64,000 bases of DNA from assembly GCF_963506605.1 (NCBI RefSeq), contig NC_083284.1, forward strand, positions 51,584,001 through 51,648,000. The letters are read 5' to 3'. Positions 1 to 64,000 of this stretch are shown piece by piece. The translations under genes and the position numbers were made by a program. The notes under the pieces were generated by a model that saw only the letters and a list, made by a program, of their open reading frames with translations, was not told the DNA's origin and ran no database searches. The stretch's first letter is position 1, and each line of letters begins with the position of its first letter. The stretch is from Zootoca vivipara. Taxonomy: Eukaryota.

Positions 1-2
1 GG

Positions 3-407
3 ACCTGTAAGCTCATCGGGGCGGAGTGCTGTATGTATGTATCCGATCAGACCCTGAATATAACAGCACACCTCCGAGCCATCGATTCCCTAACAAAAGA
101 TCTCCACGAGGTGCAGAATGAAGGGGTCTCAGACTGGGATATCTGGTCGTGGCTTCCCAATGCCTCCTGGCTCAGGGAAATCGTGAAAGGCACCCTTTTT
201 CTAGCTCTATCTTTGATCCTCCTCCTTACCTCCCTTTGCTGTTGCCTCCAATGTTTCCCGGCTATGTTAACTCCCCGCAGACAAAAGCCCTCCCCAACCT
301 CCTTTCAAGCTCCGTTATGTCCTTCCCCTGAGTTCCCCGAGATAGTACCGATGTTCCACCTTGGGAGTGGGGAGTACATTACCCCGGTGTGCGGAAATAA
401 TTTTTAA
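3..407 (+). CDS. env: ERV env, C-terminal part of TM subunit (gamma-type), truncated by window start
   Basis: Frame from nt 3 reads TCKLIGAECCMYVSD (CX6CC motif), then a Trp-rich membrane-proximal segment (DWDIWSWLPNASW), a hydrophobic anchor, CCCLQC and a cytoplasmic tail; followed by PPT and LTR. Confidence 0.88.
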   Translation, partial: TCKLIGAECCMYVSDQTLNITAHLRAIDSLTKDLHEVQNEGVSDWDIWSWLPNASWLREIVKGTLFLALSLILLLTSLCCCLQCFPAMLTPRRQKPSPTSFQAPLCPSPEFPEIVPMFHLGSGEYITPVCGNNF

Positions 408-439
408 TTACTTAAAAATTAATCCGCAGAGAGGGGAAA

Positions 440-1890
440 TGTTATAAGGGGCAGGGTAAGAGGAATTTGCCCCCATGCATTACGAGACTACCAATGTACA
501 GAGAGGGGACAGTTTAGCCAGAGAGAAGCCATTTTCTTGACTTCATGGTTCAAAAGTCAAGAGAAGCCTATTCTGCCGTATCAAGGTAAATTAATCCCCT
601 GCTGACCCAGACAGTTCCTCCAGACCTCTTGGAAAACACACGCACCCTTTTACATAACCCATTGCTAAATCCTGTCTCACACCCACATGGAAACTTGCAT
701 AATCGCACCTCCAGCCAGATAACCAAAAACGATAACGATCACCCATTCTCGGAACTTCCACCCTCCCAAATCCCCGCCTGAGGTGCCCTCCCTTGTACTT
801 TTCATGACCCAGATTCAGCTGAACCATGGACCTTTTTAAGATATATATATTTATCCCTAATAAACTATTCCGTTGTTCCTTTAGTAATGTTATGGTGTCC
901 TCTATCATGTTACCCGATGCATCTCCCTATTCTCTACTCTGTATGAAACTGTATCTATTTACGAAACCGCAATAATATAACCTTGCACTGATACCTTGAA
1001 CCTTTCTATCAAATTGTACCTGTTTAAAAAATCCTGCCATCCTGAAGAATTAATTGTTTGACTCTACTATTTGCAAAGGTTTCCACTTATGCACCCTTCT
1101 AAGCTTTTAGTTCGTTGTCCTTGATAAAATGTTATAAGCTGTCAAACATCGCTCTGAACTGTGAACGTTTTACCGCTGTTAGAATTGTATCCTCTCTGTG
1201 TATTATTAGTTACTGTATAATATCTTCTTCTTCTTTAACTTTAAGTGTAGTCTTTTCTCTCTATTGCAAACGTTGAATATTTGTATAAACTTTGTTGCAA
1301 GTTAATAGGCACCTCTGTGGCACAACATATTTTACGGACTGTTTCCACTTCTTCTTGATACCACACTGCCACCTAGCCAGTCTAAAAGAGCACGACTCAA
1401 ATACACACTTTCAGTGAGAACAACAATTTTATTTGATAAACAGGTGTTATCAACAATCTTCCCACATCCGCAGAGTCTTCCTGTCAAACAATAAGGAGAC
1501 ATGCATAATCATTACCTGGACTATCACCATGATATCTTACATCAAGAATTCCATCAACCCCTTTGTCCTCTCGCGATTACCCCCTCCCAGAACCCATTTC
1601 CCCACCTTTTATGCAATTCTGTACTATTGGAAATGAAACCTATAAATTTGTGAAGCTTCCTTTGTTCGGGGTCCCTTCACTTCAACTTGCTTGTGTGGAC
1701 GGATCGCTATTGCAATAGCTTTATTATTTAATTAATAAAGTACCTTGCTTCGTACGTCCTGGTTTGGCCTCTGTTATTTGGTAGGCAGGAGACGCTCAAA
1801 CTTCGTCTGCCTGCCAGGATACCTGGACTCTTCCTGGGTCAAGGATCCACTTAATTCTAGGACCGTGTAGCTCTGCAAATTTTTACAACA
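440..1890 (+). mobile_element. 3' LTR of class I (gamma-type env) ERV, ~1.45 kb
   Basis: PPT AGAGAGGGGAAA at 428-439 immediately before TGTTATA; ends TACAACA at 1890; TATAAA 1641-1646; AATAAA 1734-1739. Confidence 0.75.
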
Positions 1891-3400
1891 CCTCCAAGAC
1901 TTAATTCTTTCTTTTAGCATTGGAAAGGTGTTTAAATCCTACTTCTTTGTATGTGAGAGTTGGCTCATTGTTTTCCTTTCACAGATTTGTCCTCTGCACA
2001 TGCTCAAGCGACTAATAATTAACTGTGATTTTTTTCTCTGAAGGAACTTCCAGGAACAAGCTTGTTTGATTAATAATATTCCTTACCTACAGGAGTCATT
2101 GTCTCTTGATTTAAAGTGTTTATTTCTTTTTGGTTGTATGATTCTTCTTTTATCAGCTATAGGGTAAAGTTCAAACACTTAGCTATTGTATGTTGTCTTC
2201 TTTCTAAGATGGTTGGATTTTTTCTTAGCTACAGCAGGTTCTAGGTTTTTACATGAACAATCTTAATTCGGTTGTAGTTTGGGACTAAATTTGGTGCAAA
2301 TAGTTGGATTTTCTATGTTGGCTGCTACACCATCTTGGCAGTATTCATTTTTTCCTTATTTGCTGAAGTATATAGATGCAGCTTAACCAAACAGTTTGCA
2401 GAGTATTTTTTAGTTCATTTCTGTGGGTATGTGAATGCATAGCAGTCTATTAGCATTTTTTCTTCATTTTAGCATTTTTTACAAGTCTTATTTGCATATT
2501 TTATTTTGAATATATCCTCTCAACATTTTGGAAGGCATGAGACCTCTGCTTTGATTTCTCTTTTGTGTAATTTCTTGGGATTCTTTCTGCAGTAGTGCTT
2601 AGGTTTTATCTTTCTCTTAAATGTTAGATTCTTGGATTTTCCTGTGATCTTCTGGGTCTCTTTGTCAGAGAATACAATCCTATATCTATTACTAGCCTTA
2701 GATTTAATATGTTGTGGCTGCAATTCTTTATATTTTATTCTTTATTTCTCATGCTTATTCATATTGCTGTTATTTCCTATGAAGATTTTAGTCTTTTTGT
2801 ATTTGGCTCTCCTGGATATAGTATGTCAATCTATTTTCTTATTGTTAAGTCCTATTGCTGCTATTTCTTTCTTCAGTTTGCATTTTCTTTCCTCTAACGC
2901 TTCTTCTTGAAGTTGGCTTTCTTGGCTACACAAGTAGTTTATGGTGTATTTTGCTCTTGTGATCATAATTAAGAGGTGATCCATTCTTTGCCCTCTGTCA
3001 CCAAAAAGCTTGCTGTGGGATTCTCTCAGATCTCAAATTCTATTGAAGATTAAAACAGCATTGTTTAATTTTTCTGCAAAGAGTGCATGTGCCAGTCCAG
3101 CAATGGTTTTCTTATTTCTCTGACCTATATTGGTCCATTCAAAAGCATGGATGCTCTCTATTTAAATACATTTTGTATTTTACTGCCTATTTCTTTGGCT
3201 CTGTTTTTAAGAAGGTGCCCAACAGGAAGTTTGATATTCTAACCTGTAATTGGAGTCTTTTCAGTATTTTAGAATGCTTATATTTTTCATAGCTTCTTTC
3301 CACATGATTAATGTGAAGAATTTGTCTTTTCCATATGATTCTATTATTTTTAATTATTAAATCTCAGTTTGCTTGCTGAACGCCAGGACTGAAGGTTTTC
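1891..3400 (-). mobile_element. Degenerate L1-like ORF1 region
   Basis: A-rich minus strand with broken Lys/Arg-rich frames and remnants resembling L1 ORF1 motifs (EDH-RKSKNLTF ~ EDRSRRNNLR; W-x-FP-x-KITV); boundaries approximate. Confidence 0.45.
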
Positions 3401-3649
3401 TGGTATATTTGCATTATAAGGTTTGTATCCAGTGTGAATCAGAATAGTAGATTTATCTTCTAACAGGTAGCACTGAGGTTCGCTACGATATTAATCCAAA
3501 TTCTATCTCAACATATTAGCGTAAGATTCTGTGGGAGCTAAAAAGTGCAGGCGCATTATAGGAAGATGTGCCTGGCATCTCAAATGTGAACATATGATCA
3601 AATGCCATTGTTACTATTCAAGGTCTCAGAGTCTTTGCCCCTTAGAGTA

Positions 3650-4554
3650 AGTCTCTTGCCAAACATAAACAAAAAAAGGAGGAATACCTATATACCTATG
3701 GGTCTTTGTTATTATTTGGGTCTTCAGTATTATTTATATTGAACACATTAAATTAACTCAAATTTACTAAATTAAATCATTTGAATATTTAGAAATATAT
3801 GGGGGAGGGGTTTTGCAATTGTGCTTTTTCCTCAGGTAAACCAATCCAGATATAGCAAGATGGGTGAAACCGTGGATCGATGGCATCAAGGGTTACAGCA
3901 GGAGTCGAGCCTGCTACAGGAGTTGGCGAATCTGCGAATACAGGATCCACTGCCGCAGGGGGATCCACAGAGGAATCGGGACCGTGTGCCACTACAGCAT
4001 CATCGAGTCACCTGAGGCCAAGTGAAAGCCTTATCCATGCAGGTTACTGAAATACTGAGAGTTCATGGCGTTGCGATGACACCTGAAAATCATCTCCTTG
4101 CTTCTTTTTCTTGTTTGACATCCACCTCTGCGAGGCCGCGTGATCATGACTACCATCGGCTACAGTAAAAGGGGACTGAAGGACACTGCTTGCCAGTTTC
4201 AGGGACACATCTTCTCCGTTGAGGAAATGGGTTATTTAGTTAAAGTTTGGAACATACGTTAAAGTTATTGGACCCTCACTTCTTGAGAGACTCAGTAATC
4301 TTATGGCGCTGATACAAAGTCTACCTGAAGAGACTGTTGCATTGTTTTCTATAATGCTTATTTATGTTTTGATACATTGTTCTATTTGTACCTGATGCTA
4401 AGTGGTTTGAAAGGTTACAAAGTTTATATATGTTTAAAAGCTTTGACAGCCTGTGCTCGTAAAAGCAGCAACAAAGTTCTACACAAGCACTCAGTACCGT
4501 TACATTTCTCTCCCTGTCAGCCTAGGTTCATTTTTAAACAAAAGAAAGGGGACA
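3650..4554 (+). mobile_element. Class II (beta-like) ERV internal remnant: integrase C-terminus plus deleted env
   Basis: WGRGFAIV at 3800-3823 and frameshifted ARWVKPW (class II integrase C-terminus); env-type acceptor TTTTCCTCAG at 3835; env leader motif T[W]GQVKAL...TPENHLLA; U-tract and PPT TTTTTAAACAAAAGAAAGGGG at 4531-4551; left boundary uncertain. Confidence 0.75.
3860..4168 (+). pseudogene. Betaretroviral env signal peptide / Rec-Rem-like ORF with one nonsense codon
   Basis: MGETVDRWHQGLQQESSLLQELANLRIQD...HHRVT*GQVKALSMQVTEILRVHGVAMTPENHLLASFSCL; TGA 4013-4015 sits at the Trp position of the TW[AG]Q motif. Confidence 0.7.
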
Positions 4555-5174
4555 TGTGGGGTTGGTGTATGATAGTAGCGTGGCAAACCCGCTAATCCTT
4601 AGGTTTAGCTAGAGTAATACTGGCAAACCAGTACAGTGTTAGGAATAGGAAGGTGAGGTATGGGTCAGTTGTGTTGGGAGAAGCTGGATGGACCTGGAGA
4701 GGTTCGGTTGAAACTGGTTTGATCTAGCCTGACAGGGAAAGATCGGGATGGGTCATGCTGAGGTGAGAAGAGCACAATGAATCCTTATGGGGAGTTTGGA
4801 AAGTTACTGAGGATCACAAGACTGAGAGGAGGGGGATGTTTGATGAGAGGGACATGTGACAGGTACTTGATGTGTGGGATGTGCAGTCCACCACTTCCTC
4901 TATGGTGGAGAAGTTAGGGTGTTGGCAGGAAGTGACCTGTACCTGTACATGTTTATGCATGAGGTTTGTTCTGTGATTGGCTGGAAGTTACATCGTGAGT
5001 TAATGTTTACCTGTCAAAGCTGCTGCTAATAAATACAGACCCCCGAGCTTTGCCTGGGGTTGTTCTTTGTGGAACTCAGCCTTGTCTTATGTCTCATTGT
5101 TGGATCTAACCATTGCTACATTCAGGGGTATGCGTCCCCCCAGAAGAAAAGCACTGGTGGCAACCACCTCTTCA
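4555..5174 (+). mobile_element. 3' LTR of class II ERV (~620 bp)
   Basis: Starts TGTGGGG after the PPT; AATAAA 5028-5033; ends GGCAACCACCTCTTCA, resembling ERVK-type U5 ends (alternative end at 5179). Confidence 0.7.
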
Positions 5175-6092
5175 TAACAATTTTTGAACATATAGATTAA
5201 CCATCTTAACAAAAAGTAGGCCTCTGAACTGCTGCACATATGTGACATCATTTAATTTGTGAACACTCAAGTTGAATGTGAAACATCTCAAGTGAAAAAT
5301 AGTGATGATGTTGGATGATGTGAAATTTCTATCTGGTAACTAATTTGCAAGTGAACTTGCATGTGTGGCCTCTTAGTTTTGTGCATGCAGGATCTTTCAA
5401 AGACAAACTTGTTAGAAAGTCTCCCACTGAGGCTTAGCTCTTTCCTATTGAAGGAAAGCTTCTTCAACAGCCATGATATATTGTGTTAGGCAGCTGCAGA
5501 CAGCTATTGGCTTATGCCTCTGAACACCAAAGCAGGCAGTATTTAAGAGTGTTTGCAGCTACTGTATATGAATACTTGTTGGAACACATGGTGCTGTACT
5601 GAATTTATAAAAACCACCAACTTTGATTGGTGCATGACTTAAGGCCCTAAAACAGCTCAGGACCAGGTTACTTGTGAGATTGCCCTGTCCCTTAGATTCA
5701 CCTAGTAGATTGCTGCCATCTGAGGGAGAGTTTTTCCTGCAAGTTCCAGAGATCTCAGAAGCCCATTCCACAATAATTCAGAGCAGAGTTGTTAGTGGGG
5801 CCCTGTTTTGTGGAATAGCATTTCTTTCACAATACAACAGGCACCCACTGTCTGCACTTTCTGAAAACAATGTTTTAAATTCATTTTTTGTTTTTCACGT
5901 TTAACTGTTTTTAATTATTTGTAAATTGCCTTGAGACAATGGTTTAGAAGACAATTAAACAATGGTAGTAATAATAACAAAAAATAAACTAATGTGTCTG
6001 GTTGTATGGAATATATAAATATTTTAAAACCTGGTTAAAAGTTATAATCCTCAAATAACTATTTATTTTGAAATAACTGTTTGCTTTAAAAG

Positions 6093-6407
6093 GATGAAGA
6101 ATATGTTTATATAATGGATGAAAATGGAAATATTGAAGAAAAAGCAAACACATACCACAACCTTACAGAAAGAAAATCTTTAACAGCAACACACGAAAAC
6201 AGAGAGCCGAACACCAAGAAAAGCTCAAGTATCACAGGGGACCATGAAAATGACACCTGCTTTTTGGAAGCTGCTGAGGATATAGAACTAGCTGAAGTTG
6301 CTGAAACCTTGGAGTTTCAGCCTTGGAGTACAGATGAAATACCTGATGATCTCCTAATAGAGGTTTCAAGAAAACACAAAGGAGATGAAACAAAAAACTC
6401 TACTTAA
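6093..6407 (+). CDS. PRIMPOL: PRIMPOL last coding exon (acidic RPA-binding tail)
   Basis: Acceptor ttgctttaaaag|GAT; reads DEEYVYIMDEN...DTCFLEAAEDIELAE...DEIPDDLLIEVSRK, matching the RBM-A and RBM-B motifs of PrimPol; AATAAA at ~6405 and ~6425; synteny with CENPU and ACSL1. Confidence 0.88.
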   Translation, partial: DEEYVYIMDENGNIEEKANTYHNLTERKSLTATHENREPNTKKSSSITGDHENDTCFLEAAEDIELAEVAETLEFQPWSTDEIPDDLLIEVSRKHKGDETKNST

Positions 6408-7340
6408 TAAATTAGGTATGGCTGAATAAAAAGCATTCACTAGGGTAGTTATGTTGGCAATAGCCAGACAAGCTAACCAACAATGTGCTTTTACTTGAGA
6501 AATCATGATGGTTTCAGCTAGCTAGTCCCAAGAGAACAAACACCAAAAAACATTAGTACCCCTTACAGGACTTATAGGGCTGAAACAACTTAGCAACCAC
6601 CAAGATGCCAGTTACTGAAATATGCTCTCTCTTAATTCTAGAAATGGATTAGTACAGCTAAATAGTCAAATGAATAAAGTTATAGTGTAGAAAGTGATTC
6701 GTGTAATTCACATACATGTCCAACTACACATACATTAACTGTTTTGCACAGAAAGTGAGATTGGCAGAAGATGGGACAAGCCACCTGCTTCATTTTAAAG
6801 TGTTTTCCTCTGGTATGTTTTAATTATGTTAGTGATGGAAAACAAAGTAGCTTAATGTAATTTATACTACCCCGTGGGCCACAAGTAGCCAACTTGCTGC
6901 TGTTCAGATGTTCTTAGGGCTTGACAGCAAGCAGTGAGGTCACTTCTCAAGCTTGCCATTAAAAAAACTATCAAGGTTTATCTTGTTCATATTCAGCTTT
7001 CTGTCCTATCCCACTACTTCCTATTTGCCTCCAACTTAACTGGCAATTAAAAAAGCATTTATTGCTTTGTATGCTGAGTTCAGATAGCAACACTAAAAGT
7101 ACCAATAGTTTAGCCACTTGAGAAAAATCTAATCTTCAAATTTCCTGCTTCAACTACAATACTATTAGAGGTGTCAGTGGGGTGGCATTCAACTATGTTT
7201 TACTCCGATTAGACAAAGTGAAATTAATTGACATAACTTAGTAATGTTCATTAATTTCAATGGGTCTCTGCTGTGCAGTTGTATTTAAAATATGGCAGAG
7301 TATTCGTTAGGCAGTAAAGTGTAAATTATATGAAGTATGT

Positions 7341-7463
7341 CTAGTCCTCTGTTTGTGAATCTAAAACCTGTTGTAATTTTGAGTTGATACAGCGAACGTG
7401 GCTTTCAGCTCCTAAAATTATTTGTGATTCCACCAGGAGTGCAGGAAGGCTGGAGGCACCATA
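7341..7463 (-). CDS. CENPU: CENPU last coding exon
   Basis: YGASSLPALLVESQIILGAESHVRCINSKLQQVLDSQTED*; AATAAA on minus strand at 7058-7063. Confidence 0.92.
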   Translation of the reverse strand, partial: YGASSLPALLVESQIILGAESHVRCINSKLQQVLDSQTED

Positions 7464-10400
7464 CTATGAAAAAAGAAAACAGGGAGAAACAATGTTTCTA
7501 AGAAAGGCAGTATTAAAGCACTTTGTGAAATAATTCAGTCACAGCCCCACCCACCCATGCAGTTGCACCCAGATCAACACTAACCACTCACTGTAGTTTG
7601 GGGACAATTCAGAAGCAGGTTTGTCAAATTGGGTGGTAGCCTGGCAGGGCATTCCAGGGGCCACAGGATATACTGGATCTCCCTCTAGGTCAGTGTCACT
7701 TTTGTAGGTCCAAAAAGTAATAGCACCAAGGGTGGATCAGGTGCCTTTGGATCTGCTGGATCCAAACCCCTTCTTTCCCTTGGCATGCCACTGGGACTCC
7801 TGAGAGATGATTGAATACAGTACCCCTGGATCTGGTATACCAATTTTTTTCCTCCCACTGGATGGGAGGGAACTACAAAAGAAAAGGCCGGAGCAGCACA
7901 GAATTTGGGGCAGGGGGATGGTTAAATGTTATCACCACAATAAACCCTTTCAGAATGAGCACAACAGGGGTTGGGTGGTTTCTTTGCCATGGATTCTCCC
8001 ACACACCCAGCTGCCCAAAACAGCAGCAGCAGCAATTAGGATTGCTCTACCTAAGTAATGAAATACTGCATATGGCATCAAACTATTAAACACACTTACT
8101 ACTGTTTTTTCTTGTGGGTTTTCCTTTCTGACATTGACATATTTTTGTTTAAGATCCTTTAAATCAGTCACCAACTGAACTGCATTCCTGAGAGTGGATA
8201 GTTCTCCTTTTAGTTCAGCATATTCTCTTTCCAGTTTCTTTAGCTGTGATTCAGTTCTGCAAAACACAAATGTGTATGCATTGTGCCTTTATGAGCTACT
8301 TGGTTCTGCTAAAAAGTAGTTAACTGTAGCTAACATTCAAGTGATCTGCTCAGTCACACATGGGTGCATAGCTGCCAAGTTTTCCCTTTTCTCGCGAGGA
8401 AGCCTATTCAGCATAAGGGATAACTTGGCAGCTATGCATGGGTTCTTCACTGCCACAGAACAATGTTTTAAAGAAGAAGCTCCTGAGCCAAAGATTACTG
8501 ATTGATTGAATTTCTAAACAGCCCTTCAGCCTGAGGCTACCTTAGTGCATTAAACAGAAAGTAATAAATACAATAGAATGGGAGCTGGGACTTGTCCTTC
8601 CCTTCAAAGGTGCAGAGCCCACTCTATTTGCGTGCCTCAGTGCTTTTCCATCTAGCTCCTCAAGATGAGCTTCTAAGAGCCTACAGCAGGCATCCCCAAA
8701 CTTCGGCCCTCCAGATGTTTTGGACTACAATTCCCATGTTCCCTGACCACTGGTCCTGTTAGCTAGGGATCATGGGAGTTGTAGGCCAAAACATCTGGAG
8801 GGCCGCAGTTTGAGGATGCCTGGCCTACAGCAATAAAGAGGGAGAGTTGTGTGACTGTACAGCAGAACACTTGAAGAACATCAGTTTAAAGTAAGCAACC
8901 TGACTTCCTTCATGCTACGTGTGTAGATGCAGAAATGGAAGTTTACCAAGCTGGCCTCCCTGGAGGACACAATCCTGCAGGATGGTTCCCCCAAAGATTT
9001 CCTGGCTCTAAGATCTAAAGCATAGTGACTAATCACAGCATAAACTAGTTGGTTACATAACAAGTCTGTTAGCAAGACACCTTGAAACGGTTCAAATCCA
9101 TGAGACGGCCTCAGTGACAAATCAGCAACAATGGACTAATGTGTTTAAGTTGCAACTACAAAGACAACAAACTTTTAGCAAAAAGCTAAGGAAAAGGGTT
9201 TAGAGTTGACTGAATAACATGTATCCAACACTGCTGCTCAGCTGTCAGTTGAAAAAGACCTGGGCAGGAAGGCACTTGCCTCCACTAATTTGAAAGGTGG
9301 CTCTAGAATTTTCCAAAATGTTGCTTTGCACAAAAACCATATGTGACTCCACAGAGACCATGAAGAATCATCTTTTTTAAAAAAAAACCCTTGAAAACAG
9401 GTTGTCTCAAATTGTGTTTATGAAGCTTCTCGGTGTTTAGAAATGCATGTAACAAAGAAGAGAACAGTGCTCTTAACAATAAAATTATTCTCTGTCAACA
9501 TTGATAATTGCACCAAACAAGTGGAATTTATGATTCACGATAAAACACAAAATACTAAAGAATATAAAAAAGCATGCACAAATGAGCTTATGAGAGGTGT
9601 AGCACAAGAAAGCATTTTAAACTTTAATAATATAATTTAATAATTTAATTTAATAATTTTAGACCCAGGTGGCGCTGTGATCAGAGGGCTTGCTGATCAG
9701 AAGGTCGGCAGTTCGAATCCCTGCTACGGGGTGAGCTCCCGTTGCTTGGTCCCAGCTCCTGCCAACCTAGCAGTTCGAAAGCACATCAAAGTGCAAGTAG
9801 ATAAATAGGTACCGCTCCGGCGGGAAGGTAAACGGCGTTTCCATGCACTGCTCTGGTTCGCCAGAAGCAGCTTTGTCATGCTGGCCACATGACCCAGAAG
9901 CTGTCTGCGGACAAACGCCGGCTCTCGGCCTATAGAGCGAGATGAGCGCCGCAACCCCAGTTGGACACAACTGGACCTGATGGTCAGGGGCCCCTTTACC
10001 TTTAATATAAGAAGTATTCTGGACTACGTCTAAAACTTAAACAAACCTAAAATGTATTTCATGGTATTTCATGCAACATTTTAACTGATGGGAACATACT
10101 TCAGTAGTTCTCCTTTGACTTCTATCAAACGCTCCCTTTTCTTATTTGTTGCTCTCACCATCTGTAATGACAATAAATATATTTTAAGATTGAAAAGCAA
10201 AACATACAAAGGGTGATATCCAGCGAAGTCATACTTTGAGTAGACCCACTGAAATCAATGAACTTAACTAACGTGCCCGTTGATTTCAGTGGGTCTACTC
10301 AGCATATAACTAACATTGGATATCACCTCAGTCAGTCCTTAATAATTTGTACTCCAAGTTGTATTCTTCAGTTCTGCAGAACTTTCACTGTACTCTACAA

Positions 10401-13400
10401 AGTATAAAGTGGACGTCTTTTGTATTAAATATTTTAATGGTTTTGTTTGCATCAAAGTTCATAATAATGAGTAAACAGGTCATATTTGGAATCCAAAAAC
10501 AACTACAGTACATTTTCTGTACTTGATATTTAACTGCACATGGTCCTGCTTTAATAAGTACAATGAGTGACAGAATAAATAAATACAATTAATGTACAGG
10601 GGGACAAGTGATGTTTACTGAAAGGAAATCCAATTGATTAATTGGTATAAGAGGACAGAACATTCATTATATAAAATCAATACCTGCCAATATGAATACA
10701 ATGACATTAATGCCAGTGATTTTTTTTAATTGTCCACCAAAAATAATGTCTGCTTTTAGAAAAGCTATAGCAAGAGAACAAAACAGTTGTAATAAATTCA
10801 TTTTCTCATATAAGGCATACCAATCTATTTGGGCTCTTTATCACATAAAATAGTGAATATAATGCTCCTGAACATCCAAAAGGGCAGGAAGAAGAGAGCC
10901 AGGAGTTCTTTGTAAGCTATGCATTTTGGTCTAAGACACACACACCTTTCATAAACTGGCTCCAGCAAGGAGTACTGAATACAGATTTGCTTCTTATGCT
11001 GGGGAATGTTCAGTTGCAGATGGCAGTACACAAACACTACACCTAATCAGGTTGATTAAATATGTTGACTAAACACAGTTCAGTCAATACAATTAGCCAC
11101 AGAGACAACATGCCCTCTGGTGTCCTGTCTCATGATTCCAAACATTCTCCCTCTAACAGCCACCTCGGAAGCAGAAACCTAGCCTTCCCACTCACTCCAA
11201 CGCAATCATGGATGAAAAGCATGGGCTTCAAAGCAGCCCACCTCTAAAACTAGCATGTCTCAGAGCCAAAATCAACAAGAGGACACAAATTCTTGCCACA
11301 ATTGTTAGATTTAATCATTATTGGAAGGAGAGCTTCTCCCTCTGGTGAAATTCACAGGGCACACTGCGAACTCCAGCTCTTAATTCACTGAAATGTCCTA
11401 ATCCAACATGCATACTCACTTCTGTAGTTAGAAACCATACAATTAATGAGGATTCATAAAATTGTTTACCTTTGCATTTTTCAATTTTGTTGTTCTAAGT
11501 TCCTCAGCACCTGCAACCTAATGAAAATGTGCAGGTTTTAGTAATACAGCATAGCCTCTTAATTCACTATTTTTTCCAGTTTTATTATGACACAGCTTTT
11601 ATGTGTCACTGTAAGAGTTGCAATTCATTGGTTTCACATTTTCTAGTCATGGGGTTTCTGGAAGTAGATATCCAATTACAAGTAAGCTGATAGGTATTTT
11701 TTTAGGTGATGTCTCTGACATCACCTTGCCGACAAAGCGCCGTATATTTAAAGCTATGGTTTTCCCAGTAGTGATGTATGGAAGTGAGAGCTGGACCATA
11801 AAGAAGGCTGATCGCCGAAGAATTGATGCTTTTGAATTACGGTACTGGAGGAGACTCTTGAGAGCCCCATGAACTGCAAGAAGATCAAACCTATCCATTC
11901 TTAAGGAAATCAGCCCTGAGTGCTCACTGGAAGGACAGATCCTGAAGCTGATGCTCCAATACTTTGGCCATGTCATGAGAAGACTCCCTGGAAAAGACCC
12001 TGATGTTGGGAAAGATTGAGGGCACAAGGAGAAGGGGACGACAGAGGATGAGATGGTTGGTTGGACAGTGTTCTCGAAGCTACCAACATGAGTTTGACCA
12101 AACTGCGGGAGGCAGTGGAAGACAGGAGTGCCTGGCATGCTCTGGTCCACGGGGTCACGAAGAGTCGGATACGACTAAAAGACTAAACAGCAGCAACAAT
12201 TTTTTTAGAGTTCTGTGATTTCCAGATTTCTCCCTTTAGCATATGTCTGTTGCAGTTTTGGGATCAAGATGGCTGGCTAGAAGGCAGGAGCTGGCTAACT
12301 ATAACATAGAGTCAACAAGGGAAGCTCAAAAGGCATGGTTACTCATATGAAAGACAACCAAAACTGTGACTATTACTTTTCGATTACTTCTCTAGCTACA
12401 CTATCTTGCTGTAGTCAACTAGGATGCATCTCCTACAACTTGTAAGTCCATGCCAGAATCGCAGGTGAATGCCAACTGGTTGGGACACTGTTTTGGCTCA
12501 GTCCAACATTAGGGCCTAAGCGATTCTATAATTTGTGGGAAGTTACTTAGTTTTCATAGTTCTGACTTTGTATTTATTATCCTAAGCCAAGAATCTTAAA
12601 GGTACAGTGCTCACCTGGGGAAAATATGATTCAAAGTTTTATTTAAGAGATTTATCCCACCCTTCACCTTTCTTTCCTGGTTGTTTTACAATACCTCTTC
12701 CATTTGAGAAACATGGCTGGAGTCCTTTAAAAATGTTAAATCATTCATTGCCACAAACATTTTTCATAATAAGTATTATTTTAATTTTGCTGTGGGCACT
12801 TTGTTAACACTAGCGTTTCCAAGTTTGAGAATTAAATAATACAACAGGTTTCAGTTCAGTTTTCAAATGTTCTTTGTGAAGTACGTATGTCATTTGAAAA
12901 ACAAGCTTTAAAGTCTGCAGTTGGGGGGAAAACAGCAGAGGAAAAATCATGTCACATAATACAAAGCCCTTATATGTGTAACAGCAGAAGGGAACCTTTT
13001 TCTGATGAGGGTCACATTCTCTCGGGTGTAATTTGTGGAGAACCACATGGTGAACCACCCCCTTATCCTCCTTCTGAAAAGCAGATCACCCTTGCTACAG
13101 GTCTGAACAGATAATTTGCAGAGGACTTTCCCCTTTCCACCACTCCATCCATTTGAGCCCCTCATTTCCCTCACCGGTCTAACAAATGCATGTCTGTTTG
13201 CATTTTGGCAGCGCTGGACCCTCATTTCCATTTGTCAGCCTTATTCATGCAGAGCATTTCATTAGCTGGCATGCCACAGCCAATAAGCAAATTTTATCAT
13301 TGGTGGGCTCTTTTTGGGCTTTCCCTTTCCGAGGGCTTCCCCCTATTTTTGTAATGCTTCTGCAAACTCCAGCTCCTCCCTCTTGTGCCTGGATGGTGCC

Positions 13401-16400
13401 GTTTTGGTTAACATAAGCAATGGCACTTACATTTGAACAGCAGAAATAAGGGAACAACTGTACTTACATTATCAGTGAATTGCTCTCTGAACGCAACAGA
13501 AAAGCTATCAATAGCTTTCCTACATATTTTCAGCTCCACTCCTTGTCTGAATAGGGAAGAATGCATACAAATCAGTATATTAAGAAAACCTAAAGAAAAA
13601 TCCTGAACTGATCGGTATATTGAAAAACATATTCTAGGAATTGAACTTGATACTTTGAGTGGGCAAAAATTGGATAATGCCATCAACTATCTAAATTTCT
13701 CCTACTGAATAACATGTGACATTATAACTTCAAACACTCAAAGCTTAATTTAGTTGCATTACATTTGGTTATATCATCCTCATTGTGGTTTAAACTTGAG
13801 GGATGGGAATTGTTTTAGATAAGCACCCATTTGTTTTGTTCTAGTGTTCTTCCTATATACATAAAAATGTAAGGTTATCATTGCATAGCGCCCATTGGAG
13901 GATTTGTAGTGCGTCATCACAATACTGGATTTGCATGAAGTCAGGGTGGGGCAGAGGAACAGAAGAGAAGGCAGGCTGAACAACAACAGCGGTCATGACA
14001 TGGGAGTGAGCAGAGGGTCACAGAGGGAAACTGCTGCTTTAAACAACAGCAGAGGATGCGAAGCCCTCAGATATTCCACAGCATCTTCCCACAATCATGT
14101 ATTTCATTCATGGTACCATGAGTTGTCTTCGACAAAATGTCTCAGATTCAATGTAGTACTTTTTAAGAGGTATTTTATTAACAAGCAACTACTCATATTT
14201 GTACAACATTCACCAACTGAACTTAAACCAACAAGCTTGCTCTTAAGATTCTACTGCTCTTAATCTGCTGTAAGATTACTGTATCTCTTAAGATTCTACT
14301 AATCTTAAGAGATACAGTAACGTATCAGCATGGAGTGTGTGTGCAAAGAAGGCTGCAGAGTAGGAGAGAGGAAGACATGAATATGGGCGTGCCCTAGGGT
14401 AGTAATGTGGGGGGAGGGGAATAGCAAGGGCTTGGTGAGTTGAGTGAGCAGGGGCACAGTTCCTAGGAAGTAGTATCAGGGAAAAATAATTTCATAACAG
14501 TAAAAATGGCTTGGCCTTTTGGTTAGGATCATATGAAAACATTCACTATGCTTAAACAGCACAGCTGCAGCAAACCAATCTGTAACAGAGAGAGCACCAA
14601 GTATTGTGGCTTAATAATGTCCAATTTCAGTGGAGTCAATGAGCTTAAAGTCATATACCAAGTTAAATTGTAGTCATAAAGATACTTACTTGTATTTTGC
14701 TGTTATTTTCTCAAATGCATCCAGAATAACATCAGTTTCTCTGACACGGCTGGCAACCTTTTTCATGTTTTTGGAACCCCAAACTTTTATCAAATCTGGC
14801 TCAGCATCTGAATCTAAATAAATGGTGTTTTTGAAGCAGCTTTTGATATTGTAGGTCTCAGCCAACCTTCAAAATTTATGATTTAAAATGCCTCAAAATT
14901 GCACCAACTTTTAATAGAAGAAATAAAATCCATAAATGTCAGCATTATAAAACATTGTCTTTCAGTTGTGGAATTGAAGACTGCACGGTAGCACTAACAA
15001 ACAATGATAACACTTATTGTTTCATATATTGGCAGGCAAAATAGTGACCATTAGGCCTTCTAATAGGCAATGGTCTGATAATATGAGCCAGTGTGGCATA
15101 GTGGTTAGAGCGTCAGACTATGATCTGGGTGACTCTCAGCCAAACCTACCTCACAAGGTTGTTGTGAGGATTAAATTACCGGTATGAGTTGGTGGGGAAC
15201 CATGAATACCATCTTGAGCTACCACTATCAGGGTAAGTGCCCTAATTTGAAAATTCCTGTACAGTGGAGTGAGTGGCAAGCTCTCCATGGATCACCTCTA
15301 CTGTAAGCACAAACTCTTTCTCACCTGAGTAATCTGTCTCAATCTCTGGTGAACAAGCCTCTTTCTGCTTCTTGTGGCATTCAGCACTCATAATAGGCAT
15401 CTGTCAAATAAAAATGCATACATTTAAATGCTTTTATTTTGAAATTTATGATCACATTAGGCAGGAGCAGCAGCTATGAAGTTTGTCTGAACTCACACCC
15501 TTTCAATGTGGTTCTGGCTAGTTCTGACCAAGGCATGTTGAGGAAATACAAGGAAATAGTGTCAAGAGGACACTTGCCCATTTGCAACAGCCCTTAATTT
15601 ACACACACTTAAACTGCACCAGTGAAAGCACCACCGTGAAAAAAATACTGGAAACTAAAATATAGGAAGCACTGTAAAAGTAAAGGAACCCCTGACCATT
15701 AGGTCCAGTCGTGACTGACTCTGGGGTTGCGGCGCTCATCTCGTGTTATTGGCCAAGGGAGCCGGCATACAGCTTCCAGGTCATGTGGCCAGCATGACTA
15801 AGCCACTTCTGGCAAACCAGAGCAGCACACGGAAATGCTGTTTACCTTCCCGCTGTAGCGGTACCTATTTATCTACTTGCACTTTGACGTGCTTCCGAAC
15901 TGCTAGGTTGGCAAGAGCTGGGATCGAGCAACAGGAGCTCACCCCGTTGCGGGGATTCGAACCACCGATCTTCTGATTGGCAAGCCCTAGGCTCTGTGGT
16001 TTAACCCACAGTGCCACCCGCATCCCTAGGAAGCACTGTATTTCTTCACTAATTCTTTCTGAACACATTTTTAAAAAGAACAAGACCCAGATATGTGCCA
16101 AAAGGCTTCATTCTTAGGACAAAGGTTCTTACAGCTATGGGGCATAGCAAAGTTTATAGCTAACCTTATCAGTACTCAAGTCCTCCACAGGATCTGGAAT
16201 GTTATCTGATATTCTGCATTCTGAAGAGCTGCATCTTACTGGCAGCGGAGGTGTTAATCTATAGTCCTCTGTGCTGGATGTAGACTCTGTGGCTCTCTAA
16301 ATGAAAACAATCAGGTGGTTATTCTCAGATTAAAGAGAAGACAAATGCAGTGCCTTTCATATGAACGAATGCGAACTTTCCCCCAGTATAAAAACAGCTT

Positions 16401-19400
16401 TACATATCATGGAAACATCAGTTATGCATCTTTATGTAACATGCATCTGCAATGTTTTCTGCAGTCTGTTTGGCCATGTTTGGCCATGAGTATTTATTGC
16501 AGGGAGCCCACAATTTACCTTGCTTTCCCACAGCAAACATGATTAAAAACTAAATGAAAGTAGGTTACATCCAATAAAGGTACCATGAAAATTTCTTAAA
16601 CAGGTAGCCATGAGACACTAGCAATAAAACAACCTCAAGTTGTGACCATTTATGACAACCGTGATCACAACTGGACCAATATAAGCAGCTGTTTATAGTG
16701 AGCACATGAGAAGCAGCTGAGCTGTACTGTAGCAATATTAGAATAAGAGCACTACTATTTAAAAGCCTAAGAGTGTCAACTTCCATTAAAATAAGTTTCT
16801 AACATTCATAATTTCTGTGTAGTCTGAAGACATGCAGATAATTACCCCAACACAGAAAACAAGTCTGCAAAAGCCTATGCACATATTGTGCCTGCAAAGA
16901 TACAATGCTTTGTGCACAAACATACAATTCCTCGTATGTCTGTCGTTCCTCAACTATCATACTTGTGCTAATCTTCTTTTCTGAGCGCTCAAAAGCTGCA
17001 TTTGCTGGGAAACTCCACCCACTGCTGGAGGGAATGGCGGACAATTCCATCTTCTCCGCTCTAACGGTGTTTTTTCGGCGGCTGCCTCGGGAGTATGCAG
17101 CCTCCCTTACCCCTCCCGGGACGCTACGGGAGGGGGCCGCTGGCCCGTAGATGCCCCTTAACCCACCCGGACCCCTGTGGGGGGGGGCTGGGCTGTAGCA
17201 GCTGTTGGAGTCGGCACTCCTGGAAGCCACCCACCAGGCATATGGGTCCCATTACTTGGAATTTTAATTAGAGGAAAGTTTTGGGCATGCCTCAGATGAA
17301 AGAGTGAAAATTTATTGCTTATGGACACAGCCCTGAGTAGCAGAGAGAATGATTTGAATTACGGCCACTGAGAGATAAGAGGAAACATCGTAGGAGTGAA
17401 GAGTGAGCATCTGGAGAACCCGAGACGCCATACAGGGAAGTGCAACCTTTTTCTTTGTTCTTTGCCTATAATTTATCAAATACCTTTCCTGGACGGAACA
17501 GCAGACTTGATTTAGAGCAGCAGGATAATGGAGAGTATAAACTGGTGGACATGGAACTTTAAATAAATATGAAATTGGAGGAATTATATATAATTCGACA
17601 TCTTTGCAAAAATCTCCCTTAAAATCCTGGCCCTGGCTGACATGCTGAAGATTTGTGACTGTAAGGAGGATTTAAGATTTGTGTCGCAGTTCGTAAATCA
17701 AACAAGATGGCGCTGGAATGGAATGCAGTCAGAGGTAGAAGAGAAGCCGCCCGGTTTTGAGAAGAGTGAGAAGGGACGTCTGGCTTTTCTTCTGCTGGAA
17801 AGTCTGTGATTCTATTTTCGGAGAGGAATTTGGAGAGGAATTTGGATATAATTTATGACTTAATTGATATTAGGGACCAGAGATTGGAGGGAGGTTACAG
17901 ATACAGTCCACACAGAGACAGAAAGCATTTGGAAACATCCGGCTGGCAACGTAAACTCGGAGGCCAAGAAAGGACAGTAACGGACTTGAAAATATGTGAT
18001 ATTCATATCAGAGGCTGTTAAATAAGGGATAAATTGAAAAGGAAGCAAGGAATATTGGTGATTAGCAGGGAGCTCTGGGAATCTGAGGCATGGGAGTCCG
18101 AAAAATTAAGTATAATTGGCTATAATTGGAATGTTTCTTTCAATTGGAATTGTATGATTAATTTGGATTTGTAAAAATGCAATTGGGAATAATTTCAATG
18201 TGATTTGATGTGTTTTAATTGGAAAATTTAATAAAAAGTATTTAAAAAAAAAAAGCTGCATTTGCTAGATTGAGGTGAATGTGTTTAAGAGTTTCAGTTC
18301 CTAGACGGGTGCACATATATACTGTATGTGTGTGTATATACTGCATATATATATATATATATATATTCAAATTCATGATTTCTAAGGCTGTCATGACGTT
18401 AAGAGACATGTCATGTGACAATAATATTACCAATATTTATTCTTCATTATCTTAGCTAACATGAGATTTCAGCTAGTAGTAAATAAATCATACTTGCTTG
18501 AAATCTGGAGAATTAATTACCCACTTATATTAATATACATTTAAAACATAGAGATCCAATTATTTATTTCCAATATATTGGAAAGATATTGGAATTTTCA
18601 ATATATTGTTGTCTATTTTCTGTACCATATTCTCTTGCACAGGTTCCTCTTCAGAATCTTCTCTCTCTGAACTTGATTTCAAGATATGCTGGTGTTTGCT
18701 AGAAAAATATATAAAATAATGCAATATATTCTCGTAGCTTTAAAAATCAAAAGTTCATTTCTTTTCCTGCTAAGAAGTTTCACTGTTGGCACAGAGGATT
18801 TGTCCAGTTCTGACAGTAGGAATCAAAGAACCAGCAAGAATATAGTGGGGATCAAATAGGTATGTGAATTGAATGGTATGTAGATACACAAATGTGTGTA
18901 TGCAAGGAAAAAAATATGGATGCAACTGTTGTGTATGAGTTACTGAAAAAGCTATATGGCTTGTGTTGAATGGTGGTTAAGAGTTGAAGGAGCTGATACT
19001 GCACAACATTTTGAGCTGATAGGAATTGAAGCTTAATTCATTGAGACAACTTACAAATCTCTAATATCTCTTACAATGCATTCCTAGGAGTCACACAGAT
19101 GTGCCACTCAGAAAGGTACCGTACTGCAAGAGCTAAAGGTTCAGTCTTGATGACACAGTAGAGTACAAAGAGCCAAAGAAAAATTATGCAGTGTATTTAT
19201 ACACTTTGGCTACATAATGTATCAATTGCAAATATAATCCTGTTTATACCTTGAAGTTAAGAATACTCCTACAGTCATATTTTTGAAACATACAGGTTGG
19301 TTTAGAAAATGTGTGGGGAAACATTTTGGCTTCACAGGCCAGATTCTTTGCATCATAGGTCTCGCAAGGTGGGTGGGGCTGCCCACCTATCAAAACCCCA

Positions 19401-22400
19401 TCTGTGGCTTTGCAAAGTGCCCAATGAAGCATTCTCTCCCCTCCTTTAAGGGGGGGGCAAGTCCATTTCAAACAGTGCTTTGCTCTGCCTCCCCTTTAAG
19501 CAAAGGGGCATTGCCAAACCCATGTTTAGTGCTTTGGGAAGTTCTGAGCTTGTTTCTCCCCTCTCCACCATTGACAGGCATGAGAGAAACAAGGTTGGAG
19601 TTTGCTGGCAACAGCAGCAAGCTGGCAAACAGCTGGAACAAGCTCTCTTGTGCATCAAGCCCAGTGCTTAGGAGGATTGCTCTCCCTTCCCATTAGCTGG
19701 TTCGATTGGAGTGTGATGCTGCTTCGTGCTGGGTTCCAAAAGCACTGTTTGAAGCAGCTTGTGCATTTCTCCTGAAAGCAGGTGGCACACAAGCTGTTTT
19801 ACATAGTGCTTTTGAGCAGGATTTAATCTCTGCTTATCACCAGTGATGTCAGCTGGTGGGCTAAAGTGGACGCCTAACAGATCAGATTGGTCTGCAGTTC
19901 CGCACCCTGGATTTCAAATAAAAGGAGGGAGCATGCTTGTGTTCACTCCTCCATATCCTTAGTTAAAAGTTTAAAAAGGAACAATCACACCATCCAAGCA
20001 TTTCACATGGTTTGGATGCTATCTTCTCAATTGCATGAAAAGGCTCCTGAAAATTAAAATGGGGGTTCTGTAGCGTGCTGAATGAATGGTCAATGTTAGT
20101 ATGCCTAGCATATTTTAGTCAAGCTAACAGGTGTGTGAGTGACTCAGCTGCCAAGTATCCCATTTTTCGCGGGAAACCCCCAGATTTTAATCCGTTTCCT
20201 GCTGTTCTCCCAAATGGGGAAAAATCCGGAAAATCCCCAGGATTTCCTACCTGCCAGGGAGCCTCCATTTTGGGTGCCGCTCTTCCCATGTGTGGGCACC
20301 GGAAATCGGGCAAAATGCAGGATCAGCAGCGGCCATCTTGATGCCGAGCATGCGTAGAAGTGACTTCCAGTGCTGCTCTGCCCGATTTCCGGTGCCCACA
20401 CATGGGAAGAGCGGCCCCGGAAGTTGCTTCTACGCAACTTCCAGTGCCGCGCCGCTGCTGATCCCGCATTTTTCAGCGGGAGACTTGGCAGGTATGGTGA
20501 GTGAATGAGGAATGGGTACATGATGTGTTACAAGGATAAACATTAAAAAAGTGTCCAGTAGCACCTTAGAGACCAACTAAGTTTGTTCTGGGTATAAGCT
20601 CTCGTGTGCATGCACATTTCTTCAGATACACAGGATAAATATGTTTTTAAATTTATGTCTGTAGTACCTTCCTCTAGTAGCTTTCTTTTTTGGCTCAGAA
20701 TCTGATGAACTGCTCATTGACCCATCTGAATACTGATCTTCTTCCTCATAAGCAGACACAGCGGTGCTGTGTAAAGGTTCCTGTGAGGGTTCACCTAGAT
20801 AAAATAGACAAATCTAGCATTAATGAACTGCACTGAAAACACAGGTCAATCTTGGGCATTCAGACATTTGTCTACCTCGAATGTAAACATATACAAGGGC
20901 ACACTATCAATGACAACTGTCCCTTCCAGCACAACCACTTTATTAAATTAACAGTCCTCCTATTTCAGAACTTCACCTTCAAAACTCACAGAGGGCTAGT
21001 AACATGATAACAGTAATGTGTCAGAAGAGGTGGGCTTCACAGCACATTCATTTCCCCTCATGGGCTTGTTTACATGTGAGGAGAACATATTTTTACATTT
21101 CTCACTTCAATTCCCTGTAATTTTGGACTACTTTGATGCCTCAGCCCTGAAATTGTTCACAGTATTTGGGGCACCACTTACACCGCTGAAGCAGAGATTC
21201 TATTTTATATTCTGTAATTATTGGTGTCAATTAAAAAAGGTAAAATGCGATAACTAACCAAATAATTCATCAGGTTCCTCTGCTTGGTCAGTTTGGATAA
21301 CTTTCAAAATACTTGACACATCTGGTTCCTAAGGAGAAAGCAGTTTAAAATGAAAGTGCAACTTGGCATGGTATCCCTGGGGAGAACCCTCAAAAAACAG
21401 AATCTGTAACAAATAGCTGAAAATTGAGATTTCTTTCTTTCCGTGTAAGAAATAGAATGCAAACAAATTCAAGTACTGGATTAGAACAAGAAAGAAATAT
21501 TTTATCAAAATACTATTTCCTATAATAAAAACCTGCAGAAAGCAAACAAGACAAGATACCAGGGGTTATGTAGGTTTTTTGGTGGGGGGAGGGATTGGCC
21601 TTTGGAGTAGGGTGAGATAGATAGGGGTGTGTGTGTGTGTATGACAGACACTTATTTCATCTGTGGAGTGGATTTTCCGGATCTGTGTGTGCTCTGTTTG
21701 TGTGATTGAGAAACAGTTGGACATAGAAAGAGGACTAGTGATGGGGAGAGAGGGAGAGGTGGGCAGGCAAGGTATGTATGTACGATCTCTGTCAGAGAGG
21801 GTGAAATGTGTGCAACGTGTGTGAGGGAAGGCAGGCTAGTATGTGAGTGGTCTGTTTGTATATGTGATCTGTGTAAGAGAGAGAGAGATGTTTGTGTAGC
21901 TGTGTATATGTAGTGTATGACATACATATATACATACAGCATTTTACTTGTATGCTGACTTTTTCATAGTTAAAACCATGCTCAAGGCAGCTTACAACAT
22001 GAAAAAATACATAATTACATAGCCATAATTGCATACACCAAAAAGTACACAACCAAATTGAACAATTTCCACATATATTTTAAGATCTAAAATAAAGATA
22101 CATTTTAAAACTAATAACAGAAACACCCAGCCAAACAAAACTTCCTAAACAATAGTCCAACCCAAGAGTTTTTTCAGCAGCCTCAGCTTTCATAGCTGGA
22201 GTCAGTCAGTGCCCTGCCCTCCCAGGCCAGGTGGGAAAAGCCTGCAAGGCAGGGAGCAGGTCTTCTAAGACTCACAGCCAAGCTGTATGAGTGTGTATGT
22301 GTGAGAGATGCATGTGTGTTTGTGGCCTCTACTTGTGTAGTCTGTGTCAGTGTGAGAGTGAGCAAGGTGTAACCATTTTGTATATTTTTTCTGGTACTGG

Positions 22401-22921
22401 GGAATTCTCCATGATTTGACACCAACAGCACCATTGTGTGCATCTGAGGAATCAATACTGTACTTTGTTATCTCCAATCCAGAAGTGGCAAGCAACAGAT
22501 TTTCTGGGTAAGGGGAGGGGAGCAGCAGTGACTGTACCAATTTTGTGTCATGCCATGCCTCTGAATGTCAGCCATTCATTATCCCATTCTCTGTACACAC
22601 ATGTATTTTACATATTCTGTATACTTATAGTGCCCCTAAGGGAGGATGATTCTGTATTGCATCATGCTCTTTAAGCACTTGGGATATCATGTGTCACCTC
22701 TATAGTTGGAAGAGTGAAAGGCGCTTTTTTTAAAAAAAGAAAAAAGTAAGAGTTCAAAATTCCCCATAGAACTCCAGCATGGATTATCTCAAGGCTGTGA
22801 ATTAAATAAAACTAAAAAGAAATGGAAAATGTCTCATTTGTGTTTGAATGAAAAAGATACCGTATGTGCCACTTACTCCCAGTTTCTTTTGGAAGTCCCT
22901 CCTTGATTTTCTCTTTGGCAT
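7341..22921 (-). CDS. CENPU: Centromere protein U (CENP-50/PBIP1), whole spliced CDS span, 12 exons, ~371 aa
   Basis: GT-AG exons with consistent phases, summing to 1116 nt; PLK1-docking PLHSTA motif; C-terminal YGASSLPALLVES. Confidence 0.9.
8100..8256 (-). CDS. CENPU: CENPU exon
   Basis: TESQLKKLEREYAELKGELSTLRNAVQLVTDLKDLKQKYVNVRKENPQEKTV; cag/gtaagt sites. Confidence 0.92.
8367..8436. mobile_element. Tiny hAT-type MITE
   Basis: TIRs CATAGCTGCCAAGT / ACTTGGCAGCTATG; 8-bp TSD CATGGGTG/CATGGGTT. Confidence 0.7.
8687..8822. mobile_element. Palindromic hAT-type MITE (~136 bp)
   Basis: CAGG...CCTG ends, internal palindrome, 8-bp TSD GCCTACAG. Confidence 0.82.
9662..10003 (+). mobile_element. 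Sauria SINE
   Basis: tRNA-like head, conserved body, BovB-like 3' end, (ACCTTT) tail. Confidence 0.85.
10100..10161 (-). CDS. CENPU: CENPU exon
   Basis: MVRATNKKRERLIEVKGELL(K); cag/gtatgt sites. Confidence 0.88.
10212..10327. repeat. Palindromic MITE-like repeat (older copies at ~7185-7270 and ~33655-33770)
   Basis: GGTGATATCC...GGATATCACC ends with inner inverted arms TGAGTAGACCCACTGAAATCAA / TTGATTTCAGTGGGTCTACTCA. Confidence 0.65.
11470..11517 (-). CDS. CENPU: CENPU exon
   Basis: VAGAEELRTTKLKNAK; tag/gtaaac sites. Confidence 0.85.
11717..12199 (+). mobile_element. BovB (RTE) LINE 3' fragment
   Basis: KAMVFPVVMYGSESWTIKKADRRRIDAFEL; MLGKIEG.RRRGRQRMRW; (CAA)-type tail. Confidence 0.9.
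13468..13546 (-). CDS. CENPU: CENPU exon
   Basis: QGVELKICRKAIDSFSVAFREQFTDN; cag/gtaagt sites. Confidence 0.88.
14690..14813 (-). CDS. CENPU: CENPU exon
   Basis: SDAEPDLIKVWGSKNMKKVASRVRETDVILDAFEKITAKY; tag/gtaagt sites. Confidence 0.88.
15085..15225 (+). mobile_element. Degenerate tRNA-derived SINE (Squam3/MIR-like)
   Basis: A-box-like TGGCATAGTGG head; CCTACCTCACAAGGTTGTTGTGAGGATTAAA core. Confidence 0.55.
15325..15400 (-). CDS. CENPU: CENPU exon
   Basis: MPIMSAECHKKQKEACSPEIETDYS; cag/gtgaga sites; phase-compatible. Confidence 0.72.
15677..16026 (-). mobile_element. Sauria SINE
   Basis: Full length; TSD TAGGAAGCACTGTA (15663-15676 / 16027-16040). Confidence 0.88.
16165..16296 (-). 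CDS. CENPU: CENPU exon (low-complexity linker)
   Basis: RATESTSSTEDYRLTPPLPV...DLSTDK; tag/gttagc sites; phase 0/0. Confidence 0.68.
17007..18250 (+). mobile_element. ~1.24-kb non-coding poly(A) retroposon (probably L1-mobilised)
   Basis: 16-bp TSD AAAAGCTGCATTTGCT (16991-17006 / 18251-18266); CpG-rich 5' end; AATAAA plus A-tail; no long ORF. Confidence 0.8.
18626..18698 (-). CDS. CENPU: CENPU exon
   Basis: KHQHILKSSSEREDSEEEPVQENM; tag/gtacag sites; phase-compatible. Confidence 0.72.
20143..20496. mobile_element. hAT non-autonomous element with internal inverted repeats
   Basis: TIRs related to the 8367 MITE; 8-bp TSD GTGAGTGA; 33-bp inverted pair at 20280-20312 / 20379-20411. Confidence 0.75.
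20545..20630 (-). mobile_element. Penelope-like element fragment with mutated hammerhead
   Basis: CCAGTAGCACCTTAGAGACCAACTAAG...GTGTGCATGCACA; GAAA core changed to GAGA. Confidence 0.7.
20668..20794 (-). CDS. CENPU: CENPU exon with PLK1 polo-box docking motif
   Basis: EPSQEPLHSTAVSAYEEEDQYSDGS...KKKATRG. Confidence 0.88.
21259..21328 (-). CDS. CENPU: CENPU exon
   Basis: EPDVSSILKVIQTDQAEEPDELF; ctttctccttag/gttagt sites. Confidence 0.82.
22877..22921 (-). CDS. CENPU: CENPU first coding segment (exon 22877-22928)
   Basis: MPKRKSRRDFQKKLG; acceptor tag 7 nt upstream of the ATG, donor gtaagt. Confidence 0.7.
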
Positions 22922-23379
22922 CTTTTTACTAACAAAATAGGGGGAAAGAAACATTACCATAAAGGGATATATTATGTTTTACATTTATGAATTTTTCAGC
23001 AGGACCTTTATTAAATCTTTATTGCATTTGTACTGCTTCTCTAAGGAACAGCATACCTGAGTTTCCTAAAACAGACTGACACAGTCCTAGGTAGTCTCCC
23101 ATTCAAGTACAGAACAAGCTCAGTCCTATACAGCTTGAGTATTTTAGGTGCTTGCAGAACATCTCTGGAGTTCAATCAGTCAGTATATTTATTTTTCTGT
23201 TCCTTATACAAACACATTCCATCACCCTACATACACATGTGTTCTGTGCATATGTGCCAGTATTGCGTATTAATGAAATTATTTTGTGGAATGTCATTGT
23301 GAAAGTTAAAAGATATGGTGGGTGGGAGATGAGGACTGGAAGGCATAGAGGGGTTAGAAGACGCTATGTCTGCTGAGAG

Positions 23380-23900
23380 AAATTTAACAGCAGATCTGCT
23401 ACGACGAATGCAAACCGAAAGAGCAGCCGCCCCTCTGAACTCTTCTGTATCAACGTTCACGCGGCGTCTCCGTTGGCAGGTGTGTCACCTTGACAACCCC
23501 TGCGCGCGTAACAACGGCTGCCATGCCCCGCCTCCGGCACTCACCCTAGAGCCACGCCCTTCTTTTGTTGCGCTCTACCTTAACGTCCGATAAGCCCTTC
23601 TGACCACGCCCCCTCATAACTCCTCTCGAGCCCATGGCTGCTCCTCCTCCCTGACTAGGGCTTTCTGCGCCTAGCGCCCCCCCCCTCCCCAAAGTGCAAC
23701 CTTGAGCTGAATTATTCGGCAATGCCACGCGCCACCCTCGGCCGACAGGCCCGACAGCTTCCGCGAGAGAACCGAACTCACCGCGAGCTCCCTTCGGCGG
23801 TTTCTTCCCGCCGTTGTAACTCAAACCGCCGCGCCGGATCTGTCCCACCGAGCACCCGGAAATGGGGGAGGGAAGACGCAACTATTAGGACTTCCGTTAG
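23380..23900 (-). promoter_or_regulatory. CENPU: CENPU CpG-island promoter and non-coding first exon(s)
   Basis: CpG-dense; E2F-type GGCGGGAA (23805-23812); GGCGCG-4nt-TTTGAG CDE/CHR-like module (23820-23835); ETS-like CCGGAA (~23856); GTGAGT donors at 23776-23781 and 23539-23544. Confidence 0.75.
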
Positions 23901-24144
23901 CGTAAGCTGTTATACTTAGTTTTAATCAGATCTGCTTCATTCTAACTGTTCCGAAATTTCATTTTGCGTGATGTTGAGCGGCAGGGAAGGAGAACAAAAG
24001 GAACAAGGCTTTTGAGGGCACCCCTGTTTCTATCTCGGCAGTTGGTTTGGTCCGCCGGCTCTGAGCTAAGAGCTTTAGTAAAAGGCAAAAAGAGCTTTAG
24101 AAGACGAGCGGTGTTAGCTGCTGGTAGCTGTGAGAACAGAGGAG

Positions 24145-24163
24145 CAGCGCCATCTAGTGGTTG
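24145..24163 (-). promoter_or_regulatory. CTCF motif
   Basis: ACCACTAGATGGCGCTG on the minus strand, close to the CTCF core consensus. Confidence 0.55.
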
Positions 24164-24175
24164 GAAGGGAGTAGT

Positions 24176-24305
24176 TACAGGTAGATATCCGTGTTGGTCT
24201 GACGTAGTCGAAACAAAATAAAAGAAAATTCCTTCCAGTAGCACCTTAGAGACCAACTAAGTTTGTCATTGGTATGAGCTTTCGTGTGCATGCACACTTC
24301 TTCAG
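24176..24305 (-). mobile_element. Penelope-like element fragment with hammerhead core
   Basis: Same family as 59777-59997; CTGAAGA-GTGTGCATGCACAC-GAAAGCTC on the minus strand, 5' arm of stem I lost. Confidence 0.72.
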
Positions 24306-25326
24306 GGAGTAGGTAACCCTTATTTTTCTTGATACATTTCATTACTGGTTCATGTGGCTGTTCGATAGCACAGGGATAAAATAGAACTCTAGAGCAGAAA
24401 ACCTGAGGCAGAGCAATAGTTTGTAATCTATGGTCTGCCCATCAGAGCCACTGACGCATGGTGCATCCCACATTCATCCTAGACAGGTGGCCCTGAATGA
24501 TATTGTGGTCAATCTCTGAAGGCCACTGAAGGCACTCAACACTTGCAGTCACACAGTCTCCCTATGGTACCGTAGCTGTTAATTGTCATAATGGGCAAGG
24601 ATCAAGTATACAGGTGATAGGCCACATGTCTCGGGTCAACCTGCCCATAACGTCAGGCTGTCTCCATAGAAAGCCATCCAAATAAAAAGGACCAAATGAC
24701 ATTAAGGAGATGCCCAACATTTGCAGTGCAGTCAACTTGGACTTCCAAGTGAGACACAAGTGATTTTATCCACAAAGTACTTGGCAAGAATATCAGTGGA
24801 CACCTGAGGGTCTGTTGTACAATCCTGCAAGAAGAAAGTGCCTCGGGACAATACTGTACTGACAAAGAATCACCTTGAGTCATATCTGTGTCCTTCCATT
24901 AGTGGAAGAGTCTCTGAGCCAGTGAAGGCTTCCATGAATAAAAAAAGGGAGACAATTTTTGCAAATTCACATCTTTTACAATCTCCTGTTGTTCGGGGTA
25001 GGGGGCTAATCTTTCTGCAGCAGATTTAGGAGGCTGTAAAGCAGGTGTGGGGAATCCTTATCCTTCCAGTTGTTGCTGAACTACATCTCCCATCAGCCCC
25101 AGCAAGCATGACCAATGGCCAGGGATAGTTGTTGTTCAACAGCATCTGGATGGCCAAAGTTTCCCCATGCCTACTAGACAGGGAAGGAAAAGTCAGCAAA
25201 AAAATACCTTACTCCCTTTCCTTTAACAGAAGCCTTTGTCAGATCAAAGAACCTTCTGTGAATGGAAGATTACAGTTCAGTACTACCATCACAGCCATGC
25301 TAGGGCACTTCAATTAAGCCTTAATC

Positions 25327-25500
25327 CAGGGGTCCCTAAACTAAGGCCCGGGGGCCGGATCTTTTATTTAAAATGCATCTCTGGGTTATTTGTGGGGCAT
25401 AGAAATTCGTTCATTTTTTTTTCCAAAATATAGTCCGCCCCCCCACAAGGTCTGAGGGACAGTGGACCGGCCCCCTGCTGAAAAAGTTTGCTGACCCCTA
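25327..25500. mobile_element. hAT deletion derivative
   Basis: CAGGGGTCCCTAAACT ... AAGTTTGCTGACCCC terminal inverted repeats. Confidence 0.6.
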
Positions 25501-25743
25501 TTCTGTATTCTTTTCACTGAATTTGGCATATTATATGCTGCCTCTCATGCTCTGTTTTCATCAGGATTACTGAATGTCCTGATCAGTACAGCTGAGGCTA
25601 ATAAGAAGATAAAATATCCACATTTAAATAAGAGTGGTGTGTTACTATACCCTCAAAAGTATAGGTATATTAGTGTGAAACACTGATGCATAGATAGATA
25701 GTGCAGTATATTAGACTAATTGGAGCCTATTCTGAACAAGTCT

Positions 25744-25831
25744 TGACTTGATATTGCAATTTACCTGACAGTAGTGCAATTAGTCTATGACTTGATATTG
25801 CAATTTACCTGAAAGTAGTGCAATTAGTCTA
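25744..25831. repeat. 44-bp tandem duplication
   Basis: TGACTTGATATTGCAATTTACCTGA(C/A)AGTAGTGCAATTAGTCTA x2. Confidence 0.9.
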
Positions 25832-28800
25832 TACTGTACAAAGATACTTCTCTAGCTTTACTACAGAAAGATACTTATGCAAATGGAGAAAGAACTCCAT
25901 TTAAATTCCTGCAGCCCAGACTTCATGTGTTAACCATTTGCTGAACTATTCTTCTAGACTCAACCACCAATCTTATAATGTTCCAGGTGCTACTGAGAAC
26001 ATACAGGTTGGCACACCCACCTTGGAGACACACACACTATGAAAGAGAAAAGGGCATGGGAGAGAGCTCCAGCCTTTAATTTGAACTGGCACCAACTTGT
26101 CGACATGTTCATCGGGAAGCCCTAGCACATACACTGTGTGTAGTGAGAAATGAGGAGCTATGAAGCTAAAGTCCAACAACGTCTGGGGACCCACAGGTTG
26201 AGTAAGTAGGATTCCTAATTCTTTTTGCATTCTGCTTCTTTTGCTATCCCTCAAGATTTAGAAACATAGCGAACCATGTCATGGTTAGATTAATTTTAAA
26301 GATTGTCCTCAGGGCCCCCTTAGATGTTTTGAGGGAAATGGCTTGCCTTCTCTCTTGTGGGCATCATCACAAGGGGGGCATCTCCCAGTTTTGGAGGGTC
26401 TTTTGACAAGATGCCCTCCTCAGTGGGTTCAGCTGCTTGCTGCACTCTCCATGAGAGGTTTCTGAAAGCAGGTTCATCTGCCAGGTGCCCCAAATTCAGT
26501 GCAGAGAATTTGCTAACAATACTACCACCACCTACAGAGTTGCGAGGCTGCTTATCTGATAGAAACGACAACACACTCTAAACTACAACAAGCTCTTTTG
26601 CTAAAGTTTTACTGCACACTGTGGGCATGTTTCTGCAAGCATCTGAGATGTCAAGATAAAGAGATTGCATATTTCTGCCTCTTGCCAAACTATGTGAAAA
26701 GGAAGCAGTAGACACTTATTTATGGTGGTTGAATTGCAGAAGTAATTACATATGGGTGGGGTGGGGTAGAATTTAGTGTAATCTGTAGGGTAGACCAAGA
26801 GCCAACAGATGTGTTCCTGAAGCATGAAGATAAGGCATAAGCAGCACAACTAATCTTAGATTAGCAGAGTACTGTTCTATTCATTTCACTTTAAGGTAGG
26901 ATCTTGACACTCCTTAGCCTGTAACACCTCATGTCACTGTTTTTCAAGTTAATCAGACAAACAATTTGTTAGAGAAGACATCCATTCCACCATTTGAACT
27001 AGAAAGAATCAGGAGTATGCTTTTAAAGGTGATCTAATTTTCAGTTCCACCCCCCCCCCCAATATTGTAATAAAGGCCGTGTTCTTCTAAGTGCTTTTGG
27101 TCAAACAAGAAGCAGAAATGTTTGTAAATTTTACATAATTTACAGTAAGCAGGACTATAATATAGATGCCGCTTCCTCAAAGCAAGCGAGTATCAAAAGA
27201 CTGTTAAGGTATCAGAATATTACAGAGCAATTTACAGCTTCCAAATACAGAGTACATACATTAAAAACTTACAAAACAAGACACCAGAGTTAACAGTTTT
27301 GATTTAAATAGGGAAAGAGTTGAGGATACATCCTGCATTTTCTAAATCCATGTCCAATAGGGATATAAAGCTGCAGCCTGAGTGAAGCAGGGATCTTATT
27401 TCTTTAAATCAGGAGTGGGGAGCTGGTGGCTTCATAAGTGTTTCTGGACTTCCAGCTTCCATTGGAATGGCCAGGTAATGGGAGTATTAGTCTAACATCT
27501 GGAGGGGCATAAGTTGCCCATCCCTGCTTTAAATTGCGGAGCCAAACGTTTTGCAGATATTAGAGCTACAAACAAACAAACACCCCACGCTAGTCAAAGG
27601 GTTTTGGTAACGTAGCAACAATGGGGAGGGAGAAAGCCATTGTATGACCTCAGGTTATTTTTGTAGGAGCAGTCTTCTGAATAAGGCAGTTGCTGGGAAG
27701 CTCAAATGCATGGTTGCCTGTGGGAAACAAAGCAGGACTTGAGTGCATCTGGGTGGTTACTGAAAACAAGATGCTGGATTAGATGAGCCTTTGGTCTGAT
27801 CCAGCAGCGCTCTTCTTAAGTTCTTAACAAGCCTTTTTCAGACCACTGCAGATGTTAACTGTACCACAAGCTCCTCTAATAAGCTACTGGTTTCCTCCTG
27901 TTCATGTAGTAAGCTATAGCCCATGATTATTAACAGGCCGAGCACTCTGAATTTGCAAAGAGCTCTCTGCAATAGCCATACACAGAGTTGTGTGTTTATT
28001 GTTTCACCATAATTGCAGAAAACAACTGTGAGAGAAAGCAAGAGTTGAAAATCCAGCAGAGCAACTTTAAGGATCCTACCATTTTTTTCTTTCTTAGGCC
28101 TCATTTGGAACATGATTAATGGCCCTCACCCCATAAATGAATAAGTAATACTCAGTTTCTTTTAAACTACATTTCACCATGCCACACTTTTCAGACAGTG
28201 GTTCCCATTGTTATGAACATTTGATGCAATTTCTTAAAAAGGTTTACTCAAATTAAATGCAGAAATATTTATTTTGGTTTCCTTCATTGGTTTTTGAAAA
28301 TTTTGGTTTATAAAATATAGAAATAGCCAACACTAAGCAAACATTTGAACTCCAATGTAACAAGTGACTTAATACTCTAAGAGTATTGGCTTGGCTGTGC
28401 AATTATGGTACATATGTATGAAATTATACAACTGAGTAGTGCATTACAGTTACACAATCTTTAGTGCAAACTTCATTGTGCTTGTTTACATATATTTAAA
28501 CAGGAATTTATGACTTGCTATGTGGAAAAAACCTCAAGCATGGATTATTACAAGGCATCTCAATTTCACGCCCCCCCCCCCACCAAAATGAAATACAGGT
28601 GCAGATACATGGCAACTGAAATATCTTTCCCTACTCCATGCCTAATGAAAGAATGTCCCATGTTAAACCACATCCCAGTGGCTGGCTTTTTTGTATATTG
28701 GAGATCAGAAAGTGAGAATAGTGTGAGGCAGAAGCCAACTTTGCACAAAGATCATCAAGTTAAAAGTGGCCAAGGTTAAGCCTGTTCTGGCAATCTAGTG

Positions 28801-29439
28801 GCCAACAATGAATGAGCATGACCCTTAGTCCCAGCACTGGAACTCCATCCACATGCATGCTACAGCATGATATTGCAATGGCCCAACCATCTCTGGAGCT
28901 CATGAAGTCAATATGTATTGCATTGGTAGTTTCATCTAGATTCCTAGGGCGTAAGACACACCCAGAAGAGCTTCAAAGGAGTCAACAGGAAACCAAAGCA
29001 GCCAAGTTTCTGCCAGCGTCCTAAGGGACCTGCCTTTCTCAATGTACACTAAAAATCTCCATGGGGCGGAAACCACCAGCTGCACAATATACTAAAGACA
29101 ATAAAATGTGCTAGCAACACACACACACACACACATCCCTTTACATGCCTTGGAGAGAGTCACATTTTTGGCTGAGGAAGTCTTAAATAACTTACAAATC
29201 ACATAGATACCATTTACAGTTTTAAGGCGCATTGAAGAAGTTGTATGTCACCATAAAAAATGGTCTGCAACACAAGTGGACAGTAAGGCAGTGTTCCATT
29301 TTCTTCAGTTTTCCTATGTCGAGTACCCCTTTGCGTACAAGTTAATGATTGCACTGTTTCTTTCCATATATTTGCTGTAGTCAATTTAGAGATATGAAGG
29401 TCAATAGCAAATGCCATTCTCTCCAACACTTTTCCTCAG

Positions 29440-29580
29440 TTACATCTGTATATTGGCATAGAGTTCTTCTATCTGGGACTTGAAGTATTTGCGTAGCTCC
29501 GGTCTCTTTGCCTTTAATGTTGGCGTTAGCAGGCCATTCTCAACAGAGAACATTTCAGGGTGAAGGGTAATGCCTTTGAC
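29440..29580 (-). CDS. ACSL1: ACSL1 last coding exon
   Basis: [46 protein letters not shown]. Confidence 0.95.
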   Translation of the reverse strand, partial: VKGITLHPEMFSVENGLLTPTLKAKRPELRKYFKSQIEELYANIQM

Positions 29581-32500
29581 CTGGAAAGATAAGACAGGAA
29601 GTAAGATTTTGCATACTTTTTTCATTAACTAGTATTAACAGCAAATTGGTATTTTGGAATATATGAGATAATGTTCAGAACAGTTTGTTCTAAGTGATTT
29701 ATGTTAGGAATACTCAGCAGTATAACTCTGCAAAGTAGGATTTAACAATGAAAACTAAAGGAAAAGTTAGAAAATAAAAAATAAACCAATAAAATATGTC
29801 TAGAAGATTATTTTATATTGTTCACAAGCATGCTAGTTGATGAGGCTGAATTTTTTGTAATATTTTGTGGTACCACTGAAGATGATCACTTGGGTTGAAA
29901 TACATCCAGTTATTATAGCATTTTCTTTGAATTTATTACTATTTGTACATCACAGCATTTATTACTGATACACACACAAACACAGTGCTAGGCATATTCT
30001 ATTGGTTATATTTTGTCAATTTATATTTTAAACTTTTGATCTTAAAACTTCTTTCATTACTTGTTTGCAGCATTAGGTTTTTTCTCTCTTCCTGATAAAA
30101 TTACATAACTGACACTCAAAAGGGAAAGAGAAAGACACCTTTATTCTATTCCCTATTGCAGTAACAGTGGGATGAAATTAAGATCTATTCTCAAAAATCA
30201 GCCCCACAGATTCAAGTTTGTTCTAAAATTAGAGCATTGATTCAATAATGAACCAGTTAAAGTTTCCAGCTGCTAAACTATGCAAATAAAGCAGTTTAAC
30301 ATGAAATCAAAGTACAAATATTATAGTTGAAACTTCAAAGAGATACTCACCTGTTCAAAGGACTTCAAGCCAAACTCTTTCCCAACTTTCAGCAGGTCTT
30401 CCAGAATATATTTTTTGGTGTCCTATTGGGATTCAGAATAATAAGAATTATAGAACAATACTGAGAGAAAGTATTTCTGAACTATTTGTGGACCACCTAT
30501 CAAAAGTGCACAGGTTTCATTGTGCATCTTTATCCACCCCTCACCGGCATGTGTTCATTTCAGATATAAAAGGGAGTAGCTAGCTGTACATGCATAGGTC
30601 CCCCCATGAGACTGAATGTTCCAGTAATCCAGGACTTTCAATTGCTTGATGGAAACGTATGAGTAGTCACCACCACATAGACCAGAGGTGGCTAAGCTTT
30701 CGTGGACTGAGGGCCACATTGACCCCTAGTCAACCCTCTAGGCAATGCTAGCCAGAGCATAAAAGCAGACTGGGCTGATGTGTAGACATTGTGATGAGGC
30801 TAGCAGGTGTAACCCCTGTTCACCTGCCACGCTGTGGTCTCAGGAGCAGAATGGATGCCTGGATGAAGCTTATGAAAAGTGTGGGAAGAAAAGACTTCTA
30901 TAAATTACAGATCCAATCCCTTACCTTGCTCCTGCATAGTTCTTCATAGGTGCCTCCCAGTCCTTTTTTCTTGGCCCAGCTACACAAAACATCTGGATCT
31001 GGTACTACAATTCCTATTAGGAAAGCCTAAATAGAAGTAAGGGAGCATGTTAGAAGCTGCCCACTGAGAATTCATTTTAGAAGTTTCTCTGAGAACCACC
31101 CACCCCACAAAGTGCAGTCAAGTAGCAAGCTATGCTATTGTCGATGCTATTGAGGGGTTTGTTGCATCACTGCAGGTAGAAGAAGACACGATGAAGAGAT
31201 CAGATTTGCCTTTCGATAACAAAGCATAATATTTTTATTCCAGTGGGTTTAAATCTTGGTGCTGAGTTATTAGGTTTGGGTCATTGTTTTTAGCTCATTA
31301 TGATGGTCTCAAATTAGGTTGCCCTTCTTAAAGGTCTCACTGCAGGTTTGAAAATGGGATGTAAATATTTAAATAAATCTGCCCTAAAATTCTAAGGACT
31401 TCACATTTAAGACTCAACATTTATGGAAGAATGTTTCCCGGCATAGATTAGAAATTCATCAAGGCATTACTAGGTGCCTGGCTTGTATCAGGTAGCCTAA
31501 ATGTACACATTAGTACTACTACAGAAACAAATATCTTTTTATAAATTGGCTTTTCCCAAATAAGCAATATCACTTTTTATATTTTACAAACAGCTCTTTG
31601 CTAGTCTAACCTGTCCAGAAGTAAGCATTTTATCTAATTGTAAATAAAATCCACTAACAACTTTAAAAAATATGCTTACGTGCCCCATTTAGAAGGCTAT
31701 TTCTAATAGACATTTAAGGTAAACAGATACCTACATACCTGCAAACTTTCACCATAGACAAATATCTGGGCAACAGGCTCACTCCTCATATAAACATTCT
31801 CTATTTTTTCTGGTGCAATATATTCTCCTTGTGCAAGTTTGAATATATGTTTTTTCCTGTCAATTATCTTCAGTGTACCATTCTGTAACACAATAATAAT
31901 AGTCAGCCTACTCCTAAGAACTGTTCACGTAATGAATTCAGGACCACATTGGTCCATGAACAATAATACAAGTGCTAGCAGAAGCCTCAACAGAAGGAAT
32001 AGTTCACAGTAGCATTTGACCTTGCTCATTATCTTTGAATCATCTGGAACAACTGGATCTATCTGTCTACAGTGGTACCTTGACTTACGAGTGCCTCGAC
32101 TTCCGAAGGTTTCGACTTCCGAAGTCCGCTAACTCGGAAGTATTTTCGCCAAATGCGCAGAAGCGGCACATGCAGCCTGTGCATGTGCAAAATCACGCTT
32201 TGCACATGTGCAAAATGGACGCTTCGACTTACGAAGGTTTCGACTTATGAAGAGCGCCGCGGAACGGATCGCCTTCGTAACTCGAGGTACAACTGTATAT
32301 CTATATCTATATATAATTTATGCCTACATTAGAACAAGCAACAATTGCTTGAGTATCAGTTATTAGCATGTTACAAACAAGTGTGAAATAAATAAATCAA
32401 AGATTCATTCATTTACATTCATTGCATAATACACTGTCCCAACTTTGTCAATGGTGATGGGATGAATGCCTCAGACCACCTAGAACGCATTCCCAGGTTC

Positions 32501-35500
32501 TCCTGGTAAAGAGGCCTCAGCTGCTACAGTGGTGTATTGTCTCCCTCCTCCATTTGATGGCTGGGTACTAAATGTTCTGAGCTGCTTAATCATCTGTCTT
32601 GGGGAAGAGTCTGAAATGCCTGGCATTCTATGTATTAAGGTTGGTATCCCAGGAGGGATACTATGCAACTTAGCTTTGCAGTTTGAACCCTTTCAGGTAT
32701 ACTGTGCAGCTGTGTTCTGGTGGCAGCACACTCTACTACAACAATTTGCTGCAATTGATCCACTGTAGCAATCGGGACCTCCTGGAGGTGCAGTTGCTGT
32801 GACTGATCCACCTCTTCCTGCCCCCACAGGTAATCAGAGGGCTGCACTGCTAAATCCCTGGGCATATTCATCCATTCCTCCATTGTCGATATATCGATCC
32901 ACAGCTGGGCCTTTCTACTAGTTGTCTAACAGCTGCAGATGGAATGCCAACATAAAGAAATGTAGTAATTGTGGTAATACGAATTTTGCATTGTCTTAAC
33001 TCCACTGAAAGGCCAGCTTCTACATCACAATCCTGATGGTGGTGTTGACTGACCCTTAAGTTAAGTATAGTACAGTGTTTCCCAACCAGTGTGCCTCCAG
33101 ATGTTTTGGGACTACAACTCCCATCATCCCTAGCTAGCAAGACCAGTGGTCAGGAATGATGGAAGTTGTAGTCCCAAAACATCTGGAGGCACACTGGTTG
33201 GGAAACACTGGTATTGTAGCTTGAAGAAATGGTCTGCGTTCAAGTCAGAATGAAACTGGTTCAGTATAAAAAACAAAGGTGCATTGCTGTCACCAGTGTT
33301 GTTTATTCTCAGATTCCTCTCGCCTATTTGGAAGCTTCACATTTCTGGCATCTGTTGCTGTTCCCTTATTTGACATTACCGGTATTTTCCTCTTTTCCAT
33401 CCCTTGTAGAATTAAACCAAGTAGTCACCACCCCAGTCTGAATGCTGTTTCTGTCATTAACCTGTTTTCCCCCCTGTAATTAACTTCATATTATTCAGTG
33501 CTTTGGCTTGCCATCCAGATGACACTTGTACAACAGACAATTTGATCTACACATGCAGACAAGGACATGCTTAAGTTACTTCTAAAGCCTTAGCAGTATG
33601 ATGCTGCATCAAATCACACAGACTTTTTTTGTGAGTGAAGCTTAAGAGAACATTGGGTTGTGTTCCACTAAGTCCTACTTGGAGCAGGCCCATAAAAATC
33701 AATAAACTACATTAGTTGTATCCATTAACTTCAATGGGTCTACTCTGAGTAGGATTAGTAATGGGCCAACCATCGTTCTTACTAACTTGCACTAATTTTT
33801 GCATTTTAATTGGTTTCTGATTAAAGGACTGAAGCAGCCTTCTGGTACCTTTCCCATTCTAACCTGAGACACTCTTAAATGAGGATAAAACATGTTTGTG
33901 AAGTTAAAAAAGAGAATGCAAAGAGGAAAGAAGATATGTAGGGCATGGACAATGGAAAGACTGGACACCTCTATCTGTGGAATTAAAGCAATGGCAAACT
34001 ATCTTGAAATTTGTTATGTCTCAAAATGCTCGATTCACAGGTTTACTTACTGGTAACCATTTCCCGATATCTCCGGTGTGTACCCAGCCATCTTTGTCAA
34101 GAACTTCTGCAGTCTTTTCAGGTTCCTTCAGATAGCCTAGGAACACATTTGGCCCTTTTACGCAAACCTGAAAAAGAATGAAACACATGGTCTGTAAAAA
34201 ATATATCTGCAAAACAGGTTTCTCCTATTAAGTGTTTCTTTTTTAATAAAAAATCATTTATTAGTTTTCCAATACAAACAGCCAATTATAATATTCCAAA
34301 TACAATATTCCAATTAAAAACAATAAACTAAAAAAAACACAACCAAATTGTAATCCAAATTGTTAATTATTAATTTTTCCCAGGCTCCCCATAGTCTGGA
34401 CCTCTGAAGCATATTTCCGATGTCTTATTCCTGATCTTCTGTTGTTTTCCTGTTTTCCACATTCCAATCTTATCTCTTTAAAGTTCTCCGTCCCTGGCTC
34501 TGCAATTCTCTCTTTTTTTTTTTTTGAAAAAGACTTTATTGTTTAAAATAATACAGAGTAGAACATATGCATGATATGAATACAACGATAGTTTCCTCCT
34601 CGTCGTATCTCATACAAAAGAAAAATAAATAAATACAGAAGAACTAAATACATAATTCAAAATACAAAATAAATTCTTCTTCGCAATGTGAACCGTATAT
34701 TATCTTTATGTTAAATCCTATTTCTTCCTTCTTAGAAACTTCCCGTCCTTCCAATATTACACTTCCAAATTCTTTGTTTTCTACGGGTCTTCGTTATAAC
34801 TTTCTTCCTTTCTTCTCAATTTTCCCTTAATCTCATTTTTATATTACAAACGTTAATCTATATCTGCCAATATGGAATTATTAGGATAATACATTTTTAA
34901 GTATTTTTTGTAGACCTTCCACTCTTTGGATACTTTTTGTGTTGATGATTCTCTTACTGAGTCAGTGAGTTTAGCCAGTTGTACATATTCTAACATAAGT
35001 GTTTGCCACTCCAATATAGTGGGTAAGGTCTCACTCTTCCACTTTCTTGCCACTAATACCCTGGCCGCAGTCATTGCATACAGCAGTAAGGATTTTGTTT
35101 CTTTTGGAGTTTCTGGTGGTAGTATGTTTAATAAGAATAGTTCCGGCCTTTTTTTTATTGACTGTTTAAATAGTTTTTTGATTTCTTCGTATATATTATT
35201 CCAATATCTTTTAATTTCCTGGCAGGTCCACCACATGTGGTAATATGTTCCAATTTCTTTTTTACAACGCCAGCATTGGGGACTTGGTCCTCCATACATT
35301 TTTGCAAGTTTTTTGGGGGTATAGTGCCACCTATAGAATACTTTCATATTATTCTCCTGCAGACTATAGCATGCTGTGAATTTCATATTATCAGCCCACA
35401 TTTTCTCCCATTGATCCATTTGTATGTTGTGGCCGATGTCCTGGGCCCACTTAATCATCACAGCTTTAGTCTGCTCCTCCTTTGTTTCCCACTCCAGGAG

Positions 35501-38500
35501 GTGATCATATACCAAGGAAATATTCTTCTTTTTAATCCTGATTAAATTTGTTTCAAATTTTGACGTTTCAGTTGCCAATCCTTCCTTTATATCTGTTTTA
35601 AATTTTTGATTTAATTGAAAGTATTGAAACCAATCCGTTAGATGTTTTTTGATTTCCTCATGTTCTTTCAACACTAATTTTCCTTCTTTGATTTCTAATA
35701 CATCTCTATATGTTAGCCAATCATTTCTCATATTTCTTCTTTTCACCGCTACTGCTTCTAGCGGTGATGTCCAGAGTGGAATTTTTGGTTCTAATATTCC
35801 TTTGTATTTGGTCCAAATATTAAACAAAGATTTCCTTACTATATGATTTAAAAAACCCCTGTGTGCTTTGATTTTCCCATATATTAAATAGGAGTGCCAT
35901 CCGAACCTCGTGTCGTGGCCTTCAAGATCTAAAATATCCGTTCTTTCTAATTTAATCCATTCTCCCAACCAGATTAATCCTGCTGCTGCGTGATAGAGTT
36001 CTAGATCAGGCAAGGCAAATCCTCCTCTTGTTTTCTTATCAATCAGAAGTTGGTGCTTTATTCTAGGCTTCTTGCCATTCCACACAAATCTTGCTATCTC
36101 CCTTTTCCACTCTTTAAAGCATTTAGATCCTCCTAATATTGGGATGGCTTGAAATAAGAACATCATCTTTGGCAAGATGTTCATCTTAACTGCCGATATT
36201 CTCCCCCATAGTGATAGGTGCAGTTTGTTCCACATTTCCATATTTCTTTTTATATCCTTCCATGTTCGGTTATAGTTGTCTTCATATAGATTTAAATTAT
36301 TATTTGATATCCAAATTCCTAGATATTTTCCTTTATTTGTTATTTCTAGTCCTGTTTTTTCCTGTAGTTTCTTTTTCTCTTCCTGTCTTAAGTTTTTGGT
36401 TATCATTTTTGTTTTTTGAAGATTTATTTTCATTCCCATTAGTTTCCCAAAATTTACAACTGTTTCCATCACCACTGGTATACTCTGTTGGGGGTCCTGA
36501 GTTGTTACGATCAGGTCGTCGGCAAATGCTTTTAACTTATACACCCTTTCCCCGACTTTTATTCCTAATATAGTTTCTTTACTTCTAATTTCCTGTAGAA
36601 GGGGCTCTAGCGCTAGAATAAAGAGTAAGGGTGATACTGGACAGCCCTGCCTTGTTCCTTTACCTATTTTGATTTTCTCTGTCACATTACCATTAACCAA
36701 TAATCTCGCTGATTGTTTGCTATATATGGCTCCTATTCCCTTTCTAAACTTTTCCCCGATGTTCATTATTTCTAGTTGTTTCTTTATGTACTGCCACGAG
36801 ACATTATCGAATGCCTTTTCTGCATCCAGGAGTAACAATGCTGCTTCTCTTTCGTTGTTAACTTCCAGAAATTCTATTATGTCCACAATGTTTCTTGTGT
36901 TGTCTGTTATTGATCTTCCTGGAAGGAACCCTGCTTGATCTGGGTGTATAACCTCCTGTAAGGCTTCCTTTAATCTATTGGCAAGTATGTTTGCGAAAAT
37001 TTTGTAATCGCAGTTTAGGAGCGAGATTGGTCTGAAGTTTGACATCAGTTCCAAATCTCCTCCTTGCTTGGGGATAAGAGTAATATACGCCTCTGACCAA
37101 GAGTCAGGCATTGTGCCACTTTCTAAAATTTTATTCATAATCTCCTTAAGCGGCGTTGTCAATATTTCTGCCAGTTTTTTGTAATATTCCGATGGTAGAC
37201 CATCGGGACCCGGTGATTTGCCTGTTTTTAATTTCTGTATTGCTCTCATTATTTCAGTTTCCGATATTGGGTTATTTAATTTTTGTAATTTCTCCTCTCT
37301 TATGTCAGGTATTTTATGTTGTTGTAGATATTTCCCTATCTGTTCTTCTTTTCCTACCTCCGGTTTGTATAGGTTTTCGTAGAATTTCACGAACTTTTTA
37401 GTTATTAAGAAGGGGTCATCTATTGTTTTCTCTCCCACTCTTATTCTATTTATTTGTTTTCCCAATTCTCTCTTTTTCAGCTGCCACGCAAGGTATTTTC
37501 CGGGCTTATTTGCAAATTCAATACAGTAGACACTGGCTCTGCAATTCTCAATCCTGTCCAAAATCATATACAGTGGTACCTTGACTTACGAAGACGATCC
37601 ATTCCGCGGTCGTCTTTGTAAGTCGAGGTTTTCATAGGTCGAAGTGCCGCTACGGCGCATGCGCGACCGCACGCACCGAAAAGACTTCCGGAGGCTTCGA
37701 CTTCGGAAGTCGAATTCTTTGGAAGTCGAAGCCTTTGTAAGTCAAGGTATGACACTATCCTTACATCCATCAAGCACAGTTGTATTTAAAAATGTCTATT
37801 TTTTCAACTTGTTTGTTAGTGCAGCTTCTCCTTCCTCATTCCAATCGCTGATCCAGGCTGTTATCTAAATCTTCTTTTGAAGTTTTATGATGCAGCAACT
37901 CCCAAATTATAATAAAGTTGTTACGTTATTCCCTCCGGTGCTGTTGTCCAACTCTGTCTTTGATGTTAGGCATATGTTTGCACTCCACAGATATAAATCA
38001 TTTGGCAATCGATCAGCTTTCGGAGACCACACAATCCCCCTTCCCGGGCCCTAGGAGGGTGGCTGCTAGACATCCATTTTGGGATGTCTCTCTCACCCTT
38101 AATGAAAGTCATGCAAACAAATGCTCTGTATTTTATTTCAAATTATTGTCTCGAATCACTGCAAAGTCAGCCAACAAGCATCTCCCTCTTCCCTCAAAAC
38201 AGGGAGAAACTTTCATTTTTCTATTTTTGCTGCGTCACAGGCGCCATCTTAATTCTTTTCTTTATCAAGTCTTTCAAACCAAACAAAGTTGCGCAGTTGA
38301 GCATTTAATTATAAATAGAAGTCCATCTGTACTCCTCAAAATAAATTAGGTCTCTTAATGAGGCTTGGCGTAGAAAACCAGTTATAAGTATTGAAGTGAA
38401 GAAAGCACATATCAGTCCTCCTCCATAATCCAAACATCATGACGAGAATCAGGTTTGAAGTCTGAGCTTAAACACCAGGGACTGCACAATTCTGTAGGTT

Positions 38501-41500
38501 TTTTCTCAGTCTTCTCCGGTCCAGACTATGTCTGCTTATTGTCCAAATCTAATTATTTTATCAAAGCAGATATTTCCGGCTATGGGAGTGGCCTTGGAGA
38601 GTGCCAGCCATACCATGCTTTTTGACCCAGTGTCCTGCCACTTGCACAATGCAAGCTGGCAATCTCAGACAATCTGCGGGTCTTTGAGACAGTCCTCCCC
38701 CATCTTGGGGAGTCTGCCAGGGCTAATTACCCCCATATCAGCCCTGAATTACTGGCACGGCTGGGGTCTGATCGTATGGGAGTCAGCCATTTCCCACCAC
38801 CGGAAACAGGAGGCCTCCTATTAAGTGTTTCAATGTTAGGAAGGAGTGGGAGTAAAGCTCATTTACTGTAGCCAGTGCATCTCACTCAAGAGCGATTCTC
38901 TCTAATCTCATGCTTTAGTGATATTACCAGAGCATTTGTTTCTGTTTGTCAAACTGCATTGATCGAGATCACAATCTGAGGTCATTAAACTGAGTGAGAT
39001 TTTTAAAAAATAGTTTCTATGGATATAGATCGTATTTATTTTTAAACAATGGGTACAATTTGAGACGGAGGACTCCTGGCATAGGTCCATTCTTAGGATT
39101 TTGAGTGCTACTTACCTCACCCTCTCCTTTGGCAGCAAAATAATTCATTTCTTCAACATCAACAAGCTTTACAATGTTGCAAGGCATTGGGGCACCAACG
39201 TGACCTATTTGTTGGATAAATAATGTCTTTAAGCATGTGGCAATAGTACTCACTTTATAACTATAGATCTACATAAGCAGAAGTGGCGTCATTCACACTG
39301 CAATCTTTATTGTTTTCTCATGGTCCCAAGCCTGAGTTTTGAATGTTTCAAAGAGTACTTTGACCTCAGCTTTTTAAAGTTGTATTAAGGCTCCCAGCCA
39401 TCACACTGATCAAAACAAACTCTTCTAGAGTCAACTCATACATTCCAAATTTGCTGATGGTCATTGACTATAGAGATCCATGTGACATAGATGATACACT
39501 GGAGACTGCAGTGTATGGTATTGCTTCAGTGATGGCATTGCTGCATCTGTATGTAATGCCCAGTGCTTTGTTACCACAATACCTTATTTGCGTTACACTA
39601 GGCTTTCCATGTATGCATTTGCATCCAAGGCTTAGGTTCATTAAAGTAGCTAGACCTGTGATTAGCTACCGTGTTTATCTGTTCTTATCAAAATAACCAG
39701 TAGGAACCTGACTGAGTTCAAGTGCAGCCAGGCAAGCTGGTACTTAGTGCATAATTTTTATTTTTATTTTATTTATTAAATTAGTATACTGCACTTGATC
39801 CGTAGATCTCAGAGTGGTTAACAACATAAATATATAAGATTTTAAAAACACAAAATACATTAGAAAACAAGGACTAAAACAACAAATAAATAAAACCCCT
39901 CCCCTTCCCGCAAACACATTTAAAAAGGAATAGGGTGATAATCAGCCAAAGGCCTGAGGCCTAAAAGTGTATCATGAAGGCACCAGCCGAACCTCCTTAA
40001 GGAGAGCATTCCACTAACAGGGAGCCACTGCAGAAAAGCCCTGTTCTTGCATTGCTACCCTCAGGACCTCTCAAAGAGGAGGCATACAAAGAAGGACATC
40101 AGAGGATGATCTCAGGGTCTGGGTAGGTCAGGCTTCCTCAACCTTGGCACTCCAGATGTTTTGAGACACCCCTGACCACTGGACCATCATCCCCGACCAC
40201 TGGTCCTGCTAGCTAGGGATCATGGGAGTTGTAGGCCAAAAACATCTGGAGGGCCGAGGTTGAGGAAGCCTGGGGTAGGTTCATATGGAGAGATGTGGTC
40301 CTTGAGGTATTGTGATCCTGATCCATTTAAGGCTTTATAGGTCAAAAACAAGACTTTGAACTGGGCCTGGAAACTAATTGGCAGCCAATGTAGTCAAGCA
40401 AGAAACGGTGTAATATGAAGATGGCGTTTGAGGCAGTAGCTTCAAGCAGTGTATTATGCTCATACTGTTCTGTCCCAAGCAACCTGGCCGCCAAATTCTG
40501 CCCCAGCTAAAGTTTCTGAACTGTCTTCAGAGAAGATGCTGTGGCACTTTTAAGATGGGCTGGTTCTGCTATCATGAACTTCCACGGCCAATCTCCACCA
40601 GATATATGGAATATACTGTCAATTCCAGTCTAATGTGGAAATGAAATGCAAATTGAAAAGCTCCACGCTCTGTGGGATTGCACAGAGCAGAACAGCAAGA
40701 CTCCCTTTTTTTCCAGAACACCAGGTGGACTACTACTAGAAGCAAGACAACTTTCCTTTCCTTGCACTAACAATCCATAAACTTCTTTGGAAGGCTCACT
40801 TCATGCTTGAGTTACCATGCCATCTTTTTAACAACATTTCAAGAAAGAACACAGAAGCCCTACCAGCGGTCCAGTCACCAGGTACTGTTAGGGAACATCC
40901 AGCTGTGCATTCTGTCTGTCCATAGCCTTCATAAAACTGTTAAGCAGAGTATACAAATTAGCCATTAGAGCTTTTATTGCCCCTCTCCTGTTTCGTTGTT
41001 CCTTTAACTCAAAAAACAGAACTGTAGGCGATATGCAGGCTAAGCTTTGCATCCTATAAACGTAGGATTCATTTTTGCTAAGCTATCCATGGTCTCTCTG
41101 CCTTCCTGCACTACCAGTATTTTCAGTAGGAATTCCAACATATACCTCGGGTTAAGTACACTTCAGGTTGAGTACTTTCAATTTAAGTACCCTGTTTCTC
41201 ATATTTTAAGACATACCCATAAAATAAGCCATAGCAGGATTTTTAAGCATTCAAGGAATATAAGCCATACCCTGAAAATAAGACATAGTGATAGGCGCAG
41301 CAGCAATGCTGGCCGCGGCAGGAGGAGGAGGAAAAAAAATAAGACATCCCTTGAAAATAAGCCATAGTGTGGTTTTTTGAGGAAAAAATAAATATAAGAC
41401 GTGTCTTATAATATGAGAAACACGGTACTCTGCGGACCTGTCTGGAACGGATTAATCCACTTTCCATTACTTTCAATGGGAAAGTTCGCTTCAGGTTAAG

Positions 41501-44500
41501 TACGCTTCAGGTTAAGTACGGACTTCCAGAACCAATTAAGTACTTAACCTGAGATACCACTGTACACTACAGAATTGTCTTTAGTGAGTGATCACAAGTC
41601 TATAGCTTTGTTAGAAGATTTGAACAAAATCCCATCTGCTTTCAATTTGGAGCGTTTTCTGAAATACATTCTTGTAGTTTTAATAATAAACATTAGCATC
41701 CAGCCCCTGGCCTAACATTATACCTAAAGGCAAAACCCACTGAATTGTGGAAGCACGTCTCCCTCTTTTAAGTGTGCATTGGGAATGGGAGATTTTCACT
41801 CATGGGCATAATGCTTTCAGAAGGACAGACATGTAAGTCTGTTGCAGCAAAATCAACAAGTAGTCTTGTGTCACCTTACGACAAAGAAAATTTATTATGG
41901 CATACGTTTCCGTGGACTACTGTCCACTTCATGGAAATACCGTGCTATCAAAAAGAGAGCTAGTTTTTGTAGTGAGGCATCTAATGACATGTACTAGAAG
42001 TGATCCCCCCCCCAAATACATCCTTAGAGTGAGGCAACCTGCACATCAGCTTCTCTCCTACTCAAATTCTACTCTTTTTAGTTATACTTTAACACTATGA
42101 GGAAAGTATGGCGTTTATACTCTTGACATTAAAAAAAAATGCTTTAAGGAAACTTTACGAAATAACAAGTAAACCAGATTTACAGTTCAGTCACAATCCA
42201 AACTCACCTGACAACCAAGAGCTGCTCTTAGGAAGGTCAGTACATTGGCAGAAACAGGAGCTGCTCCTGTTATCATTAGCCTGACTTTTCCTCCCAGATT
42301 TGCCTGAAAAGGGGGGGGAAAGCTATGGTGAGTGGCACTTGGATATACATCTCAATGTGACTCAAATGTGCAAATCCCATTGATTGTTTCTATGTACATG
42401 TGAGTTAGGTGAATAAAGAGATTATTCCTTAGGACAGTATTCACTGTACCACTGGCTGCGTTGTTCCATGACACAGCAATGAAGATCAGTGGCCATTCTA
42501 AAACCAAGCATGTACAGTAGAAGGCAATTTTCATTTGTTTAATTCATTTATTAAAAGTATATCCTGCCTTCCTTCCAAAGGAGCTGAGGGCAGGATGACT
42601 GCATAATAAATTAATGTGCAAGTGGGCTCTTTATTGGGATTGTTTGAAGCCATCCTCTTGAAAGTGGATGTTTCTGCCATGCAGGGTGTACTTGTAACCC
42701 AATTGCTTCTGCCCCCTCCAGTGAGCACACTATTTTACCTGTATTTTACTGAAAATCATTTTATCCCACAGGCTGTTATTTCTAATTATGCCACTTCTAA
42801 GTTCCGCTTCTTTCCTCTTGGAAGCAAAATCCAATATCCACCGCTTAAATGAAGTATTTGCTTGGCTAAAGATCTGAGAAGAGAGACCATTTTTTATTAT
42901 GTTTGCAACAAAAAAATTGCATGGGTCATTTATTGGCTTATTGATACCGGTTCACCGAGCAAATCCTAGAGGCAACTTTGCTTGTGATGTCTGTGCTGAT
43001 GGCTACAGGCAGGTTCACCAAGATGCAAAGTGTGCTCTTCTGAACTTGTAAGGGAAGTGAGAAGGAAAGCATGGACTGTATTTGATTGCTCATGGACTTA
43101 CTTTATCAAACATTCTGTTCAGAAGTCTTGGCACAACTGGAAACACTGTAGGCTGCAAAGTTTTTAAGTCATCCATAAGTAGCCTGATGTCTCCCTGGAA
43201 AAATCCTATCCGAGCTCCATGACAGAGAATCACACACTGTTGAACGACACCATATAGAGAATTAAAACCAAACCCACCTGGCTGGATAAGTAGATTTGCC
43301 CAAGTTAAAAATTAGGGACATTCTGCATATTTTCTAAGTGTAGTTTAATGCATTCTTTACTCTCTTCTGGCATATCACAAGTTTAACTGCTTAGCAATAG
43401 CTAGACTCTGACCAAGTATCTTTACCAAGAAAAACATTGCTGTTTAAGCAACTTATTTCCATCATTTTTGCCTCACACACCCAACTAAAACAAAAGTTAC
43501 AGTCCTCAATATGTTCCGCGCCCCAGTGCCAATGAGCATGCAAATGTTTGACTAATCTGGTTCACACTGTGTTTCCTGCCTCACAATCTAGCACCAAGAT
43601 TGGTACTAGGTGGCCCTGCCACACGTTGCCGTGGCTAATCCCTGTGACTGCCACCACCCTCTGTCAATCCATGATGTATCCCGCCCGCTCCTCCCCCACC
43701 CCAGGTTTTCCCTGTGATTTCCCCCACCCTGTCCCGTCCCATGACATATCACTCCCCCTCTTCCCCCCCACCCCGGGTCATCCCTGTGACTTGCCCCACC
43801 GTGTCCTGACCTATCCTGTCCCCTCCCCACCCCCAACCCCACCCAGGCAAGTCAGTACCTCTATTCGGCCTAGTCCGTAAAGGCTTCGGCCTAGTATGTA
43901 AACGGCAGCTGAGGTGCTGTTGAGAGGGATTGTTCTATAGCTGTAGTACCAGTGTAGCCACCGCTAGAGGGCACTGGTTTGCAACCTGGTTCTTTTCCCA
44001 GAATGCATTTTCGTCTGAGTGGTGTGTTTTGAAACACGGGGTTTGGGGGGTTTTACCAGGCACAGGTGTGACATATGTCTTTGAAAATGGTGTGGGCTTG
44101 CTCTCATTCGCATGCGGCATTGTGTCAAAATTTGAACACAATCAGTCAAGCGGTTTTGGTGAAACGTGGATACTAATGGACATGGCCAGTTTACATTTAT
44201 ATATATATATATATATAGATTTATGCTTTTAGTGAAACTTGTGTCTATATGTGCCCATGCAACTTGCACTAGGGGTTTGAGTATGTGTATGGCTATCTAC
44301 TTTAGAGCAAGGAGGAAACTAGAAAACTATCAAAACCTCTACTTTGGAGCTTATTTGAATGGCTTGGCGCATTCTTTACACACCAGCTGGAATCAGCACA
44401 ATCAACTGTAAAAAAGAATGGTGTACGGCTGGGGTCATACTATTGCTATTTCTTAGCTATTTGTGCTGTACTATTAAGACTAGAAGTGCAGCAGAAATCT

Positions 44501-47500
44501 TGATCACATCAGGGAAGGGAAGCAAATCTACACTAATTTTCAGAGTTTCAACATTTTTAAAAGCCCCATTTGGTCTACAGAGGCTTACTTACTTGTTGAC
44601 AGGCTGACAAAAAAATTGCTTCCCCACAAAGAAAGAGTCTTACCTGCATAATTCTTTCAAATGCATGTGCAAGAGGCAAAAAGGAAATATGTGTGTCCCT
44701 GGGACTCATTATATAGCCACTCTGCAAAAAGAGGACACTACTTAATTGTTACATAGAAAATACAGGTTCCTACCTCCACAACTCTCTCAAACATGTGGGC
44801 CAGAGGCAAGAAGGATATTAAAATATCTTCTGTAGAAGGAACAAGTGCTGTCTGTCAGTGGAAGCACCAATAGAAGGAAAGAAAGAGAAAAATGCAAGAG
44901 TTAAATTTGTATAGTTAGTGCAAGAACAGATACCCAAACACATATTTATCCCAAAGTCCTTCTTTTTTATTAATAAAATATTTCAAAAATTTAAAAAATA
45001 CATCAAATCTTCAGGTACACAAACAAAATATAAAATACAAAACAAAACAAAACCAAAATCATACATGCCAAAATAATATCTCAAAATGTATTCCAATTCC
45101 ACTAATAGACAATGCTTCCAACCCTTTCCATTATATCTGGTTCTTTTTGTTGTTGTTTCTCACAGGTTTATTTACATCGGTTTAAACTCTTTGTTTTTTC
45201 CACTGTTTTTTTTTATATATTTTACTAAAGTCCTTCTTTGCCAAAGTCCTTCTTTTTAATGGTTAACTTTGAATTTTTAAAAGGAGTTGGGTCTTTTGAT
45301 TATTTTTTGAAAGTTGCTGATGTTGAGAAGCTCCAAGCCACCAACTTATTCCCCCCTGTTATTCCATGTTATTTAAAACAGACACCAACGCAACTGGAAA
45401 GAATGCAAGCTACAAATTAGACAAAAACCCAAGTTAGCTGATCAAGTTATTCTGGAGACTATTTTCTATACCACATTGCCCTATCAGCTGCAAAATGTGG
45501 TTTGAAAGTTGTGTCAATCATTTCCAGTGGGACCTTCACAGCTAACAAGGTTCTCATGTCTAAAGGGTAAAGGTAAAGGGACCCCTGACCATTAGGTCCA
45601 GTCGTGACCGACTCTGGGGTTGCGGCGCTCATCTCGCATTATTGGCCGAGGGAGCCAGCGTACAGCTTCCAGGTCATGTGGCCAGCATGACAAAGCCGCT
45701 TCTGGCAAACCAGAGCAGCACACGGAAACGCCGTTTACCTTCCCGCTGTAGCGGTTCCTATTTATCTACTTGCATTTTGAGGTGCTTTCGAACTGCTAGG
45801 TTGGCAGGAGCTGGGACCGAGCAACGGGAGCTCACCCCGTTGCGGGGATTCGAACCGCCGACCTTCTGATCAGCAAGCCCTAGGCTCAGTGGTTTAACCA
45901 CAGCGCCACCTGGGTCCCTTCTCATGTCTAATCCTGGGTTATTGATAACAATCATATTAGAAAAGTTTTTTCTTGCCTCAAGGTCACAAGAAAAACTGAA
46001 TAAGTGAGAACTTCTATCATATGAAAAGTTAGATAGGAACATCAGATATAAAGGGCTGACTGCATCGTCCAATCATCCCTCGATTGGATCCTCCTTCTTA
46101 ATGCAGCACTAAACCGACTGATCTACCAGTACTTGTTATTTTTTTTACAAAAATCCAGGTATCTCTTGATAATGTGCTTTATGTGAGAGCTCTTTGAATC
46201 AGGGAAGTAGAGAAGCAATAATACACTTGGGTATAGAGTTAACACTAGGTTACGTTAGCTAGAATTAAAATATGTGGGGAAAGCTGGTGGAACATTCGTT
46301 ATGGAGATAAGCTTCATGTCAAATAGCATCTGGCCCAAATACCATCTCAACCATCAAATCTCAGTGGCCTTAGGAAAGCCACTCAGAGCAGAATTCATGT
46401 GGGAGCACTGGCCCACCTTACATTATTGCAGTAATTCTTACAACACTACAGCACTCAGTGCCATAAGGCAATCTGAAGTATTAAGAAATTTAGCAGACAC
46501 ACCTATGTTCTGTTTCTCCTTACAATTTCAGTGAGCCTTCAAGACAGGGTGCTACTAAACCCAACTATAATTAAGATTACTTCACAAAGCAGCCTTTCCC
46601 ATCTACTACCCCTCCAGGTGTTGTTTGACTACAACTCCCATAATCCCTGCCAACCAGCCATGCATGTTGCAAGTAGGAATCAAAAACATCTGAAAAGTGC
46701 CAGGCTGGGGAAGACTGCCACAGAGTCTACGTATTACATTGGGTAGCTTTGTGTTGTTGTTTTAAAATAGAATGCTAACAAAGTTTTAATTGTGCAATGC
46801 AGTTGTCTATCTCCAACAGCCTTGTTATAACATGTTTCAGAAGCTCAAGGGGTAGCACATTGTGGAAGGTTTAGGTGCTTCCATTCCAAGTGAGGTACAC
46901 TCTAAGCTTTTAAAAACTCAGCCATCATACTTTACCTCTGTAGCTTTCACAAATGCTGACATATTGCTCACTATATTTTGGTGAGTAATCATTGCTCCCT
47001 TGGGGCTTCCTAGAGGAAAAAAGGTGTTAATATATGTAATAGTGAATACATCCGGTTCCTAACTAAGCTTCTGAAAACGCTTGTATACATATGTAAGAGC
47101 TTAAGAATGATAGGTTATACAATGAATACACATAATCCATTTTACTTCCTTAAATGTCCTACCAAATATGAAGAGAAATCCAGGAGATGGGCAAGGCTGG
47201 ATAATTTCCCCTACCTCCAAAACATCTGTCTTTCTCAGCAGCCGAGACATACAACTGAAGTTTCTGTGCCCCATCAAAAACTAGGGCTCATAGCAGTTTA
47301 TTAAAGAATCTGGTTTTATAGTATTAAAAGTTTTCTATGTTACACTACAATCCAGGTATCTCAAAATTCTAATCTCACTTCCCCAACTGATTAATGTTGT
47401 CTCCCCATTACAATACTTCTAAGGTGTACCTGTAGTTCCACTGGTGAAACAGATTATGGCTAGATCTTCTGGTTTGGGAAGCTACGAAGAAGAGTAAGAG

Positions 47501-50500
47501 ATTACACTAGCATTCTGTCTTTAACAACTGATCACACACACAGTTTGAAAGGTTAAAAAAAATGTAAACTAGATTTTTATATTAGAATCTGCATGATACT
47601 TACTACAGCTTTGTGTTTGTGGACTCTTCCCAATGCCTTTAAGGATGACAGGAAGGAGAGAGAGAAAGAGATGGCAAGTTAGGAAGCTAATGATGGTTGG
47701 GATTTCGATAGCTCTTACTTTAAGCTCTCTCAGGAGCAGCAGTGAAAACTACTTTTCATTCACAAGTTTCTAACAAAGGCTCAACTATTTGGAAGGGAAA
47801 GAGCAACTATTCACCCAGCCCTTAAAACAATGACAGCTTTCCTCATTTATAGGTTATACATTTTGACAGGTTTTAAACTCAATTAAGTTTTGGAAAGCTA
47901 GCAAGGCTTATGCTCTGTACTCATCAAATGCCCACAGGTTCTGACCTTTCCCCTCCCTCGGTGAACTAGAATTGGAGCACCTCCAGTGGTAGCACAGTAA
48001 ATTGTGTTTGATTGCATGCAGTTGATTCAGGACAGATCTGAACTGGCATGACATACAAGATACAACTAGTAGTAAATTCCACCTTGGTATATGCATGAGA
48101 TAGCTTGTTGTGGTTTTCAAATTTGCCACTTAAAAATAAATAACTAAAGGAAAGCTCCTTTCCTGAATGAAGAAAGGCTCATGCTGGTAATCAGACATTT
48201 GGAAATCCACACCCTAAACTTCACCTCAGGACACAAGCCAGAAATTATTAAACTTCTTTAATATTAAGTTTAACAGTGTTGCCCTTGGCCTCTAGTTTTC
48301 TGAAGGTGTTGCCATTGGGCTGGGGAGCAGAAACGAAAGAAATGCATGTGGTATCACTATTATGAGTGAATTTCTACCAATAATGAAACAAATAAACCTG
48401 GTGATAGTCTGGAGGCAAGAGCTAGGACTCAGCTATACAGCTGCAAATAAAACATTTTAAGTGTGTTTTAAGTGCAATACACAATGTGACACTAGATGGC
48501 AATGGTAAGCCGTATGGAATTCAGTGTATTTTTTAAAAATGCTTTTTAAAAAAGCATTTTCATAACCGTTTTTATATGTGTGTAGATTCCACCCTAGTCT
48601 GAACAGGTTCCCAAGCAGATTAAAAACAAAGCCATCTTTTCCCCAAGAAAAAGCTTCAGTGATACTACTTTAGCAGTGTTGAACTCCAAATTATTTGTTT
48701 AAAGACAATTTAATAACAACAGCTACAATAACAAACACTAAGCCAGCTAAATATTTTATGCATCAAAAACTGCAAATCAACAGAAATTGAAAACAAGTAT
48801 ACCTAATGCAATTATGTATTTGAAAAGGCATAAAGAAACAAAAGTTTTTAGAATACAGTAGACACTGCCTGATGTTACCAGGCAGGAAGTTTTTCAGCAT
48901 AGGTACTGCCACAGTAAAAGGCAGACTTCCTCATAGATGTGAAATGAACATTATATGGCTTCTGCAAAAATGCAAGTTCCACAGATCAAAGTGATCAAGT
49001 AGGCACATATGGGGCAAGTTGACCCTTCGAATAATCTCATTCCAAGCTATTGAGGGTTTTATTTACTAACACCTTGAACTTGCACATATCTTTGAGCACA
49101 GGTGTAATATATTGACAAGTTCTCATTCTTGTCAGCAGCTGTGCTGCAACATGCTGCATTAACTGAGGTTTCTGGATCAACTGCAAGGGAAGTCCCACAC
49201 AGAGTCTGCTGCAGTTCCTTCAGAGGGAGTTCAACCCAGTCTTTGGACATGTTGTTGGCAAATTCAGGAATTCTTCTGCAAGTGCAAGCACTTTTTAAAC
49301 ACTTTGGTAACCAAAACATGTGTAACTCTATTGGCAATAGGATTCTGAATAGGTAGGGTAAAGTTCAGGCAGAAATGGACATCCCTGAGCCTCAACACAA
49401 AATAATATTGCAGGTGCTTCAGTAGAAAGCCATTCACCTAAAGGAGGATTTTGCCCTTGTAAAACAAAAACTCACGTACATTAAGGAAGCTGAATGTTGG
49501 GAGATTCGGGACACAAAAGAAAGTACTTCACACAGCAAACAGTTAAACTCTGGAGTTTGCCTGCATAGGAGGCCATGATGTCCCAACCTGGATGGCTTTA
49601 CATAAATTCATGTTGGATAAGGCTATCAATGGTTGCTAGCCATGATGGCTACATTCTACCACTACTGTCAGAGCCATATACTTTTGAATACCAGTTCCTG
49701 GGAATCGCAGGTGGGGCAAGTGCTGTTGTGCTCAAATTCTGCTTGCAGGTTTCCCAGGGACATCTGTCTGGCTATTGTGAGAACAGAAAATCTGGTCTAT
49801 ATGGGCCTTTGGGCTGATCCAGTGAGGTTCTTCTTGTGATAAAAAGTCTCAATTGACCTGCCTAATCCTAACTGGAAGCACATAGGCATCAGCGCTAGAC
49901 ACTCGGAAGCTGGATCTTTTTTCATGCCATCCAATTAAATGCTCAGGCTCCTCAAAAGTCAGACTTGAAAGCTTACTGGAGAACTACATTACAGAAGCAC
50001 AAATTACATTTGGAGTATGGATTTGCACACAAGACCTCTGATCTTTGTTGTAGTGACACTTTATAAATCAGGACTACAGGTTCTTGTTAACATTGTTCAA
50101 GTGTGATGTGTGATTCCTCCCCTCCCCCCCCAGAATTGACACAACCTTTGAACCAGTTATACTAGGTTGTGTATCTTTAATCTTAGCAAATGTTTAGTGG
50201 CATGTTGTGAAATACTAATTTGTAAACTGGCCAGGAGATCCAAGCTTTTACACAACACAAGTTCAACCTTTATTGTTTACTCTGTTGGTCAAAGATCAGC
50301 ATTTTGTAACTTGCTAAACTTTGCTTCTTTCTTCCCTTGATCAAGGCATTTTGATGTATCATCAAAACTTGTGGCTCTCCCATAAACTACTTTGCTCACC
50401 TCAAGTTCTTTCATGCTGATTACATCCACTCCACATTTCTTTCCACGAGTAGCAAGATCACTCTCAAAGGGATCCATGATCACAATTGTCTTGAGGACAG

Positions 50501-53500
50501 ATAGTTCTCCTTTCTCGATGCTATCCAACAGGAGCCTCGCCTTTTCAGGCTTATCACAAAAAACCAATGCTATGTCAGCTAAAATTGGGAAGAAAGGGGG
50601 CAAAGTTATTAAAATCTGAGTAATTAGAATCAGCTTACCCTCACACTGTCAAGTCTACTTCTGCACAAAAGACTATGTCACCAAGGTTGGGAGTAAATTG
50701 CATATTGTGCACTTAAGTTTGGCGTTTTCATTTTGCTGCAGGGATCTTATTGTATGTAGGCCATTTCCAAGAACGCTCTTCAGGCTGCTCCTTCTCCAAA
50801 GCAATTATACCCAAAAAAAGATTGTCGGAATCGATGAATTCACTTCCTATAGTCAGCAAGTCCTTGTGTCTACTCAGCTATTAAAGGCTACTTCATCTTA
50901 CCTACTGCTATTCTGTTGCTGTAGCAGCTTTCAAAAACAATTCTGCAAAGAACTCTACAGCTGCAAAATTAAGTTGTATTCAGTGATGTTTAGGTTATGG
51001 TGGGTAGACTTTTTAATAGTGATGGTATTACAGACAAGTGTATTCAGTTGTTGAGGAATGGAGAATATACCTTTATTTACAATGTAAGTAATAGCTTCAG
51101 TTCCAAGGGTGTCGTAGAGGGGTACAGCCACCATAGAGTAAGAGTAGCATCCTTGTTCAATTATAACCCACTGCAAGAGAAGCAGAGTTAATGCAGTGCT
51201 TATTTGCCAAGCACAGATGCTACAGCCAGCTGGCCTGGTTTAGGTATTTTCACACTAGCATTCAAACAGTGACTCAAGTATGCCAGTGTCAGCCTTGTTT
51301 GTTTGCAAAGCAAGCTGCTGCCATCAACTGAAGTACACAGCAGTAAGGGAGAAAGTCTATGCTTTTGCAATTCAAGTTTCCTTTATGAATACTGTCATGG
51401 AAGCTAAGACTCCATTCACGCAGCTATTCCACCTTGTGATCGGTGCTGTTTTGCCAGCCCATGCATGTGAGTGTTTGGCACAGATTTGTTGTTATGATAA
51501 GTTACAAGCCAACTTTTGCTGATGCAGTTTGTTGCATTCTGCATGTGCATAACAACCAGTTCAATCACAAGCTGATAGTCTGAACAGACACCAAGATAAG
51601 GAGGAACTATTACCCCCACCCCAACACACACAAACAGTCCTGGAACAGTCTGTCAATAAATCATTGGAGTTGGACGTACGTATTCGTGTTGAAATATTTT
51701 GTAATTCTGGAGTACTGAAAAAAAGAACATTACTTCTGCATCTTGTTTCTCAGGGTTACTTCACATTGCCCCTGTGGGAGGAACTGGACATAGTAAACAC
51801 AGATCTGCTGCTGAAAATGATATAAAGAGTTTCCCTCTCCTCTTCTTTGTAATAGAGTACAGTACTGGAAAAGTGTGGTGAGATCACATCATACATTTGG
51901 CAGCTGCAAGGGCATGGAGTGGTAAAAAAGGGCTATTGCTCCACAACAGTCATATCTACTTCCATCTTGTTTACATGTGCTGCTATCAAACCCAGTTCAC
52001 TGCCACATGAATTTGTTCAATACAAGCATTTACAAGAATACATTACAATTTCTTATGCATGCAAAAAGCAACCACTTGTACAAAGAGTATTGTAATGCAA
52101 TGTGCATCAGGAAGTGCCATAGGAGGACACTTCCATCATGATATGTTGCCGTGAACCTGAAGGATAAAGCTGATTTAAGCAATACTATAATAAGCAAGCT
52201 AACCGATGGCTAAAGCGAAGCCATAAGCTAATGCTTTCTTAATCAAAGTCCCAGATATTTTCCACACCCATTTCTCTATAATGTGCTGTATTGTATTACT
52301 GGACCAATCAGTTCAATGGAACACCTGTCCTAAAGATAAGCACATTAGATTAAGAGATAATGTTGGAAAAAACAAATGCCAACAAAAACAATGCAGGAAA
52401 CAAACTCCCTGAACTAGTATTGCACTGGAATAAATGTTCAGTATCTTAGCTACCACAGTTGTTACGACTCAGTTTTGTGGTCTGTTAGTATCAAGTCTTA
52501 GAGGCTTGCCTTGTCTACAGTTCACAATTCAAATTTCCATAAAGGGTGCATATGAAGGAACAGTCTCCCTCTGAAAAACATCTCAGTTATAAAGCTATGT
52601 ATGTACAAATGATTGCTGAAAGCTAGCTAATGAGCAATTAGTTCCACCCTGGTATGAGCTTGGTTCCATAGTAGGGCTTGGTATCAATTCTTCTTACACG
52701 TTGTGCAAGTTTATAGGCGCACTGCATTACAACACTCTTTGTACAAGTTTTTTGTTTCCTTTTACACACATAATAAACTGCAATGCATTCTTAACAACAG
52801 AATTTGTAAATGCATATCCAGGTGTGGAAGAGCTGATATTGCAATTTAGGACTGGGCAATATCTGGTTTTCAACATTGTGATATATCAGCAGCTAAATAT
52901 TGGTATATGCTGATATATCACAGTGTCTGAAATGTATCTTGTCTGCTTCTTCCTCCCCATCTTAGGGGAGGAAGAAGCAGCCGAGATATATCACTCAGCT
53001 CCATACCACTCTGGTTCCTGCGAGGAAGAGTAGTATGTGGGCTTGATCAGCTATGGGGTGGGCAGCTTCCTTGTCAGGGGAGAAAAGAACTGCTGCCACC
53101 AGTCTGAACTTCACCAGGGAGTGATCCATCCATGAAAATGGGGCAATCCATATCCACCATCAGACCACTGTCTACCAAACTGAGGGTATGACCTGCAACA
53201 TGAGCCTGGCCAACCTATATTGATACAGCTCTGTGGTTGTCCAGTGGCAATGAATAACTGAGCTGGACCAGTATGGACACAGAAGCCTCCCAACACAATA
53301 GCTTGGGGATTCTGCAGCACCACACTCAAGACCACTTCTGCCAGCTCAAGGACACCAGGGTGGTGGTGGTATACCAACAGGTCCCCTATTTTGGCCCAAC
53401 ACCAGGATCAAACCCTTGAATTCCATGTGAATTGGTTCCTAGTGAGCAAGATGTGATTTTTACGGACGATTGCAACCTCACAGCCATCCAATCTGTACTG

Positions 53501-56500
53501 GTGCTAAACTGTGTATCTGGGCAGACAGGGCTGGGTGAGATTAGGATCATGGAAGCTCATCTTCCCAGGGACGCAAAGCTATACCACACCTTATTCCACA
53601 AGAGTTATCAGCTTAATGATGGCCTTCGATTACCTCAGGTCTGTTCTGTGAAAAGATTCCTATGAACTGATCAGGAGATGGTTTGAAGCCTCTGTTCAGA
53701 AGTGCTGAGCCAACACATTCTGCTCTTTCTGCAACCTGAGGGAAAACACACGTATGTGTAAAGGTGCATCCCTTACCAATTCTGTGAAACCATGTAGGAA
53801 TTGATTGTTCGATTATCTGTTTTATCCTGCTCAGCCTCTTCAGTAACCTTAGCCACTTTACACATTTCACACAGGAATTGGCCAATGCTTAAGATGAGTT
53901 ATATACCATTGAGTAGGATGGAAGCCTGTTTTTTTTTAAAAGCCAGGTATCTGCTCTAAAAAATTATGCCTCGGCAGAGCTAAGAATAATTCCACAACTG
54001 CTCTGGCCATTAAATTAACAAACCACATAGAAGAATCAGATTTTAAATGAGCTGAGACTTATTCGATTTGAATATGTAGGTGGGAATGCTGTTAAGTCTG
54101 TTTAGCCAAGAATACAAAAGCTTAGAACGCGAAATATTATAGGGATCACACACAGGATCAATATTTCCAACACATAATCTCTCTCTCGTGATATAAGCCA
54201 AGTTACAATGAAACATGATGGCTTAGATTCTAAAATAAGCTGACTTGAGGAAGTTAATTGAATAAAGTCCTCCCCCCAAAAAACAAACCAATCATATGTC
54301 TGCTATCGCCCAAAGCTTCCACCCATTTTGGGTAATTTCCCCATTGTGCACAGGGTCTGGAGCCTCTGACCCCTCCAGACAGGCTTTTCAGGGATTGAAA
54401 GGAAGGGACAGGAAACATAAGGAAGTTTACAAAAGGAAAAACTGATTAGAATTCAAGTTTTGAAAGATACTTGAAAGTGTCTGTTGAAATATAGATTAGG
54501 CAAGTGTGCAACACATAAAGCCTGAATACTAGTGAAACTTTAACAACAAATTTTGTATTAAATATAAACATAAAGAACATAGGACACTTAGGTATGCACC
54601 CAATAATTGCAGCTGTTGAACTTCCCTCATCCCAACATTTTTGAAAGGAAATCTTCTTCTTTGGCGATCACTCATAGCCGAGTAAGATTGGCTTCCATAA
54701 ACACGGTTTTAACAACGGGTCCATAAGTAACTGTGGAGGCCAATTCTGGATCCACACTTCCTTCCACAGTGGGGACATTGGTTTCCAGGCGGGAGTTGAT
54801 CACGGTGTGGGGATTTGCCAAGCGTGCCTTCCTCTTAGCACGTTTCTCCCTTGCGTCCTGAGATTGAGTTTCTTCAAAGCCCATGACACCTTTGGTAAAG
54901 GCTCTTCTCCAATGTATTATATTTTTTAAGATTTGCCTTGAGACAGTCTTTAAACCTCTTTTGTTGACCATCAGCATTACGCTTTCCATTTTTAAGTTCA
55001 GAATAGAGTAGTGGCTTTGGAAGACGATCATCAGGCATCCGCACAACAAGACCAGTCCGATGAAGTTGATGTTGAAGAATCATTGCTTCAACACTGGTGA
55101 TCTTTGCTTCTTCCAGTACACTGATATTAGTTCACCTGTCTTCCCAAGTGATGTGTAAAAATTTTCAGAGACACTGTTGATGGAATCTTTCGAGGAGTTG
55201 GAGATGGCGTTTATAAGTGGCCCATTTTTCACAAGCATATAGTAAGTAAGGTTGGTAGTACAATAGCTTTGTAAACAAGCATTTTGCTTTCCCTGCGAAT
55301 GTCCCGGTCCTCAAACACTCTGCACTTCAATCGGGAGAAAGCCGCACTCGCAGAGCTCAGGCGATGCTGGATTTCGGCATCAATGTTGGCCCTTGTGGAA
55401 ACTGCCAAGTTAGTAGAAGTGATATTTTCCAACGTTACACCACTGAGTTGGATTTGTGGCGCTGCAGAGGGGTTATTTTGTACTTGTTGGTGCAGCACTT
55501 TGGTTTTTTGGATGTTGAGTGATAGGCCAAGCTTTTCATAAGCTTCTGCAAAGATATTTAGGATGGTTTGGAGGTCATCCTCTGAGCGTGTGCACACTAC
55601 GTTGTCATCAGCATACTGAAGCTCTATGACAGAAGTTACGGTAGCCTTTTTGCTTTCAGCCTGCTCAGATTGAAGAGCTTTCCATCTGTTCAATATATGA
55701 TTTCTACTCTGGTGGGGAGTTTCCCGTTGACAAAGTGTAGGATCATGGCAATGAAAATAATGAATAGAGTTGGGGCAATAACTCAACCCTGTTTAACACC
55801 TGATCCCACTGTGAATGGTTCACTTTGAGAGCCATTGTTATCTGCGATTGTTGCTGTCATATTATCATGGAGGAGCCGAATGAAGTTTACAAATTTATCT
55901 GGGCAGCCAATTTTCAGAAGGACAGTCCATAGGGCATTACGATTTACAGTGTTGAAAGCCTTAGTCAGGTTAATAAACAGCATATACAGGGGTTGGTTTT
56001 GCTCTGCGTTTTTCTTGAAGCTGTCAAGCGGTGAAAATCATGTCCACTGTCCCCCTAGAAGGTCGAAAACCATTTTGGGATTCAGGAATATTGTTACCAG
56101 ACGGTTTGCTAAGATCCTTGCAAGAATTTTGCCGGCCGCAGCTAATAGAGAGATGCCTCAAAATAACTTGATTGCTGTAAGCATCAAAAGAACCAAACAC
56201 CAACCCCATCAACATACACAAAGTTGTGTCCGCTTACCTCCTTGTAAGAGATCCATTCATATGGTTGATTTGGTTTCCTTACACCCAAACAAGGGCCATT
56301 GTCTACAGTGATAAAAGTTTAAAAGGTTATGAATTTTAGCAACTAAAAAGGAAAAGAAAGAAATACAGGGGAGATTCTAGTTCATTCTATCACCAGATGG
56401 TTCAATCTAGTCCCCCCCACCCCCAAAAAATGATCCTAAAGTTAAAAATTCATGTGCAAGGCTTCATTACTCATGTCAATATTTCAACCATCATGATGCA

Positions 56501-56780
56501 CAGTTCTCACTTTAAACTTCAATCATCAGGTGCTGAAAGTTTAGCTGATTACTATTTGCTATTCCAGCAGACAATATTTTACTGCACCATGAAAGCAGTC
56601 AGTTACTGTTCCTTTCAGGTAACTAGAGCACTGTTCGTTTGCTTTCCTAAAGTATGAATACTCACTTGACACATGCATTCCTCTTTGGAAGACATCATAA
56701 ACTGTCTTCACATCATCATAGTAGTATGACATTGTTTCATCACTATCAAGTAGTGATGATCTTCGGGCATAGTGTTCACC
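29440..56780 (-). CDS. ACSL1: Long-chain acyl-CoA synthetase 1, spliced CDS span (first coding exon not found in window)
   Basis: 19 exons using one gate exon give 1902 nt (633 aa + stop); FTSGTTGSPKG, YGQTE and GW(V)HTGDIG motifs; synteny with CENPU. Confidence 0.95.
30351..30422 (-). CDS. ACSL1: ACSL1 exon
   Basis: [24 protein letters not shown]. Confidence 0.93.
30925..31026 (-). CDS. ACSL1: ACSL1 exon
   Basis: [34 protein letters not shown]. Confidence 0.93.
31739..31882 (-). CDS. ACSL1: ACSL1 exon
   Basis: [48 protein letters not shown]. Confidence 0.95.
32070..32295. mobile_element. Tc1/mariner-type MITE
   Basis: TA|CAGTGGTACCTTGACTTACGA...TCGTAACTCGAGGTACAACTG|TA. Confidence 0.8.
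33073..33210. mobile_element. Palindromic hAT-type MITE
   Basis: CAGTGTTTCCCAACC...GGTTGGGAAACACTG; TSD GTATAGTA/GTATTGTA. Confidence 0.82.
34051..34167 (-). CDS. ACSL1: ACSL1 exon
   Basis: [39 protein letters not shown]. Confidence 0.95.
34511..37532 (-). mobile_element. Young 5'-truncated L1 LINE (RT and C-terminal Cys domain of ORF2, 3'UTR, poly-A)
   Basis: 17-bp TSD CTGGCTCTGCAATTCTC (34494-34510 / 37533-37549); poly(T) at ~34513-34525; open ORF with [30 protein letters not shown]...HMWWTC. Confidence 0.93.
34853..37520 (-). CDS. L1 ORF2 reverse transcriptase, partial (no endonuclease domain, no native start)
   Basis: ~890 uninterrupted codons with all RT motifs. Confidence 0.85.
37571..37755. 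mobile_element. Tc1/mariner-type MITE (same family as 32070)
   Basis: TA|CAGTGGTACCTTGACTTACGAA...TTGTAAGTCAAGGTA. Confidence 0.75.
39116..39204 (-). CDS. ACSL1: ACSL1 exon
   Basis: [29 protein letters not shown]. Confidence 0.95.
39755..40560 (-). mobile_element. Degenerate L2 LINE 3' fragment
   Basis: Similar to 57435-58000 (CCATTTAAGGCTTTATAGGTCA.., GGCAGCCAATG); (TTTTA)n tail. Confidence 0.7.
40129..40272. mobile_element. Palindromic hAT-type MITE nested in L2
   Basis: CAGGCTTCCTCAACC...GGTTGAGGAAGCCTG; TSD GGGTAGGT. Confidence 0.82.
40864..40936 (-). CDS. ACSL1: ACSL1 exon
   Basis: [24 protein letters not shown]. Confidence 0.95.
41143..41562. mobile_element. Tc1/mariner MITE with a second MITE nested at 41190-41425
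   Basis: Outer TACCTCGGGTTAAGTAC...GTACTTAACCTGAGATACCACTG|TA; inner TA|CCCTGTTTCTCATATT...ATATGAGAAACACGG|TA. Confidence 0.75.
42208..42303 (-). CDS. ACSL1: ACSL1 exon
   Basis: [32 protein letters not shown]. Confidence 0.95.
42739..42873 (-). CDS. ACSL1: ACSL1 exon
   Basis: [45 protein letters not shown]. Confidence 0.95.
43102..43236 (-). CDS. ACSL1: ACSL1 exon
   Basis: [45 protein letters not shown]. Confidence 0.95.
43606..44219 (-). mobile_element. Non-autonomous Helitron (614 bp)
   Basis: Minus strand A|TCTATATATA... 5' end; 3' hairpin GCCACGGCAACGTGTGGC followed by CTAG|T; no TSD. Confidence 0.82.
44644..44721 (-). CDS. ACSL1: ACSL1 alternative gate exon B (mutually exclusive)
   Basis: [26 protein letters not shown]; 78 nt; cag/gtaaga sites. 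Confidence 0.85.
44774..44851 (-). CDS. ACSL1: ACSL1 gate exon A (mutually exclusive)
   Basis: [26 protein letters not shown]; 78 nt; cag/gtagga sites. Confidence 0.92.
44968..45240 (-). mobile_element. Short L1-type 3' end insertion
   Basis: Flanked by CCAAAGTCCTTCTTTTT at 44951-44967 and 45241-45257, with an extra partial copy at ~45227-45239. Confidence 0.6.
45564..45918 (-). mobile_element. Sauria SINE
   Basis: Full length with (ACCTTT)n tail; TSD TTCTCATGTCTAA. Confidence 0.9.
46936..47009 (-). CDS. ACSL1: ACSL1 exon
   Basis: [24 protein letters not shown]. Confidence 0.94.
47430..47481 (-). CDS. ACSL1: ACSL1 exon
   Basis: [17 protein letters not shown]. Confidence 0.94.
47604..47636 (-). 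CDS. ACSL1: ACSL1 33-nt exon
   Basis: [11 protein letters not shown]; aag/gtaagt sites. Confidence 0.85.
49480..49840 (+). mobile_element. Degenerate CR1 3' fragment
   Basis: CR1-like 3' ORF2/UTR remnants (AAGCTGAATGTTGGGAGATTC..., GGCTGATCCAG). Confidence 0.5.
50400..50578 (-). CDS. ACSL1: ACSL1 exon
   Basis: [59 protein letters not shown]. Confidence 0.94.
51071..51170 (-). CDS. ACSL1: ACSL1 exon
   Basis: [33 protein letters not shown]. Confidence 0.95.
53634..53735 (-). CDS. ACSL1: ACSL1 exon
   Basis: [34 protein letters not shown]. Confidence 0.95.
54652..56157 (-). mobile_element. RTE-clade LINE fragment, frameshifted (distinct from the BovB copy)
   Basis: [41 protein letters not shown]; (GAA)n tail. 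Confidence 0.85.
56238..56302 (-). CDS. ACSL1: ACSL1 exon
   Basis: [21 protein letters not shown]. Confidence 0.94.
56666..56780 (-). CDS. ACSL1: ACSL1 exon (second coding exon)
   Basis: [38 protein letters not shown]. Confidence 0.93.
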
Positions 56781-57431
56781 CTGTAAATAAAAGAAGGTTA
56801 AATTACACATTTCTTTCTCCAAAGCGTCCTGTGTGACACTTCTTTTTGATGTCAGACAGTAACAGCCAAGTAACTAGGACAGTTGTTGCAACAGTTGATT
56901 GAATTAAGAAGCATGTCAATGAAAGAAGCAAAGCTCTGGCTCAAATGTGTGACAGATATCAATTCAATTTCTACCTCATTTCATTTCTGCTACAATGCTA
57001 GGGCATCCCATATGGTTTATTCTAAGTTAAGCTGTATTTGGTTGGTGCGTACACAAAAACAAAAATTAGTGCTGATAATGTAGTCTAGTTGCAGTTTGCA
57101 GAAAGGAGGTGCACTCTAGAATTAGTCATCCTATGCTAATAAATTGGTTTGAATAGAATAAAATGTTGAACTTAAAAAGGGGTTGCCTTTTTGTAGTCAT
57201 GGTCACATCTGCAAACTATTGTGGGCAACGCACACACCCCACAACCTATTCCATTGCTAAACAAAATGCTTCTTTCAAGCCTAACATCAAAGGGGGTCAG
57301 GGACCCTATGGGAACATGTGTGTTTGCAGACACCACACTGGCAACTCCTGCTCTACACACTACAAGGTCCATGAGTCACTGCAAAAGGTTGGTTCCTCAT
57401 TGCCACTTAAACTAGACTAAAGTTGAGAAGA

Positions 57432-57432
<1 letters not shown>

Positions 57433-57482
<50 letters not shown>

Positions 57483-59500
57483 TTATTATTTATACCCCGC
57501 CCATCTGGCTGGGTTTCCCCAGCCACTCTGGGCGGCTTCCTACAGAAAAATAAAATAAAATAATTGATTAAACATTAAAAGCCTCCCTAAACAGGGCTGC
57601 CTTCAGATGTCTTCTAAAAATCTGGTAGCTGTTTTTCTCTTTGACATCTGATGGGAGGGCGTTCCACAGGGCGGGCACCACTACCGAGAATGCCCTCTGC
57701 CTGGTTCCCTGCAACTTGGCTTCTCGAAACAAGGGAACCGCCAGAAGGCCCTTGGCGCTGGACCTCAGTGTCCAGGCAGAACGATGGTGGAGACGCTCCT
57801 TCAGGAATACTGGACCGAGGCCATTTAGGGCTTTAAAGGTCAGCACCAACACTTTGAACTGTGCTCGGAAACGTACTGGGAGCCAATGTAGATATTCCAA
57901 GACCGGTGTTATGTGGTCTCGGTGACCGCTCCCAGTCACCAGTCTAGCTGTCGCATTCTGCATTAGTTGTAGTTTCTGGGTCACCTTCAAAGGTAGCCCC
58001 ACGTAGAGCACATTGCAGTAGTCCAAGCGGGAGATAACTAGAGCATGCACCACTCTGGCGAGACAGTCCGCAGGCAGGTAGGGTCTCAGCCTGCGTACCA
58101 GATGGAGCTGATAGACAGCTGCCCTGGACACAGAACTGACCTGCGCCTCCGTGGACAGCTGTGAGTCCAGAATGACTCCCAGGCTGCGCACCTGGTCCTT
58201 CAGGGGCACAGTTACCCCATTCAGGACCAGGGAGTCCTCCACACCTGCCCGCCTCCTGTCCCCCACAAACAGTACTTCTGTCTTGTCAGGATTCAACCTC
58301 AATCTGTTAGCCGCCATCCATCCTCCAACCACCTCCAGGCACTCACACAGGACCTTCACCGCCTTCACTGGTTCTGATTTGAAAGAGAGGTAGAGCCGAG
58401 TATCATCCGCATACTGATGAACACCCAGTCCAAACCCCCTGATGATCTCTCCTAGCGGCTGCATGTAGATGTTAAAAAGCATGGGGGAGAGGACAGAGCC
58501 CTGAGGCACCCCACAAGTGAGAGCCCAGGGGTCCGAACACTCATCCCCCACCACCACTTTCTGAACACAGCCCAGGAGGAAGGAGCGGAACCACTGCATG
58601 ACAGTGCCCCCAGCTCCCAACCCCTCTAGACGGTCCAGAAGGATGTTATGGTCGATGGTGTCAAAAGCCGCTGAGAGATCCAGCAGAACTAGGAAACAGC
58701 TCTCACCTTTGTCCCTAGCCCGCCGGAGATCATCAACCAGTGCGATCAAGGCAGTTTCAGTCCCATGATGAGGCCTGAATCCCGACTGGGATCTTCCAGG
58801 CATGCCTGGAGTTGTTCAGCAACCACTCGCTCAATCACCTTGCCCAAGAATGGAAGATTAGAGACTGGGCGATAGTTGGCCATATTGGCCGCATCTAAAG
58901 ATGGTTTTTTAAGAAGCGGTTTAATAACTGCCTCTTTCAGCGGGTCTGGGAGGGCTCCCTCACAGAGAGAAGCATTCACCAACCCGTGAAGCCCATCGCC
59001 CAGCTGTTCCCGGCTAGCTTTTATAAGCCAGGATGGGCAAGGGTCAAGGAGACAGGTGGTTGGTTTCACTCGTCCAAGCAGCCTGTCCACATCCTCGGAG
59101 GTAACAGATTGGAATTGATCCCACGCAACTGGACTAGACAGGACTCTAGCACTCTCCCGCCCTGGCCCTGCTCCCACGGTGGAGTCTACCTCTTCCCGAA
59201 TCTGAGCAACTTTATCTGCAAAAAAACTTTGCAAAATCGTTGCAGGAGATCATGCGGCCTGTACTGGGCCCCGATGGAGCAGGTGGTTCCACTAAACTGA
59301 ACCACCTGAAAAAGTCTCCTGCTGCTGTTTTCTGCAGATGCAATAGAGGCGGTGAAGAAAGTCTTCTTCGCCGTTGCTACTGCCACTTGGTAGGCTCAAC
59401 ATTGAACTCTAACCAGTGTCTGGTCAGCTTCAGAATGAGTTATCCACCACCGGCGCTCTAGCCGTCTCAGGAATTGTTTCATTGCCCTCAGATCTGTGGA
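57433..59500 (-). mobile_element. 5'-truncated L2-clade LINE with (AAT)n tail
   Basis: YRPVSNLPFLGK, SGFRPHHGTETAL, DLSAAFDT, QYADD, HITPVLEYLHWLPV; frameshifts; microsatellite 57433-57490. Confidence 0.88.
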
Positions 59501-59776
59501 AAAAGTCTAACTCTATACTGCAATAACTGTTCAGTATAATCTTTTGCAATTGCCTTGTTCCAAGGCAGTGGTAGCCAATGTAATGCCCTCCAGATGATGC
59601 TGAACTACAATTCCTACCATCCCTGACTACTGGCCATGCTTGCTAGGGCTGATGGGAATTGTAGTTCAGCAACATCCATAGGACCAAAAGTTTCTCACAC
59701 CTGCTTTACAACCGCTGACAAAAACTGTCTCAGAAACAGATTTCTCTTTAGTATAAGAATTGCACCTGTATAAAGT

Positions 59777-59997
59777 AAAATAAAAAAATTCCTTCAGTAG
59801 CACCTTAAAGACCAACTAAGTTTTTATTTTGGAGCTTTCGTGTGCATGCACACTTTTTCAGATAGATTGGTATCTGACGAAGTGTGCATGCACACGAAAG
59901 CTCATACCAAAATAAAAACTTAGTTGGTCTTTAAGGTGCTACTGAAGGAATTTTTTTATTTTGCTTCGACTCAGACCAACACGGCTACCTACCTGTA
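59777..59997. mobile_element. Penelope-like element, inverted (fold-back) terminal fragments
   Basis: 59777-59864 and 59871-59962 are near-perfect inverted copies; flanking ACCTGTATAAAGT duplicated (59764-59776 / 59998-60010). Confidence 0.78.
59867..59910 (+). ncRNA. Minimal type I hammerhead ribozyme (PLE-associated)
   Basis: TTGGTAT-CTGACGA-A-GTGTGCATGCACAC-GAAA-GC-TC-ATACCAA: 7-bp stem I, intact core, stem II hairpin, palindromic AGCT stem III. Confidence 0.72.
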
Positions 59998-61598
59998 ACC
60001 TGTATAAAGTGTAAGAAGTATATGAAGTATAAGAATTACAAGAATTGCACCTGTGCCCTAAACATTTGTACAGCGTGTATTTTAACCCCTTTCCACTGTA
60101 ATACACACTGCTCACCTTGCAAAGAAGGTAATTGTCTGGAAGCACCTTTTTGGTGTGTTTACAAACAGCTCACTCTGGAAAAGAATTTTTCAGTGTAAAA
60201 CTGGTTCAGCTGGTTTCAAACTAGTTCCCATACAGAGTTTCATATTCAAGAACAGACATCTATTTAAAATACTACTTGAGTTTGCCTGAAAGTTTCATTG
60301 AAAGAATTAGTCAGCTGATAAGTCTTCAAAATGACATTTTATGAACTAGCAGCTCCTCGTCATCATAGAATACTATACTCTTCAGCGAAGGCCTGCTTTG
60401 TAAGTGGATGTCTTGTGATCATGATCACTCACTATCCCAGCAACCAAAAAACCCCAAGATAAGAAATGCCACAAATAAGAAATGCCTTATTTGCATCACT
60501 CCTATCTAACACATAAGACTGATTAGTTGCAAAGTGCTCTCTACTCAATGAGAAGCTTACAGGCTTTCTTCACTGCTAAGGGCCATTTCACACATTATTG
60601 TGAGAAGTGAAGATACAGGAAACCAGGCAGAGGGCCTTCTCAGCAGTGGCACCCTCCCTATGTAACACCCTCCTTTCAGCTGTCAAGGAGATAAATAACT
60701 ACACAACTTTTAGAAGACATCTGAAGACAATCTTGTATCAGGAAGTTTTTAATGTTTGATATCTTACTGTGTTTTTATATGTACTGGAAGGAGATGCAGC
60801 AGTAGCAAACTTGTTTGTCCCAAGGTGGTAGAAGTAGTTGTGGTTCCTTGAAAGAGTGCTATCTGTATCATACACATGTGCCGTATCCATAATTTGAAGG
60901 TGTAATGGTACTGTACACAGTACCATTAAAAAGTGCCTCAGGTCTGCATGGCTTTTTATCTTAAAATATAAGCAGGATAATGAAAGTTAACCACATCCCA
61001 TTGTTCTTTAGACAGAAGCTTTCCTGCATCCATACAAGCTAGCCGAAGAGTAACTGCCCTACAGACTCTGGTTTATGGCACGAAGCAGTACTGCTAAGAA
61101 AAACTCTCTAGCAAGTGAATACTTGGCATTTAAACTTTCTAAGTCCAGTACTTCATACAGAAATCCTCGCTGCCACCTTTTAAAGGTGTATCAGTAATAT
61201 TTCCTGTAGGAGAAATGGGGGTGAGGTGAAGCTCAGAAAGGATGAGCTTTCATAAGACTGCCAAGCGTAGTAACATAGGAAGCTGCCTTATACAGTGTAC
61301 ACAAGGCTATTTACTTACATCCAATGTGCTCCCACTGCTGGGTTTGCGAAGCACACATTAGCCACAATCCACATCTGACCTGAAGTTGCTTGAGATATAT
61401 TGCATTTTTATGTTGTTTCCCCCAAAGCAATTTCAATCCAATTTGCATATGAGGACAACCACTCCCTCTCTCCACCCACTGGTGTGGGCAGGCAGCACTT
61501 GATTTGGAAACACATCCAACTGTACAGATGTGTGCAATCATGTGCAGGCATGATTTTAAAGGCAACGGCGGCAGGGGTGGACCTTGCTGCGTTTTAAT

Positions 61599-61734
61599 CA
61601 GGCACCCCCAAACTTCAGCCCTCCAGATGTTTTGGACTGCAATTCCCATCTTCCCCGACCATTGGTCCTGTTTGCTAGGGATCATGGGAGTTGTAGGCCA
61701 AAACATCTGGAGGGCCACAGTTTGGAGATGCCTG
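61599..61734. mobile_element. Palindromic hAT-type MITE
   Basis: CAGGCACCCCCAAAC...GTTTGGAGATGCCTG; TSD GTTTTAAT. Confidence 0.82.
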
Positions 61735-62039
61735 GTTTTAATGCATACACAACATGAGTCAGACCCTTGGTCCATTAGTTCAGTACTGTTTACACTGACG
61801 GGTAGCGGCTTGCCAGGATTTCAGACAAAGAATCTTATTTGGAAAGGCTGACGATTGAGCCTGATACATTCTACACTCAAAGGAGATGCTCTACCACTGA
61901 GCTATGTAACCCCCTGAAATTCATAGCAAGAGGAAAAATCTAAACTAATTCCCAACTCAGGCTCTTGAGAGACTACTGCAGCTCTCATTGTGCATGTGGA
62001 ATTTTGCATGCTGCTTTACAGCATAATATTACAGTGCCT

Positions 62040-62402
62040 GGACCCAGGTGGCGCTGTGGGTTAAACCACAGAGTCTAGGGCTTGCTGATCAGAAAGTCGG
62101 CAATTCGAATTCCTGCAACGGGGTGAGCTCCCGTTGCTCAATCCCAGCTCCTGCCCACCTAGCAGTTCGAAAGCACATCAAAGTGCAAGTAGATAAATAG
62201 GGACCGCTCCGGCGGGAAGGTAAACGCCGTTTCCGTGCGCTGCTCTGGTTTGCAAGAAGCAGCTTTGTCATGCTGGCCACATGACCCGGAAGCTGTCTGC
62301 GGACAAACGCCGGCTCCCTCGGCCTATAGAGAGAGATGAGCACCGCAACCCCAGAGTCGGACACGACTGGACCTGATGGTCAGGGGCCCCTTTACCTTTA
62401 CC
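62040..62402 (+). mobile_element. Sauria SINE
   Basis: Full length with (ACCTTT)n tail. Confidence 0.88.
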
Positions 62403-63240
62403 TATTCCAGTGCCTAGTTTACTGGCAGTGGAAGGAGGGAGGGAAACTACAGCAGGCATAGGCGGTACAAGTTTGCCTATGCCTGAACTACAGCAATTGG
62501 CCTGCTGTCAGCCAGGGGCTTCACTAAAAGAGGTTGGGAGAAGAATGGCAGTAGTGCCAGTAGTTCTCAAGAGTCTTTTGTTGCAGGCACGCTTCTCTGG
62601 AGTGAAAGGATCCTTGGATGTATGCCTGAGGAAGCTATTGTGTTGTCAGCTGTGACCAAGCTCTTGTTGATTTAAGGAGAGCACACAACCCGAGTCAGCA
62701 GCGCCCAGATTTCCAGCCACCCACTAACCATCAGAAACGTGGTATTTTGCAACAGCTATTTGCCAACTACTGGCTTGTTAGGTTATGGAAAGAGTGTCAG
62801 CATTACCAGCCACTCTTTGTAAAGAATGCCATGAGGTGGCTCTGTTAAAATCAGCATTCCAGTTGCAAAACCAGTGCAGTACAGGAAGGAAAGAGGGCTC
62901 ATCTGGGATTATAGCAGCATGTCAAGGGTGCTGGGAAAAGGAGGCCCAAAGGGACTTCAAACTAGGATTTATAGGAAGGAACATATTCCAATTGCCCCTT
63001 TGCCACTGAAGAGGATGATTAGAGCACAGGAGGGCAGGCTGTCTTAACAGTGGCAATTGTGAAAAAGGGGAATTTTAGAAGATGTGGCTTTGTTCTCTCT
63101 CTCCCATTAGGCTATGTCATGGTTTAAAATAACAAAATTCTGTGTTGCATTTCAGACATTTCCCCAAAAAAACCCACAGACACCAACTGGTTGCTATAAC
63201 AAATATTGGTTTGCAGCTCAGAGGACATTGCAATACTAAT

Positions 63241-63245
63241 TATTT

Positions 63246-63289
<44 letters not shown>

Positions 63290-63300
63290 CCTGCCCATCT
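63241..63300. repeat. (AAT)n microsatellite with L2 3'-end remnant
   Basis: (AAT)n followed by ATACCCTGCCCATCT, as at 57433-57505. Confidence 0.7.
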
Positions 63301-64000
63301 ATGGATATAAGCTAAAGCCTTTAACCCTGCATCACACATGTCTTTCATAGAGTACATTCTGCAAGCAGATCCCTGTCCCTTCCAGCCCGATTGGGGAGAG
63401 GGCAATTGGTGGACAGAAGTGGCAGCTGGTTGGTAAGCACTGGTTGGTGCTTGAATTGTAAGCAGTGAGAAGGGGAGAAGCAGCTCCGGAGGTGGTTGAG
63501 GAGTATGGCTGCACTTTGGAGAGTATGAGGCAATCCCTAAGGTCCATACGCTTCTCCAGACTTTGGAGCAAAGGATTGTCTCTGACCCTGGACCACAGAG
63601 GACGTTGTCTCTGAAGTTCAGTGTGCCATTAGATCCTCTGGAGCAGGGTTATGGTATGCACAAGCCAAAATTCACAAGCTCCAGGAGAAAATGGTGGAGC
63701 TGTTTCTGTTTGGCCATCTGTGTGCACTAGCATGAAATATATATATATCAATTCATTTGCAGCTAAGTTCCAAGAATTTTCCAGAAAGAACTGGTAGTTA
63801 CTTCACGGAAGCAAACACAAATATGCTTCTTGTTTGGCTAGTAGAGTCAAACATTTACATTTCTGATCGCAGTGTGAGGTCAGTACAAGTTGGGCAAGTG
63901 AGTGATCCTGATGGGATATAAGGTAATCCTGTCTGCATGTGTTGACTGGCCACCCTGGGCCCTGTAAGGAAGTGTCAGATAGTAGGAACAAGAGTTGCAA

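Follow-up and report, generated by a model that had tools for sequence, protein, structure and literature searches.

A putative Rec-like env-leader gene in env-less class II endogenous retroviruses of the lizard Zootoca vivipara

Introduction

When a retrovirus becomes intracellular and loses env, the gene is usually assumed to have gone in its entirety. A 64,000-nucleotide stretch of the Zootoca vivipara genome (RefSeq assembly GCF_963506605.1, contig NC_083284.1, positions 51,584,001 to 51,648,000, forward strand), here called the window and used as the coordinate system, raises the question of whether a part of env can persist as a gene of its own. A preliminary description proposed that a class II endogenous retrovirus (ERV) at this locus has reduced its env to a leader like those that give rise to Rec, Rem and Rej. 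Comparison with related copies indicates that the feature is real and constrained, and that this is an env-less ERV with what appears to be a stand-alone Rec-like gene of the Rec/Rem/Rej kind.

The known systems vary in how such proteins work. In HERV-K the full signal peptide does not export RNA, whereas Rec, whose anchor is cut back and which ends in a new tail, does (PMC2649029). JSRV Rej has its main effect on translation, by way of an element that lies at the 3' end of env (PMC3185594), and in a primate ERV (SERV-K/MER11) the Rec-like product sRec lacks export activity, a constitutive element being present instead (PMC11379458). The cited parts of other reports name three betaretroviruses with Rev-like proteins (PMC5568270), predict Rev-like motifs in bat ERVs (PMC3621094) and describe env-less amplification with shared breakpoints (PMC4643047). 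Ectotherm class II ERVs known earlier number three by a 2025 count (PMC12690878); alpharetrovirus-like and gamma-type Envs are covered elsewhere (PMC13568524, PMC9967133), with their signal peptides called short in the latter.

Results

Organization of the window element

All features of the element are on the forward strand. The class II element contains the 3' end of a nested class I ERV (1–1890), comprising the end of TM, a purine tract and a 1451-bp LTR (440–1890) that is identical at 1451 of 1451 positions to the other LTR upstream; the insertion has a 4-bp target duplication. Next are an AT/T-rich non-coding core (1891–3789), which is also present in non-autonomous copies of other lineages, and a frameshifted remnant of the integrase C-terminus (3800–3875), where the helper-derived 3' segment starts. 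The class II integrase motifs reported at first, WGRGFA (3800–3817) and ARWVKPW (3855–3875), are both there, in two different frames, as is the env-type splice acceptor (3824–3835), a pyrimidine tract with an AG that ends at 3835; its position is the same in lineages B, C and D, and three reads fit its use in lineage D.

The Rec-like env-leader frame runs from an ATG at 3860 to a TAA at 4166–4168 (3860–4168, 102 codons, described earlier as about 100) and is broken by a single internal stop at 4013–4015, which comparison of related copies shows to be private to this copy. Its conserved core, a predicted helix pair (4010–4129), ends where the anchor starts in full Envs and corresponds in relatives to about positions 30–76 of the Pfam HERV-K_REC model; a hydrophilic tail of 12 codons follows (4130–4165). 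The short hydrophobic stretch of the preliminary description exists as part of the second conserved helix, but it is not a signal anchor, and the anchor is missing. Nor does the tail run into the polypurine tract (about 4540–4552) as had been thought, since 374 non-coding nt lie between the stop of the frame and the tract. This 3' non-coding segment (4169–4539) has no SU or TM trace, is homologous in lineages A–D (z 8.5–12 between distant lineages), and contains two predicted hairpins, the first with a 5-bp stem, an invariant 4-nt loop and two compensated pairs (4212–4225; a candidate cis element) and the second with a 4-bp stem and a variable loop (4275–4287). The 3' LTR (4555–5120) matches the 5' LTR, which lies outside the window on its upstream side, at 566 of 566 positions, and a 6-bp target duplication follows it. 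The distance from the integrase motif to the LTR is about 680 nt, close to the 700 or so first given.

This layout is more than chance, because it is common to 18 near-identical copies. There is no pol upstream of the window frame, and the element is non-autonomous: the window copy is a very young, dead passenger with a broken Rec-like frame. Both the class I insertion and its class II host are very recent, because both LTR pairs are identical.

Element family and lineages

The window element belongs to lineage A, a 5.7-kb non-autonomous class II element with the order LTR, primer site, shortened gag, AT-rich core, integrase remnant with acceptor, small frame, 3' segment and LTR. A DNA search of the genome, which scored 20 candidates so that copy counts are a lower bound, gave at least 18 lineage A copies at 93–100% identity and at least two of lineage B, which bears pol and is about 75% identical; a protein search with 47 matches brought in lineages C and D, whose level is about 50%. 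For analysis we took 10-kb regions surrounding the remaining 17 A copies, the two B copies and 20 of 26 remoter matches; with the window copy this gave 40 copies (18 A, 2 B, 6 C and 14 D). Outside this set is a fifth sublineage, I, represented by the four copies examined among seven genome matches to a pattern that missed known copies and gave 84 matches in the control versus seven forward.

Some elements of lineages B, C and D contain gag, dUTPase-pro and pol. In lineage D these are separate frames with Gag_p10, dUTPase, RVP, RVT_thumb, Integrase_Zn and IN_DBD_C domains, and the best PDB matches are 7sr6, 7usf and 3jca, which we take to be HERV-K reverse transcriptase and MMTV integrase. A pol tree drawn from this one genome (8 rows, midpoint root) places B, C and D in a clade with 100/100 support, apart from the env-bearing lineages E, F and G. 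Of 35 copies measured, 28 have LTR pairs with 99% identity or more, pointing to recent multi-copy spread. In the host genome three tRNA-Trp genes match the primer site, the tRNA-Lys primer site typical of Betaretrovirus (PMC3621094) is absent, and the element is filed here under class II and not under Betaretrovirus.

The AT/T-rich core is 41% T and has about 67–90% identity among non-autonomous elements bearing the ends of different helper lineages (window 1891–3789 compared with L079, L075, L087, L090 and L178–L181). None of three pol-bearing elements tested has it, and it seems to be a parasite core that swaps its ends; an origin as decayed or inverted pol is unsupported, with six-frame Pfam searches empty. 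The shortened gag is open for 323 codons in lineage A (L033:4453–5424), with a matrix domain and a hydrophobic C-terminal segment, and for about 330 codons in non-autonomous copies of lineage D.

Loss of env at a shared end point

The deletion is not private to this locus: SU and TM are missing from all 40 copies in the four lineages, and tblastn with seven env queries gave no trace of env in the 40 3' regions (best E 0.44). Related copies have a frame of 95–114 codons behind the pol acceptor, and it stops at a homologous codon in 39 of the 40, the remaining one being frameshifted, so that the env-less family proposed in the preliminary description stands, with a shared end point. The tail is 12 codons long in all five lineages, and the purine tract lies 337–425 nt past the stop in 37 copies and 717 nt past it in one (not found in two). 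An env-bearing leader used as the query matches env-less copies up to the anchor boundary or thereabouts.

No env-bearing member of the env-less pol clade was found in the genome, and the loss junction therefore cannot be mapped. The simplest reading would be a single deletion of env in the common ancestor, although a fossilised rec-type splice may instead have given rise to the env-less form. That the tail is the old Env cytoplasmic tail is unsupported, there being no tblastn trace. Elsewhere in the genome (L131, L132; L115, L129), the Rec-like leader of lineage E is strongly basic, includes the full anchor and is joined to a gamma-type, alpharetrovirus-like env, and lineages F and G have env without a Rec-like leader.

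Similarity to Rec-type env leaders

A match to Rec profiles had been anticipated; it is seen in the relatives but not in the window's broken frame, which has no Pfam match. HERV-K_REC (PF15695) matches 8 of 8 tested members weakly (best E 8.8e-4), all below its curated cut-off of 27.5 bits. Run blind over the genome, the model gives five matches at E<=10, of which three are env-less frames and two are noise, and PF13804 (HERV-K_env_2) gives three, none reaching the cut-off. A protein profile built from eight natural open frames and searched against 1.84 billion proteins retrieves 32 at E<=0.001, the best being the leader of a full Env of Rhinatrema bivittatum (E 1.7e-19); among the ten looked up, the other named matches are from Anolis sagrei, Sceloporus undulatus, Mauremys mutica and Gopherus agassizii. 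Four of the five named proteins extend into SU or SU/TM, and three have weak gamma-type or avian gp85 Pfam matches. In 30 of the 32 the match ends at profile position 85–91, ahead of a hydrophobic segment; the homology comprises an N-terminal motif and the helix pair, stopping just before the hydrophobic anchor of full Envs.

HERV-K_REC also matches 26 of these 32 proteins, two of them above the cut-off. An hhalign comparison gives 98.7% against leaders found with the same profile and hence is partly circular, and a third search gives 591 leader-like proteins, almost all of them without a name, with no named Rec among the 120 listed. Word-indexed homologue searches at near and longer lengths gave no relative; the full profile search alone found them. 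With leaders of full Envs as its profile matches and weak matches to HERV-K_REC, the proposed homology to Rec-type env leaders is supported, and no outcome that the preliminary description named as refuting its proposal was seen. The leader is not confined to squamates: a caecilian and turtles also have it, on Envs that are gamma-type and alpharetrovirus-like.

The peak 15-residue hydropathy is 0.8–1.3 in four env-less frames versus 2.3–3.2 in nine leaders whose anchor is complete; six profile hits that are short or truncated are intermediate (1.3–2.3). Lineage E of the same genome has the equivalent leader with anchor and env. An AlphaFold model (pTM 0.42) has confident helices at residues 59–76 and 82–97, the first with hydrophobic residues at regular spacing, and a low-confidence N-terminal half, whose length varies by 20 residues. 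A Foldseek search with the two-helix model has a HERV-K Env fragment in first place (E 0.044) and the RNA export protein of MMTV in tenth (E 0.78), which is suggestive but not significant. As first noted, there is no obvious Arg-rich stretch: the frames have at most 3–5 R/K per 10 residues, mixed with acids, and a net charge of +2 to +4. The maximum is 7 per 10 in env-bearing lineage E, and several env-bearing homologues are no more basic than the env-less frames. Encoded at the env-leader position behind the pol acceptor, the frame is, to judge from these comparisons, a Rec-like env leader minus its membrane anchor.

Selection on the frame

The first half of the frame overlaps the tail of the pol frame, and the tested segment is the 26 codons past the pol stop, which it follows in all lineages. 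A codon model for 38 of the 40 copies (26 distinct; two frameshifted or deleted copies excluded; fast runs, no CpG term) gives omega 0.13 for the pol-free helix pair (p about 2e-17 versus omega 1), in agreement with the dN/dS below 1 that had been predicted. For the tail, omega is 0.35 (p 0.02), and for pol-bearing copies it is 0.20. Within lineages it is 0.28 in A+B (p 1e-3), 0.32 in A alone (p 1e-3) and 0.22 in D alone (p 2e-5), a set of 14 near-identical env-less copies; because these within-lineage values cover only env-less copies, the constraint appears to have outlasted env.

Between distant lineage pairs the 26-codon segment has pS 0.67–0.95 and pN 0.15–0.30 (0.18 for A versus B), compared with pS 0.63–0.82 and pN 0.15–0.27 for pol among B, C and D. 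Among B, C1 and D, pN of the frame is 0.16–0.22, the level of pol. Identity is 70% in frame versus 33% in both shifted frames, which contain stops, and differences are mostly at third codon positions (4/4/17 between C1 and D, for example).

Helpers and passengers

Five of the 18 lineage A copies have an open frame, as do both copies of B, 1 of 6 of C and 9 of 14 of D; by type, it is open in 7 of the 8 copies grouped as pol-bearing (one partly so) versus 10 of the 32 others. One stop is common to 11 of the 18 lineage A copies, including young copies with identical LTRs, and a tree of 15 of them, with supports of 26–74, does not resolve a single origin for it. All four copies of sublineage I have a common stop and a first-helix deletion and none is open, with tail and hairpin motif kept. 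Because passengers often carry dead frames yet retain the hairpins, the protein is not needed in cis, and the 3' segment is kept; this pattern of non-autonomous decay fits a trans-supplied protein acting on a cis RNA element. The constraint comes mainly from the pol-bearing helpers, because the window's sublineage is mostly passenger.

The 3' segment and its hairpins

The two small hairpins are predicted in 8 of 8 aligned copies, with 97% of cells able to pair and three pairs compensated. The covariation score exceeds that of all 500 shuffles, and the count of compensated pairs is reached by 105 of 500, the aligned rows being related. A strict hairpin-1 pattern occurs in 32 of the 40 env-less copies versus none of 20 env-bearing class II loci, lineage E included, and thus leader and hairpin are not always linked, because lineage E has the leader without the motif. 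Folding of the whole segment shows no gain over shuffles (z 0.88, with local z between 0.16 and 0.90 for four lineages and at -1.63 for a fifth), and three loci searched in Rfam have no match at E<=1. The hairpin-bearing segment is a candidate cis element only. In lineage C (L073, L075) about 50 extra nt lie between the stop and hairpin 1 and resemble a second, varied hairpin unit.

RNA evidence

Three raw RNA-seq runs of one study, of which about 6% was read, were mapped to one A and one D copy, with 3943, 368 and 367 reads on the former and 1149, 140 and 51 on the latter; the source copy of these reads may be any. They are mostly in the sense direction by the usual library convention. Neither mapping has splice-joint rows at the acceptor. 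Three loose-end reads of one run fit a GT-AG splice from a gag-internal donor to the lineage D acceptor (L085:3965/3966 to 8493/8494), the donor being at the end of the gag matrix region, and would fuse part of the gag matrix in frame with the Rec-like frame. A consensus donor directly precedes the gag start in all four lineages, and no read used it. In run X12 the small frame of lineage A (L033:8511–8998) shows a drop in sense depth from about 148 to about 4, accompanied by a rise in reads of the opposite direction.

Discussion

A possible role in trans

We lean, with some reserve, towards a Rec-like protein that is the env-less ERV's own gene and would act in trans on element RNA for its export or translation. 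Pol-bearing helpers would make the anchor-free protein from spliced RNA, through the old env acceptor, and the product would be soluble because no anchor is left. Helpers would supply it in trans to non-autonomous passengers such as the window copy, and it would act on the unspliced RNA of both, likely via the hairpin-bearing 3' segment, promoting nuclear export or translation. We infer this Rec-like working of the frame, a candidate member of the Rev-like proteins.

It is unlikely, in our estimate, that the protein is needed for some other role, for example in assembly or against host restriction, with the 3' hairpins forming a constitutive transport element served by host proteins. The weak basic motif would suit such a role, as would the confinement of the hairpin motif to env-less copies with leader-bearing lineage E lacking it, and the three spliced reads, which join the gag matrix part in frame to the Rec-like frame, offer a hint. 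There are also precedents in sRec with its constitutive element (PMC11379458) and in JSRV, which has both kinds of element (PMC3185594). Rec, Rem and Rej, however, are the sole assayed homologues of the domain and are post-transcriptional regulators (PMC5568270, PMC3621094), and the part that is conserved here is the helix region matched by the Rec model.

We give little credence to a fossil constraint, under which the lineages split when they still possessed full envelopes, with the leader kept as a signal peptide. Either env was lost repeatedly at one spot afterwards or recombination spread a single 3' end, and what is left of the frame would now be neutral. The low omega among the near-identical env-less D copies and in A+B weakens this reading, as do the equal 12-codon tail and stop in five lineages with saturated synonymous sites and homologous 3' segments. 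The stop common to 11 of 18 A copies, some of them young, and the amplification of sublineages C2 and I despite dead frames could be read in its favor, although dead frames are concentrated in copies without pol. End swapping, seen in the non-autonomous cores, speaks for it too, as does the fact that no env-bearing clade member by which to date the loss was found in the genome. Conservation due to the overlapping integrase tail or to an RNA element, in place of a Rec-like protein, would draw on the overlap of the first half of the frame with pol but is in effect refuted by a tested segment past the pol stop in all lineages, by the third-position differences, and by shifted frames with stops and low identity.

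Relationship to known elements

MusD/ETn are further env-less ERV retrotransposons, and a MusD study reportedly found reliance on a cis transport element. IAP, FcERV_gamma6 and MLERV1_3 (PMC4643047) resemble the present family in env loss, recent amplification, and helper and non-autonomous partners, but the cited part of that report describes no env-derived frame under selection. The closest parallels to the frame itself are in betaretroviral env leaders. HERV-K(HML-2) Rec likewise originates from the env leader, has about 100 aa and has its shortened anchor replaced by a short polar tail (PMC2649029), and the weak profile and fold matches cover its helix region (PF15695). Unlike it, the present frame is fixed in DNA with no env intron left, has no strong Arg-rich motif, is below the Pfam cut-off, and belongs to an element with a tRNA-Trp primer site.

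JSRV Rej and MMTV Rem share the long env leader and a proposed post-transcriptional role (PMC3185594, PMC5568270), and the Rej response element, at the 3' end of env, is where the hairpins are here (PMC3185594). Those viruses, as the same sources have it, retain a full Env with a peptide releasable by signal peptidase, whereas here there is neither anchor nor Env. SERV-K/MER11 sRec is similar as a Rec-like product retained after a change of the 3' region (PMC11379458), but it is reported as an export-negative splice form in a primate HML-2 relative, and the present frame is unspliced internally. The caecilian ERV-AB-Mun (PMC12690878) resembles lineage E as an ectotherm class II ERV with separate gag, pro and pol and an alpharetrovirus-like, gamma-type env; env is present there, and the passages cited do not mention a Rec-like leader. 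Full-text searches (top results, mostly non-subscription papers, with repeat databases outside their scope) gave no report of an env-less ERV with a retained Rec-like frame, or of such leaders in reptiles.

At somewhat less than even odds, we suggest that these are 'complex' retrotransposons in which an env leader has turned into a stand-alone, intron-free Rec-like gene used in trans on a 3' hairpin element, and that the Rec/Rem/Rej module is an ancient, env-independent cassette. If so, the module would not be a speciality of mammalian betaretroviruses but would occur from caecilians to turtles and lizards on alpharetrovirus-like Envs, with the env-less family as its natural minimal form. The finding of such leaders in lizards, turtles and a caecilian, where they are part of gamma-type Envs, also sets the origin of the domain much further back. 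The two jobs of the leader appear to be split here, in that the ER-targeting anchor was lost with SU and TM and the cytoplasmic helix pair is conserved like pol, and this split would be genetic evidence for an envelope-independent role of the leader domain outside mammals. A minimal protein with a short candidate RNA element may also help to define what Rec-type proteins require, including whether the Arg-rich motif is dispensable.

Other observations

Four near-identical decayed copies of the leader lie on one contig (L154–L156 and C4:98.04 Mb), three of them about 50 kb apart. In the window, downstream of the element, an acidic 105-codon frame (6090–6407, + strand) resembles the last exon of a host gene and suggests that the element is in an intron. 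Two long open frames on the opposite strand, of 910 codons (34853–37585, - strand) and 415 codons (57568–58815, - strand), are presumably of the LINE reverse-transcriptase type.
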